A DNA stretch of 64,000 bases, from assembly GCA_002269645.1 (NCBI GenBank), contig NIVC01000292.1, forward strand, positions 682,001 to 746,000, written 5' to 3'. The stretch is from Macrostomum lignano (lineage: Eukaryota). Each line of letters opens with the position of its first letter. Position 1 is the first letter of the stretch. The notes under the pieces were generated by a model. That model worked only from the letters and a program-made list of their open reading frames with translations. It was not told the DNA's origin and searched no databases. This document shows, one piece after another, positions 1 through 64,000 of this stretch. Position numbers and translations under genes: made by a program.

Positions 1-357
1 ACAGGCTGAGGTAAAATTCCAGAGTGCGTAGCTTCCGCTTTTGTTGTCATCATTGCGGTTTTTATTATCGTTGACATTGATATTTTCCTTATTGCTGCTG
101 TTCGGACTAACTGAAGGTGAACAGGAACACTAATCCCGCTAACGGGGACGCTAACGAGAACTGAACTGTTGTGCTGTTCAAGTTCAATTAATCTAAGACT
201 CATTTAGTCGAAAAACCAGTTAATCAATGACTTCAGATTCTTGCCGTCTAATCTGCTGTATAAACTGCATACGAAGACATTATCTACGAGGGTGCTGCGA
301 TACCAGCTATTACTCTAGCCGCAACGCTAATATTGTCCCTTTAAGCAGGCGGCTCAC

Positions 358-2342
358 GCATCATGTTGTCCCTCAGCAGAACTACTCTGCAGACGGCTGT
401 CCTCCATCGCCTCACGCAGCCTCTCCTCCTCCCGCAGCTCGGCGATGCAGCCCAGCATCCGCTCCGACCGGCTGTTCTTCTTTGCGTAGTCCGCCACCGA
501 CTGTCCCTGCCGGTCCTGCAAGTCAAAGGCGGCGACGCCCAGCGAGTCCCTGACGAGCCGCAGCGAGTCCTCGCCTTGGTGCTGAGCTGCCAGGTGCGCA
601 GCCGCGATGCCCTCGGCGTCCCTCAGCTTCAGACAGTCGGCTCCCAGCTGACCGACAATCCACCTTAGCGCAGAGACGCTGTTGGTGTTGATGGCCGCGA
701 AGTGAACTGCTGTTCGCTGCTTGTCACCTGGCAGCTTGAGACAGTCCGGTCCGAGTGAGCTCACCGCCAGCTGCATCGACTTCTCATCTTGATGCTGAGC
801 GGCACAGTGAACTGGAGTGTCACCATCTCTGTCTACTTGAGTCAGGCACTGGGAGCCCAGTTCTCTGACACACCAGGCCAGTGTCGCATTGCTGCCTGTA
901 TTTTGTGCAGCAAAATGAGCTGCAGTTCGGTCAAAGCGATCGCGAAAATGGAAAATTTCGATTCCGAGCAGGCCCTTCATCAAGTCCATTGAGTATTCAC
1001 CCTGGTAAACTGCCACCAAGTGACAGACCGTCAATCTGATGTCATCCTTCTTCATGAGAGCCTCCAAACCGAGCTCATTGATCAGCCACTGGAGCGACGA
1101 GTTTGAGACCTTGTTGCAAGCAGCACAGTGAACTGTGGTGCGACCTTGCCACCCGCGCTGACGGAAGCAGTCGGTACCGAGTTTAGATTTAATAAACTGC
1201 ATCGAATCTGAGTTCTGAAACTGGGCGGTCATATGAACGACTGTCAATCGAATGTCATCCTTCTCCCTCAGAGAGTCCGAGCCGAGTTCACCGACCAGCC
1301 ACTTGAGCGACGAGTTTGAGACCTCGTCGCAAGCCGCCCTGTGAACTGCGGTGTGTCCTTTGAATCCACGCTGACGGAAGCAGTCGGAACCGAGCTTCGA
1401 TTTAATAAACTGCATTGAATCTGAGCTCTGAAACTCGGCGGCCAGATGAACGACTGTCGAGCCATCGTCATCCTTCTCGGTGAGAGAGTCTGAGCCGAGC
1501 TCATCAATCAGCCACTTGAGCGACGAATTTGAAACCTCGTTATAAGCAGCATAGTGAACTGTGGTGCGACCAAGCCACCCGCGCTGACGGAAGCAGTCGG
1601 AACCGAGCTTCGATTTAACAAACTGCATCGAATCTGAGCTTTGACACTCGGCAGCCAGATGAACGACTATCGAGCCATCGTCATCCTTCTCGGTGAGAGA
1701 GTCTGAGCCGAGCTCATCAATCAGCCACTTGAGCGACGAATTTGAAACCTCGTTACAAGCAGCCCTGTGAACTGCGGTGCGACCAAGCCACCCGCGCTTA
1801 CGGAAGCAGTCGGAACCGAGCTTCGATTTAATAAACTGCATCGAATCTGCGTTTTGAAACTGGGCGGCCAAATGAACGACTGTCGAGCCATCGTCATCCT
1901 TCTCCATTAGAGATTCTGACCCGAACTCTCTGATCAGCCACTTCAGCGACTTGTTGCTATGCTCATTCATGGCAGCATAGTGAAACACTGAGCGACCAAA
2001 TCTTCCCTTTTCATAAAAACAGTTGCTGCCGAGAGTTCTGTGAATGAGCTGCAGAGTCTCCTGGCTCTGCTCCATGGCGGCCCAGTGCACAGGTGTGTAG
2101 TTGAACTCGTCTTTACACGTCAAACATGCAGCTCCGAACTTGTCGATCAGCACCCTCAGAAAGTCGAGTCCGTACGACTTGCTGGCGACGTGGTGAGTCA
2201 CCGTCATTTCTCTCGTGTGAGGCGGGTCTTTAAATTCGCCAGCCGACACTGTCAGGTTGGAGTCCAGCTGCCGGCACAGCCTCAGCAGCCGCTCGCAGTC
2301 GTCGGCCTCCAGCGCAGCTCGCAATTGATCCGCAGCGGCCAT
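358..2342 (-). CDS. Ankyrin-repeat exon (about 16 alternating A/B ANK repeats) of a probable ankyrin-kinase gene, paralogue 1; downstream exons predicted off-window
   Basis: ORF 354..2426 has repeated H-x-A-A ANK motifs in a 71-aa (213-nt) two-repeat module. Its N-terminus (LRAALEADD..RLLRLCRQLD) and C-terminal linker (RLREAMEDSRLQS) align with the 19441..20363 exon. The ORF stop lies inside a phase-2 donor GC|GTGAG at 357/358. Start placed at ATG 2342 by homology; an upstream ATG at 2426 is possible. Confidence 0.85.
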
Positions 2343-2785
2343 CGGATGGGGAAGACTCGAGCGGCAGTTGAGTTGAACACCGATCTGAAATTCGTCCGAG
2401 ATTGGGATTTGTATCGAATGTGCCATGAGATTTTACAATCTAGAAGATTTCTCTATGCATTAGAGTGGCTTTGGAACTGTCGCTAATCAAGGCTGCAGTC
2501 GATCAGAGAGACCAGCGAAGAAGCCAGCAGTCAAGCACATTCCGCTGACCCCTGAGCACGCTTACAGATATGGATTCGACGCTGCCACAAACCCGAAAAG
2601 GGTGCACAGTGGCCTTTACTTTTCAATGTCAAGTGTTGTGCCGCGCCCTTCCAGTCCCTTAAGTAGTCCGTGTACCCCATCCTTCTGTTGCCCCCATGTG
2701 CTTTTTGTTTTTTTCGTGTTTTCATGCTGCCCGATAAACCCCGTGCCGGGGTTTGTGAGGCGTAAGCTTCAACCCTGGTCTAGTC

Positions 2786-2980
2786 CAGTGGTTCTCAACC
2801 TGTGGGTTGCGGCCCCCAGTGGGGTCGCGCGACCATTTTCTGGGGGTCGCAGCACTAAGAAATGTATGAGTACGTCATACTTATTGATGCATTATATTGA
2901 TTATATAAGGGGTCGCGAATATAAAAAATGATTTAAGTGAATAAACTAAGGTCGCCTGAAAAAAAGGTTGAGAGCCGCTG
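2786..2980. mobile_element. hAT-family (Charlie/Buster-like) MITE, 195 bp
   Basis: 16-bp TIRs CAGTGGTTCTCAACCT / AGGTTGAGAGCCGCTG (2 mismatches). Perfect 8-bp TSD GTCTAGTC at 2778-2785 and 2981-2988, resembling the NTCTAGAN target consensus. Confidence 0.9.
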
Positions 2981-3007
2981 GTCTAGTCTTTTCTGCGCCC
3001 AGTCCCC

Positions 3008-3072
3008 TGTCCAATCTGTGTGCTTGCCCCGCCCCACCCTGGGCCGCTTGCATTGGCTGGCGGGCTGATAAG
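3008..3072. promoter_or_regulatory. Possible promoter element cluster (CCAAT, GC box, ATTGG, GATA) upstream of ankyrin gene 1
   Basis: tccaatc, gccccgcccc, cattggc and tgataa occur within 65 bp. Motif presence only. Confidence 0.25.
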
Positions 3073-3369
3073 CCGCCTAAATCCAGGGTTTAGCTCGCTC
3101 CTCTCCTTTCTCTCCCCCTCTGTACGTTATTCTATTTAAGTGCTCGCCCTGCCCGTTCCGCGCTCCACTGCTTGTCTGCGTTCTGCGCCCATTGTCGGTT
3201 ACCCTGTTTTTGTGTCGGTCGAATTCAAATACACGCGTGGTCGAATTGTTGAATTGATAACCAGAGATGAGCTCGCGCTTCTTCCTTCTGGGTTTGCCTC
3301 GGGCCGGTGGGATTGAATAGGGACCTAGGGTCGGCGAACTCTTGCTAGTCCCGGGGTGATTCCAAGGCG

Positions 3370-3735
3370 AAGAACCACCCACGACGGCTTCAAGAATCGA
3401 CCACAACGGCTTCAAGAACCACCCACAACGGCTTCAAGAACCACCCACGACGGCTTCAAGAACCACCCACGACGGCTTCAAGAACCGACCACAACGGCTT
3501 CTCGAACCGACCACAGCGGCTTCAATAACCGACCACAACGGCTTCACGAACCGACCACAACGGCTTTAAGACCCGACCACAACGGCTTCAAGAACCACCC
3601 ACGACGGCTTCACGAACCGACCACAACGGCTTCTCGAACCGACCACAACCACTTCAAGAACCACCACAACGGCTTCACGAACCGACCACAACGGCTTCAA
3701 GAACCGACCACAACGGCTTCACGAACCGACCACAA
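3370..3735. repeat. Imperfect 20-23-bp minisatellite (aagaaccgaccacaacggcttc)
   Basis: About 16 visibly tandem degenerate units ending just before the Gypsy 5' LTR. Confidence 0.85.
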
Positions 3736-3754
3736 GCCCTTGAGCAATCAACCC

Positions 3755-3896
3755 TGTGGCAGCCAGCCGCTTTAGTTTCTTATTCATGCATAAATTATTG
3801 TCTATGGACAAACTCAAATATACTTGTAAAGGGTGTGTGGCTGCGCCCACAGTCTCGCCAAGCGCGAATACTCCTAATACATTCAAACACGCAACA
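3755..3896 (+). repeat. 5' LTR (142 bp)
   Basis: Direct repeat of 8124-8265 with TG...CA ends, followed by the PBS. Confidence 0.95.
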
Positions 3897-3967
3897 TGGT
3901 GTCAGAGGTAAAAGACTCCAATTAGATAATTGCTTTGTGCGTCGTTTTTGGTGGCAACTACAGCGGC

Positions 3968-5128
3968 ATGTCCGACGCAGCTGGACTGCGACCTCCAGGG
4001 CCCATGGTATTCGATGAGGCCAAGTCAGAACGCTGGAGAAAATGGATCGGCGCATTCAATTTATACATGACCGCCACAAAGCGCGACAAGGAGGCTGACA
4101 GCATGAAGAATGCGATTCTGCTGACCGCCATCGGTGAAGAAGGCAGGGACATATTCGAGACATTCGAACTCTCTACTGACTCTGCTCACAAAGACATCAT
4201 CGACAAATTCGAGAAATTCTGCATTCCTCTGGACAGCGAAACATTTGATCGCTACAAGTTTAGAATGCGTAAGCAGGAGCAGTATGAAGATTTTGATCAC
4301 TTCATAGATGAGCTACGATTGTTAATAAAGCGATGCAGTTTTTCAAAGCCTAAAAATGGGCAATGCATTGACGATGCCATGCTTCGAGATCAGATAGTAT
4401 GTGGGGTTCATAATTCAGCACTCCGTGAACGGCTCCTTGAGGAAGAGAAGCTGACACTGGAAAAGGCTATTGTTCTGTGCCGTGCCACCGAAGCTTCAAA
4501 GATGCAAGCCAGGCAGATGACAGGTATAAAGAGTGAAAACAGAAACTCTGTCAGTCGAATTGTAAAAGACCCTGATCACAAGTTGCAGCAATCAACCAGA
4601 GCCAAGTCCAAGTCTATCACACGAAAGGCTCCTACAGGACAACAGGCATGCAGATACTGCGGCAAGAACCACAAATTTGGTCACACCAACTGCAGTGCCT
4701 ATGGCAAGACCTGCTTGAACTGTGGACAAAAGAACCATTTTAAGGCCATGTGCCGGAAAGAGAAAACAAAACAATCAAAACAGATTCGTACAGTTGAAGA
4801 TGAGCTTACTGACGTGACTGAAACATCGAATTCTTACCAAGCTGCTGCATGGGATGTAAGTAAATATTCTATGAATTATTATAATGGAAATGAAGTGAAA
4901 GCCGTTTCAAGAACAGTTGTGTCGCTAGACACTGAGTTTGGACACATCGTCAACTACAAAATTGATACCGGCGCTGATGTGAATATTATGTCCGAGAAAC
5001 GTTTAAGAACAATCACAGACAACCCATTAGAAAAAGACCACACCAGACTATCAGTGTATAACAATCAGACGCTTAATGTGAAGGCAAGATTAAATTGCGA
5101 CTCTCGCACAAAGACGCCGTGCATATAG
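3968..5128 (+). pseudogene. gag: Gypsy Gag (two CCHC knuckles) + aspartic protease
   Basis: CRYCGKNHKFGHTNC and CLNCGQKNHFKAMC knuckles, protease motif IDTGADV. A 1-nt deletion near 5082 shifts out of the protease frame (GKIKLRLSH..VEFTII..PLLA). Confidence 0.9.
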
Positions 5129-5236
5129 TAGAATTCACCATCATTGAGGACGACAATACACCTCTATTAGCGACCGACACAGCTGAGAAATTAGGCCTGA
5201 TTCAAATCCTCAACGTAACAAAGACTACAGATTTAA

Positions 5237-6595
5237 GTGCTGACGGAATCAAAGATCTTTAGGGAATACAGCGATGTGTTCGAAGGAATTGGATGTCTGC
5301 CTGGAGCGCATCACATTTCATTGAGAGAAGGTGCAATACCGAAAGTCCAAGGCCCAAGGAAAGTCCCATTTGCGGCTATGAAGGCTCTGCGTGAAGAGCT
5401 TGACCGTTTGCAGAGCCAAGGAATAATAACGAAATGCGACCAGCCGGCAGATTGGGTGTCCAATGTTGTTATCGTCTGGAAGAAGGATAACTGGATTAGA
5501 CTGTGCTTGGATCCAAAGAATCTAAATGATGATATTGTCAGAAATCGATACCCCATTCCAACTTATGACGAGATGATTAGCGAGATGACAGGAGCAAAAT
5601 ACTTCTCAACATTTGATGCTAAGTCTGGCTTCCATCAAGTTCAGTTGGATCAAGAAAGTTCACTTCTTACTGCATGTCACACTCCGTTTGGTGTTTACAA
5701 ACGGAATCGACTAGCTTTTGGTCTAAAGGATGCACCTGAAGCTTACCAAAGGCGCATCAAAGAAGAAGTGACAAGTCAAGTAGAAAAATCTGCTAACTAC
5801 ATCGATGACGTCATAGTATGGGGAAAGACTCGGGAAGAGCACGACCAAGCAGTTCGAAATCTTTTGGAGCAATGCAGGAAAAAGAACCTGACTCTGAACA
5901 GGCAAAAGACGAGCATTGGCAAAACCGAGCTTCGATTTCTTGGACACATACTAACTGACAAAGGTGTGAAAGTAGATCCACAAAAAGTAAACAGCATCAA
6001 AGAAATGCCGCACCCAAACAGTTTTGAACAGCGTGCTGAAAAGCAAGCGCAGCTCCAACGGTTTATTGGTAGTGCAAATTACTTGTCAAGATTCATAGCA
6101 AACTTTTCTGCACTGACAAGTCCTTTGAGGGAACTCATGAAGAAAGAATCCGAATGGGTGTGGACCAACGACCAAGAAAAGGCGTATCAAGGAATCAAGC
6201 AGTGCCTCTGCGAAGCACCTGTGCTTGCGCCATTTGACCCGAATAAAGACCTAATTTTATCTGTCGACGCCAGCAAAGATGGCTTGGGAGCAGCACTATT
6301 GCAGGAAGGACATGTCATTGAGTATGCATCATCAGCTCTAACATCCGCTCAAAAGAAATATGCCCAGATAGAGAAGGAAATGCTTGCGATAGTATTTGGC
6401 TGTCGAAGGTTCAGACAGTATCTCTGGGGACGTAGAGTCTCCGTCGAGTCTGACCACAAACCGCTGCAGTATATTATGAAGAAGCCAATGGATGAACTAT
6501 CGGCTAGAATTCAACGTCTGATACTCAAGATCCAAGAATTCGACTTAGACGTGCAATACAAACCGGAAGATATCTTTATTTGGCTGATACATTAA
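5237..6595 (+). pseudogene. pol: Gypsy reverse transcriptase + RNase H
   Basis: RLCLDPKNLN, FSTFDAKSGFHQ, YIDD and RNase H SVDASKDGLGA / YAQIEKEMLA / SDHKPL motifs. Frameshifts at about 5236 and 6565. Confidence 0.92.
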
Positions 6596-7867
6596 GCCGT
6601 GCTTTCTTGCAATCCGTGCATTCGGCGAGTGACATAGACTCCGAGCTTGAGAATCAAATCTTGGGTATCCAAAAGGTTTGTCTATCGGAAGACCTACTTA
6701 AGAAGATCCAGGAACACACATATGCAGATTCAACTTGCCATGCGATCAAGAATCGCATTCGCGAAGGTTGGCCGGAACTCAGAAACCAATTGCCAGAACA
6801 ACTAAAGCCTTTCTGGAATGTTCGTCACGATTTAGCCGAGCACGACAGATTAATTATGAAAACCAGCAAGATATTTATACCACTGACCATGCGCCACGAA
6901 TTCTTGAACATCATTCATGAAGGACATCAAGGCATTGAAAAAACACTGCTAAAAGCAAGAGGATCGGTATACTGGCCTCAGATGCGTCGGGACATCCAGA
7001 ACTACATAGCAGCATGCGATGCCTGCCAAAGCAGCCAATCCCGACCACAGAAAGAAACAATCATTCAAAGTCCGCATCCTGATTATCCATTTCAAGAGTG
7101 CGCGACTGACCTGTTCGATTTTAAAGGTCGAAAATTCATAGTTTTAGTGGACAGATACAGCCGATGGATCTGTGCAGATCCATTAAGATCAAATACAGCT
7201 GAGTTTGTTATCCTGCGATTAAAGAAATATTTCTCCACATTCGGAACACCTGAGAAGTTGCGATGTGACAACGGACCGCCATTCTCGTCCAACGCATTCC
7301 AATTATATGCTAAATCAAGCGGGATAGCGCTTGTAACATCATCACCAAGATATCCACAGTCCAATGGATTAGCGGAGCGAGCTGTGCAAACAGTGAAATG
7401 CTTCTTGAAAAAGAATGAAGACTTTGAAAAAGCAATGCTTCACTAATCACTACCGTAATACTCCGATTGAGCGTGGGTTACCGACCCCAGCAGAGCTACT
7501 GATGGGAAGGAAATTGAGGTACGAACTACCTGTACCAGTAATGGAATTGATACCAAAACGAACATGGACGAAGAATGATTTGGAAACACTGAACGCCATG
7601 CGAAGGAAGGACGCGATTCGCTACAACAGTACAGCTAGGGATTTGAAGCCACTGGAGACTGGAGAGCAAGTCTGGTTGTACGAGGACAAGAGACAGTGGA
7701 TTCCAGCAGAAATTCAATCGCGGGATCATATGGATCCAGAACGATCGTACCAAGTGCAAACTGCTGATGGTAAATGCTACAGAAGGAACCGACGATTTTT
7801 AGCACCCAGAGTTGCGAACTCCAGACTGTCTGCAATACCGAAACATCTAGCGCTACAGCGACAGTAG
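6580..7867 (+). pseudogene. Gypsy integrase (HHCC + DDE + GPY/F-like tail)
   Basis: HEGHQG..C..C zinc finger, TDLF, CDNGPPF, SNGLAERAV. A 7-nt insertion at about 7441-7447 creates a stop/frameshift; HYRNTP..TPAELLMGRKLR continues in another frame. Confidence 0.9.
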
Positions 7868-8123
7868 ATATCTCAGAGAGTCATCTGAAAGATTCAACTG
7901 CATCATCCGGAATTCAGCCAACTCATGAGCATCCAACAACAAGTAATCCTGCTGAAGATGCTAACCGACAAACGACCAATGCTGACACAAATGCGACATA
8001 TGTGACACGATCGGGTCGTACTGTCAAACAGACGAGATTCTATCAAGCTGTTTAATGATGAATTTTTTTGTTTATGAACAAACTATGCAATTAACGAACA
8101 ATGTTCTTTTGAAAAAAGGGGGA

Positions 8124-8265
8124 TGTGGCATTCAGCCGCTTTAGTTTCTTATTCATGCATAAATTATTGTCTATGGACAAACTCAAATATACTTGTAAAG
8201 GGTGTGTGGCTGCGCCCACAGTCTCGCCAAGCGCGAATACTCCTAATACATTCAAACACGCAACA
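8124..8265 (+). repeat. 3' LTR (142 bp)
   Basis: Preceded by the PPT; 140/142 identical to the 5' LTR. Confidence 0.95.
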
Positions 8266-10589
8266 AGCCCCAATCCTCTGAATAATTTCCCGAACCACTC
8301 AGGGAATCCACAAAGCAACTTCGACCATCGCCCGGCCTAAGAACTTGGTGAGACATTGCAGCCCAAAGACTAAACCCAGCCCAGATATTGTCTTTTCTCT
8401 TGAGGTCCCTTTGCACACCAGACGCGTAATTCGAATTGACTGAGTTCGTGGTGGTGTGAATGAATCATAATGTGAATGAGTTCTGTTCAATGAGTATTTT
8501 AGCATGCACAGCGGCAACGATATAGCTCGATGGTAAATTACTGAAAATGGGTGTCTCAAACGTGTAGGGGCAAGGGGTTCGCAGGGGAACCCGGGGCAAG
8601 ATCAGGCCAGAGTACCATTTGGCGAGACATTTGGAGAGGCATTGGCGCATGTCAGTTCAGGTCAAGAGCCACTCAAGCATATACACTTAGCAAAACGGCT
8701 TTCTACTTCCAGTTCAGTAGCAAAGAAGAATATAAGCTATTTATAAAAACAAGTCAGCTGAAATGACTTTGATAAGTTTCAAAGCCCAAGCTTGCATGCA
8801 TAAACAACTTGCTGATTGGTTCATCAATAATGTACATTAGCCCCACTAAAATTTTCATGGGGCAGCTTTAGGCTGGAATTGCGAGGGGCAATAAAAATCG
8901 GGGCGGGGCGGGGGTAGTGTGCAAGGCGCGGTTGGAGGGTTTAAGCTAGGGGGTAAAAGCCAATAAATGAGCATTGCCTTTAAAAATAAATTAAAATGCT
9001 TCAGTTTAACTTACTACTGAACTGAAAGTAGCTTGAACGCAAATGTACTGAGTGGCCATGTCAGATTTTATGAACATAAATTGACAATAATTATCCCTTT
9101 TTCTATACTTTCTCTATGTAATTTTGCGTTCGGTCGCTCCCAATCGGGCCGTTTTAGCTGTGCCTATTTTGTGCGTACGTATATTCATATAATAGTTCCA
9201 CGATCGATAATTTAGGCCAAGAGGTCCATTTTATTACCTTTAAATATAACCTGGTCTCTCTCTTCCTACTTTTTACGACCGTTTAAAACTTTCACTGCCC
9301 GCCTGTTGCTAAATATAGCTTCCTAAGTGTTAGTCATTCCGTCTTGGTTATTTGTCCCACTAGCAATTGGACAGGCCCATCTAGTTATTCTAGTATCTGT
9401 GGTTTAGATTAAGCTGATGTACGTTAGTTCAGGTTAAGCTGATGCACGTTCTTTCAGGTTAAAAGACCTTACGCTCAGCTCAGGAAGCGATAAGAAGACG
9501 ACGCACGAGGCTGCACCTGAGCCCCGAGCACAATGACAGTTATGATGGCGAAAGCGACTCAGAACCTGAGTTACATTATTTACGAATGCACATCGCACGT
9601 AATAAAACCGCTTTTTGAAATCGCGATTTTTAAAAAGTTTTACTTTACAAATTTTACTTACACTGAATCCAGAAATATGAGTTCCTGTGCACTGGAGGTG
9701 CAGTCAGTAGACTGAATTCTTGTTCGCAAGTAGTGGCTTAGCCTCAAGTTGCTTACTTATGATTAATAACAGCTACTCATTCTGCCCCTCTGCAATGCCC
9801 CTCTCAGCAAATAGCAGCACTCGGATTATCCAAAACCCCTTTCTAACCCGAACCCGTAGTCAGAGTGGCCACAGGACTGACTGCGCCTGCCCAGTAAAAC
9901 CACCTGCTTCCTAGACTTGAGCTCAAATGAACAATGGCCTTGCGAGCTGTTTCAACAGTCTTCCCAATTCTTTCTTTGGCGCGTGCAATACAAAAGGCAG
10001 AGAGCTCTGAAGATTTAGAAGTCTCTGTACAAAGGGCAAATGAGCAAAAATTTCAAACCCCAGCTTCTAACTAATTTTGGACTCACGAAATCCGCTAGTG
10101 GGTCTCATCTCTTCCAATTATTGAATCATAAATTGTCTCACCTGCTTTTCTCATCGGGGAAACTTTTTTACAATGCCTTGAAACTATTGAGCCTAAGATC
10201 GCACTGATACAGAGTATTTTAAGGCCATTGTTGCTAACACAGCCTATATGTGTAGAGATGAGCGCAATTACACCAGACACAATATTTGCATTAAAACCCC
10301 GAGGATGCGGGTGGCCTGCTCTGCAGGCCATAGCTCTTAGTCTATGGCTTGCGAATCATTTCGATGCTGTTTCGAAAAATAAGTCTACATAACCGTAGCT
10401 TGCGGCTACGGTAAATGACTATTTTTTATGCAGAAAAAATTTGTAGATCTCAGTCAACGTTTTTTTTTCTATCTGATGTAGTCTTTTTTAATAAGGAACA
10501 GTAAAAATCAATAAGAATAAATCGCTATAACGTATAAACAATGTTTAACAGCTAAAACAGCAACAATAAAATAACCTGTTTACATGTAT

Positions 10590-11622
10590 AACCATGCAGA
10601 TGGCATATTGGGCACAACTTCGGTTTCCCGCTCTAAATTATTTTCTGGCATTGGTTGCTAGAATAACTCGAGATGAAAGAAAAACTATATGCTGCGCTAT
10701 TGAAACGATGAAAAACGAAAAGGGGCCTCTTGAGCGAGATGCTCTGGGTCGATATATTTAATGAGCTGAGTGAAAGCGTACAATACACGTGAGCGTAATG
10801 TGGGGTGGGGCGATCAGTGAAGAATGAAAGTGGTGCGATCAATAATTAGGGACTGTACGTATGAGCAAAATAAATATGTTAGCCTAATTGAACATGTAGC
10901 TTTTGCAAACGAAAAGTTTAAGAAATACCACGAGACAGTGGCAGCTCCAGAACAGGCATTATTACTGTACTGTTTTAAAACCTGCGTTACTTATTTTTTC
11001 CGGCATTTCCAGATTAGGAATTCAGAAACCTGCTTCATTTCCCTGCTTTGGACTATTACCTTGTGTCACTCGTTGACTTTTTACCCCTGTGACCAGTTCG
11101 TTTCGCACGATTCGTTGAACAGGGTGAAGTTGAGCCACGCCTTGCGTGTCGAGAAAGTAAACTTTCTTTAGGCCGGAGCTCTTCCTGTCAACTATTTTCA
11201 ACGCTAGCACGTTTCCTTTGCGCATAAACGTAACCGGATCTAGCTTCGCAAAGACAATACAGTTTAATGCCATATCGCGCTTTCTTAAATGGAATATATT
11301 GACGAAATGTGACACGACCTCTGAACAGGACTAGCTCTTCGTCGACACTAATTTCTTTTTCTGGCATGCACACACTGCGACAAATCTCAGCAACACGCGT
11401 AATAAATTGTCTTGCCTTTGCTAGCGGGTCGTTTCCATCGAAGTTGTTGCAGTCATAGAAACGCAATTGGCTACTGATCTGTTGGTACCTGTCCCTTGTC
11501 AGACAAGCGAGTTGTTGGAAGAAAGGTGTTGCGTAGAAATCATCTCTGCTCCAATGGTTGGCAATCTCGGGCTTTTTAACTATTCCCGATATGTAAAGCG
11601 ACATGGCGACAAACTTTTTCAT
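10590..11622 (-). pseudogene. piggyBac (PGBD-like, DDE_Tnp_1_7) transposase remnant with internal deletion
   Basis: SVDEELVLFRGRVTFRQYIPFKKARYGIKLYCLC..SGYVY motif. An abrupt junction at about 11225 leads to a later segment (RKGNVLALKIVDRK..VYFL). A degenerate Cys-rich tail (CQK..GKPKLCPIC) lies near 10610-10670. Confidence 0.8.
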
Positions 11623-11774
11623 GGCCTAGTATGGGCGCGACCTGGGTTCGATTTCGCTAGTTGAGATGTGGGTGAGAGAGGGGGAGAGGCTAGGTGGGGG
11701 CAGGGCGTGAGGTATAGGGTGCCTGCGGGGTACGTATCGTTGACTACATATCGGTGCACACACATATCGGGAGG

Positions 11775-11847
11775 GGGGCCGTAGCCCAGCGGTAGCGCAG
11801 CTGCTCTGGTGTGCCAGCGACCCAGGCTCGATTCCAAGTGCAGTCAC
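11775..11847 (+). mobile_element. tRNA-derived SINE-like head / tRNA pseudogene
   Basis: A-box TAGCCCAGCGG and B-box GGCTCGATTCC at tRNA-like spacing, but the acceptor stem does not pair. A second, compressed A/B-box pair (TGGCCTAGTATGG / GGTTCGATTTC) is at about 11622-11655. Confidence 0.45.
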
Positions 11848-12129
11848 ATTAATTTGGGGTTGAATTGGAATCTCGGCTTGGCTCTGCTCGTGCAATTAAC
11901 GGCCTTGAGAGCCAACCCCCCAAGGCGTAGTGAAGTGTACATGCCTAACGATAATATAAAGTTAGGGCCGCTGTACACTCCTGTGTGAGTTTGTGCCTGC
12001 GTACGTATCCGCGCACTTGTATGTCTGCTCAGGGGAGTCGGCGGAATGGGCAGTAATGCCTCTCGCCGGTTGTGTGCCAATGTCGCTTAAAGTGCGCCAG
12101 GGTGCACACAACCCCCTGCCTCTAATAAA

Positions 12130-12360
12130 ATAATAAACACATATCGGGAGAGTGTACACCCGTATTGGGCGAGTGTACAAACATATTGGGAGAGTGTACC
12201 TTTGGCTCGGGTGAGTGGGGCGCCTGCAGCTCAGGAGGGTGTACATATCGGGGTACATATCAGGAGGGTGCCCCTGCGGCATGGGCGCCTGCGGCTCGGG
12301 CGGGTGTACACATCAGGAGGGTGCGCCTGCGGCATGGGCGCCTGGGTGGCGCTTGGCGCC
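12130..12360. repeat. Imperfect GC-rich repeats (acatatcgggag.., gggcgcctgcggc.., caggagggtg)
   Basis: Several re-used 15-30-bp blocks; origin unknown. Confidence 0.5.
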
Positions 12361-12589
12361 ACGCGCGCCGAGCGCCAGCCAATGGGTTGACATCCACCCC
12401 ACCTCCAAAACCGACGGATACGGGAGTCCTTAGTAGTAATACATACACTGATAATAATTAGTATATAAAAATGTAATAATCCGCCGTATCCTCATACAAA
12501 ATCATAAAACTCTATAGATGACTTCCACGAATCTTAGAAAATGAAAATTAGAAATACAAGAGCTCAAAAATAGGTTCTTTGGCTGGCAA

Positions 12590-13068
12590 ACCTCGCAAGC
12601 AAATTTCCTGCAAGCAAACTTCGGCAGGCAAAATTCCGCAAGCAAAGTTCGGCAAGCAAAGTTCGGCAAGCAAAGTTCCTGCAAGCAAAGTTCGGCAAGC
12701 AAAGTTCGGCAAGCAAAGTTCGGCAAGCAAAGTTCGGCAAGCAAAGTTCGGCAAGCAAAGTTCGGCAAGCAAAGTTCGGCAAGCAAAGTTCGGCAAGCAA
12801 AGTTCCTGCAAGCAAAGTTCGGCAAGCAAAGTTCGGCAAGCAAAGTTCGGCAAGCAAAGTTCGGCAAGCAAAGTTCGGCAAGCAAAGTTCGGCAAGCAAA
12901 GTTCGGCAAGCAAAGTTCGGCAAGCAAAGTTCGGCAAGCAAAGTTCCTGCAAGCAAAGTTCGGCAAGCAGACTTCGGCAAGCAAAATTCGGCAAGCAGAC
13001 TTCGGCAAGCAAAGTTCGGCAAGCAAATTTCCGCAAGCAAAAGTCCCGCAAGCAAACTTCTCGCAAGA
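12590..13068. repeat. 14-bp minisatellite (ttcggcaagcaaag), about 33 copies
   Basis: Direct tandem units; the array replaces the integrase C-terminus. Confidence 0.95.
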
Positions 13069-13079
13069 AAATTTCATAG

Positions 13080-13819
13080 ACCCGTTTAGATGCTTCTAAA
13101 GGAGTTATCAGAATCTCTGAATGGATTGTGTTATTGTATTTTTCAGCAATATTCGGTAATATGTGGAGCCACTGCTGGTTTTCTTGTAGATCAAATTCAA
13201 ACCAGAGTTTATTTGTGAGAGTGCGATTAAATCTCTCAATCATTGCATTCTTGGACTCGCCATAAATTGAGAACATCTTGTTTATATATTCACCATTTTC
13301 ATCCTTCTTTCTAACATTGTCTTTTGAAAACGAGTATAGCTTGCACATATGCTGGTTATAAAACTCCTTGCCTTCATCAACACAATGTCTCTCTGATCGT
13401 CTTCCTGATTCCTTAAATATTTTCTGGAAAGCTTCTGCAACTTCCGCTCCCGTCTTTGTTTTCAAAGGAACTGCCCAAGCGAAACGTGTGAAACCATCTA
13501 TAACAGTGAGAGCATATTTGTAACCTCTTTCAGGTGGTAGGATAATGATATCTGCATGCCAAATTGTGTCTTTTGTATAGTGAATCATTTTTCTAAACAG
13601 TTTTGCTTTTCTGTATTCCCTAAGTAATTTCACAGCATCTTCGTAGCTTAGACCATTGCCGTATATGGTTAGACAGTCTATGCAATTGTTGGGGTTGTGA
13701 GTATAAATTCCTAATCCAAACCGAACTTTAGCCTTAATAAGAAGCTTTACTAGATTTCGAATAAGTCTCTCTTTCACAGACAAGTCACTGGTTGGAATCG
13801 CATCTAAATCAGTTATCAT
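13080..13819 (-). pseudogene. Polinton-type DDE (rve) integrase fused to the C-terminal helices of a PLA2-like domain
   Basis: WHADII / YKYALTVIDGFTRFAWAVPLKTKTG / VDEGKEFYN / MIERFNRTL / YNNTIHS..TP retains the D-D-E triad. The N-terminus ..KHIADEKMITDLDAIP..KAKVRFGLG matches the end of Polinton PLA2-like proteins. Truncated 3' by the 14-bp array. Confidence 0.85.
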
Positions 13820-14929
13820 TTTTTCATCAGCAATGTGCTTCTTTGCTAGAGCTTCCTCTGGATTTGAAGATGTTTTTTCAGCAGTCTGTAATTGGATTGA
13901 GTCTCTTGTCTAGATTTGGACCTGTCAGTTGTTCCTCAATCTTTCGAAAGAGGCTGGACTTTATCTTAAGGCTTCATCAGGATTGACCAGATCCTTCAGC
14001 CCCACCTCCATAAAGTCTCTGAACCTTCTCCATATCCTTGTCAACTACGTTTTTCGGACGTACCTTAGCTACTCGAACAAAGTTCGGACTTAGGAGCTTG
14101 GCTGCGGATTTCCACCATGTCCTCAAGCTTGTTACCATTGGGAACAGGAATTACCTGAGTTGCTTCAGAAGATTTCTCAACTGAAGTGGTGCTTGAGGCT
14201 TTTGAAGGAGTTCCCGCAATTTGAAGGTGTCGCCATTCACTAAGCACTTGTTTAATGTTGGTTATAATGTTTTTGTATTGATCCCCATAAAAAAATTTCA
14301 ATGCAAATTCTTCTGTTTTAAGGGTGATTCCATTGTCTAGTAAAATATTCTTAGGTTCCTTTGTAGTTTTATTGATGCATACATAATACAACTGATAGGT
14401 GGGATAAGAATTTTTATAGTCTAATAGTTTCTAGTAGTAACTTTCACGACTTGAGGAATTGTCTGTGTTATCAGAAGATTTAAGCTCTAATGCAATCTTT
14501 CGCTCAACTTGAACTAGGTCTATCTTTTTTACCTTCTCGAGCCCAAAATAACTTTCTGCTAAAACTTCATATAGTCTGCCTAGTCTCATTTGAATAATTT
14601 TAATCTTGTGTGAAATTATTAGCTCTTCTTGAAATAAATCGCAAAGAATTTGGTCATCCCCCACCTTGTCGTCAATTGGTTTCAGGAGAATTTCTCCAAT
14701 TGTGTTCTCCATTCTCCATTTTACTATAGAAAATTTAACAAGTGCTTTATTCGATGACTAGCAAGGACATTGACTTCCTCACTCAGGCCACAACGTAACC
14801 TGCGAAAGAATACCCTGGAATATGAAATTCGGCAGGATATTTTCCAGTGGAGAAAATAGGTGGCAAATGAGTCATTGCGGTCTGAATATCTAAAGCACAA
14901 CCAAGAAATAGTGGTTTATTGAAGGCCAT
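13820..14929 (-). pseudogene. PLA2-like (parvoviral PLA2 / PLA2X-type) gene split by an 878-nt insert and lacking the catalytic HD segment
   Basis: 5' part GCALDIQ..EFHIPGYSFAG (14929-14800) and 3' part GPNLDKRLNP (from 13921) together give the PGY-x-F-x-GP..LDKRL signature. The region expected to hold H-D is deleted. Confidence 0.65.
14233..14712 (-). pseudogene. PD-(D/E)xK restriction-endonuclease-like ORF with one in-frame stop
   Basis: ORFs 14431..14712 and 14065..14391 are in the same frame, separated by a single TAG (14431-14433). Motif QMRLG....IDLV....ALELKSSDNTDNSSS, recognised by resemblance to giant-virus/Eco47II-like nucleases (not database-verified). Confidence 0.6.
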
Positions 14930-15526
14930 TTTGTAGCAGAAAAATTTTGTTAAAGATTTTACATTTACTACTTGCATAAGTAGAATGGTTTGGTGAAAAT
15001 GTCATTTATTTTGCCCACAGTCATTGCACGGCCTTCTATTAAATTCTGTTATGAAATTAGAGGCATGCTTTTATTTTCCATTTCTAAAACGAGGAAAAAG
15101 AAGAAATTTCTCGTCGCGAATTCTATCTAAAGAATGGTAAACATTAAAGAAATTATTCTAAAAAGAGATATACTTTCTATTTAGTAGGCGTTAAAGGAAA
15201 AAACACAACATAGAGAGTTTTACTCAAAAAAATTCCAACGCATTGGAAAAGTTTGACCTTCATATGTCATTGAAGATTAGCCCAAACTCCGACGTCGGCT
15301 TTTCATTTCTTGCTGAGGAGAAATGAAAGGTAGTCCCATTGTATTAGGTTAGGGAGTAGGAGGGTATGTGGATTTTTTTGAAAGAGAGTGCATGACTGGA
15401 TGTGGAAAGAGATTTTCAGTACAGTGGAACCCGCGCAGTGCAGCCAGAGGAATAGAATAGGTAAGTTCCCTTTTTCAGGACAATAGAGACTGCGTACATC
15501 GACAATGAATTGCCCAGTATTTGAGG

Positions 15527-15740
15527 CAGTTTTCCGACAGTTTTCCGACAGTTTTCCGACAGTTTTCCGACAGTTTTCCGACAGTTTTCCGACAGTTTTC
15601 CGACAGATTTCCGACAGATTTCCGACAGATTTCCGACAGTTTTCCGACAGATTTCCGACAGATTTCCGACAGATTTCCGACAGATTTCCGACAGATTTCC
15701 GACAGATTTCCGACAGTTTTCCGACAGATTTCCGACAGTT
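15527..15740. repeat. 11-bp minisatellite (ga/gt-tttccgaca), about 19 copies
   Basis: Tandem units in two variant blocks. Confidence 0.95.
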
Positions 15741-16518
15741 TCTGTTGAGCAAAAAATTCCGACAGTCTGTCAGATATTTGTCGCAAACAAAAACCCATTA
15801 TCTACTAATAGTAGTCCTCTCTTTTCAAGAACAATAGAGAATGTACACAAAGTACACATAGCAGTAATCCTCTTCCTTCTCTTCAAATTCACTGTTATTT
15901 TTGCAATTTTTAGAATGAGCTCTCAATAATTCTCTTCTTAACTCATAAATTTCTTTCTGTTTTGATTCCTCAATCTGTTTTGTTATTTTCAAAAACGTGT
16001 CCGACATTTTGAATGCGTGTGGTGCTATTTTTAAGTGATTTTTTGACATTTTCTCGATCCAAATTTTTCGATCTTCCTTTGCTTTCTCTGTTCCATTTCT
16101 TCTTTCTTCTTTTTCAATTCTTCTTCTTCATTATCGTCTCCAGTGAAGAGGTCTTCCAGTACCATTAATGATCATTCCAAGTCCCAACATGAATTGACTC
16201 TCTGGCACCAATATTCTTTTCGTTCGTCAGGAATCTCTCAAAAGTTCTTCGAAGAAATATTTTGCTTCAGTTTTATCTTTTGTCAACAGACCTTCCAACA
16301 GTCAATCCTGTTCTCATGGTTTCCCCAGCCATGCTCAGAGAGGATACAGCTTAAAGCAGAATGTTGGAGTCTGCGGCTCTTTAGTAGGTAGAGCTCAAGC
16401 AATACAGTAGACACTATAGAGAGAATGAAATTGTTGTCAATAGCAACTAGATTGGGTAAGAGGTTTTGAGTACTGTTGGATCCACGTATAGGCAAACGTA
16501 GTTCCTCCTTTCCGAGTA

Positions 16519-16843
16519 CAATAGAAGCTGCACATGGCAAGTTCCCCTTTTTGAGAACAATAGAAGCTGCACATGGCAAGTTCCCCTTTTTGAGAACAAT
16601 AGAAGCTGCACACGGCAAGTTCCCCTTTTTGAGAACAATAGAAGCTGCACATGGCAAGTTCCCCTTTTTGAGAACAATAGAAGCTGCACACGGCAAGTTC
16701 CCCTTTTTGAGAACAATAGAAGCTGCACACGGCAAGTTCCCCTTTTTGAGAACAATAGAAGCTGCACATGGCAAGTTCCCCTTTTTGAGAACAATAGAAG
16801 CTGCACACGGCAAGTTCCCCTTTTTGAGAACAATAGAAGCTGT
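16519..16843. repeat. 39-bp minisatellite, 8 full copies, flanked by 36-bp direct repeats
   Basis: Unit caatagaagctgcacatggcaagttcccctttttgagaa. Identical tgttggatccacgtataggcaaacgtagttcctcct at 16474-16509 and 16901-16936. Confidence 0.93.
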
Positions 16844-17384
16844 ACAGAGCAGTGTTGGGGATTGTAAGTTCTCCCTTCATCCAAAATTGACTATTACAGA
16901 TGTTGGATCCACGTATAGGCAAACGTAGTTCCTCCTGTAGAGTACAATAGACTCTTTGAGAGAATCTGTCACTAACTTGAAATGAGTGTTCCAAAATCCT
17001 GAGAAGTTTTGCTCAATACTGCACACTTAAAAATTAGTTTTTTTTTTAGGGTTAGGAATTTTCTTAAAAGAAGGGGGTTAAGAATAATTTATTGATTTGA
17101 AATTTTTTAAGTGAGTCAGAGTCAGGAGTCAGTGGTAGTTATCAAAGTCGCTAAGAAAAATAATTGATATTTTTAATTGGTTAAAAATAAGCCTTAGAGG
17201 GGGGATACTAAGGACATATTTTATAGTTATCTAAATGGTAGTGAATATTATATGGGGGATTTTTGGGCAGTGTCACTGACTCATGACTCACGACTCACCC
17301 TTTAAAAACATAAGTTTAAAAACTGTCTTTAGGGGGGTCTAGAACTTCTAAAGAGAAAAGTACATTTTTCTTAAATATGCTTTT

Positions 17385-17507
17385 AAGTAGTGGATAGAGA
17401 TATAGAATATGGACACCAAATGAACGAATGAACGAGAAAGTGAAATGAGTGAATGCCCCCGACGCAGGAGGGTGTGTGGCCATATTCTATATCTCTATCC
17501 ACTACTT
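17385..17507. mobile_element. 123-bp palindromic MITE-like element with 28-bp perfect TIRs
   Basis: AAGTAGTGGATAGAGATATAGAATATGG (17385-17412) is the exact reverse complement of 17480-17507. No TSD identified. Confidence 0.6.
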
Positions 17508-17816
17508 GTCACTGACTCATGCCAATCTGTCACTGACTCATGCCATTCTGTCACTAACTCATGCCAATCTGTCACTGACTCATGCCAATCTGTCACTGAC
17601 TCATGCCAATCTGTCACTGACTCATGCCAATCTGTCACTGACTCATGCCAATCTGTCACTGACTCATGCCAATCTGTCACTGACTCATGCCAATCTGTCA
17701 CTGACTCATGCCAATCTGTCACTGACTCATGCCAATCTGTCACTGACTCATGCCCATCTGTCACTGACTCATGCCCATCTATCGTTGACTCATGCCAGTC
17801 TGTCACTGCAGAAATT
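17507..17816. repeat. 21-bp minisatellite (ctgtcactgactcatgccaat), about 14 copies, starting at the kinase stop codon
   Basis: Tandem units; the first unit on the minus strand contains the kinase TGA. Confidence 0.93.
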
Positions 17817-18264
17817 TGTGCTCCAGCAGCTCCGCGGTGGCCGCTCGCCTCCTCGGCTCCCTCTGGATGCACCGTCCGTAGAAGTCCCTCAGCAGGGCGG
17901 AGGTCCCGGCCGGCAGCTGCGGCATGTCGTGTCTTTGAATCCTTAGTGGGATCTGCTGCCACATGAGCTGCCAGTTCGGAGGCTTCATCTCCAGCATCTC
18001 GAACACGGAGCAGCCGAAAGCCCACACGTCAGTCTTGGGTGAGTACACGATTCTTCCGTCCTCACTGAACAGCTCGGGAGCCATGAAGTAGGGGGTGCCG
18101 CAATCCCTCTTGGTGCTGCGCATCGTGGCGAAGACCTCCTTGGCGAGACCGAAGTCGATCAGCTTGATGAGGCCCTCGTTGGTGAGCATCAAGTTGGAGC
18201 ACTTGATGTCACGGTGCAGGGTGACGGGACTGCGGCTGTGCAGGAAGTTAAGCGCTGTGCAGAT
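17803..18264 (-). CDS. Ankyrin-kinase gene 2, exon 3: kinase C-lobe
   Basis: Acceptor ..aactcacag|ATC. Motifs [37 protein letters not shown]; stop TGA at 17803-17805. Phase 0 matches the upstream exon. Confidence 0.9.
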
Positions 18265-18304
18265 CTGTGAGTTGGGGAGCGATTGAGCAGGGGTGGTGTG
18301 GGAT

Positions 18305-18924
18305 CTGAGCTGCTTGGAGAAGTCCCTCACTGCTGCATGGGGTGGTGTAGGATCTGAGCTGCTTGGAGAAGTCCCTCACTGCTGCATGGGGTGGTGTAGG
18401 ATCTGAGCTGCTTGGAGAAGTCCCTCACTGCTGCATGGGGTGGTGTGGGATCTGAGCTGCTTGGAGAAGTCCCTCACTGCTGCATGGGGTGGTGTGGGAT
18501 CTGAGCTGCTTGGAGAAGTCCCTCACTGCTGCATGGGGTGGTGTGGGATCTGAGCTGCTTGGAGAAGTCCCTCACTGCTGCATGGGGTGGTGCGGGATCT
18601 GAGCTGCTTGGAGAAGTCCCTCACTGCTGCATGGGGTGGTGTGGGATCTGAGCTGCTTGGAGAAGTCCCTCACTGCTGCATGGGGTGGTGTGGGATCTGA
18701 GCTGCTTGGAGAAGTCCCTCACTGCTGCATGGGGTGGTGTGGGATCTGAGCTGCTTGGAGAAGTCCCTCACTGCTGCATGGGGTGGTGTGGGATCTGAGC
18801 TGCTTGGAGAAGTCCCACACTGCTGCATGGGGTGGTGTGGGATCTGAGCTGCTTGGAGAAGTCCCTCACTGCTGCATGGGCTGGTGTGGGATCTCACCTG
18901 CTTGGAGAAGTCCCTCACTGCTGC
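18305..18924. repeat. 49-bp minisatellite made of the exon 3' end plus the intron start; 12 copies plus the authentic junction
   Basis: Units start at 18305 + 49n up to the real donor at 18893-18897. Confidence 0.95.
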
Positions 18925-19285
18925 CTCATCGAAGGGCCGTCGCTGCAGCTGCATCAGCTCAAAGAGGCTGTGGCCGGAGATCAGCTCGGTGAAGATGCAC
19001 AGCTTGCCCTTCTTGCGCTCAGACTTGAGGAACTGCACGATGTTCGGGTGCCGGATGGCCTTCAGGACGGAGATCTCCGCGTTCTCCTTCTCGATGGCCT
19101 CGTCCATCAGCCTGGCGCTGCTGGCACCTTCCAGCCTGACGATCTTGACAGCCACAGTCTGGCGCTTATCGGTGAACGCCTTGTACACCTGGCCGAAGCC
19201 GCCTGCTCCGAGCAGCTGCTTGTTGCCGTCACCATCGAGAAGGAAGTCCCAGCTGGAGAAGGCGGGGTCCAGAGACGGCCTCGCA
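18898..19285 (-). CDS. Ankyrin-kinase gene 2, exon 2: STE (MAP3K/STE20-like) kinase N-lobe
   Basis: Acceptor ctctttcag|, LGAGGFGQVYK, VAVK, HPNIVQFL, donor CAG|GTGAGA. The 388-nt length keeps frame. Confidence 0.9.
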
Positions 19286-19440
19286 CTGAAAGAGGAGAGG
19301 GTTGGGAGACTGAAGCAATGCGGGATTGCTGCAGAAATGGGGAACTGAGCAGGCAGGGAGAGTCTGTCAGGTGATCATTGTGAGCCACTCTTAGCTGAAC
19401 CGAATGCAATTTCCCAAGTGAAAAGTGGAAGACGGCCTGC

Positions 19441-20363
19441 CTTGCTGACGGAGTCTCCTCGGACTGCAGCTGCAAGCCCGACATCGCCTGGCCCAGCCTC
19501 CGCTCTTCTCCATCAGGCTGCTGCCGCCGCTGCTCTGCGATCCACTCCCGAATCCGAGCTCCGTGCTGAGAGTTCCGCTCTGCGTAGTCGGCCACCGACT
19601 CGCCACCGGAATCGAGAAGGTCGAATGGGGCGAGGCCGAGAGAGTCCGCGATGAGGCGGAGCGAGTCCAGGTCCTGATGCTGAGCAGCCAGGTGAGCAGG
19701 TGTGGCTCCGTTTGAGTCTTTTTCCAACAGACAGGCCGCACCGAGCTCAGAGATGAGCCACTTGAGACAGGAATTGGTCTCATTCATAGCAGCAAAGTGA
19801 ATGGCAGTGCGTTGTACGCAGCCTGGCTGATGAAAGCAGTCGGATCCGAGGACTGATTTGAAGAACTGCATGGAATCGGCGCCCTGCTTCCAAGCAGCGA
19901 GATGGACGGGAGTGTTTCCTTGTTGGTCTCGAACGGAGAGACAGTCGGTTCCGCACTCGTTCACCAGCCACTTGAGACAGGAGTTGGTCGCTTCATTCTC
20001 AGCGGCAAAGTGAATAGCAGTGCGTTGGAGTCGGCCAGGCTGACGGAAGCAGTCGGATCCGAGGCTGCGGTGAATGAGCTCCATCCATGACACATCTCGA
20101 CACAAGGCAGCCAGGTGCACAGGAGTGTTGCCTCTTTCGTTGGTGCAGGTGAGGCAGTCGGGTCCCAGTTTCTTAATAAGAGCCTCGAAGCAGCGGAGAC
20201 CGTCGGATAGAAATGTCACGTGATGAGCAATGGACTGCTTTAACTGGTTGATGATGACTTCGAAGTTGGCGTCGAGCTGCCGGCAGAGGGGGAAGAGGCG
20301 GCCTGCGTCCTCGGCACGGAGGGCTGCAGCGACTTCTTTGCTCACTGAGGCTTGCCGGGCCAT
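19441..20363 (-). CDS. Ankyrin-kinase gene 2, exon 1: about 6 ankyrin repeats + linker (whole protein about 590 aa)
   Basis: ANK motifs homologous to 358..2342. A phase-2 donor is required; the best positional candidate is AAG|GCAGGC (GC-AG) at 19441/19440, with a weak GT alternative at 19465/19464. Confidence 0.8.
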
Positions 20364-20556
20364 GTCTGCAGAGTGGCGCGGACTGCGAGCGCGCTGGGCT
20401 GCTCTGTGCCGCTTTTATATGGACGGTGCGGAGAGGCGGGCTGAGCGGCATCCGAGCCAGACTACTGTGAGTAGGCAAAGCAGAGTAAACTGCAGATGCT
20501 GTGCTGAGTCTGTCAGTTCTGAGCTCGGAACTCAGCGAGACCGACTGCTGGCCGCA

Positions 20557-21855
20557 GGTGCGCGACACGGGAAGGTGAGCGACACGGGAAGGTGAGCGAC
20601 ACGGGAAGGTGAGCGACACGGGAAGGTGAGCGACACGGGAAGGTGAGCGACACGGGAAGGTGAGCGACACGGGAAGGTGAGCGACACGGGAAGGTGAGCG
20701 ACACGGGAAGGTGAGCGACACGGGAAGGTGAGCGACACGGGAAGGTGAGCGACACGGGAAGGTGAGCGACACGGGAAGGTGAGCGACACGGGAAGGTGAG
20801 CGACACGGGAAGGTGAGCGACACGGGAAGGTGAGCGACACGGGAAGGTGAGCGACACGGGAAGGTGAGCGACACGGGAAGGTGAGCGACACGGGAAGGTG
20901 AGCGACACGGGAAGGTGAGCGACACGGGAAGGTGAGCGACACGGGAAGGTGAGCGACACGGGAAGGTGAGCGACACGGGAAGGTGAGCGACACGGGAAGG
21001 TGAGCGACACGGGAAGGTGAGCGACACGGGAAGGTGAGCGACACGGGAAGGTGAGCGACACGGGAAGGTGAGCGACACGGGAAGGTGAGCGACACGGGAA
21101 GGTGAGCGACACGGGAAGGTGAGCGACACGGGAAGGTGAGCGACACGGGAAGGTGAGCGACACGGGAAGGTGAGCGACACGGGAAGGTGAGCGACACGGG
21201 AAGGTGAGCGACACGGGAAGGTGAGCGACACGGGAAGGTGAGCGACACGGGAAGGTGAGCGACACGGGAAGGTGAGCGACACGGGAAGGTGAGCGACACG
21301 GGAAGGTGAGCGACACGGGAAGGTGAGCGACACGGGAAGGTGAGCGACACGGGAAGGTGAGCGACACGGGAAGGTGAGCGACACGGGAAGGTGAGCGACA
21401 CGGGAAGGTGAGCGACACGGGAAGGTGAGCGACACGGGAAGGTGAGCGACACGGGAAGGTGAGCGACACGGGAAGGTGAGCGACACGGGAAGGTGAGCGA
21501 CACGGGAAGGTGAGCGACACGGGAAGGTGAGCGACACGGGAAGGTGAGCGACACGGGAAGGTGAGCGACACGGGAAGGTGAGCGACACGGGAAGGTGAGC
21601 GACACGGGAAGGTGAGCGACACGGGAAGGTGAGCGACACGGGAAGGTGAGCGACACGGGAAGGTGAGCGACACGGGAAGGTGAGCGACACGGGAAGGTGA
21701 GCGACACGGGAAGGTGAGCGACACGGGAAGGTGAGCGACACGGGAAGGTGAGCGACACGGGAAGGTGAGCGACACGGGAAGGTGAGCGACACGGGAAGGT
21801 GAGCGACACGGGAAGGTGAGCGACACGGGAAGGTGAGCGACACGGGAAGGTGAGC
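20557..21855. repeat. Essentially perfect 17-bp minisatellite (ggtgagcgacacgggaa), about 76 copies
   Basis: 1.3 kb of identical units; 17-aa periodicity in the spurious ORFs. Confidence 0.97.
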
Positions 21856-22370
21856 CCTGCACAAAGGGAAGGGCGAAACTAAAATTTGGGGTACAGGAGA
21901 ATGGGGACAAATTGAAGAACAAAATGAGCACAAGATATATATCCAGCGCTCCGAATACTGACTCGAACTCAATCCAGCACCTGAATTCTCGAATGTGCAG
22001 ATCACATGCAGCAGCTGCTCAGCATCAGTGAGCACTGTTGCACAGGAATTCATGACAGCCGATCAGAGGCCCCTGACGTCACCATGAGCGCCGTCATTGG
22101 AGAGCAGCATCAGTGAGCAGGTGAGCACAGCGCAACTCACAGAGGAATATTTTACAATTGATTGCAGCTCATAAATCAGACAAGCTGAAGTCGACACTCA
22201 GAGCGCAGCCTTCTCAGCAACTGCTTGAGCACCTTTGTTTTGCATCAGCCAGCAGGTGGACAGCGGCTTGGAGTGGAGCCACCGACTTTGAGCACTCTGC
22301 TTGCTGAGTAATGTACATTAATGTACTGATGTGCTTAGTGCTGTACTTTTGCAATAAACCGTTATGTTTT

Positions 22371-22788
22371 AGAGTGCTCCATCACCGGTACAGAGTGCTC
22401 CATCACCGGTACAGAGTGCTCCATCACCGGTACAGAGTGCTCCATCACCGGTACAGAGTGCTCCATCACCGGTACAGAGTGCTCCATCACCGGTACAGAG
22501 TGCTCCATCACCGGTACAGAGTGCTCAATCACCGGTACAGAGTGCTCCATCACCGGTACAGAGTGCTCCATCACCGGTACAGAGTGCTCCATCACCGGTA
22601 CAGAGTGCTCCATCACCGGTACAGAGTGCTCCATCACCGGTACAGAGTGCTCCATCACCGGTACAGAGTGCTCCATCACCGGTACATAATGCTCCATCAC
22701 CGGTGCATAATGCTCCATCACCGGTACAGAGTGCTCCATCACCGGTACAGAGTGCTCCATCACCGGTACAGAGTGCTCCATCACCGGT
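22371..22788. repeat. 21-bp minisatellite (agagtgctccatcaccggtac), about 20 copies
   Basis: Tandem units, few variants. Confidence 0.95.
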
Positions 22789-23236
22789 GCTCAATAATTA
22801 ACAAAACACGCAAATCTGTGACTTCAGTTTCTGCAGAAGCAGCAACGCTGCTCTCCAGACTCTGTCGAGTCCTGCAAATTTCTCCAAAGTGCAGAATCCT
22901 CAGAGCCTCATCAAATATATTTAGTCATCAGGCAGGGCGGCAGGGAGGCGTCAAGCGCTCAGGAAGCTGGCAATTCTGGCACCAGACTCTGCTCAGAGCT
23001 GCTCACAAATCTGCACTCAGCGGGCTGGCTGAGGCCTCGCAGCTCTGATAGGATTTGAGAAGCTGCTGGAGTTGAGCACTGCGGGACCTGAGCGACTGGA
23101 GCAGGGAGGGACTTAAGCAGATGAGGCTGTGCGAGCGACTCTAAATGCAATGCTCTGGGAGACTGGGGAGAGGGAGAGGGGAAAGGATGGAGAAGGGACG
23201 AGAGGAAGTCAGACTCATGAGATGAAGCAAGTTCCG

Positions 23237-23555
23237 GGGAGATGCAGTGTGCGGGCACAGCACGGGTGCAGCAGTGGGGAGATGCAGTGTGCGGGCACAG
23301 CACGGGTGCAGCAGTGGGGAGATGCAGTGTGCGGGCACAGCACGGGTGCAGCAGTGGGAGATGCAGTGTGCGGGCACAGCACGGGTGCAGCAGTGGGGAG
23401 ATGCAGTGTGCGGGCACAGCACGGGTGCAGCAGTGGGAGATGCAGTGTGCGGGCACAGCACGGGTGCAGCAGTGGGAGATGCAGTGTGCGGGCACAGCAC
23501 GGGTGCAGCAGTGGGAGATGCAGTGTGCGGGCACAGCACGGGTGCAGCAGTGGGA
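23237..23555. repeat. 40/41-bp minisatellite, about 8 copies
   Basis: Unit gggagatgcagtgtgcgggcacagcacgggtgcagcagtg(g). Confidence 0.93.
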
Positions 23556-24234
23556 GGCGGCGGGTTCGCATCTGACAGACTCAATAAAAATTCAATTAAC
23601 GCACAATGAGCAGCGAATGTACATCAGTGTAAATTACAGATCAGTCTGGGAAAGGATTGCTAGCCCAGCTCCCTACTCTATTGGGATGAATCCTCAGCTT
23701 TAATCCCAAAGCATCCCAAAGCTCAGGGTCAGACTAGCAATCCACTCCCCGACTCCGCTGGGCCCAGCAGCTCACAGCGGGTGCACACAGCAAGTTCAGC
23801 TTGCGGATTCGGCAGGGACAACAAAGAGTCACAACAAAGAGCTGATGGGGACAAGCGGCAGGTGCAGGGGATCACAGACAGCGGTGCACAGGCGGTGCCA
23901 AGCAGTGCATTCTGAAGTGCAGGAGGACTTCAGCGAATTGCCAGTTGCAGAAATTTGCACACAGAAATATTTTTTGCAGTGCGAACTGAGCGAATTCGGC
24001 AAAGCTGGGAAGAGGGCGCAGCAGCCGCGGCTCTGCGGCATCTCCGTGTGAGCCGCCCCGGATCTGCCGCTCCTTGGCTAGACTAGCAATCCACTCTGTT
24101 AGTGGAATCCAGCAAACCAGGCCCGTGAGCGCCAAGGTCAAGTCAGTAAAAGTACATCCTGTCACATCCAGGGCATTGCTGATTGATAGTTCAGTCCAGC
24201 TGCATGGGGCCGGGGCTCGAGCCCCGCACCTCCC

Positions 24235-24459
24235 CTAGGAGGCCAGCGGCAGCTGCAGCAGGCTGCCGTCCCGTGGCGAGAAGCCGGCGTTGTGGCGCTG
24301 CAGGAACAGGTGCACCTCCCGGAACCGCGGCCTGCAGGCTTCGTCCCGCTGCCAGCACTCGCTCATCAGGTCGAAGAGCTCGCGGGGGCACCGCGGGGGG
24401 CGGGGCAGCGCCTGAGCAGCGCCGTTGCAGAGCATGACGTGCTGGCAGTTGGCGACCAC
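24235..24459 (-). CDS. DDR: DDR exon 8 (kinase C-terminus, stop TAG)
   Basis: Acceptor actgccag|GTG; LPRPPRCPRELFDLMSECWQRDEACRPRFREVHLFL. Confidence 0.9.
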   Translation of the reverse strand: MVANCQHVMLCNGAAQALPRPPRCPRELFDLMSECWQRDEACRPRFREVHLFLQRHNAGFSPRDGSLLQLPLAS

Positions 24460-24502
24460 CTGGCAGTGATGGGGAGCGGGAGGCTGCGTCAGGACACAGG
24501 TT

Positions 24503-24762
24503 CAGAGTGGATTGCTAATCTAGCCTACACAAATGGATTGCTAATCTTGCCTACACAAATGGATTGCTAATCTAGCCTACACAAATGGATTGCTAATCTA
24601 GCCTACACCAGCTGCACAAATGGATTGCTAATCTAGCCTACACAGCTGCACAAATGGATTGCTAATCTAGCCTACACAGCTGCACAATTGGATTGCTAAT
24701 CTAACCTGCACAAATGGATTGCTAATCTAGCCTACACAGCTGCACAATTGGATTGCTAGTCT
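24503..24762. repeat. Imperfect 26-35-bp repeat (ggattgctaatctagcctacac..) filling DDR intron 7
   Basis: About 9 variants within a 411-nt intron. Confidence 0.85.
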
Positions 24763-24870
24763 CGCAGATCTCGCAGGCAATCCAATGCTACTCAGTTATG
24801 CTACTCTACTGCCTACTTCCAGTAGTGCAAGTACAGCCAGTCAGACAAACACCGAGCAGCAGCCGCTCAC

Positions 24871-25688
24871 CTGCTGGTCGGTGAGGTGAGCAAACGGCTG
24901 CTCCCTGCAGAAGGTGAGCATCTCCCAGAGCGTCACGGCGAAGCTCCAGACGTCGCTGCGGCAGGAGAAGCGGCCGTGCAGGACGGCCTCCCAGGCCATC
25001 CAGCGGATCGGCAGCGAGGCGCCGCGACCTCCGTCCAGCCTGCAGTAGTCAGCAGAGTAGAGAGGCTGAGACATGCCAAAGTCGCAGATCTTCACCTGGT
25101 AGTCTTCACCCAGCAGGCAGTTGCGGCAGGCCAGGTCTCGGTGCACCAGCTGCAGGGACTCCAGGTACTTCATGCCGCTGGCAATCTGAGCTGCCAGGTA
25201 GATGAGGCAGCCGTGAGACAGCGGTGGCTCAGGTGATGCTGCTGCAGCGGCTGCCCTGGAGCGCAGGAACTGGTGCAGGTCCCCATGCTGCATGAACTCC
25301 ACCAGGATGCACTGCTGCGCCGCTGCGTCCTTGGTTGCCACGCCCAGCACCCTGACGATGTTCGGGTCCTGCAGGCGCGCCAACAGCCGCATCTCGCGCC
25401 GGAAGTCGCGGCGCGCCTGCGGCCCCGCGCCAGGCCGGAGAGTCTTGGCCGCCACCAGCAGCAGCCGGCCGCCAGGAGCGGCCCACTCGGCCAGGCGGAC
25501 CTCGCCGAACTGGCCGGCACCAAGGCGCTCTTTCAGCGCCACGGAGCCCGGCGCCACCTCGAGAGCGGCGACCGCGTCGGAGTCGGCGCCGCCGTCCAGA
25601 TCGTCAGGGACTCCAGCGACACTGCCGCAGTCCATGGCGGAGGCGAGGTCCGCGTCCGGACAGGCGTAGACTGTGTTGCCCGAGCAGC
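24871..25688 (-). CDS. DDR: DDR exon 7 (tyrosine kinase domain)
   Basis: Phase-1 acceptor gives IQ-G-CSGNTVYA (a DDR juxtamembrane signature). Motifs LGAGQFGEV, HRDLACRNCLL, DFGMS, LPIRWMAWE, SDVWSFAVTLWE; donor CAG|GTGAGC. Confidence 0.93.
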
Positions 25689-26394
25689 CTGCGGATTAGG
25701 GGAGTAGGGGAGTGGTGGATTTAGAGGGGATTATTGGAATTTGGAAGGCCAGCTGCGGCTCATGATGGGGGATGGCGCTCGCTCAGATTCCGGGAAACTC
25801 GGACACCAGCAGCTCAGCAATCAGGTGCTCCATCAGCTCAGGACTCGGAGCCTGCCTTCGCTGCTGCCGCTCGCACACGCCTCAGGAGTTCAGCGCAGAC
25901 TGACAGCTCGAAGAGGCTGAGCTGGCTGCATCATCTCAAGCTGGTGCCGGTGAGCAAAGGCATCGAGAGGCTGGCCAAGTGGCCTCATCAGCGGCTGCCC
26001 CATCAGTGACGGACCGGCCTGCGGTTACGCAATGCGCTCTGCTCCCCAGCAGAATTCCCTCCTCTCTGCTGTCTGCCTCACCGGCAGGAAGTGGCTGAGC
26101 TGCCTCATCTCTCTCCCAGCCTCTCAGCTGCTCAGTTGATCACTTTCCACCTGATGCGGCTGAGAGGCTGGGACAAAGAGCTGCTCGCGTGGCTGATAAG
26201 TGTTTGATGCTGGGGGCTTCATCAGTGGGGATCTGAGCAGGAATGCGGATTGAGGAGACTCAGGTGTCACCTGATGGCACTGGTAGAGCTCAGTGGGAAA
26301 TATGAGATGTTGAGGCATTTCGGTAATCCCCAAATCCTCATCACAGGTGAGTCAGGCCACCTGTTGATGTGCATGCCGTGAGGCTATGAACATG

Positions 26395-26510
26395 CTGACC
26401 CACTGACCCACTGACCTGCTGACCCACTGACCCACTCACCCCAAAGACTCACTGACTCGCTGACCCGCTGACCCACTATTACACTCTCGCTGACCCACCG
26501 ACCCAGCTCC
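26395..26510. repeat. About 10-bp repeat (ctgacccact) next to the DDR exon 6 donor
   Basis: Degenerate tandem units. Confidence 0.7.
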
Positions 26511-26544
26511 ATCCCGATGAGGGCCCGGGTTCGAATCCGCCCAC

Positions 26545-27439
26545 CTTGAATGCTGAGGTCGGACGGGAACCGCGGCACCGGCGGAGGCGGCGAGTTCGAG
26601 GCGAACGGCGCAGCGGCCGCAGGCCTCGGCAGGCCGGGCAGGGCGGGCCGCGACTGCCTGCCGAGCTGCTGGAGGCCTCCGGCATCGACAGTGGCGGCGG
26701 TGGCGGAGTTGGCGACCTGCCTGAGCGGCTGCTGATGCGGCTGCCCGGTGCCGGTCATGACGAGGCGGGGCCGCGCGTACGTGCCGAGCCCGCTGGCGTA
26801 CAGGCCGCTGGCGCCGCTGAGGCCCGGGAAGGCCGGCGGCTGCTGCGGGCCGTACAGCGTGGCGCTGGCGTACTCGCGAGCGGCGCCAGAGACGGCGGCG
26901 GCGGCGGGGCGAACTGCGCAAAAGAGGCGGGCGCGTAGGTGTAGCAGCAGTCCGGCGCGCTCAGGTCGGTGCGCTGCTGCTCCTCGTCCTCCGAGTTGGG
27001 CAGGCTGGTGTAGATGCTGCCGTTGGCTGCCTTGCCGTTGATCAGCATGGCTGGCCGGCCGCTGCTGAAGTCCAGGTGGATGCTCTCCGCGTTCTTGGCC
27101 TGCTGGTGCACCGCCGACTGGCGCCGGCCCGCCGCGTGTCCGCCGCTTCGCTGCTTCTTGCGAAGGAGGCGCCGCCGCAGGCAGAGGAAGGCGATGCGAG
27201 CATCAGCAGGACGGCGCCCAGCAGGATGGAGACGATGATGGCCACGTAGGTGGTGGTCTCGCTCTCCCTGCCTGCGCTGCCTCCGCCCTGCTCGATGCGC
27301 TCGTTGTGCGAGGAGCCTCCGCGACCTGCGCTCGGCGGCTGCGGCGGCTTCGGCCTGCCGGAGTTCGGCGGCTGCGGCCGCTGTGGCGGCGACGGCGGCT
27401 GCGGCGGCACTTCCGTGGGAGGCGGGTTGGCGACCAGCT
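26545..27439 (-). CDS. DDR: DDR exon 6 (Pro-rich stalk, transmembrane helix, long Tyr-containing juxtamembrane region), with two apparent 1-nt deletions
   Basis: Acceptor cccctcag|AG, TM YVAIIVSILLGAVLLML(A)IAFLCL + RRRLLRKK, donor ATTCAAG|GTGGGC. The exon is 895 nt but the flanking phases require 897; frame changes occur at about 27196 and about 26880-26940. Confidence 0.82.
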
Positions 27440-27444
27440 CTGAG

Positions 27445-27660
27445 GGGCGGATGAAGACAGCAGCAGGTGAGGCGGATGGAGACAGCAGCAGGTGAGGCGG
27501 ATGAAGACAGCAGCAGGTGAGGCGGATGAAGACAGCAGCAGGTGAGGCGGATGGAGACAGCAGCAGGTGAGGCGGATGGAGGCAGCAGCAGGTGAGGCGG
27601 ATGGAGACAGCAGCAGGTGAGGCGGATGGAGACAGCAGCAGGTGAGGCGGATGAGGAGCG
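27445..27660. repeat. 25-bp minisatellite (gcagcaggtgaggcggatggagaca) abutting the exon 6 acceptor
   Basis: About 9 copies ending a few nt from the AG. Confidence 0.9.
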
Positions 27661-28194
27661 GATAAGGGCGGATGGAGAGTGGATGAGGGGCGGATGAAAG
27701 GCGAATTAAAGACAGATAAACATGGGTGAGGGGCGGATAGAAGGCAGGTGCTGAAGCCCTTCTTTCCGATTCCCAGACGTCTAAACTCCTCAGTTAAGCA
27801 CAAAATTCTCAGCTCCGCCAGATCCCAAAACCGCTGCGGATGCCCCAGCCCGAGTCTGCCGACCCAGCGAAGAGCCGCAGAGGGAAATCAGGTCAAGCGA
27901 GAGGGCAGGTGCACCAAAATTTCATGAAGAACAATTTTCCCCAGAATCTTCAGGCCCGCTTGCAAAGCAAAGACTTTCTGCTCGGGATATTGTGGGATAT
28001 CTGGCCAAAGATCACGATCAGCTGGGACCCGCAATTCCAAGATGAAGGGGAGGCTGGGAGCGGATGCAGCTTATAATAACCTGGACGCTGTCCGCGGGAG
28101 TCACTTCAGACACGCCAGGAATTTCAATTGCAGTTTGCGCAGAATCCCTCCGTGATCTGGGGTGTTTTCCCAAGTGGGAGACTCCGGCTGGGTG

Positions 28195-28622
28195 AGGATT
28201 TCTGGGAAATTGTTCCCGATTTCAGTGAGGGGTTTCTGGGAAATTGTTCCCGATTTCAGTGAGGATTTCTGGGAAACTGTTCCCGATTTCAGTGAGGATT
28301 TCTGGGAAACTGTTCCCGATTTCAGTGAGGATTTCTGGGAAATTGTTCCCGATTTCAGTGAGGATTTCTGGGAAATTGTTCTTGATTTCAGTGAGGATTT
28401 CTGGGAAATTGTTCCCGATTTCAGTGAGGATTTCTGGGAAATTGTTCCCGATTTCAGTGAGGATTTCTGGGAAATTGTTCCCGATTTCAGTGAGGATTTC
28501 TGGGAAATTGTTCTCGATTTCAGTGAGGATTTCTGGGAAACTGTTCCCGATTTCAGTGAGGATTTCTGGGAAATTGTTCCCGGTTTCAGTGAGGATTTCT
28601 GGGAAATTGTTCTCGATTTCAG
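28195..28622. repeat. 33-bp minisatellite, about 13 copies
   Basis: Unit gaggatttctgggaaattgttcccgatttcagt. Confidence 0.95.
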
Positions 28623-28756
28623 TTCGGACAAAAGTGGAAATTCGCTGAACAAAAGTTTCTCAACACCGGATTTTCGGTCCGAGGGTCCGAGAGCTGAGAA
28701 GCAGAGAGCAGCTCAGCGAGTGACTCATTGCTGCTTCGCATAATCTGTGTCGGTTA

Positions 28757-28790
<34 letters not shown>

Positions 28791-31344
28791 TGCAGGAAGT
28801 CGCTGAAGTCGGGCTGCTTCCTGTGGGCCGGCGGCTCTCCGCCCTCACCGCGTTTGAAAGTCCGAAAATCAGAGCTTGGGGGCTGCGGCAGAATTGAAGC
28901 GGTGGCTTCAGGTGTCACAGGTGTCTGGGCAATGCTGTGTGACGTGCTGAATACAGAGGCAGAGAGGTGACGAGCAGAATGGCTGAGAAATCACAAAACC
29001 GCAGTCGCCAATCCCTCGCATTGAGCTGCCATCTCATGCAAAACCAGCCGTCCCGCCCGTCCCAAGCAGCCGCAAAGAAGGCAAAAGCCAAGCCATGCGG
29101 ACCCCTCAATTCCAGTCCGGAGCAGCCGCAGCTGCAGAGTGATGAAGTTGGAGTCTCCATTGATTCCCCCCAGCCGGTTTTCTCGGCCACAAAAGCAGAA
29201 GCCGCTTGCTGCTTTTTTGTGCGCCAGAAACAAATGAGAACAGAAAGTGGGGAACTCAGCAGCCGGAATCACGGAGGCTGGGGCGGCCGCTTGTTTTTAG
29301 GGACCGTGAGTAAGCTGATGAAGGCAGCGTGCAGCCCCCCTGAGCTTGTTAGCAGCTGTGTGAGATGAGACACTGCGGACCGCACCCGAGAGCCGCTCTG
29401 CCAAGGCTGGTCCGGGGCCTCTCGCGGCTTCAGTCTCGGGTTAAATGAGCGAAATCAATGCCGCTCACTGCAAACACAGACTCAGTGCCTGGCAAATTGC
29501 TTTCTCTGTCTGTCCGTCTGTCTCTTTGATGATGAAGACCCGCCCGTAGCCACCTGCGTCAGTCTCTCATGGACTCGGCTCCAGTTTCACAGGCGCTCTC
29601 TGTGTGCTGCCAGATTGGCCGGCGAGAGAGGGGGGCGCGGGAGCTGCCAACTGCGCAAACAGGCAGGCAGGCGCGGGTCGGCTGGGTTTGCCTGCCTGAT
29701 TTGCAGCTTTGCAGACAAATTGGAGCTGCAGGGGGGCTGGGCGGGGGGGGGGTCAGCGCTCGTGCGATTCACGCGGAGGTCAGCGCGCGATGACACCTCC
29801 GAGGAGGTCACAGAGAGCGGGGGTCAGACCGAGCCGTGATTGCAGCCTGTCTCTGGCTGGGAAATGGACCCTGGCTCTGTCTGGGCCGCTCTGCAACAGG
29901 GATGCCGAACTGCTCCCAGCATCCCTTCCCCATCAGTCTCTCTCCAGTTCGCACAAGGCGCTGGCCACGGGTGAGAAGGAGGCTGAGTCGTTTCAAAATT
30001 GTCGCCCAGCCTCCCCTCCCCAGCATCAGAAGAGGAAATTTCTGGCCGCGCGGGCCCCAAGGAGTCTGCATGATTGATGAAGCGCGCACGGGCCGGACAG
30101 AACGAGCCGCGGCAGCAAAGCTCCTGGGAGTCGGCCGGGAAATGGCCAAGTCCGGCGAAACCCACCGCTGCCGCCCGTCATCACCGACGCTCAGCATCCA
30201 GGCTCTCCGATGAGGATATGCGGAATAAATTTATAAATAATAACTGCCGTCTGCCAGCAACTCCTGAGGCCGGCGGAAATTCCGCTGAGCTGCACCGACT
30301 TCAAGGATTTGGGGACGGCACGAAAGCCGCTTGGCGATGCGAGGCTGATGACGCAATTCTCTCAGCTGGGGTGCCGGACAGCCCGGATGCTGCGAGTGCT
30401 CAAGACTGAACTCCCTGATTGCTCACTTCTCTCTCTTCTCTGTCCCTTCAATATTTTCTCCATTATTCTTTCTTTCAATTTCTCCATGATCTCTACTTTC
30501 CCTTTTCCTTTTCCCTCCTATCACTCCTCCGCCCGATCTCCCTCTACAACTCCCTATTTCTCACTACTCGCCTCCATGACGGCATTCCCAGTCCAGCAGC
30601 CCCGCTGCCGCTCTCCCAGGTGCCACAGCGGCGGCAGCGGGCGCAAAAGTACCATAGCAAGCTTTGATATCGCCGCCAGCGCTGAGAGCCGCAACAGACA
30701 GAGAAGGAAAGCAGGGAAACACAGATAGACAGACAGAAATGGGAGACGATGGCGGAACGGGCTGGCCAGACAAAGAGCCTCAGTGGGAGCTGCCTGTCAG
30801 TCCTGAGCAGTCTGCAGCTAATAGCACCGAGGAGCTGAGGTGGGCGCTGAGTCCCTCACCAAGCCTGTTAGCACAGCTTGCAGCCCGAGTCAGCGGTTGA
30901 GACAAATACCTCAGCAGGGCAAACTCAACATTGAGTCCTCCGAGAATCTTAGCTGGCTTTGCAGGAGAAAAGCAATGCTTAAGTTTGAAAGACTTGAAGC
31001 AAGAGGGGACTGGCAGGAGAAAGTCACTCTGCAGGCATGACGTTTCTGGCCAGGCAAATTTTCTTTTAGAATTCTGCAACGCTCTGCAAACAAGTCGAAT
31101 TTGTGTTTGTTTGCCGGGCCCGGGCACCAGCGGCTTTGGCCAATCTGTGCTGGGCTGCCGGGGTTTGCCGAGCCTCAATTTAGAGCACGTGCGGCCTGCG
31201 GGGTGCCGGCCGGCGGCCTCCCGTTTCCATGGTGAGCGGCAGGCGGGGGCAGTCAGACTCTGGGCACGTACGGCACAAATAGGCTCGGATTCAGATAGAA
31301 AGTGGATTGCTGCGGCACGATAGATACAATAGATAGATACTCGT

Positions 31345-31368
31345 AGATAGGCAGACAGACAGACCGGC

Positions 31369-31405
<37 letters not shown>

Positions 31406-31476
31406 GGCAGACAGACAGACAGACAGACAGACAGACCGGCAGACAGACAGACAGACCGGCAGACTGACAGGCAGGC

Positions 31477-31516
<40 letters not shown>

Positions 31517-31710
31517 CGGCAGACAGACAGACAGACCGGCAGACAGACAGACAGACCGGCAGACAGACAGGCAGGCAGACAGACAGACAGACCGGCAGAC
31601 AGACAGGCAGGCAGACAGACAGACAGACCGGCAGACAGACAGGCAGGCAGACAGGCAGACAGAGAGACAGACAGACAGGCAGGCAGGCAGACAGACAGAC
31701 AGACAGACAC
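31345..31710. repeat. (GACA/GGCA)n compound microsatellite
   Basis: Direct inspection. Confidence 0.95.
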
Positions 31711-33699
31711 GGAACACACGGAGGCAGGCAGTAGCCCAGAACCCCGCAGCCCCATCATCCACAGGCCATAAAAAGCGCAACTGCAAGCCGAATGAATTTG
31801 AGCTGTTTTTTGAGTCGAACTCCCCCCGACTCCAATTAAATGCCGCTCAGCTTTCCCCCAGCAGAGCAAGTTTTTGCCCTCCCCCCTCCCAATCAGTCAG
31901 GTGAGTGGCAGGTGAAACAGGATGAGCAGCTCAGTAATGAGTAAAATGTCGCTAGCAATGGCTGAGTCTGCAGATCTGCTCGCCATCTGCTGGCAGTTTT
32001 GTCACGGAGCCGCCAGCTCGGGGCGAACTCAAATCTGAGCAGCATCGCTCCGAATGAGCCCCAGCGGAAATGCCAGCCGCGCTGCTCACACTGAGAGTCG
32101 GGAGGGTGGGGGGCAAACTGAGCCGGGCCGCGAGTCCCCGGGGACAGATTCCGCAATTGATGGACCCAGCTTTCTGGCGCTGAGCACAAAGAAATTCTTT
32201 TGCCGGATTGCGGAGCAGAGATAAGCCGCTGCATAGGGGATGGGCGAGTATTGTGCGCGGGATTTGAATCCCCCCGTGTCTGACTCACTCTGAGCCCTGG
32301 GGGGAGGGTTGGGTGGCGAGGTCCAGGTAAGGCCAAAGCTTTCTTTTGAGTATTGAGGGGGAATTTCTCTCGGGCTTGCCTGCAACAAGTGAGTTGGTAA
32401 ATTGCTCACCCCGCTGTGCTCAAATACTGCTCAATTACTGGGTGCATCTTTGTGCTTATTCACTGGCCCAATCACTAGCTCAATCACTGCTCAACCACTG
32501 TGCTCATGCTCAAATCCCTTCTCAGTCACTGCTCAATCACTGTGCTCATGCTCAAATCCTTTCTCAGTCACTGCTCACTCTGTATGCTCACTTCCTGTGC
32601 GCACTCTGTGCTCACTGTGCTCACTCCCTGTGCTCAAATAGCTTGAGTGCACACGAGTGCCAAGACAGCAGCAGCAGCTGCTGCCGCAGAGATTTAAGCG
32701 ATTTGAGCCAGTTGCCTCTCCTTAGCCCAGCCTCTCATCTGTTCCCCATCAAACAGGCGCGGCTGTCTCGCAGGCGGCCGTGTGTTTGCATGCATCCGCC
32801 TGAGCTGCGAAAGCAGACAGCTCAGCTCAGCAGGGCGGATTCAGAGACGTGACGCGAGCGCCTGAGAGAGGCGGGGCGGGCCGCGGTTGAAGTGGATTGA
32901 TGGCGGGGATAAATTATATATTCCAGAACACACAGGGGGCCAGGGGGGTCCCGAGCTCCTTATGCGCTGGCAGGCTCAGTTTCCGAGCTCCGCCGCCGCT
33001 GTCTCAAATAGTTGAGATATTCGGAGAGTCTGCAGAGAAGAAATCTGCATCTCTCTACTCTTGACTCATCTATCTGGCCAATACAAGTGTCTATCAGGCT
33101 CAGGAACCGCTACTTTATAAAGTTATCAAGAGATTTTTCCCTGACCTTTACCTGAAGCACCTGAAGCAACCTGTGCAGCAATTTGGCCAGGTAGATTTCA
33201 GATGCAGCTGTCCCCAATCAGGACCATTAATTATAGTTAATTAAAACCTGTGTAGGCCTGGCTAATGAAGCGATAAAATCAGGGGTTAGGTCCGAGGGTA
33301 AAGGGTCAATTAGCTGAAGGCCATATAGCTGAAGTTTTAAAAATGCTTAGAAATGAATCGCCCATTTTTACAAGGCGAATCTGTGACGGCTTCTGTGGGG
33401 CTGGGGTTCCGAGTCTGAGGTTTGCAGGTATTCCACAGAGAGAGGGGGCTGTGGAATGTAATGCAAGCTAATGGGCTTTGACGTGACTGGGGGACGCCAG
33501 TGCAGAGATTCAACACACATGCTTCAGGCAGGTCACTGCTGCCGACACATGCAAATTATAGATTCGAGCCAACGACCTCTTAAGGACACCAAGTGATAAA
33601 TATGAAGGTATTGGCTATCGAAAACTTTTGGGAAATCATTGTCGGGATGATTGAGGATAATTTGAGACGGAGATAACGAGGGATAAAGTTGGTGAAAAT

Positions 33700-33945
33700 G
33701 GTGGATAGAGGCTGGGATAATGGAGGATACAGGGAGGGATATTATAGGATAGAGGCTATCAGGATAACGGAGGATAGAGGCCAGGCTAACGGAGGATAGA
33801 GGCCAGGATAACCGAGGATAGATGCCAAGATAACAGAGGATAGTGGCCAGGATAACGGAGGATAGAGGCCAGGATAACGGAGGATAGAGGTCAAGATAAC
33901 AGAGGATAGAGGCCAGGATAACGGAGGATAGAGGCCAGGATAGAG
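33700..33945. repeat. About 22-bp minisatellite (ggatagaggccaggataacgga) abutting the exon 5 donor
   Basis: Tandem units degrading leftward. Confidence 0.85.
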
Positions 33946-33953
33946 CAGCTCAC

Positions 33954-34647
33954 CCGAATCGAAGTAGACCTCGGACAGCAGCACCCAGTGGCTTCTGGGA
34001 GCGAAGTGCAGCCGCAGCCGCACGAAGCGCCCCACCAGCCCGGAGACCGGCAGGCGCACAGGCCTGGTGAACTGGTTGACGTCATCGGGCGGCACCGCCA
34101 GCTCCAGGCTGTCCCCGGTGAAGTACACCCCGCCGACGCTGGCCGCCACGCTGGCCCTCGAGAACAGCCGGGCGTCGCAGCGCCGGAAGTCGTTGTTGAC
34201 GTCCACCGTGATGGAGCGGAAGCGGCGCACCGCGTCGAACTCGAACAGCAGCTCGACGCTGTCGCTGCCCAGCTGGCGCCGGTCCCAGCCGACGTACGGC
34301 AGCCCCGCCAGGCCGTCGTTGTTGGGGTCCATGCCGGGCGACGCGGAGCTGCTGATGTAGTCGGACAGCTGGCCGAGGCCGCCCACCAGCCGGCCGCGTA
34401 CCACCCGGCCATCGTAGTAGTGATCGGTGAAGTTTGCCCGGCCGCCTGCGGCCGTGTGGCCCTGCGGCGCTGAGTAGGCCAGCAGGCCCTGGTAGTCCGG
34501 GCAGCCGAACAGCTCGAACTTCAGGCACACGTTGGTGTCGCGCTCGTCCGGGTTCAGCGGGAAAATTCTCACCTGCTTGGCAACCAGGGGCGGCTTCAGG
34601 CTCACGTAGTTCTTCTTGTCTTTCACGTCCGTGTTGCCTTTGATTAT
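33954..34647 (-). CDS. DDR: DDR exon 5 (end of discoidin domain + discoidin-like domain)
   Basis: Acceptor ccgcccag|ATA. GNTD..L.PPLVAKQVRIFP..VCLKFELFGC (F5/8C end), then GGLGQLSD..YVGW..VELLFEFDAVRRF..WVLLSEVYFDS; phase-1 donor G|GTGAG. Confidence 0.93.
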
Positions 34648-34729
34648 CTGGGCGGAAGGTGAGGTAGGCTGGGAAGGTGAGTTAACGAGCTGGTTTGGGG
34701 GCCGCAATGTTTGGGGATTTAAGGGCCTT

Positions 34730-35520
34730 TTGGTCTGGGGATCTTTGGGATCTGGGGATCTTTGGAATTTAGGGATCTTTTGGATCTGGAGATCTTTGGG
34801 ATCTGGGGATATTTGGGATCTGGGGATCTTTTGGATCTGGGGATCTTTGGGATCTTTTGGATCTTTGGGATCTGGGGATCTTTTGGATCTGGGGATCTTT
34901 TGGATCTTTTGGATCTGGGGATCTTTGGGATCTGGGGATGTTTGGGATCTGGGGATGTTTGGGATCTGGGGATCTTTGGTATCTGAAGATCTTTGGGATC
35001 TGGGGATCTTTTGGATCTTGGGATCTTTGGTATCTGAGGATCTTTGGGATCTGGGGATCTTTTGGATCTGGGGATCTTTGGGATCTGGGGATCTTTGAGA
35101 TCTGGGGATCTTTGGGATCTGGGGATCTTTGGGATCTGGGGATATTTGGGATCTGGGGATCTTTTGGATCTGGGGATCTTTGGGATCTTTTGGATCTTTG
35201 GGATCTGGGGATCTTTTGGATCTGGGGATCTTTTGGATCTTTTGGATCTGGGGATCTTTGGGATCTGGGGATCTTTGGGATCTGGGGATGTTTGGGATCT
35301 GGGGATCTTTGGTATCTGAAGATCTTTGGGATCTGGGGATCTTTTGGATCTTGGGATCTTTGGTATCTGAGGATCTTTGGGATCTGGGGATCTTTTGGAT
35401 CTGGGGATCTTTGGGATCTGGGGATCTTTGAGATCTGGGGATCTTTGGGATCTGGGGATCTTTGAGATCTGGGGATCTTTGGGATCTGGGGATCTTTGGG
35501 ATCTGGGGATTTTGGGATTA
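34730..35520. repeat. GGATCT-based complex satellite with a 333-bp higher-order duplication
   Basis: The variant tgaag occurs at 34984 and 35317 in identical context. Confidence 0.9.
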
Positions 35521-36409
35521 GGGGGATTTTTAGATCGGGGAATTTTGGGATCTGAGGATCTTGAAGATCGGAGGATTTCGGGAGGTGGGTATTTGGAAGA
35601 GTATTTTAGGACGTGCGGATTTTGGGATCAGGGAATTTTCAGGCTCGGAATACATAATTTTCCCGCCATTGACGCGATAAGCCAAAGTTAATATTCATAT
35701 TGCTCCCGTTCATATGCACTTTAACGCGAGAAGTAAGCAACAGTTTGCAGAGAGATTCGTACGATCCCAAGTCGCTCTGCAACTTGTTTGCCTCCCCCCC
35801 CCCACAGCGGGAGCGCTAAATAATTTCCCAATAATACTCGCGTTAATCGCAGTTCGCGTGCAAAAAGCATTCAATCAAACAGATGAGGGCTGGGTGAGTA
35901 AGTCACTGACCCCAGCGGATCCCCAGGAAGAACTCTTCGAGAAGGAGCGCCCGCCCCGCTCCCTCTTCCCCATTGTCTTTGTGCTTGAAATTGAAAGTGA
36001 AAAAAGCTGCCAGAGGAGATCTGACCGCAGACGGGCACTCATGGGGGGGGGGGGTCAATTGAAAGTTTGGGAGATCTGACCGCAGCCCGGGTGTGACATT
36101 TGAAAACCCGCCCCTGTCCCCCGACTGCTGCGTGGGATCTGAGATCTGGGATCAGACTGCCCGGGGAGTGGCCGGGGCTTCTTGGGGAGCAAAAGTTGAG
36201 GAGGGCTTAAGGAGGCGGGGCCAGCCCAGCAAGAGGATTATCCCCAGCCCGAGTGCGTGGCCTGGGCTGGATTAGGAGGTTTTCCCCTTCTGCTGTGTTT
36301 TTTAAAAATCTTTTTTTCGGTAAGGGAAATGAATCACTGCGGCTGATGCTCGAAATCCGCCGCCAGAGCTGCCTCCCCACTAGCGCTCGGTTCGAAGGGA
36401 GGCAGACAG

Positions 36410-37730
36410 GGAGAGGCAGGCAGGGAGGCAGGGAGACGGAGAGAGGCAGGGAGACAGGGAGACGGAGAGAGGCAGGCAGGGAGACGCAGAGGCAGGGAGA
36501 CGCAGAGGCAGGGAGGCAGGGAGACGGAGAGAGGCAGGGAGACAGGGAGACGGAGAGAGGCAGGGAGGCAGGGAGACGCAGAGGCAGGGAGGGAGTGAGA
36601 CGGAGAGAGGCAGGGAGACAGGGAGACGGAGAGAGGCAGGGAGGCAGTGAGACGCAGAGAGGCAGGGAGACAGGGAGACGGAGAGAGGCAGGGAGGCAGG
36701 GAGACGCAGAGAGGCAGGGAGGCAGTGAGACGGAGAGAGGCAGGGAGACAGGGAGACGGAGAGAGGCAGGGAGGCAGGGAGACGGAGAGAGGCAGGGAGG
36801 CAGGGAGACGGAGAGAGGCAGGGAGGCAGTGAGACGCAGAGAGGCAGGGAGACAGGGAGACGGAGAGAGGCAGGGAGGCAGGGAGACGCAGAGAGGCAGG
36901 GAGACAGGGAGACGGAGAGAGGCAGGGAGGCAGGGAGACGCAGAGAGGCAGGGAGACAGGGAGACGGAGAGAGGCAGGGAGGCAGGGAGACGGAGAGAGG
37001 CAGGGAGACAGGGAGACGCAGAGAGGCAGGGAGGCAGGGAGACGCAGAGGCAGGGAGACAGGGAGACGGAGAGAGGCAGGGAGACAGGGAGACGCAGAGA
37101 GGCAGGGAGGCAGGGAGACGCAGAGAGGCAGGGAGGCAGGGAGACGGAGAGAGGCAGGCAGGGAGGCAGGGAGACGCAGAGAGGCAGGGAGACAGGGAGA
37201 CGGAGAGAGGCAGGGAGGCAGGGAGACGGAGAGAGGCAGGGAGACAGGGAGACGGAGAGAGGCAGGGAGACAGGGAGACGCAGAGAGGCAGGGAGGCAGG
37301 GAGACGCAGAGGCAGGGAGACAGGGAGACGGAGAGAGGCAGGGAGACAGGGAGACGCAGAGAGGCAGGGAGGCAGGGAGACGCAGAGGCAGGGAGACAGG
37401 GAGACGGAGAGAGGCAGGGAGACAGGGAGACGCAGAGAGGCAGGGAGGCAGGGAGACGCAGAGGCAGGGAGACAGGGAGACGGAGAGAGGCAGGGAGACA
37501 GGGAGACGCAGAGAGGCAGGGAGGCAGGGAGACGCAGAGAGGCAGGGAGACAGGGAGACGCAGAGAGGCAGGGAGGCAGGGAGACGCAGAGAGGCAGGGA
37601 GACAGGGAGACGCAGAGAGGCAGGGAGGCAGGGAGACGCAGAGAGGCAGGGAGACAGGAAGACGCAGAGAGGCAGGGAGACAGGAAGACGCAGAGAGGCA
37701 GGGAGACAGGGAGACGCAGAGAGGCAGGGA
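36410..37730. repeat. Purine-rich complex repeat (gggagac[g/a]..gagaggca)
   Basis: 1.3 kb of 8-18-bp interleaved units. Confidence 0.92.
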
Positions 37731-38324
37731 GAAAGTCGCCCTTGGCAGGCTACCGGCCCAGGTGGCCAGATGGGCGCTAGAAAATCTTGACACTCAGCTA
37801 GACACTCCTGGGCACTCTTCTGAGCACTCTTTTGAGCACTCTCCTGGACAACCTACCTACTGAGCTCATCTCCGGCTATCATCCAGAGCTGAGCGCTCTC
37901 ATTGAAAGCAAAATATTAAATTTCAAACAGGTAGAAAGCATCTCTCGGGCTGAGCAGGGACAGAGGCAGGCAGACAACAAGCTGAGGCACACCTTGATTG
38001 ACACCTGCCACCCGAGATCAGCCGCACTGGATTAAATCCAAACCCTATGGACAGACACGAATAACTAAGGACTACACCATAAATCCTCATTGGAGGAGGG
38101 GAAGCTGCGATGAAGCGGCAGGGGCAGCAGGTGACAGACTGTTCTGACAGGCCACAGATGGCGCCAGAGATTGCAGATGACGGATCAGCGATGGAGAAAG
38201 ATGGGAAATGGGAGGAGAGAGATGGGGAGAAAGTCACTGGGGAACGAGTGCTGCTCGGTAAAATGAGGAAAACTGTTGCGTAACACCGGAGAACTGTTGA
38301 ACCGTGAGACTGCTCAGGGAAACT

Positions 38325-38935
38325 GCTCAGTGAGACTGCTCAGTGAAACTGCTCAGTGAGACTGCTCAGTGAAACTGCTCAGTGAGACTGCTCAGTGAAC
38401 TGCTCAGTGAAACTGCTCAGTGAGACTGCTCAGTGAAACTGCTCAGTGAACTGCTCAGTGAACTGCTCAGTGAGACTGCTCAGTGAAACTGCTCAGTGAG
38501 ACTGCTCAGTGAGACTGCTCAGTAAAACTGCTCAGTGAACTGCTCAGTGAAACTGCTCAGTGAGACTGCTCAGTGAAACTGCTCAGTGAGACTGCTCAGT
38601 GAGACTGCTCAGTGAACTGCTCAGTGAAACTGCTCAGTGAGACTGCTCAGTGAAACTGCTCAGTGAGACTGCTCAGTGAGACTGCTCAGTGAAACTGCTC
38701 AGTGAGACTGCTCAGTGAGACTGCTCAGTGAAACTGCTCATTAAAACTGCTCATTCAAACTGCTCATTCAAACTGCTCATTCAAACTGCTCATTCAAACT
38801 GCTCATTCAAACTGCTCATTCAAACTGCTCATTAAAACTGCTCATTAAAACTGCTCATTAAAACTGCTCATTCAAACTGCTCATTCAAACTGCTCATTCA
38901 AACTGCTCATTCAAACTGCTCATTCAAACTGCTCA
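38325..38935. repeat. 12/13-bp minisatellite (aaactgctcagtg / aaactgctcattc) abutting the exon 4 donor
   Basis: Two variant domains; ends about 5 nt from the GT. Confidence 0.93.
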
Positions 38936-38940
38936 CTCAC

Positions 38941-39048
38941 CGATTTAGACTGCAGCTTGCCCTGGCTGAAGCTGAGCATGCTGTAGTTGCGGAACTGCTC
39001 AGCCTCGCTGCGCCGGTACTGGATGAACAGCTGTTTGGACTGCTCGCC
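38941..39048 (-). CDS. DDR: DDR exon 4 (discoidin domain)
   Basis: tttgcag|GGC...TCG|GTGAGT, 108 nt, phase 0/0; GEQSKQLFIQYRRS. Confidence 0.85.
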
Positions 39049-41971
39049 CTGCAAAGAGAGGGCGGGGCCGAGCAGCTATTGAAGTGTTTGCAGCAGCAAA
39101 TGTATCTACAGTGTATCCGTGAGCTCAACTGCAACTGGCAACAAAAAGGGGATTAAAAAACACACGAGAGGCGAGGACAAAAGGCGGAGCAGCTGAAAGA
39201 CTAGAATTGCTACTTCCCGGCCTCAAACTGCTCAAACTGCTCAAGCAAACGCAACACAGAAGCGCTACTCTCCGTTTGAGTCGCTGACTCGGCCGCGCCC
39301 ACCTTGCCGCATCTGCAGGCAGGAGAATCGATGGAGCCGCCATTTGCCCGCATCGATCCGCCCCCCCCCCCCCGGGTAACCGGAGACTCCGGAGACTTCG
39401 GTGGGGATCGCAAGCGGATTAAGAAAGAGAATCGGGATTCCTTCGTTGATCCCTAAAATCTGATCCCCCGGAGAGACACCTGCCCCTCCCCCAGTCAGGT
39501 AGCTGAGCTGGGCAATAATTAAAAACTAATTGCGCTCTCGAGTGCCCAAAAGCCGGAGGGAGGCCCCCTAATGAGCTGAGCAGCGCCCGGCGGCAATGGC
39601 GCAGCTCATGAGCGATGAGGCGCTGAGGCTGGCTGGGGATGAAATATAATTCACGGCATCAAAAAAATCCCCATCGCGTGCCGCTCCCATCGTGGGGCCG
39701 AAATTCCCGCCCCACCGGAACTCACGCCGCCAACTGGTAGCTCAAGTGACCTCGCGGTGACCGGCCGCTGCCTGCCATTGTCTACCATTCCCTGATAATC
39801 CCAATAATTCCCCAGCGTTCCTTAATACTCCACAATAAATTTCAATATGCCCTAATAATATGAAACATTCTCATATTGCAAAGCTGAATTTTTCGCCCAT
39901 CTTCAGAGCGGCATGCGGGGCGGACTTTGCCCTCCCCAGAGTGCAGCAAAGGAATTCCAGGGCAGAACAGGGTCAGCTGGGACTCGACGGAACAGCGACG
40001 AGCATGAGCATGAGCTCTGCTTGGGGGGGGGGGGCTCAAATGATAGGGTATGCGGTCCCGGCATCCCCGAGTTATTTAGCCGGAGGCCGCCCCTCCCCAT
40101 CAGCCGGCACTGCGTGCATATGAAGAAGGGAATTCTCCCCCCACTTTTAGAAAAAAAGTTTGCGGACCAAGTCAAGCGCAGGGATTTGCACTCTGGGGTC
40201 GAGGGGCGGGGGGGAGCGGGAGCGGCGCCGCTGCAGCTGCCCACACGGCGCCGCATCATCGGGCGAAATCCCAGACAGCTTTGGGGGGATCTTGAGAATC
40301 TGGGCGGAGAAGGCAACGGCTGCGGCAGTTTTCCTCTCAAGTGGGGGGGGGCGGTCTTTAGAAAATAAATAATTCAGAGGGGATCCCCGAAACTTGGCCG
40401 CGACTGTGGAAGTGCAGCACTGGATAGAGCAAACTGCCCCATCACTGGGCATCCAGACTCTCCCCTCCGCTGCTTATTCAAGCTTGTCAGATTGCTCGGG
40501 CCCAGAAGGGCGACGACAAGCGGGACGACAACAAAAGGCAAATATTTTTGTCGTCAACGTGCAAAACTTTTTAGCGAAATTAGATATGAAAAATCATGCG
40601 AAAGCCCCTGTCTATGGCCATAAATCATTACGAGCCGCACTAGCGGGCTCTCTAGGGAGGCATAAAAATCCCTTGGATAGATAAGTTTTACTGCGCAGTG
40701 ACAGCTGTCTGAAGTCGCTAAAATAATTTCCTTCATAGAGGCTGCGGTTGAAGGCTGGGACACTACTCATACTTTCCCTTTTCTCTGCGCGAGAGGCTGA
40801 GCTAATTTGCAAAATAGAGGTTTTACGGTCTCTAGAACTGCCGTCTCCGAGCTCCGTGAGCACGGTGTCCCCCCCCCCCACGGAGGCACTGGAGCGGGCA
40901 GCGGCGGTGCTTTGAGTCGGAGCGGAGAAAGCAGCTCACTTAGGCAGAAGTTGAGAACCGCATGCAGCCTGCTAATCGGAGCCTGCAGCTCCCCAGACGG
41001 ACAGGAAGAGAGACAGAAGGAGGACAGGGGGGCAGCCTCAGGCTGCTTCCGTTTGAGCATCCCCGGCGCACTGAGGACGGCTTTGATGTGCCGAGCAAAC
41101 AGAGGCGGACGGCCTCAGCTCTGCCAGCCGGCACCGAAGTCGCTGGCCCGTGAGACTCCCGGGATGACTTAATTAGCAAGATGAGACACTGGCAAGAGCG
41201 GCTGAGTGGATGAGTAGCTGCGGGGAAGAATCTCCCATCTCAGCAACACCCCGGGCCGTCACCTCGCATCACCTGGTCCGGGCCTGAAAGCCCAGCGACC
41301 GACCAGATTGAGTGGCGCCGCACCGCCAATTATGCCAAATTAATGCGCCAGCGCACCCCGAGTTCGAGATGAATGGCCGGATGGGGCGGGCCGGGGAGGC
41401 TGCGCATGGAATCAAAGTGGGAAGCTGCTGGACTGTTAAAAAGCCGAGGACAGAAGTGCACGATGCTGAATGATGCAGATGCAGATGCAGGGCGATCCCC
41501 CAGCCTCCAGCTGGCTTTTGTCAGCTCGAGTCCTCCAGCAGCCTACGGCTCAAGTTTCCACCTCCTATGCTTCTCCATTTCACTGCATCGGCCGCCGACT
41601 TTCGGATTTCTGCTGCAACACAGAAATTCCCCCCTATGCCGACCGTGAGACTCTGCGAGATCCGACAGGGGGACAGAAGGCAGCCTCGCCAGGCCTGCCA
41701 TATTTGGAAGGAAACAAAAGCGCGCAGTCCATTGCAGCTGCTCTTTTTCTCTTTCCTTCCCTCCCTCTCTGCAATTTTTTTCTCTAATTTTTCTCTTGTC
41801 TCAGCAGCAGAAAAGCAAACTGCAAGTCAGTCAGGGAGGCGCGCGTGTTTGCTGAATTTGCTCTCTTCTCTATGCATGCGGCAGCCCAGCGGGGCTGTGT
41901 TTGTTTTTCGGAGATGCGGCCAGCCACGGGCTTCATTTAGGCTCCTTTGCTCTGCATGGGCCTTTGAAATG

Positions 41972-42600
41972 GACAGGCTCTGCCATAGACAGGCTCTGCC
42001 ATAGACAGGCTCTGCCATAGACAGGCTCTGCCATAGACAGGCTTTGCCATAGACAGGCTCTGCCATAGACAGGCTCTGCCATAGACAGGCTCTGCCATAG
42101 ACAGGCTTTGCCATAGACAGGCTCTGCCATAGACAGGCTCTGCCATAGACAGGCTCTGCCATAGACAGGCTTTGCCATAGACAGGCTTTGCCATAGACAG
42201 GCTTTGCCATAGACAGGCTCTGCCATAGACAGGCTCTGCCATAGACAGGCTCTGCCATAGACAGGCTTTGCCATTGACAGGCTCTGCCATAGACAGACTC
42301 TGCCATAGACAGACTCTGCCATAGACAGACTCTGCCATAGACAGGCTCTGCCATAGACAGACTCTGCCATAGACAGACTCTGCCATAGACAGGCTCTGCC
42401 ATAGACAGGCTTTGCCATTGACAGGCTCTGCCATAGACAGACTCTGCCATAGACAGACTCTGCCATAGACAGACTCTGCCATAGACAGGCTCTGCCATAG
42501 ACAGACTCTGCCATAGACAGACTCTGCCATAGACAGGCTCTGCCATAGACAGACTCTGCCATAGACAGACTCTGCCATAGACAGGCTCTGCCATAGACAG
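41972..42600. repeat. 16-bp minisatellite (acaggctctgccatag), about 39 copies
   Basis: Direct inspection. Confidence 0.95.
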
Positions 42601-44047
42601 GCGCCCTCGGAAGCGAAAGCCTATTTCCTGGGGCCCCAAGCGGAGCCGAGTCTGAGTCATCCCGGTCTCGCGTGCGTGGCCGAGTTATGATTTCTTTAGC
42701 TAAGCTATTAATATAAAAAATTGGAGGCCAAAAGCAGAGCAAAGCGGGCCAAAGAGAGTTGGCCCCAAGTCATTGCTTGCCCTGCCTGTGTGATGTCACA
42801 ACTGGACGGCCGAAATTGGATAAATCTGGGAGTTATGGCGGAAAGCGTGATGCACAAGAGCGGCTCGGCTGATGCAGAAGAGAGCAGACAGCAGTCGGTG
42901 TGTTATTAGCGACCCCGGGGGGTCCGCACTCGCCACCTTGTCCATTGGGGTTCTCGGGCCGGGCATTTCGCACAGTTGATTAATCCTTGATGGGGAATTA
43001 CCGCGCCGGGTGAAGAAATCTTCCGCCGAGCTAATGAAAGGAGACAAATGAGTGCGCGGCCGGAGTGACTCAGGGCCTGACTGTAATTGAAGCTGAGGGG
43101 CCACCGCCGGCTCGGGCAAAACAAACCGCCGCTGTCGTCTCCCCATAGCCTCCGGCTGTCTGCGTCGCTTATGATTGACAGCGCCTGGGCACGGAGTGAT
43201 GAAGCTGGGGAAGCAGGGGAAGCTGGGCCCGACATCAGTCATCATCAGAGCCAACAACAGGTTGCCAGATGATCTGCCTAAGATCCCCAAAAAAGCGCTG
43301 CTTTGAACTCATCCTGATTGATTTTAAAAAAAGTTATTCTAGCATCTAGGGCGCAGTTTTGCTCTCATTAAAGGTTGGTTAGAAGGGAGAATTATCCCTC
43401 GATGCGAGGGTCCTTTGTTCCCAGATCGCTTCTGTCAAAGGCGCGGCCTAATGGATGACAGGCCTTTGCCAGAAACTTTCTCAGCCCCAAGCCGGGCATT
43501 CAGGCAAGAAGCCGCCTGCCCTATCAGCCATCCGTGAGGAAGCGGCAACCTGACCTGACCTCACCTTTCGCATCTCCCTGGCAGACTGTTTTCTGTCCCA
43601 CAAAAACCCGTGTAAAAGCAGCAGAACAAGAAAAGCAGAAGATGATATTGGGACAGAAAGCCCCACCGCCGTCTGGCCCCCGAACTTCCCATGGGCAAGG
43701 GGAGACTGTGGGGGGATCGGAGTTAAAAGCCGCGGCCAGTTCCAGGTAGAAATGTGACGCCATCAGTATCACCGGTCAGTGGGAGATTTACCTGGGACCG
43801 CCGGGAGCTAATCAATGTTGCCGGGCCACCCCGGGGGCCTGACCAGTCATTGTTTATTCCCCTACATCATCCCCGATCTTCTGGATAGAGCTTTAGTTAG
43901 AAGGTTTAGTCTGGCCGTGTCTGCAGACCGTTTCAATTTTTTTTAATTAAAAAAGACATTTCATCTCTGAATTCATTTCGAACTTCGAACCTTTCATCCA
44001 CAGCTTTAACTTCTGTCACTCCAAACTGACATGATATTTTGTTTATA

Positions 44048-45160
44048 TGGTCACTCTCTGTATAATCTAGTTTCACTCTGATTGTCACTCTCTGTATAAT
44101 CTAGTTTCACTCTGATTGTCACTCTCTGTATAATCTAGTTTCACTCTGATTGTCACTCTCTGTATAATCTAGTTTCACCCCGATTGTCACTCTCTGGATA
44201 ACCTAGTTTCACTCCGATTGTCACTCTCTGGATGATCTAGTTTCACTCCGATTGTCACTCTCTTGATAATCTAGTTTCAATCCGATTGTCACTCTCTGGA
44301 TAATCTAGTTTCACTCCGATTTTCACTCTCTGGATAATCTAGTTTCACTCCGCCAGTCACTCTCTGGATGATCTAGTTTCACTCTGATTGTCACTCTCTG
44401 TATAATCTAGTTTCACTCTGATCACTCTCTGGATAATCTAGTTTCACTCTGATCACTCTCTGGATGATATAGTTTCACTCCGATTGTCACTCTGGATAAT
44501 CTAGTTTCACTCCGATTGTCACTCTCTAGACAATCTAGTTTCACTCAAATTGTCACTCTCTGGATGATCTAGTTTCACTCCGATTGTCACTCTCTGGATA
44601 ACCTAGTTTCACTCCGCCAGTCACTCTCTGGATAATCTAGTTTCACTCCGATTGTCACTCTCTGTATAATCTAGTTTCACTCTGATCACTCTCTGGATGA
44701 TATAGTTTCACTCCGATTGTCACTCTGGATAATCTAGTTTCACTCCGATTGTCACTCTCTAGACAATCTAGTTTCACTCAAATTGTCACTCTCTGGATGA
44801 TCTAGTTTCACTCCGATTGTCACTCTCTGGATAACCTAGTTTCACTCCGCCAGTCACTCTCTGGATAATCTAGTTTCACTCCGATTGTCACTCTCTGTAT
44901 AATCTAGTTTCACTCTGATCACTCTCTGGATGATATAGTTTCACTCCGATTGTCACTCTGGATAATCTAGTTTCACTCCGATTGTCACTCTCTAGACAAT
45001 CTAGTTTCACTCCAATTGTCACTCTCTGGATGATCTAGTTTCACTCCGATTGTCACTCTCTGGATAACCTAGTTTCACTCCGCCAGTCACTCTCTGGATA
45101 ATCTAGTTTCACTCCGATTGTCACTCTCTGGGTGATCTAGTTTCACTCCGCCAGTCACTC
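44048..45160. repeat. About 34-bp minisatellite with 233-bp higher-order periodicity, abutting the exon 3 donor
   Basis: The agacaat variant occurs at 44528, 44761 and 44994. Confidence 0.92.
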
Positions 45161-45169
45161 CCAACTCAC

Positions 45170-45332
45170 CGAGTCCGCAGCCTTGTGCAGTCGAGGCGCG
45201 GTCAGCAGATTGTTGATGATCTTGACGTCCGGGAAGGTGACCATGATCCACTCGGACATGGCGTTCTGCCGCAGCGGCACGTTCGGACACCAGGCCTGGT
45301 CATTCTGGTTGTCGGTGCCGTCGTTCGAGATT
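45170..45332 (-). CDS. DDR: DDR exon 3 (discoidin domain)
   Basis: ttttttcag|A...TCG|GTGAGT; AWCP..SEWIMVTF..II..LTAPR, phase 2/0. Confidence 0.9.
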
Positions 45333-45811
45333 CTGAAAAAAATTCCGGGCATCAATGGGGGCGCCAATGAAGCAGCGGCGTACATGCAGATTTGCAACTT
45401 CAAAACAGGATCAGCCTCTCCGCCCCCTGCCCCCAGTTCAAAAAAGAACAGTCGAGGCACATTTTTTCAATCCTTCTTTTCCTCATTCGCGAATGCATCA
45501 CCTGTTTTGCTCTGCATCAAAGATGAAGGACTGAGAGAGACAGGTCAGCTGCTTCAAGGCCTGGCAGGCGGCGGGAAGCCCCGCCTGGGACATCCCAAGC
45601 CATTTTTATGATGCCGCAAATCTCTTTTCTAGCCTTTTCAAGAAAATGGGCTTCACACAGCGGTGGCCGCCCCGGCTTCTTGTGGGACATTCTTCTGCAT
45701 TTCCTTCTGCAGGCGGCCTGGGGTGCTGGGATTTCTGATGCCCCAATTGAGTCTGACTGCTTCTGTATTGAACTGCCAACTTGCCAATGTGCTTATCTAC
45801 CCACCGATCCA

Positions 45812-46572
45812 CTGATCTACTAATCCACCAGTCTACTATTCCACCAGTCTACTAATCCATCAGTCTACTAATCCATTAATCTACTAATCCATCAGTCTAC
45901 TAATCCACCAAACTACTAATCCATCACTCTACTAATTTATCAGTCTACTAATCCATTAATCTAATAATCCACCAGTCTACTAATCCATCAATCTACTAAT
46001 CCATCAATCTACTAATCTATCAGTCTACTAATCCACCAATCTACTAATCCATCACTCTACTAATCCACCAGTCTACTAATCCAATAGTCTAATCCATCAG
46101 CCTACTAATCAATCAGTTTACTAATCCACCAGTCTACTAATCCACCAGTCTACTAATCCACCAGTCTACTAATCCATCAGTTTACTAATCCATCAATCTA
46201 CTAATCCATCAGTTTACTAATTCCATTAATTTACTAATCCATTAGACTACTAATCAATCAGTCTAATAATCCATTAATCTTCTAGTCTACTAATCCATTA
46301 ATCTTCTAGTCTACTAATCCATTAATCTACTAATCCATCAATCTAATAATCAATCAGTCTACTAATCCATTAATCTTCTAGTCTACTAATCCATTAATCT
46401 ACTAATCCATCAGTCTACTAATCCATCAATCTAATAATCAATCAGTCTACTAATCCATCAGTCTACTAATCCATCAGTCTACTAATCTATCAGTATACTA
46501 ATCCATTAATCTTCCAATCCATCAGTCTACTAATCCATTAGTCTAATAATCCACCAGTCTATTAATCTACTA
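45812..46572. repeat. Degenerate about 16-bp AT-rich repeat (atccatcagtctacta)
   Basis: Direct inspection. Confidence 0.88.
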
Positions 46573-47197
46573 ATAAACTTCAAGATATTGTATATACGAG
46601 CTACATATCCGTTTTCATAATTTCGAAATGAGTCATTTCCGATCCAACAAACAAGAGTGCAGAGCCCCCCCCCAGGCAAGGACTCGGCAGATCGGATTCC
46701 ACAGTTCCGCCACTACCCTCTCCCCTCCGGGCTGTTCGCCAGATGGTAAATCTGACATTGTGGCGGCGGCAGCAGCTTTTTAACAGAGGCTCATCATGGT
46801 GTCACACTGCAGGATGGGTTTATACAAGATTTGTCGGCTGACAGTCAGGACAGCGGTGGTGAACAGGTTGCTGGGCCGGCGTGAGTCACGGCTGGGTGAC
46901 TCGGAAGTGGCGCGGGAGCCGCAGTTTTTATTCGCGTTTACAAAATGCACCCGGCTAAACAAAGCGGCAGGCCCGGCAGGTGGGCTGGGGAAATAAAAAA
47001 AGTGACAGCATCGAGTTCTGGAGGCACCGCTGGGACTGCCGGGACTGCACTGCAGGCCCCTCAGCCTCTCTCAGCTTTATCTTACGTTTCTTATAGAGCA
47101 TACAGGCCGGCGCATTGCGATGTCAAAACTGCCATTTTTGTCAGAGACAATGGAATTCTGTTATTGCACTGCTTTTGGCTGGGAGCAGCAATAAATA

Positions 47198-47814
<617 letters not shown>

Positions 47815-48261
47815 GCCTGTCCTCACGAAGTCCCTAGCAACCAGGCCATCGCAGCTCCCACAAAAGTGCCGATTTTGTCCCCCCCCAGACTCCACAGCCG
47901 TCCGCCAGCAGAGGGCGGAGTCCAGATTGAGGCCAGATGCAGCCGGTCTCCCACGCTAATGCAGCTGGGGCGGGCGGACAAACAAGCAGCTTATCAGGGC
48001 CGGCGGAGTCCGCGCGCTGCGCTGCTGCGCCCGCCCGGGGGCGGAGCGGCCTGATTGATGAGATGCAGATTCTCAATCTTCCGCCGGCTCTCTAGCGATT
48101 CGGCCACTCTATTGGGCCGCACTAAAACGCTGGCGGACCGGCTGTTCCCACTGCAGCTGAGCTCTCCCAGTGGCTTTGATAGATCTCAATGCTGTTTAAT
48201 TTGCATTGAGTTTTCGAGTGCGCACAGGGTATTGTTTACACTTCAATGGATGGGGTGGCAC

Positions 48262-48630
48262 TCACTGAGGATCAGGAGGGGTGGCTGCGGCACACACTGA
48301 GGAATCAGGAGGGTGGCTGCGGCACACACTGAGAGATCTCAGGAGGGGTGGCTGCGGCACACACTGAGGAATCAGGAGGGTGGCTGCGGCACACACTGAG
48401 GGATCAGGAGGGGTAGCTGCGGCACACACTGAGGGATCAGGAGGGGTAGCTGCGGCACACACTGAGGAATCAGGAGGGGTGGCTGCGGCACACACTGAGG
48501 GATCAGGAGGGGTAGCTGCGGCACACACTGAGGAATCAGGAGGGGTAGCTGCGGTACACACTGAGGAATCAGGAGGGGTAGCTGTGGTACTCACTGAGAG
48601 ATCTCAGGAGGGGTGGCTGCGGCACACACA
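48262..48630. repeat. 33-bp minisatellite, about 11 copies
   Basis: Unit ggaggggtggctgcggcacacactgaggaatca. Confidence 0.9.
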
Positions 48631-48711
48631 CCTAGATAGATTCCAGAGGTTAAAGCCGCCCCGGACGCCCCTTAACTCCCGGCCCTCTCGTTTCCATGGC
48701 AACTAGCTCAC

Positions 48712-48832
48712 TTGGCCTGCGACGCATTGAACTGGCTGTAATGCGAGCTGCTGCTGAACCTGGAGCCGTCCAGGCGGTGCACCAGCCGCAGCGGCTGCTG
48801 CGGGTTTCTGCAGTGGAAGCCGGACTCGCGAC
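48712..48832 (-). CDS. DDR: DDR exon 2 (start of discoidin domain)
   Basis: gcccgcag|GT...AA|GTGAGC; C..PL.L....FSSSS..AK(I) matches the F5/8C N-terminus, phase 1/2. Confidence 0.85.
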
Positions 48833-49348
48833 CTGCGGGCGGAAGTGTATAAAAATAGTTATTCGTTGCCAAGCCTTAAGTGAGTCGCATGAATTATTCA
48901 TGAGCCCTAATGAAAATGAATGCCGTGCAGCGCATTATCTGGTTGAGTAAGCGCGCCACTTGAGGTGGCAAATTAGAATAATTTTTCTATACAATTCGCG
49001 CAGGTAGAAGGAACTGCGCGGCAATTTGAATCTGCAAGCACTGAGTAAGTGGAGCTGCTTTGCTAAATCACGAATTCAGACAAAGACGGTCCTCGAGGAA
49101 CTGTAGCGATGGAGGGAGATTGTGCGCCTGCAGGACGCCATGCCGAGATGGGGAGCGAATCGATGGGAATTGAAACCGACTGCGGGGTGACCCAGATGGG
49201 AGAGACGGCGCAGGGGTGCTGTACCGGTCCCGCGCCCGACACTTAACTGCCGGTCCGGATTCGGGACAGACGGGGGGTCGCAAGTTGCCACAGTGCGCGG
49301 GCAGCGGCATCGACCTGCAGAAATGAGCCGGAGACCTAGCCCCGAATT

Positions 49349-50280
49349 CCGGCCTTCACGGGCATCTGTCACACTGCTGGCTACAGCCTTCACGGGCATC
49401 TGTCACACTGCTGGCTACAGTCTTCACGGGCATCTGTCACCCTGCTGGCTACAGCCTTCACGGGAATCTGTCACTGCTGGCTACAGCCTTCACGGGCATC
49501 TGTCACACTGCTGGCTACAGCCTTCACGGGCATCTGTCACACTGCTGGCTACAGTCTTCACGGGCATCTGTCACCCTGCTGGCTACAGCTTTCACGGGAA
49601 TCTGTCACACTGCTGGATACAGCCTTCACGGGCATCTGTCACACTGCTGGATACAGCCTTCACGGGCATCTGTCACCCTGCAGGCTACAGCCTTCACGGG
49701 CATCTGTCACACTGCTGGCTACAGCCTTCACGGGCATCTGTCACCCTGCTGGCTACAGCCTTCACGGGCATCTGTCACCCTGCAGGCTACAGCCTTCACG
49801 GGCATCTGTCACACTGCTGGCTACAGCCTTCACGGGAATCTGTCACCCTGCTGGCTACAGCCTTCACGGGCATCTGTCACACTGCTGGCTACAGCCTTCA
49901 CGGGAATCTGTCACTGCTGGCTGCAGCCTTCACGGGCATCTGTCACCCTGCTGGCTACAGCCTTCACGGGCATCTGTCACACTGCTGGCTACAGCCTTCA
50001 CGGGCATCTGTCACACTGCTGGCTACAGCCTTCATGGGAATCTGTCACACTGCTGGCTACAGCCTTCACGGGCATGTCACTGCAGCTACAGCCTTCACGG
50101 GCATCTGTCACACTGCTGGCTACAGCCTTCACGGGCATCTGTCACACTGCTGGCTACAGCCTTCATGGGAATCTGTCACACTGCTGGCTACAGCCTTCAC
50201 GGGCATGTCACTGCAGCTACAGCCTTCACGGGCATCTGTCACACTGCTGGCTACAGCCTTCACGGGCATCTGTCACCCTG
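49349..50280. repeat. 34-bp minisatellite (ccttcacgggcatctgtcacactgctggctacag), left part
   Basis: About 27 copies; resumes at 56096. Confidence 0.95.
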
Positions 50281-50757
50281 CGCCGGGGCTGTTGCCCCCA
50301 GGACCCCGGGTCCTGCACGTAATGGCGTGGTGAACTATCTGTGCAGTATGAGACTGGTATGGCCTTTATCCCAGCCAGCGATGCTCACACCTGCCTCCCC
50401 TGGCGGGCTGATAGCTCAAGAGACTCTGTCTCCTGATTTTCACCTTGCAAGGCGCACTTCGAAGGGTACTCGTCCCGTGGGTGTTAAGGCAGGCCCCCTT
50501 GGGCCCTGCCGAGCTGATTCGTTGGCGCCGGGTCCTGGTGTGACCATAAACGCACCCTCTAATGTCCCAGTGTAACTCCGTGCTGATGGACGCTTGGCCA
50601 GGGAGTAGTCTGGTCGCTAACGGTTCCCCTTGCGCTTTTGGGTCCCCCCGCAGGGTGGTATTTTGCTTTTTGGGGGCCTGCCGCTTGGTTTGGGGTTGCG
50701 GCCTTGCGGCTCTTTGCCTGTGTTCTGCAGGAAGTCCCACCTTTTTACTTCCAGCCA

Positions 50758-52278
50758 ATGGCTTCTAACCGAAGTAACAAACCGGCTGTGGATGACACAG
50801 TGCCTCCGGCCTCGGCTGGGGCCGTGGACTCCTCGGCCATACCACCTGCTACCATCGGGGACGCCTCGGCGAGACCCGTGGAGCCAACTCTGAGCGGTGC
50901 CTCCGAGAAGACACCTGCTACTCCAGCTGCTAAGAAACGCAGCACCACCTCTGGAGCTGCCCGCCGTCGACTTAACAAGGCGAGGCGGGCCAAGGAGGGC
51001 GGAAGCCAAACCGGTGCCAGGGGCCAACGGCCCGCGGCAGCGGAAGCTTCCCAGTCTGGGGCGGTGGCGGAAGAGGGCCTCGAGCCCACGGAAGCCCCTG
51101 CCCAGGATAGGGAGGCCGATGCAGCCGGGAGGGTGGACAGCCCACCTGAAGAAAGCTCCACTGACCCCCGGGCCTCCTACGCTGATGCGGCAAAGAGGCA
51201 ACCGGCGGTTGTCATCCTGGGAAAGGACGCGCGCCTGTCTCCCGATCAGCTGAAGCAGGTGAGAAGTGCCGTTGATGGCCTCCTGTGGAAGCAAACTCTG
51301 AAGGGCACGCCTCTGAACATTCATTCGAATGCGACGAGGGACTCGTGCCTTCTCATTTGGCCCAGTGATGCTGACTCGGGTCGGCGGCTCCTTGAGCTGC
51401 TGCCCGAGCAGAGCTGGGACCTCAACCTAGCCTTCTGCAGAGAGGACGAGCGCCCCCGGACCAAGAGGCATCGAATCTGGGTCCCGGCCAGGAGCGTTGT
51501 TACCTCTGCTGACGAGCTCCGGAAAGGACTGCTAGCAGTCACGGTTGAGCTTCCCGCCGCGGGCCTAGTGGTGCATGACACCCTTAAGCGCACCGACGGC
51601 ACTGGCTTCACAGCCATCCTGGGGCTGTCGGACGCCTGGATGAGGCGTTATCCACACGGCAGCTTCATCAACGTCGGCCTTTGGAAGCTGCGCATCCGCT
51701 CCTACGAGGCCGACCCTCCCCGTGGCAGTGAGCAGGGCGGGCGGGATGCGGAGGCGGCCGGGGCCGAGGCGCAAGCCTCTGCTCAGACTGCCAAAGCAAA
51801 CCGCCCTGCCCGGCAGCACGGCCGCGCGGGCAAAGCTGAGCGCGCTGCTGAGGGCGGAGGCGACCGACGCCCGGCGCGTAGCACCAAGCGGCGCGGCCTG
51901 TACCAGCGTGCAGCTGAGGCAGTCCGTACCGCCAAAATCTCCCAGCTGAGGCGAGAGGTCGCCGGGACGCCTAGGCGCACCAGTTCGTCCAGGGAGGGTG
52001 GGGACGTCCCAGCTGGGCCCAACCCCTCGGGGCAGGGCCGACTGGAGACGGACCCGCCTGCCCAGGCGGCTGGCTGCTCCAGGGCATTGGGCCAATCTGA
52101 GGCGGAGGACCCCATGGATGGTGGGCAAAGGGCGGCGAACGCTGCCTACTGCCTTCCGGCCAATCGGGGGCCTTTTGCTGAAGAAGAGCCCATGGACACC
52201 GGCGACCCCGACCCGAAGCCGGTGAGCGCCGAGGAGGAGGAGGAACTCCTGGCGGCTGCAACATCCGATCTGCAATGA
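50758..52278 (+). CDS. LINE ORF1 (506 aa from ATG 50758); basic/low-complexity N-terminus, no CCHC knuckle seen
   Basis: Long ORF directly upstream of and overlapping ORF2; its position and composition fit an ORF1 nucleic-acid chaperone. Confidence 0.8.
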   Translation: MASNRSNKPAVDDTVPPASAGAVDSSAIPPATIGDASARPVEPTLSGASEKTPATPAAKKRSTTSGAARRRLNKARRAKEGGSQTGARGQRPAAAEASQSGAVAEEGLEPTEAPAQDREADAAGRVDSPPEESSTDPRASYADAAKRQPAVVILGKDARLSPDQLKQVRSAVDGLLWKQTLKGTPLNIHSNATRDSCLLIWPSDADSGRRLLELLPEQSWDLNLAFCREDERPRTKRHRIWVPARSVVTSADELRKGLLAVTVELPAAGLVVHDTLKRTDGTGFTAILGLSDAWMRRYPHGSFINVGLWKLRIRSYEADPPRGSEQGGRDAEAAGAEAQASAQTAKANRPARQHGRAGKAERAAEGGGDRRPARSTKRRGLYQRAAEAVRTAKISQLRREVAGTPRRTSSSREGGDVPAGPNPSGQGRLETDPPAQAAGCSRALGQSEAEDPMDGGQRAANAAYCLPANRGPFAEEEPMDTGDPDPKPVSAEEEEELLAAATSDLQ

Positions 52279-55200
52279 TGCCAACGACTACCTGGTGTCT
52301 GCAGATCAACACCCAGCACTGCGTGGCGGCGTCGGTCAACCTGATGCGCACGGCAGAGCAACAGCTTCCGGGCCTGGTCTTCGTACAGGAGCCCTGGATG
52401 ACTAAAGGTAAGCCAAATAATGTGCCATCTGGCTACCACTGTTTTTGCATGGCGGGCTCTCAGCCTCGCCCAAGATCTCTGGTCTTTGCTGCAAAAGCTT
52501 TTGAGGCATGGATGAGACCTGATCTCTCGACTGGGGACATCTGTGTTGTTCAAATCAATAACCTCATTCCCAATAAACCTGTGCTGGTAGCTTCTGCCTA
52601 TTTCCCGGGCGATGCCCCAGTTGTCTGCGACGCGTTAGTCAACCTTACTGACTATGCTGCGTCCCATCGGTTCGAGCTGCTCATTGCAGGGGATGTGAAC
52701 GCACACCACCTGCATTGGGGCAGCAAGAACATCAATAGCAGAGGCGAGGAGCTGCTGGCCTATGTCAGCAGCACTAACCTCAACTTCTGTAACGTGGGCA
52801 ATGCACCAACGTTCAATAATGGGCGGTGGGCCGAAGTCATCGACACCACCATCGCCTCACCCGGACTGCTTTCCGCAGTTACGGGCTGGCGAGTGTGGGA
52901 CGAGGACTCGCTCTCGGACCACCGCTTTATCCGCTTTTGCATTGGGCCGACCAAGCAAAAGCCTAAGGTCACTTGGAGTCGGAACGTCAGAAACACCGAT
53001 TGGGCCGCCTTTGGCTCGAAGCTGAGCCGCGGCCTTCGGGATCTTGACCCCCCCAGTGACCTCTCTGACTGCCAGGTGGTGGACGATCTCGCCTCCTCCC
53101 TGGGCGGGGCGATCACCACTGCCTTTGAAGCAGCCTGCCCCCTAAAGGCCTATAAAGGCAAGAAATCTGCTCCCTGGTGGAACCCAGAGCTCGGGGCCCT
53201 TCGGCGCCGAGCCAGGACCCTCCAAAGGCGAGCGCTCAAAACCAAAGACCCATCTGACAGAGAGGCCTATACCCGTGCGATCCACGAGTTTAAGGGCCAA
53301 GTCAGAAGGGCCAAGACGGCCAAGTGGCGCCAATATTGCGAAGGGCTTGAGGGCTCTCGCCCCGTAGCCCGCGTGGTTAAGGCACTCACTAATGACCGTT
53401 TTTCTAAACTCTCTGTTGTGAAGAGACCTGACGGCTCGGTCACAGAGAGTTCGGAAGAGACTCTAGAGCTCATGCTCAACAGTTTTTTCCCTAAATCTCC
53501 GACTCAGCAGGGCCCGCCCGACCACACAGTGGGAGGGCAAGGCCTAGCAAAGTCTATGATCACCAAAGACCGCATTATTAGAGCGGCAAGGTCCTTTAAC
53601 CCGTTCAAGGCGCCTGGGCCCGACGGCATCTACCCAGCGTTCTTGCACGAGGCGGTGAAAAACCACCGCTTCCTGGACCTGCTCTGTCGTCTCCTTCGAG
53701 CTTGTATGGAGCTGGGCTATGTACCAGTTGCATGGAGAGAGGCCCGGGTGGTCTTTATCCCCAAGCCTGGAAAGAGCGACTACCAATCGGTGAAGGCCTT
53801 CAGGCCTATCAGCCTCACTTCTTTCTGCCTCAAGCTCCTCGAGAGACTGGTGCTTTGGCGCCTACTTTCGGTCGAGCTGAAGCGCTTCCCACTCTCGCAG
53901 AACCAGCACGCCTTCCGCGCGGGCAGGTCAACCGAGAGTGCTCTCCATGTCATTGTTGACTTCCTGGAGAGGGCCGTTCTTGGCAGCGGCTTTGCCCTCT
54001 CGCTTTTCCTGGACATTGAGGGGGCCTTCGACAACGTCATCTTCGAGGCCTTTTGCAGAGCCCTGGAATCCAGGGCCACGCACCCTCACCTTGTCCGGTG
54101 GATCATGTTCATGATCCGAAACCGCACTGTTGTGGCCCACCTGAGCGGCAGCTCTCTTTCGGTGCCTGTCCTGAAAGGGGGCCCCCAGGGCGGCGTTCTC
54201 ACCCCCGTTCTCTGGAACATGGTCATGGATGAGTTGCTTTGCAGTGATCTCCACGACCCCATTCTCAAGGTGGGCTATGCCGATGATGTGACCGCGATAT
54301 GCGCGGGCCCCTCGGTTGATACCATCAGAGACCTTCTGCAGGGCTTTCTGGGACGAGCGGAGCGTTGGGCAGACCAATGTGGCCTTAGACTCTCAGAGTC
54401 GAAAACCACAGCAGTCATGTTTACCAACAAACTGCTCTGGACCATTAAGCCCCTCACCCTCTATGGAAAGAATATTTCCATGGAGAAGCAGGTCCGCTGC
54501 CTGGGCCTCACTCTGGACCACAGGCTTAACTGGACTCCGCACATTCAAACTAAAGCCAAAAAAGCCCTGGCTGTACTGGCTCAGATCAGGCGCGCCGTGG
54601 GCACCACCTGGGGGCTCACCCCCAGGAAGCTGTGGTGGATTTACACTGCCATCATCCGCCCCTCGATCAGTTACGCCAGCCTCGTGTGGGCTAGCGGCCT
54701 GAGCGTCAAGAGCAACCTCGACGCTCTCTACAAAATCCAGGGCAGAGCCTGCCGCATGACTATGGGCGCTCCACCCTCTACTCCTTTTGAAGGCATGAAT
54801 GCCTTCCTCTGCGCCCCTCCTTTGGATATTTATATCAAAGGAGAGGCGGCGAAGAGCACCCGGCGTCTTCTGGATGCTGGGGTGGCCTTCAAGAAAGTGC
54901 GGGCCTTTAAGAAGCGGTCGCTTATCCCGCACTCTGACCTCTGCCTCAAGGCTCTCGAGGAGTGTGGCGGGCTCAACATCCTCACGGACTCGATCCCAGC
55001 CACCCTTCTCCTGAGCCAAAGGTATAAGGTCACCATTCAGCCTCGACACGAGGCGAGTGACAGCTGGAGCGACTCTGAAGTCCACTGTTACACTGACGGC
55101 TCTATGAGGCATGGTCTTTCAGGCTTCGGAGCTTGCGTCTTCTTCAAGGGAGAAGTGGTGTGGAGCTACTCCCAGCACACTGGGCTCAACTCCAGTGTTT

Positions 55201-55979
55201 TTCAGAGCGAGGTGCTTGCCATCAGCTCCTGCGCGGCAGAGCTGCGCCGAAGGCAGCTTAGCGGCCGGAAATTTATTTTTCACTCTGACAGCCAAGCAGC
55301 CCTTCGGGCCCTCTGCCGCAGCACCGCCAGCTCCAGGTCCGTCCTGGACTGCAACACCCAGCTCAACGGGCTTGCGCTAGGCAACCAGGTGGAGCTCAGA
55401 TGGATCCCGGGCCACGCCGGCTTCCTCGGCAACGAGCGCGCTGACCTGCTGGCCAAGGCTGGCTCCGCCGGCGCGCTATTGGGGCCGGGCCCGGGTGCCC
55501 CCATCCCCGCCTCGGTGATCAATTCCCGCGTTAAGCGCTGGGCTGACTCCGAGCATCTCCGCAGGTGGCACGACACCCGGAATTGTAGGCAATCCCGTGC
55601 TGCCGTCCCCTGTCCCTCTCCTCTCCTGCGTAGAGCCCTCCTCAGGCTCAACCGCAGAGACCTCAGAGCAGTTAGCATGGCCCTCTCCGGGCATGGCTGC
55701 TTCTCTCGCCACCGCTTCCTTCAGGGCCAAGTACCCGAGGAGCGGTGCCCCTTCTGCCGCTCAGGCAGTGAAAACGCCGAGCATTTTATCTGCCACTGCC
55801 CGGTTTTCACCAGGGCCAGGCTTACTCACCTCGGGCCAAACCCGGTTCTCTCCGACGTTTGCAGGCCCGAGAGCATCCCACTGCTCGCCCGGTACCTCAG
55901 GGACACCGGACGAGCTGATTTCTTCCCCACCGTCGGTGAGGAGGACCGCGCTGCAGGCGAGACCGACGGGTCCCCCTGA
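52275..55979 (+). CDS. pol: LINE ORF2: AP endonuclease - reverse transcriptase - RNase H - CCHC
   Basis: QEPW, AGDVNAHH, SDHRFI (APE); LDIEGAFD, PQGGVL, YADD (RT); YTDGS, SEVLAI, SDSQAAL, WIPGH..GNERAD (RNase H); CPFC..E..EHFICHC. Confidence 0.96.
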   Translation: MMPTTTWCLQINTQHCVAASVNLMRTAEQQLPGLVFVQEPWMTKGKPNNVPSGYHCFCMAGSQPRPRSLVFAAKAFEAWMRPDLSTGDICVVQINNLIPNKPVLVASAYFPGDAPVVCDALVNLTDYAASHRFELLIAGDVNAHHLHWGSKNINSRGEELLAYVSSTNLNFCNVGNAPTFNNGRWAEVIDTTIASPGLLSAVTGWRVWDEDSLSDHRFIRFCIGPTKQKPKVTWSRNVRNTDWAAFGSKLSRGLRDLDPPSDLSDCQVVDDLASSLGGAITTAFEAACPLKAYKGKKSAPWWNPELGALRRRARTLQRRALKTKDPSDREAYTRAIHEFKGQVRRAKTAKWRQYCEGLEGSRPVARVVKALTNDRFSKLSVVKRPDGSVTESSEETLELMLNSFFPKSPTQQGPPDHTVGGQGLAKSMITKDRIIRAARSFNPFKAPGPDGIYPAFLHEAVKNHRFLDLLCRLLRACMELGYVPVAWREARVVFIPKPGKSDYQSVKAFRPISLTSFCLKLLERLVLWRLLSVELKRFPLSQNQHAFRAGRSTESALHVIVDFLERAVLGSGFALSLFLDIEGAFDNVIFEAFCRALESRATHPHLVRWIMFMIRNRTVVAHLSGSSLSVPVLKGGPQGGVLTPVLWNMVMDELLCSDLHDPILKVGYADDVTAICAGPSVDTIRDLLQGFLGRAERWADQCGLRLSESKTTAVMFTNKLLWTIKPLTLYGKNISMEKQVRCLGLTLDHRLNWTPHIQTKAKKALAVLAQIRRAVGTTWGLTPRKLWWIYTAIIRPSISYASLVWASGLSVKSNLDALYKIQGRACRMTMGAPPSTPFEGMNAFLCAPPLDIYIKGEAAKSTRRLLDAGVAFKKVRAFKKRSLIPHSDLCLKALEECGGLNILTDSIPATLLLSQRYKVTIQPRHEASDSWSDSEVHCYTDGSMRHGLSGFGACVFFKGEVVWSYSQHTGLNSSVFQSEVLAISSCAAELRRRQLSGRKFIFHSDSQAALRALCRSTASSRSVLDCNTQLNGLALGNQVELRWIPGHAGFLGNERADLLAKAGSAGALLGPGPGAPIPASVINSRVKRWADSEHLRRWHDTRNCRQSRAAVPCPSPLLRRALLRLNRRDLRAVSMALSGHGCFSRHRFLQGQVPEERCPFCRSGSENAEHFICHCPVFTRARLTHLGPNPVLSDVCRPESIPLLARYLRDTGRADFFPTVGEEDRAAGETDGSP

Positions 55980-56095
55980 GCGACACCACTTCAACGGAAG
56001 TCGTTGGTCGCCAGGGGCTAGCGGAATGGGCGGTCTCCTCCGCCTCCTCGCTGCATCCGCCGGACGCCCCCTGCAGCTAAGTCAAGTAAGTCAAG

Positions 56096-56302
56096 TCTGT
56101 CACCCTGCTGGCTACAGCCTTTACGGGAATCTGTCACCCTGCTGGCTACAGCCTTCACGGGCATCTGTCACACTGCTGGATACAGCCTTCACGGGAATCT
56201 GTCACTGCAGCTACAGCCTTCACGCGCATCTGTCACCCTGCTGGCTACAGCCTTCATGGGCATCTGTCACCCTGCTGGCTACAGCCTTCACGGGCATCTG
56301 TG
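56096..56302. repeat. 34-bp minisatellite, right part (same unit as 49349-50280)
   Basis: About 6 copies. Confidence 0.92.
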
Positions 56303-57129
56303 ACCCGAGCCTGAGGCCTCATGTCATGATGATCTGCTCCCATTGCAGTCAGTGATTGTGAAAACAAAGGCAAGCCAGGCTGCAGATGCTGCAGAACAGA
56401 GAAGCTGCAGCTTAAAAGGATGCGGCTGGCTGAGCAGGTTTAGAGTACTCAAAGAGAATTCTCAATCTGCCAGATACAAAAGCCCGATGCCCCCATCAGC
56501 CAGCCTCTACCTGCCTGTTGACAGAAGTGAATGCAGGACAAGTGGATGCAGAACGGGCTCAATGCTGATTAGCCAGGTGTTTTTGTTGCTGAATGCGCTC
56601 CACTGAGAAGAGGGGAAGCTGAGAGCTGCATCAATTCAGAGACAAGGTAGTTAATTTTTAATGCTTGAGAAGCTTCACTCTGAATAACAGGTGATGCGAG
56701 AGATGCGGCAGAAGCTGAGACTGAGAGGCGGGCCTCTATTGAATTTGAGCTGTTCCGAAAATGAAATTTGAATAAATCCGAGCTGCTCAACTGTACTCAC
56801 TGCTGTCTCCTTCTAGACCCATGCGAGTCCCCGGGCCCTAATCACATTAGAGTCTGCGAGTTGTGTTTGCCTCCCCGCCCTGAGCAAACAGCGAACCCAA
56901 TCTGACTGAGTGCTCCGTTCCTGCTCAAAATGATGTCTGCACTTTCTGCCAGGTAGCTGCTCATCTTCTGCTTGTCGGAGCTCATCACTCTGGAGACGAA
57001 TAGTTTGCATAGCAACCAAAAAAAGTCGCCGAATTTCGCACGGGGTTCAGTTGTAGGTTCATGATTGACGACCGCTTGGGCTCGCGAAAAGTTTGATTTG
57101 ATGACCAAATAAAATTTCAGGGAGGGGAC

Positions 57130-57330
57130 GATGACCAATTAAAGGATCATAGAAAGGCGATGACCAATTAAAGGTTTATAGAGTGGGCAATGATCAATTG
57201 AAGGATCATAAGGGGGCGATGACCAATTTAAGGATCATGGAGGGGCGATGACCAATTAAAGCATTATAGAGGGGCGATGACCAATTGAAGCATCATAGAG
57301 TGGGAGATGACTAATTAAAGCATCATAGAG
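57130..57330. repeat. About 29-30-bp imperfect minisatellite (gatgaccaattaaaggatcatagagggg), about 7 copies
   Basis: Direct inspection. Confidence 0.8.
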
Positions 57331-60188
57331 GGGCCGGTTGCAAATTAACTAAAAGATTATACTTGGACCAACCAATCCAAAGAAAAACTCACATTAACAC
57401 AAAGCAAGCAAAGGGCCAAAACTGCAAGACACACCAAAATGCTCAATCGCCCATCGCAAAGACCAGCCACTGGAGGATAATCGCCTCCTCATGATCCGCG
57501 CCAGCTCAATGACCCTCAAACTGTGGAGAGCAGTGCTCAATCAAACTCGAGTCCCAGCTCAACTCACGCATGTTGCGCCATTTTTCCCCAGCTAGCAGCA
57601 GCTCCTGCCGGGGCTCCCCCCGAGCATGAAAATCTGCCAGGCACGCGAAGGCCGCGTCAGCTCCAGCTACAGCCTCCGAACTCAAAGCAGCAAGAGAAAC
57701 ATTAACAAGGGAGAGTTGCGCAACCGGGGCGAGTTGAGGCTGGAAATACTGCGAGCCCGCAGGCTTTCACTTTCCCCCACTGATCCGATCGCATCTGCAT
57801 ACACACCGGTGTGCTCATTAAATATCACGTGGCGGGAAAATGACTGCCACACACACACTCTTACTCTTTGTGTTTGTGACGCCACACGAGGAGTAACAAG
57901 AAGGGAGACGCTGAGCAGAGACTCTATAGATGTCTAAAGGTTCGTTAGTACGAGAGTAGGCAGCCCCCCCCCCCCAAGGCCTCTTATTTCTTTTCTTTTG
58001 CTAGATTTTTCCCAGCGGCGAAATTTTCCATCCATGCCCATGTATATGGCAAGTATTGGATGGGATTTTTTAGCGATAGTCGCGAGATGGCGATGGGGAA
58101 GGGCGAGAGGAGCGGATCATGAGGCTCTCACTGAGTCACTCGCTGTGGCCGATCGCGCAAACTGCAAAGCTGCCTCATTAAGTTGGCCGTGGGGATTAAA
58201 AACAGATACTGACTGACTGACTCTGAGGTGTTTGCCCGTGATCAGCGGCCAGGGGATTTTTTTCCCAGACTTTGGGGACAAATCCTAGCATGCGTTGCTG
58301 CAGCTTCCCTGATCCCTCTGCTGGCTCAAGTACCTCCCCGCCGCAGTTGAGCAGGGCAGGGGCAGTTAACTTCGGGTTGGAGAGCGGGGAAAGTGTGACG
58401 GACAGATCCCCGGGATGTAATTAGCTTGAGGGCTCGCAAGGCCGCAGCATCCAACATCAAGCACTCTGGAGCACACAGGGAGAGATGATCCCCGGGGTCA
58501 GATGAGCTCCCAGCGTCCCCGCAACTGACACTGATCCTCAGTGGCCAAGCGGCTGCAATCGCGGCTCCTCAGCCTTTGACGCAGGGTCCGGTGCGCCGGC
58601 GCACAAAGGGACTCGGACTCACTCAGGTATCGATCGATTGAGAAGGCTAATTAACAGTCCGGCGCATCTTCTACGCAGAGTTTCTGCGTTTTTCTTCCAA
58701 CAGAAAAACCCGGGGGCTGCCGCAGGAGGCTGGCGGGAATGCAAATGCAGCCGTCTGTTCAGCCTGGCCTCTGGGGAGTCTGCGAGCTCAGGCCACAACC
58801 CAGCAAATGCGATGCAAATCTAAACTCAATCAGCCCCCCCCCCGGTGATGTCGCCTGTCTAAAGTGCAGCCGCTGGCAGCTGGCCGGCCGTTGCGCAATC
58901 AATTAAAGGCGGGTTTGCATCGCAATTGAGTTGCCGCAGAAGCCAATTTATCAACTGCTCGGCCGCGGCCAGCTTGGTGAGCAGCGCCGCCCGTCTTGCA
59001 GCTTCCTTCAGCATCCTCAATCCTCATCAATTCCCACCGGGCCGGAACAGACGGGCTAATAAAGCAGGTACAGGCAGGTGAGGCTCTCTCACTGCCTGCC
59101 CGGCGGTGTAATCAGAGGCCTGGCAAAAGGATGGGCTGGGAGCGGCCCAGGTGAAAGCTGAGACTAGGAAAGGTGGAGCAGCGACTGTCTCGCTTTGAAG
59201 GGAGCGCGGATGAGAAGAAGGACAGAGGAGTGAGCAGAGAGCCTGCCATTCACCGATGAGGCTGAGCACACAAAAGACGCCCTCTACCCCCCGAGTTCCC
59301 CTGAGTCCATCCAGTGTTTGTCCTCCCATTCGAACGGGGAGGGGCAGCATGATGATGAATGGCCCGCGCGCGCGACTCTGCTTTGCATAAAATCGATGCT
59401 TGATGAAAAAGCTGCGTTACCTGGACTGCCTACCTGCCCAAGTCCCCCCATCCCCAGCTGTCCTTTCGCCTCAGCGTCCCCACTTAGAGACAGAGAAGGC
59501 AGCCGCTGCATCTGCGATATCCGCGCACTCCCGGGGCAGGAGGGGGGCATGCAATGAGTTTCCAGGGGCGCAAAAGGCAAAAAAGCAGCAGCCGCTTGTT
59601 GCTGCAGGCAGTGCAAACAATAAATGCCTTGTAGCTGGGGCCCGCGGCTGGCGATAAACTCTGGGGCAAAGGGGGAGTAACAATGGGAAATCAGAGCGTT
59701 TTTATTTTTCATAATTAATAATTCAACACTGTAATAATAATAATTCCGATAATTATTATTATTATTATTAGTCACACTGACCTGAAGCAGCAGAATGTTT
59801 TTGTGCTTATTCAGTCAAAGGGATTTTCGGGTCTACGCAAAGTTTCATGTTATTTGAATTTAATTAAAAGTTTACGGCATACTTATACTGTCTAATAAAA
59901 AATCAGAGTGCAGCCAGTGGGGAGTGGAAGTTTTATGGGCCGCTATTATTAATTGCAAATAATTCAGCTTGGGGGCCCTGTATGGGAAAGTCTCAGTCGG
60001 CGGCAAACATCAAAGGCGATTCATTTACAAAGCGGTCAACCTTTGAGGCGGTGCGCCGCGCGCGGCTGATTGGTCTGGGTAGAGGGGGAGGGGGCAGGGA
60101 GCGAACCCACGTTAGCCGGTGGCGCAGGTGCGGCTGAACCACAATGTCTGCGTTCGAGTAAATTTTATTTACTAAATACTACTGTGCA

Positions 60189-60980
60189 GGCAAGTGTTAC
60201 ATTTCCATTACTTTACATTACTAATATACACAGAACTGGGGGGCGTTTCATCTCTTCAAGCAATCAAGGCAAGTGTTACATTTCCATTACTTTACATTAC
60301 TAATATACACAGAACTGGGGGGCGTTTCATCTCTTCAAGCAATCAAGGCAAGTGTTACATTTCCATTACTTTACATTACTAATATACACAGAACTGGGGG
60401 GCGTTTCATCTCTTCAAGCAATCAAGGCAAGTGTTACATTTCCATTACTTTACATTACTAATATACACAGAACTGGGGGCGTTTCATCTCTTCAAGCAAT
60501 CAAGGCAAGTGTTACATTTCCATTACTTTACATTACTAATATACACAGAACTGGGGGTGTTTCATCTCTTCAAGCAATCAAGGCAAGTGTTACATTTCCA
60601 TTACTTTACATTACTAATATACACAGAACTGGGGGCGTTTCATCTCTTCAAGCAATCAAGGCAAGTGTTACATTTCCATTACTTTACATTACTAATATAC
60701 ACAGAACTGGGGGGTGTTTCATCTCTTCAAGCAATCAAGGCAAGTGTTACATTTCCATTACTTTACATTACTAATATACACAGAACTGGGGGGCGTTTCA
60801 TCTCTTCAAGCAATCAAGGGCAAGTGTTACATTTCCATTACTTTACATTACTAATATACACAGAACTGGGGGGCGTTTCATCTCTTCAAGCAATCAAGGC
60901 AAGTGTTACATTTCCATTACTTTACATTACTAATATACACAGAACTGGGGGGTGTTTCATCTCTTCAAGCAATCAAGGGC
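60189..60980. repeat. 79-bp minisatellite, about 10 copies
   Basis: ORF-track starts recur every 79 nt (60194, 60273, 60352, 60431). Confidence 0.95.
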
Positions 60981-61410
60981 AAGGCCCAATGGCCCATGCA
61001 GCCCGAAAGTGCGCAGAAAGACCCGACTCTGACAACGCATTCTTGCGCATTCCTGGCTGTGCCAGGCCAAAAACATTTACTCTATTTAACTACTGTATAA
61101 CCTTGATGAGGCAACCGAAGTACGCTGGCATGGCACCCTCAAATCACCTTTGCTTAGCAATGCTGCAGCTGGTTCATTGTGAGTCTGTTAACAAGTGCTG
61201 CCCCTTTGGCTGCAAGAGCGGCCTATACTCGTAAAAGCGAATCTGTGACTGCACTCACCCGTTTTAGTCAGGGGTCAGTGCCAGGTAAAGAACCTTGCGC
61301 TAATGGCATATAAGATGAGAGATGAAAGGAGAGAAGAGGTGAGAAAGAAGATGAGAGGAGAGAGAAGAGAAACGAAAGAAAATGGAAGAGAAGAGAGAAA
61401 CGAGTGGAGA

Positions 61411-61535
61411 GGGGGCGCCATCACAAACCCTAAATATCATAATCCCGAAATGTCATATTCTCGAAAACTCTGACAAGCCCCTGCGTTTTGGATTTTCGAG
61501 AAAATGATATTTAGGGTTTGTGATGCCCCCCCCCC
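61411..61535. mobile_element. MITE-like inverted-repeat element
   Basis: CATCACAAACCCTAAATATCAT (61419-61440) is the exact reverse complement of 61504-61525, with G-run and C-run outer ends. Possible GAGAG TSD in low-complexity flanks. Confidence 0.5.
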
Positions 61536-63936
61536 GAGAGAGGATCGAGAGAAGAGAAGAGAGAGCTCGAGAGAGAAGGTATAGCTCGTGACTCGTGAGA
61601 GAGCTGAGAAGAGACCCTGAGCGGCCGGATTGCTATTGTGAAGTTTCAAAGGACCCGAGGCCCGGATAGAGAGGCTTCGCGGGCCGGAGTCTGCCGACCC
61701 CTGCTTAGTTATAGAGAAATCCTTGGCAGCCTGGAGCCAACACACCTGAACTAAATTGGAATTCACAGGTACACGGGTGTGTTTTACGCGTCATTATATT
61801 ATATTATTAATATCGAACACAACCTGGCATTTCTAGTTAGTTAGTTAGTTTTTTTCTACCTGGAGAGCGGGGTGGAGGGGCTTCAGTCGGGGGGCGATAA
61901 GGAGGCTCCACAATATGCGCTTTGCTTTGCGCTTACACGAGGGCGGCGAGTCTCAAAAGTAAGGCTGAGTGATCTTGCGCCGCGGCATTAATTACTGCGA
62001 TTCCATATTCACCTATTCAGGTATTCAAGGTGGGCGCCCAGCTGCTTGCGCAAAAAAATAAGAATATTTTGCAAGGATGTGGGGTGTTAAATTGGGGAAG
62101 ACAGCGCCGGCAGAGATGCGGGAGTGAGCACAGGTGAGAGAGCGAGAACATAACGAAGCCCTGAACTCAGGTGTGGATGTGGAATCACTTATCACAGCGG
62201 GCGGCCCCTTTAGTTTTTTATAGTTGAGCTCATGCTCACAGAAGAAGAGCGCACTTAATTTCCCCGGCTCCCATCTGGTTTGAGCATTGGTGAGCTCGGC
62301 AGTTCGGTAAAATTTGCGCCTCATTTGATGGCACTGGCTGGTTGCTACCTCAGGCTCGGCGCCTCGACTTGACGAATGCGTTATTAAATATTAACGCCGC
62401 ATTTTATTGGGACGGCAAGCAGTCGCGGGGCCAGAGTTGGAAAAGCCACCACAGCGATACAAGTCGAGAGACAAATGCGCACATAAGCACACTTGGAGCA
62501 ATGGCGAGATCAATAAGCCGAGCGTGCCGTACGCAACCCTTAGCCGAATCCGAGAAGTCAAAAATAGAAAACTCATTCATATTCGAAGGCGAGGCAAGAG
62601 GCAAGCAACTTTTACTCGGATCAATAAACGGCTCAATTTGGGATTAACGAGTGAAAAAGGAAAACACTTTATTTCGCTTTATCAAGCGTAACGCCTGAGA
62701 TGAGATATGAATACCTGGGTAACTATTTGTCTGTTATAAACCCCGGTCGCATATGTTTAATTGCCGAGGGAATTCCCGCAGAACCGCAAAGGCGCAGACA
62801 GAGCCTGCAGTGGCCACCCATCTTGCTAGCTGTGCTCAGGCTGTGTGCTCAGCTCTTTTGTTGTTTTAATTAGCTAGGCAGTATATATTTTCTCACATTC
62901 GCACCAGCGAAAACTAGAGTCTGTTCTCAATTCTGTTGCATCTAATTCTCAACTAGCTCAATAGCTGCTGGAGGCTCAAGGGACCCTTAGTCGTGAAACA
63001 GCGTGCTTTATGGACACATGACATCTTTGCCGCTGTCAGGCCTGTCATATACTTGCTACTTAAATGCCTTCATCTTATCAGAATGTCAGACTCCCCAGGT
63101 AGCCCAGGTATAGCACGTGAAAATTTTGTTTGGGTCTCATCTCATCTCACCGCGTTTATGTGCATATTTTCAATTAGTTTTACAAGATTATATCTCTATG
63201 AATTTTATTAGGCCATGACACACGAAAGCAGGTGCGAAAAAGGTGGTCACAGAGACAGGCAATAAACAAGTGCGCTTTTGCACTTTTCTACTGGAGAAAT
63301 ATTCTTTGTTTCGCGAGGCATATAATCAATCTAGTTCCTTCCTTTGTTTGCAAAGTTTATTCCAAGTTTTTCGAGTGCCTGTCTGAGCCCTCGGCCCGTT
63401 TATGATTTTCAAGCTCCCCCAGCTCTCCATCCAGGGGGCGGCTTCTCAGCACTGGGCAGTGATCTAAGTTTGCTCAACTGCAATACTGCATCGCAAAAGC
63501 TTTGGAAAAGAGCAAACAATTAGGCCTGTTGCGTGACTCACAGTCACAGGTGACTCACAAACGAATCGAGTAAAAACGCCTCACTTACACCCCCTCTGAG
63601 CCCCGGAGACCGGATGGAGAGGCAGCTGAAGAATCGAGAGGGAGAAATTGAGCACTTGGGCCTTCCTATTACGGATTTCAGGTCCGTGATTTATGTCCAA
63701 CTCGGCTGAGAAGCTATGCTTATGCTATACATATACAGACTGCGAGACTGTCACTCGGGTCTCTGACCCTGTGATTTACATAACAAGCCCAGGCCTTCCC
63801 AATTTCCGTTGAAATTCTCAGAAAAGAGCCAGCCAGTGTTATTGGGGCAAAAGCGGGGAACTGGGAAAGGTGTAAATAGGACAGACAGACAGACAGAATA
63901 AATAGAATTATTAATTTATTATGCATCACAACTCAC

Positions 63937-63997
63937 CTTGCAACAGGTAGGCCTGCACAATTAGCAGCAGTAGCAGCTTCAATAATTTAGCCGGCAT
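63937..63997 (-). CDS. DDR: DDR exon 1 (signal peptide MPAKLLKLLLLLIVQAYLLQ-G)
   Basis: ATG at 63997, 20 codons with a basic start and hydrophobic core, then donor CAAG|GTGAGT. Its phase 1 matches the exon 2 acceptor. Missed by the ORF track. Confidence 0.75.
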
Positions 63998-64000
63998 AAT

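Follow-up and report, generated by a model that had tools for sequence, protein, structure and literature searches.

A candidate mobile group I intron carrying an Eco47II-like nuclease gene in a phospholipase-integrase gene of Polinton type

Introduction

On the minus strand of the window (the whole 64,000-nt stretch of Macrostomum lignano contig NIVC01000292.1 analysed here), a gene resembling phospholipase A2 (PLA2) is interrupted by DNA that carries a reading frame for a nuclease. What sort of insertion this is, where exactly it begins and ends, and what the nuclease might do for it are the questions raised by this locus. The initial annotation described an 878-nt insert (14799-13922) that splits the PLA2-like gene, and both the letters and the PLA2-like coding sequence on either side are as it stated, but the true ends of the insert differ. 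We conclude with good confidence that the insert is a mobile intron of group I, hosted by an element of the Polinton/adintovirus type, which is predicted to splice in frame and to employ its nuclease for homing into the PLA2 loop. The earlier view of a selfish nuclease cassette, which is predicted to remove itself, parasitises a Polinton-like element by way of its PLA2 gene and behaves like a homing intron, holds up, as uninterrupted versions of the gene exist; the spliceosomal intron or introner with a 5-bp target-site duplication (TSD), proposed at the same time, gives way to a group I ribozyme (Rfam family RF00028) with other ends.

The interrupted PLA2-integrase gene

The following features make up the host gene:

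14798..14929, minus: exon 1 of the PLA2-integrase gene, 44 codons (translation and BLASTP; P1 pairing)
13085..13925, minus: exon 2, the remainder of PLA2 fused to an rve integrase (tblastn to P0017; Pfam rve, E 6e-10)
13920..13924, minus: right CAGGT, inside exon 2 and not a TSD
12595..13075: 14-bp tandem array cutting the integrase short (TRF, 32.9 copies)

Exon 1 ends at the glycine of the PLA2 calcium-binding loop, and its last base, U14798, marks the 5' splice site. BLASTP of this exon against 153 proteins gave 43 alignments with uninterrupted PLA2 relatives at E<=1; when the exon-1 peptide was compared with longer proteins, two candidates were found, neither of which was scored. Exon 2 is 80% identical to protein P0017 over 257 amino acids (tblastn), with a gap near the N-terminus. 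The damage to this exon comprises the gap of approximately 12 residues, a frame change near position 13890 and the loss of the segment with the catalytic His-Asp. In the relatives, the Pfam domains Phospholip_A2_4 and rve are found in one protein, and P0022, P0055 and P0083 are uninterrupted fusions of this kind. Among 150 PLA2 relatives, 81 are uninterrupted, with a glycine directly before the PG[TN] motif; seven have another residue at this position and 62 show no match to the motif. In the Atlas, P0017 lies nearest to a Preplasmiviricota-rich cluster of 184 members (score 0.96), and PLA2X and PLA2-rve fusions of adintoviruses (Preplasmiviricota) represent the same type of host gene as the one in the window. 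The PLA2-rve gene would accordingly belong to a Polinton-type element, a membership that rests on this one gene.

As a separate observation, exon 2 of the window opens with T-G-P (13925-13917, minus), where P0017 and P0018 read P-G-T; this creates the only GGNCC within 12430-17400.

Identity and ends of the insert

The insert is assigned as follows:

14797-13926, minus: group I intron, IC1-like, 872 nt (Rfam RF00028 and end analysis)

RF00028 was the sole Rfam family above its gathering threshold in the 64 kb, with a score of 88.1 bits (gathering threshold 50; E 1.1e-22) and an alignment that covers the whole model (positions 1-253) at 14299-13935. That the insert is a group I intron is, in our assessment, close to certain. 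Its ends very probably fall after 14798 and after 13926. They were set by several constraints jointly. P1-like pairing alone is not rare, being available at 26 of 656 U positions. Three G residues downstream of P9 are candidates for the last nucleotide of the intron, and G13926 alone offers a full P9.0, a frame that meets at a codon boundary and a spacing of four residues between the Gly and the Leu of the loop. The four-residue pattern is seen in 106 of the 150 PLA2 relatives, while the other 44 fit no pattern and none has a spacing of two. Furthermore, P0017 and P0018, which come from two sources, begin with translated P7-3'/P9 sequence that runs straight into the exon-2 motif of PLA2, in a phase identical to that of the window, so that their insertion site is the same as that of the window; the integrases are approximately 74-80% identical. 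No other PLA2 peptides with an intron-derived end were found among the 150 representatives. An alternative in-frame pair of ends, after 14797 and after 13922, is less likely; with it, the spacing is three residues and half of P9.0 remains.

Two predicted proteins, P0023 and P0040, open with M-P-G-T exactly at the exon-2 boundary and may come from additional intron-bearing copies.

The signals from which the earlier model had been built are present in the sequence: GT at 14799-14798, AG at 13923-13922, the two minus-strand CAGGT copies at 14802-14798 and 13924-13920, and CTGAC before the AG at 13928-13924. The best-supported ends, however, lie 2 nt (left) and 4 nt (right) further in. The CAGGT pair is no TSD, since both copies are coding sequence: one closes exon 1 on the left, within Ala-Gly codons, and the other, on the right, occupies nucleotides 2-6 of exon 2, within Thr-Gly codons. 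On the minus strand a third copy, at 14157, is the P5c stem, making three copies in 4901 nt. Removal from GT to AG keeps the frame, as stated, but six exon bases are lost with it, and the resulting two-residue loop spacing is the one that occurs in 0 of 150 relatives. The two loop residues that had been noted as missing are restored when the group I ends are used, four residues then separating the loop Gly from the Leu.

Spliceosomal introns have consensus sequences at the donor site, a pyrimidine tract and a branch point, and by comparison the signals here are weak: the donor reads GT-TACG, there is no pyrimidine tract (pyrimidines make up 47% of the 30 nt preceding the AG) and the branch-like CTGAC abuts the AG. 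No inverted repeats were found at the termini of the insert, and neither an empty site nor a further copy of the insert was detected inside the window (self-BLAST of 8001-18000; Rfam over 64 kb). Together with the unseen loop spacing and the constraints on group I ends, these weak signals led us to reject the GT..AG ends and the TSD model. A spliceosomal or introner-type insertion of 878 nt, flanked by a 5-bp TSD, could appeal to the dinucleotides, CTGAC, the paired CAGGT and the preserved frame but would leave the ribozyme unaccounted for, and we regard it as very improbable. Still less credible is a microhomology-mediated rearrangement that set an ordinary neighbouring nuclease gene between two pieces of PLA2. 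This copy does bear other lesions, and a nuclease does neighbour PLA2 in protein P0122, but a rearrangement would hardly have produced the identical intron end at the identical codon in two diverged relatives (P0017 and P0018), nor boundaries on which P1, P9.0 and the terminal G fall exactly. With a group I ribozyme recognised and its own ends placed, the caveat about such a rearrangement becomes superfluous.

Ribozyme architecture

The elements of the putative ribozyme were assigned as follows:

14784..14802, minus: P1 with the internal guide sequence (8/8 pairs; U14798.G14788 wobble; MFE fold)
14793-14790 with 13925-13922, minus: P10, 4 bp (4/4 pairs)
14760..14783, minus: P2 hairpin (8/8 pairs)
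14758-14737 with 14252-14232, minus: P2.1 long-range stem (16/16 pairs; duplex -20.5 kcal/mol)
14023..14218, minus: P4-P6 scaffold with P5abc (MFE fold identical to centroid fold; z -1.9; 8 of 200 shuffles equally stable)
14133-14129, 14176-14173 and 14094-14089/14034-14030, minus: P5abc motifs, namely A-rich bulge, GAAA of L5b and tetraloop receptor
13957..14229, minus: catalytic P3/P7/P8 domain (Rfam alignment, helix counts)
14229-14223:14009-14003, minus: P3 (7/7 pairs)
14017-14013:13961-13957, minus: P7 (5/5 pairs plus one; bulged A14018; G-site pair G14017-C13957)
14002-13969, minus: P8
13926..13955, minus: P9.0, P9 hairpin with GAAA loop, terminal G13926 (candidate-G comparison; phase of P0017/P0018)

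The ribozyme in this copy looks intact. All 99 of 99 pairs in its 18 helices are standard; as the helices were assigned by hand, this count means that no helix is broken and is not an independent test. P1 consists of five pairs with the exon plus three others, and the U.G pair marks the 5' splice site. P10 has little stability (-1.5 kcal/mol). As an observation apart, the segment 13932-13928, just before the terminal G, binds the same P1 loop (14794-14790) better (-4.9 kcal/mol), a pairing that may help to select the 3' site or to form circles. The P2.1 stem was also detected blind, as inverted repeat I2, and its 484-nt loop contains the start and the catalytic domain of the nuclease gene. An AAUAAA hexamer is found in the 5' arm of P2.1 (14751-14746, minus), 50 nt into the intron. 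The folding energy of the core is modestly unusual (z -2.4).

The P5abc features, together with P2 and P2.1, point to subgroup IC1; the covariance model compared was the general one of Rfam. The names of the P4-P6 motifs (A-rich bulge, GAAA L5b, 11-nt receptor) and the list of IC1 features follow the Tetrahymena intron. P5 extensions are described as ruling out subgroup IC3 in the available text of a recent survey (PMC11835236).

The nuclease gene and its homologs

The intron contains one protein-coding gene:

14712-14065, minus: Eco47II/EcoO109I-like PD-(D/E)xK nuclease gene, 215 codons (Pfam, homologs, structure model)

The reading frame has the orientation that was previously noted for it, but is not continuous, being broken by a TAG stop at codon 94 (14433-14431); homologs such as P0001 and P0002 are open at this position. 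It starts in L2.1 and runs through the ribozyme core, with codons ~161-215 overlapping P3-P6. Near the nuclease start, 7 nt are duplicated (14719-14706, minus), and the first ATG there is out of frame, in A-rich surroundings similar to those of the PLA2 start.

The window protein matches the Pfam family PF09553 (Eco47II) with 31 bits (cut-off 25.9; E 2.4e-7). We identified 16 homologs among 172 candidates, at 42-61% identity, and all 14 aligned homologs match PF09553 at E<=1; three homologs that were scored singly fell below the cut-off. The catalytic E-x-K is invariant in the aligned homologs. A structural model of the intact homolog P0002 (pLDDT 74 overall, about 33 in the tail) finds EcoO109I as its best match (Z 9.6, rmsd 4.1, 165 aligned residues, 13% identity). 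Foldseek searches with the nuclease model returned weak matches to restriction enzymes in PDB (EcoO109I, E 1e-3) and in BFVD; that homing nucleases are missing from these lists carries no evidential weight. A sequence profile search of PDB gave no significant match. Neither the window protein nor the 14 homologs matched PF11645 (I-Ssp6803I) at E<=1, and the His-Cys box is absent, Pfam giving Eco47II alone and the fold being of the restriction type. No match was obtained for P0002 in phages or for the intron core in phages and plasmids. In bacterial and archaeal genomes there were 16 pattern matches, from which one locus turned out to be a chance match of 16 residues without an intron.

The C-terminal tails of the homologs bear on the association with the intron. 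In 11 of 16 homologs the tail matches the ribozyme core, in some of them in another frame; three homologs are truncated and two stop at the end of the domain. Tail-less forms include P0012, P0015 and P0122. Between P0001 and P0002, the tail is better conserved (78-80%) than the enzyme (55-57%) even though it is predicted to be disordered, which argues for a constraint at the RNA level. In P0005-P0010 the tails are less conserved in frame (34-45%) than the domains. In a codon test of P7, the pair of residues from P0002 and P0017 kept both variable base pairs in 8 of 8 codon choices, while mixed window/homolog combinations paired in 0 of 12 and 0 of 24. These results would imply a compensatory double change in P7, provided that P0002 and P0017 come from one contig; the case is a single protein pair with codons deduced from protein, and the shared contig is deduced from a common source and from the longest contig having the same length (4853) for both. 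In the nuclease tree 2 of 13 branches are supported, so the tree does not give the order of free-standing and intron-borne forms.

Proposed splicing and homing

From the class of the intron, we infer guanosine-dependent self-splicing that would restore a PLA2-integrase message. The transcript would fold as an IC1-type ribozyme; an exogenous G would attack after U14798, exon 1 would then attack after G13926, and the exons would be joined in frame. Since the exons would be joined by self-splicing, expression of the integrase from this start would depend on it.

The frame that runs from L2.1 into the core would encode a restriction-enzyme-like homing endonuclease. Should it meet an intron-less relative within one cell, this enzyme would cut at or near the conserved Gly-Pro codons in the PLA2 loop, and the intron would be copied into the cut allele by repair. 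Such cut-and-repair homing into intron-less alleles is proposed by analogy, and it is likely that the nuclease is the homing enzyme of the intron. Alternatively, the group I intron may be real and the nuclease a passenger or a protein with another job, such as cutting rival viral DNA, with no homing at the PLA2 site. In favour of this, the nearest families are type II restriction enzymes, which recognise short sites; look-alikes in the Atlas fall into clusters from phages and bacteria; and tail-less forms exist. Yet 11 of 16 homologs precede a group I core, the frame starts in a peripheral loop, which the available text of PMC3679873 describes as the usual place of homing genes, and the site of the enzyme family coincides with the codons at the insertion point. 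We therefore consider a nuclease unrelated to homing unlikely.

As to the target, GGNCC is the site linked with homologs of Eco47II (PMC10305163), and EcoO109I reads RG^GNCCY (PMC3089450), according to the portions available of these two sources. A Gly-Pro codon pair always spells GGNCC, and the intron sits between both codons; 93 of 106 loops have Gly-Pro and 13 of 106 (12%) lack the Pro. By the specificity of the family, the target core may be a GGNCC that straddles the insertion point and is split by the intron, a proposal that we rate just short of even. The identity of 13% to EcoO109I means that the specificity may differ. A specificity of 5-7 bp would be toxic to the host genome, so that either the real site must exceed this length or expression must be under tight limits. 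A GGNCC at 13922-13918, in exon 2 of the window itself, would be a target for a bare 5-bp cutter, a further point for a nuclease with another job, and depletion of GGNCC in the element is not significant (one seen, 2.5 expected).

In P0122, the C-terminal half of the nuclease family (60 bits) reads straight in frame into a PLA2 that is uninterrupted and has no loop Pro. This arrangement is as expected for a candidate free-standing homing nuclease beside an immune allele, as judged from one record. In the window, the nuclease and the host gene are broken and the ribozyme helices intact; the window holds a dead, truncated copy.

Genomic setting

No Pfam match to pPolB, capsid, ATPase, protease or other Polinton genes was detected in six frames in 14928-16480 and 8400-11200, and no terminal inverted repeats bounding the element were found. 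The element is therefore a remnant. The block has a GC content of 37%, as against 50-66% further right, and three tandem arrays bound or interrupt the AT-rich remnant: 12595-13075 (14 bp), 15527-15742 (11 bp) and 16500-16846 (39 bp).

Other elements were noted nearby. A gypsy-like LTR retrotransposon (by eye, from ORFs) occupies 3755-8265, with a 142-nt repeat of 98.6% identity at both ends; a MITE-like element of 329 nt with 21-nt inverted ends (90%) lies at 8703-9031; and a fragment of a piggyBac-like transposase is found at 11188-11625, minus (Pfam DDE_Tnp_1_7, E 9e-31). A 123-nt element at 17385-17507 has 32-nt terminal inverted repeats (97%) and ends in AGTAGT, adjoining a 21-bp array. 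A gene with ankyrin-like repeats and a kinase (by eye) extends over 17800-20414, minus, broken up by tandem arrays.

A DDR-type receptor tyrosine kinase domain at 24844-25695, minus (E 9e-73), 10 kb from the block, marks the scaffold as animal, and the element appears to lie in an animal chromosome. The intron and nuclease could be as described and the block nevertheless a mis-joined or contaminating Polinton-like virus (PLV) of a protist or fungus. Its low GC, its tandem-array borders and the lack of polymerase, capsid and terminal repeats nearby would be in keeping with this; in addition, the available text of 10.64898/2026.06.19.733378 has phospholipases in protist Gosseviruses as well, and that of PMC12220804 has group I introns in protist PLVs. 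We consider this origin improbable in view of the AT-rich transposon remnants around the block (gypsy and piggyBac-like), of its decay, which resembles that of its neighbours (stop, frame change, truncation) and is unlike a live contaminant, of the animal DDR-type kinase, and of the association of PLA2-bearing adintoviruses with animals in the text available from PMC8502044.

Comparison with known systems

The nuclear IC1 introns Tth.L1925 of Tetrahymena and Ppo.L1925 of Physarum (I-PpoI) have in common with the window intron the P1-P10 layout, P2 and P2.1, the G-site in P7, P5abc with the A-rich bulge, the GAAA loop and receptor, and a nuclease in a peripheral loop. As summarised in the accessible part of PMC3679873, nuclear group I introns occur solely in the rRNA genes of microbial eukaryotes, and every nuclease that they carry is of the His-Cys box type. 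In contrast to those rDNA introns, the window intron lies in a protein-coding gene of Polinton type in an animal scaffold, its nuclease is restriction-enzyme-like, its ORF reads through the core, and it has just a short P9.

The introns of protist PLVs are likewise RF00028 members inside Polinton-like elements integrated in eukaryotic genomes (PMC12220804). The available text of that paper gives them as known from Paulinella, Desmodesmus and Rhodomonas only, and describes those of Rhodomonas as 309-376 bp long and located in a small gene that precedes the one for the capsid, with no nuclease annotated. The intron of the window differs from these in its 872 nt, its location in PLA2-integrase and its nuclease gene. 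Group I introns of Chlorella viruses are the subject of a 1994 paper (Yamada).

With regard to the nuclease, I-Ssp6803I (PF11645) and I-Bth0305I are further restriction-fold enzymes that serve group I introns, according to the excerpted text of PMC3424549, but they are prokaryotic or phage proteins of other families, while the match of the window is to Eco47II. Eco47II (PF09553) and EcoO109I (PDB 1wtd), with sites GGNCC and RGGNCCY, have sequence family and fold in common with the window nuclease. Unlike these, it comes from an intron within a eukaryotic element, and no methyltransferase partner was seen.

In the phage psbA model of collaborative homing, as given in the available text of PMC11296320, a free-standing nuclease and an intron share a conserved target, an arrangement proposed as the precursor of intron-encoded nucleases. 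P0122 would fit the free-standing state of this model, differing in that it is one protein record.

The available text of the adintovirus paper (PMC8502044) and of a coral polintovirus paper contains no mention of a group I intron. More generally, the accessible parts of the literature consulted, which includes PMC10748475, PMC11131425, PMC11071296 and 10.64898/2026.10.13.758929, report neither a group I intron from an animal Polinton nor an intron-borne nuclease resembling Eco47II; such cases may exist in supplements and in the intron database. A 2025 survey of 42,459 introns (PMC11835236) has, in the portion available, no animal cases beyond those of placozoans, corals and sponges, most of which are mitochondrial.

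Implications

The locus thus probably presents a known kind of element, a group I intron together with its probable homing enzyme, in an unexpected place and with a new enzyme family. In its working mode it would resemble a mobile group I intron of rDNA or phages, and each of the structural tests places it among group I introns. Group I introns are hardly known in an animal setting, and the nuclease family has no link to introns in the literature compared. Viruses would offer a concrete route for group I introns into animal nuclei. Since homing needs two alleles per cell, Polintons would have to meet and recombine as co-infecting viruses.

A broader reading, which we put forward tentatively and at somewhat less than even confidence, is that animal Polinton viruses host a Tetrahymena-like ribozyme family of their own, that a new class of homing enzymes derived from GGNCC cutters targets the Gly-Pro codons of phospholipases, that its free-standing and embedded forms coexist, and that viruses deposit introns in nuclear protein-coding genes of animals. 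The target of the nuclease and the origin of mobile introns by collaborative homing become directly testable in this system, which would also provide a natural ribozyme selected to splice out of viral mRNA in animal cells. If this is true, the coexistence of P0122-like and intron-embedded forms would be a snapshot of the birth of a mobile intron.

Follow-up and report, generated by a model that had tools for sequence, protein, structure and literature searches.

An Eco47II-family nuclease frame embedded in the group I intron of an animal's Polinton, with a candidate GGNCC specificity

The window, a 64,000-nucleotide stretch of DNA, carries a decayed 1.85-kb remnant of a Polinton, in which a group I intron splits the phospholipase-A2-like/integrase gene and itself holds a broken nuclease gene (Table 1). 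The frame belongs to the Eco47II family of PD-(D/E)xK proteins, with a modelled fold nearest to that of EcoO109I. From comparison with the other copies in the same genome we think it fairly probable that working copies cut GGNCC, and that the element would be protected from its own enzyme by loss of sites together with the intron, and not by a methylase. By its placement the nuclease resembles homing endonucleases, and by its apparent specificity it resembles restriction enzymes.

Table 1. Coordinates of the intron, the nuclease frame and the flanking exons in the window.
Feature	Position	Strand	Basis or remark
First 44 codons (5' exon) of the phospholipase-A2-like/integrase gene of the Polinton, up to the Gly of the split Gly-Pro	14798..14929	-	translation; start of intronless alleles
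Group I intron, 872 nt, U before the 5' splice site, last base G	13926..14797	-	borders from intronless alleles
Predicted P1 helix, exon end paired with internal guide sequence	14784..14802	-	RNA fold of the 5' end
Eco47II-family nuclease domain	14233..14712	-	follows the 5' helices of the intron and precedes its ribozyme core; TAG at 14433-14431
Continuation of the nuclease frame across the ribozyme core, to a stop	14065..14232	-	similar tails in 8/15 homologs
Rfam RF00028 match, catalytic core P3-P9	13935..14299	-	88.1 bits, gathering score 50, E 2.8e-22
3' exon, rest of phospholipase-like domain and rve integrase; internal deletion, truncated by a minisatellite	13084..13925	-	PF00665, 38.5 bits
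Sole GGNCC of the remnant, in the 3' exon	13918..13922	.	absent from the stop-free copies examined

The nuclease frame, its intron and the carrier element

The earlier note on this DNA had joined two open reading frames into one frame of about 160 residues broken by a single TAG, and the letters translate as quoted there, on the minus strand, into 160 codons with the TAG as codon 94. The frame does not end at 14233, as had been supposed; its stop comes only at codon 216 (14067-14065), and the added stretch is a translation of the ribozyme core. With X placed at the TAG, the window protein scored 31.6 bits against Pfam PF09553, RE_Eco47II (E 1.6e-7, cut-off 25.9). For the sister copy L002 the score was 30.1 bits, and for a copy of the second of the two families described below (family B) it was 23.8 bits, just below the cut-off. 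A structure model of a natural stop-free sister copy, built from a 17-sequence alignment (pLDDT 92), matched EcoO109I with Z 10.4 and an rmsd of 3.1 over 157 residues, followed by an entry at Z 6.5 and by AvaII at 6.2. In the Foldseek search against the PDB the best E-value fell to the DdmD nuclease domain (TM 0.43), with EcoO109I higher by TM-score (0.71), and the search against viral models gave no match at E 0.001 or better. Atlas returned mostly unnamed viral clusters, with the RE_Eco47II and EcoO109I clusters at 0.90, which we take as a lead only; NCBIfam has no family for the nuclease. Residues D65, E76 and K78, the D...ExK core, are invariant in all 17 aligned relatives. Together with the PF09553 score and the EcoO109I-like model fold, this bears out the PD-(D/E)xK, Eco47II-like assignment of the earlier note.

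The intron lies between the Gly and Pro codons of a phospholipase-A2-like motif. In natural intronless alleles, present at 18 of 20 loci of the first family (family A) chosen because no nuclease match lay there, the exons adjoin directly and in frame, and the product of an intronless allele scores 35.3 bits with PF08398 (cut-off 23.9) and also exceeds the cut-off for rve. All 28 candidates scored in the genome lay above the RF00028 cut-off, a number that is a lower bound. When the structure that Rfam assigned to the window copy in its alignment was applied to 12 related sequences, 97.4% of the cells were paired and 8 of 29 pairs had changed on both sides, including 4 of the 6 in P7. The U at the 5' site, a predicted P1 and the terminal G are all present in family-A introns. 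Among the public runs that contain a sister copy none is recorded as RNA; spliced RNA was not found in the contigs of eight that we guessed to be RNA, and a probe search of the genome detected no intronless junction with an intron-type 5' exon. Two candidates for splice evidence were set aside: the intron-skipping joint X1/X10/X18 is the common intronless DNA allele, and X7, located at the predicted 5' site, was rejected because two DNA copies match it.

Several variants of the intron were also recorded. Most of the family-B introns examined (e.g. L071-L090, L234-L250) end in A, not the canonical G, before the 3' exon. A second intron type, which we take to be an IE-like subgroup, occupies the same site at 7 of 35 family-B loci (L030, L138, L231-L233, L246, L249), with peripheral arms alike and a different core; L030 gave no RF00028 match, and the apparent 3' exon of this second type seems short of two motif codons. 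Palindromic inserts of ~15-35 nt, present in some copies and missing from others, occur within loops of the intron and near gene starts (window 14045-14085, L002, L012, L014, L015), and are possibly a family of tiny mobile hairpins.

Alignment of the window with sister copies covers only 13084-14935. A full-length sister on contig C2696 is 17.8 kb long. Its terminal inverted repeats measure 582 bp, its insertion has duplicated 6 bp of target, and it encodes a double-jelly-roll capsid, an A32 ATPase, a D5-like primase-helicase and an rve integrase. A polymerase B match (PF03175) was located inside a family-B element (C166); candidate family-A frames gave none. The host of the element is an animal. 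Wnt gave 86 matches in the genome, some of whose exons share contigs with element copies (e.g. C67, C506), and a sister copy or part of one was found in 20 of the 24 listed runs, from 8 studies and all under one organism code. A contaminant or chimeric join, raised by the earlier note as what might undo its reading, is at odds with 108 nuclease matches on many contigs and with the terminal repeats and target duplication.

The remnant has a second copy, L016 (C1810), with a stop in its nuclease and the same extra GGNCC and flanking minisatellites, which is a duplicate or allele of the window locus. Towards the C-terminal end of a large element frame at L091:4074-5552 (minus strand), PF02945, recombination endonuclease VII, was matched with 32 bits. 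Elsewhere the window holds ankyrin-repeat frames and protein-kinase pieces, likely host genes (354-2426, 17803-20363, 24841-25635), an LTR retrotransposon with reverse transcriptase, RNase H and integrase (3968-8055), a PF13843 transposase fragment (11188-11622), and a LINE with endonuclease, reverse transcriptase and RNase H in one long open frame (50758-55979).

Two families, four allelic states and their relatives

Intact copies, which the earlier note proposed to look for, do exist: 41 of the 108 genome matches are stop-free from residue 1 to at least 151, and by hand count they divide into 15 at 84-90% identity (family A) and 26 at 60-64% (family B). The nuclease gene is embedded in the intron in family A. 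In family B it is free-standing, a short way upstream of the phospholipase-integrase gene, whose intron occupies the same site and contains no ORF. All 35 of the family-B loci examined that have a free-standing nuclease carry an intron at the site, a weak result because only 3 of 17 family-B loci chosen for lacking the nuclease are intronless, the other 14 having the intron. Intronless junctions, searched with two slightly different patterns, make up 23 of about 153, and 20 of them belong to family A; GGNCC is kept in all 23, none of which lies on a contig with a nuclease match. The 20 in family A have one common junction sequence on different backgrounds, which fits either resistance or a gene flow that runs the opposite way. 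Integrase relatedness and intron state do not go together, one intron-bearing copy being 97.5% identical to intronless ones and 95-96% identical to other intron-bearing ones, and such mixing shows exchange between copies, in one direction or the other. Four states, with the nuclease embedded, free-standing, missing from a retained intron, or the intron itself missing, coexist in one animal genome. L132, L133 (C2328, C629:47666) and C215 are family-B copies in which the nuclease gene is split by an insert of ~580 bp or the 5' exon is divergent.

A profile search found 315 proteins at E 0.001 or better. The nearest relatives of the nuclease are 43-60% identical to it, and 8 of 15 have a translated intron-core tail. 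For one close homolog the DNA was examined: the unrelated metagenome contig L111, at 55% identity, has the intron layout, motif and split point of family A, with an Rfam score of 80.6 bits. Giant-virus relatives are about 30% identical. The relatives on viral contigs, many of which belong to giant-virus bins, form complete R-M pairs: at 62 of 63 a C5 methylase lies within 1.5 kb. One of them matches a bacterial plasmid protein annotated as Eco47II family that is itself beside a methylase. Metagenome and viral contigs scanned with single proteins gave no match. One protein, P0033 (542 aa), has an N-terminal part fused to the nuclease family that was recognised by eye as C5-methylase-like.

A quick tree with SH-aLRT support and a midpoint root, for which 68 rows were selected by hand from the proteins and loci, placed the Polinton and tail-bearing proteins in a 30-row group (support 96) apart from 16 methylase-paired viral rows. 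Since the tree is rooted only at its midpoint, a giant-virus donor is no more than a possibility. The description of the gene as giant-virus-like stands as regards the relatives at about 30% identity, but the nearest ones are intron-linked and are not the methylase-paired giant-virus genes, and no donor was identified. Family B nests among intron-embedded relatives with moderate support (84-86), and therefore its free-standing nuclease may represent a derived rather than an ancestral state. Between families A and B dN/dS is 0.13-0.15, and in four within-family pairs it is 0.14-0.25; three of the closest pairs, with few changes, gave 0.7-1.2. A comparison with the metagenome copy was saturated and was discarded.

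GGNCC depletion and the methylase search

Gly-Pro codons always spell GGNCC. The uninterrupted Gly-Pro junction of the element accordingly reads GGNCC, which is the site given for Eco47II (PMC10305163); that given for EcoO109I is RGGNCCY (PMC3089450). Across seven nuclease-bearing elements GGNCC occurs once against 120 expected from dinucleotide counts, with eleven other gapped palindromes present, and it is missing from twelve further stretches in which 76 were expected. Among 256 gapped motifs none is more strongly depleted, in either family (0 vs 21.1 and 0 vs 17.4; log10 P -9.1 and -7.6). All four middle bases are absent, and GGWCC and RGGNCCY were ruled out as the site since every middle-base variant is missing. 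At the protein level Gly-Pro was found 0 times against 7.5 expected, and Pro-Gly 9 times, in 11 frames.

Only the two nuclease-carrying families show the purge; it is seen neither in host DNA nor in other Polinton-like families. In the surroundings of nine further polymerase-B matches, host DNA included, there are 256 GGNCC against 327 expected, and a related AT-rich element with an intact motif contains 18 against 16 and 16 against 7. The corresponding values are 101 against 122 for the host flanks and 219 against 277 for the whole window. Methylase-paired viral relatives are not purged and are only mildly low in GGNCC, with an observed/expected ratio of 0.64, beside 0.57 for CTNAG and 0.64 for GTNAC. 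Copies without the nuclease are nearly as purged as those with it (10 vs 138 expected, with a mask that missed junction sites), and therefore the purge is no proof that the nuclease caused it. The junction of intronless copies is the sole GGNCC in a 10-kb stretch at 2 of 17 loci, and otherwise one of two to five, flanks included. The extra GGNCC of the window remnant is common to one duplicate and counts as one event; the presence of the site in a remnant with a broken nuclease is no more than suggestive. Since the copies are related, neither the GGNCC counts nor the junction counts are independent trials.

No methylase family was found in 10 scanned frames of the full-length element, and among frames of 80 aa or more only 2 of 21 had isolated short methylase-motif matches. 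A genome-wide search for C5 methylases with PF00145 gave 12 matches, none on contigs with nuclease elements. The remark that no methyltransferase partner was visible in the window can thus be extended to the full-length element. With no cognate methylase found adjoining it, the nuclease locus falls outside the type II R-M systems.

Proposed mechanism, alternatives and significance

We propose that, while the element is actively replicating, the protein would be translated from a start codon of its own and would cut the five-base site GGNCC; the Pfam family and the fold (PF09553, EcoO109I) point to enzymes with a GGNCC core. The conserved Gly-Pro of the phospholipase motif would not be open to silent recoding because its codons always contain the site. 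The intron would break this GGNCC in the DNA, and splicing would restore Gly-Pro in the RNA. An intronless sister would have a rare or unique GGNCC because the rest of the element is purged, and a cut at that site could be repaired from an intron-bearing copy, which amounts to homing. Rival DNA, with its sites not purged, would suffer many cuts and so be excluded. As with homing endonucleases, the ORF lies inside the intron and the insertion disrupts the predicted target. DNA conflict, suggested in the earlier note as a role, is plausible on this account. Host DNA, being rich in GGNCC (219 in the window), would be at risk and must somehow be spared. The wider proposition, to which we give an even chance, is of an animal virus lineage with methylase-free restriction, in which a five-base cutter is combined with a genome emptied of GGNCC, a self-splicing intron acts as an immunity factor at the one site that function demands, and the loss of sites is enough to make a homing endonuclease out of a restriction enzyme, its specificity unchanged.

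The same facts could arise if the protein were a conventional homing endonuclease with a long site, built on a restriction fold, and if an outside cutter such as the R-M system of a co-infecting giant virus had forced the purge, the intron first being kept as a shield. Eco47II-like R-M pairs are indeed common in viruses (the 62 of 63 loci above), nuclease-free copies are purged too, intronless alleles survive beside intact nuclease genes, and a long site would spare host DNA; there is also a precedent in I-Ssp6803I (PMC3384342). However, the predicted restriction fold is compact, at 160 aa and apparently without an added DNA-binding domain, the purge is confined to two nuclease-carrying families, and no such giant virus is known here, so that we regard this explanation as rather unlikely. 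Degradation of host nuclear DNA in a lytic phase, with homing as a side effect, is less probable still. It would agree with unpurged host DNA and with the failure to find a cognate methylase, and chlorovirus enzymes serve in that role. Against it, many copies have no nuclease gene, there is no sign of a lytic phase here, and the R-M system of Marseillevirus is described as not degrading host DNA (PMC7253447). That the frame is a stand-alone giant-virus restriction gene endogenised in a block, or a contaminant, seems to us very improbable: it has viral relatives at about 30% identity, but it is nested in an intron with exact borders, it is one of 108 matches, the element has terminal repeats and a target duplication, and the nearest relatives are intron-linked. 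The earlier note was right about the Eco47II type, but this is no free gene; it is intron cargo in a Polinton phospholipase-integrase gene. Site loss and the intron as joint protection from a GGNCC cutter remains the reading that we prefer.

Eco47II, EcoO109I and the giant-virus R-M pairs, of which that of Marseillevirus has been proposed to exclude other viruses (PMC7253447), are like the present nuclease in Pfam family, fold, D...ExK core and inferred site, whereas here no methylase was found, the gene lies in or beside an intron, and the carrier is purged. I-Ssp6803I is described as a cyanobacterial PD-(D/E)xK homing endonuclease that is a tetramer with a 23-bp site and a PvuII-like fold (PMC3384342). 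It likewise represents a restriction fold recruited for intron homing, but the signal here is for a 5-bp site, the fold is of Eco47II/EcoO109I type, and the setting is an animal nuclear element.

Group I introns in Polinton-like viruses are reported only for Paulinella, Desmodesmus and Rhodomonas in the available text of PMC12220804, where the Rhodomonas intron of 309-376 bp lies in a short unannotated gene, with no nuclease assigned. Those protist introns share with ours the RF00028 class, a protein gene as the insertion site and an integrated Polinton-type element; as far as that text goes, the animal host, the phospholipase-integrase gene and the embedded nuclease set the present case apart. 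The portion available of the adintovirus paper describes the phospholipase gene and makes no mention of an endonuclease or group I intron (PMC8502044), and that of a nematode Polinton preprint brings in group I introns solely to suggest where an HNH domain may have come from (10.1101/2023.08.22.554363). Our literature search, which covered papers and not their supplements, found group I introns in Polinton-type elements reported for protists only and none for animal nuclear DNA. It gave no match for site avoidance without a methylase or for an intron in animal viral elements, matters on which the supplementary intron tables of PMC12220804 could bear. Phages offer collaborative homing (PMC11296320) and an intron nuclease turned on a rival phage (PMC12908238), to which the free-standing (B) and embedded (A) nucleases at one site, and a possible use against rivals, can be likened. 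In contrast, the phage nucleases, as those sources present them, act in bacterial viruses, each on a single gene whose allele lacks the intron, and a genome-wide purge of a short site does not figure in the text available.

What is found here is a group I intron in animal nuclear DNA together with a restriction-type nuclease, and there would be a selective reason for keeping the intron, which does away with a cut site beyond the reach of recoding. For a nuclease of 160 aa, the specificity is predicted from genome statistics alone. The findings suggest a route by which a restriction enzyme may become a homing endonuclease through a change in the target genome and not in the enzyme, and this transition is testable because all of its states coexist in one genome.
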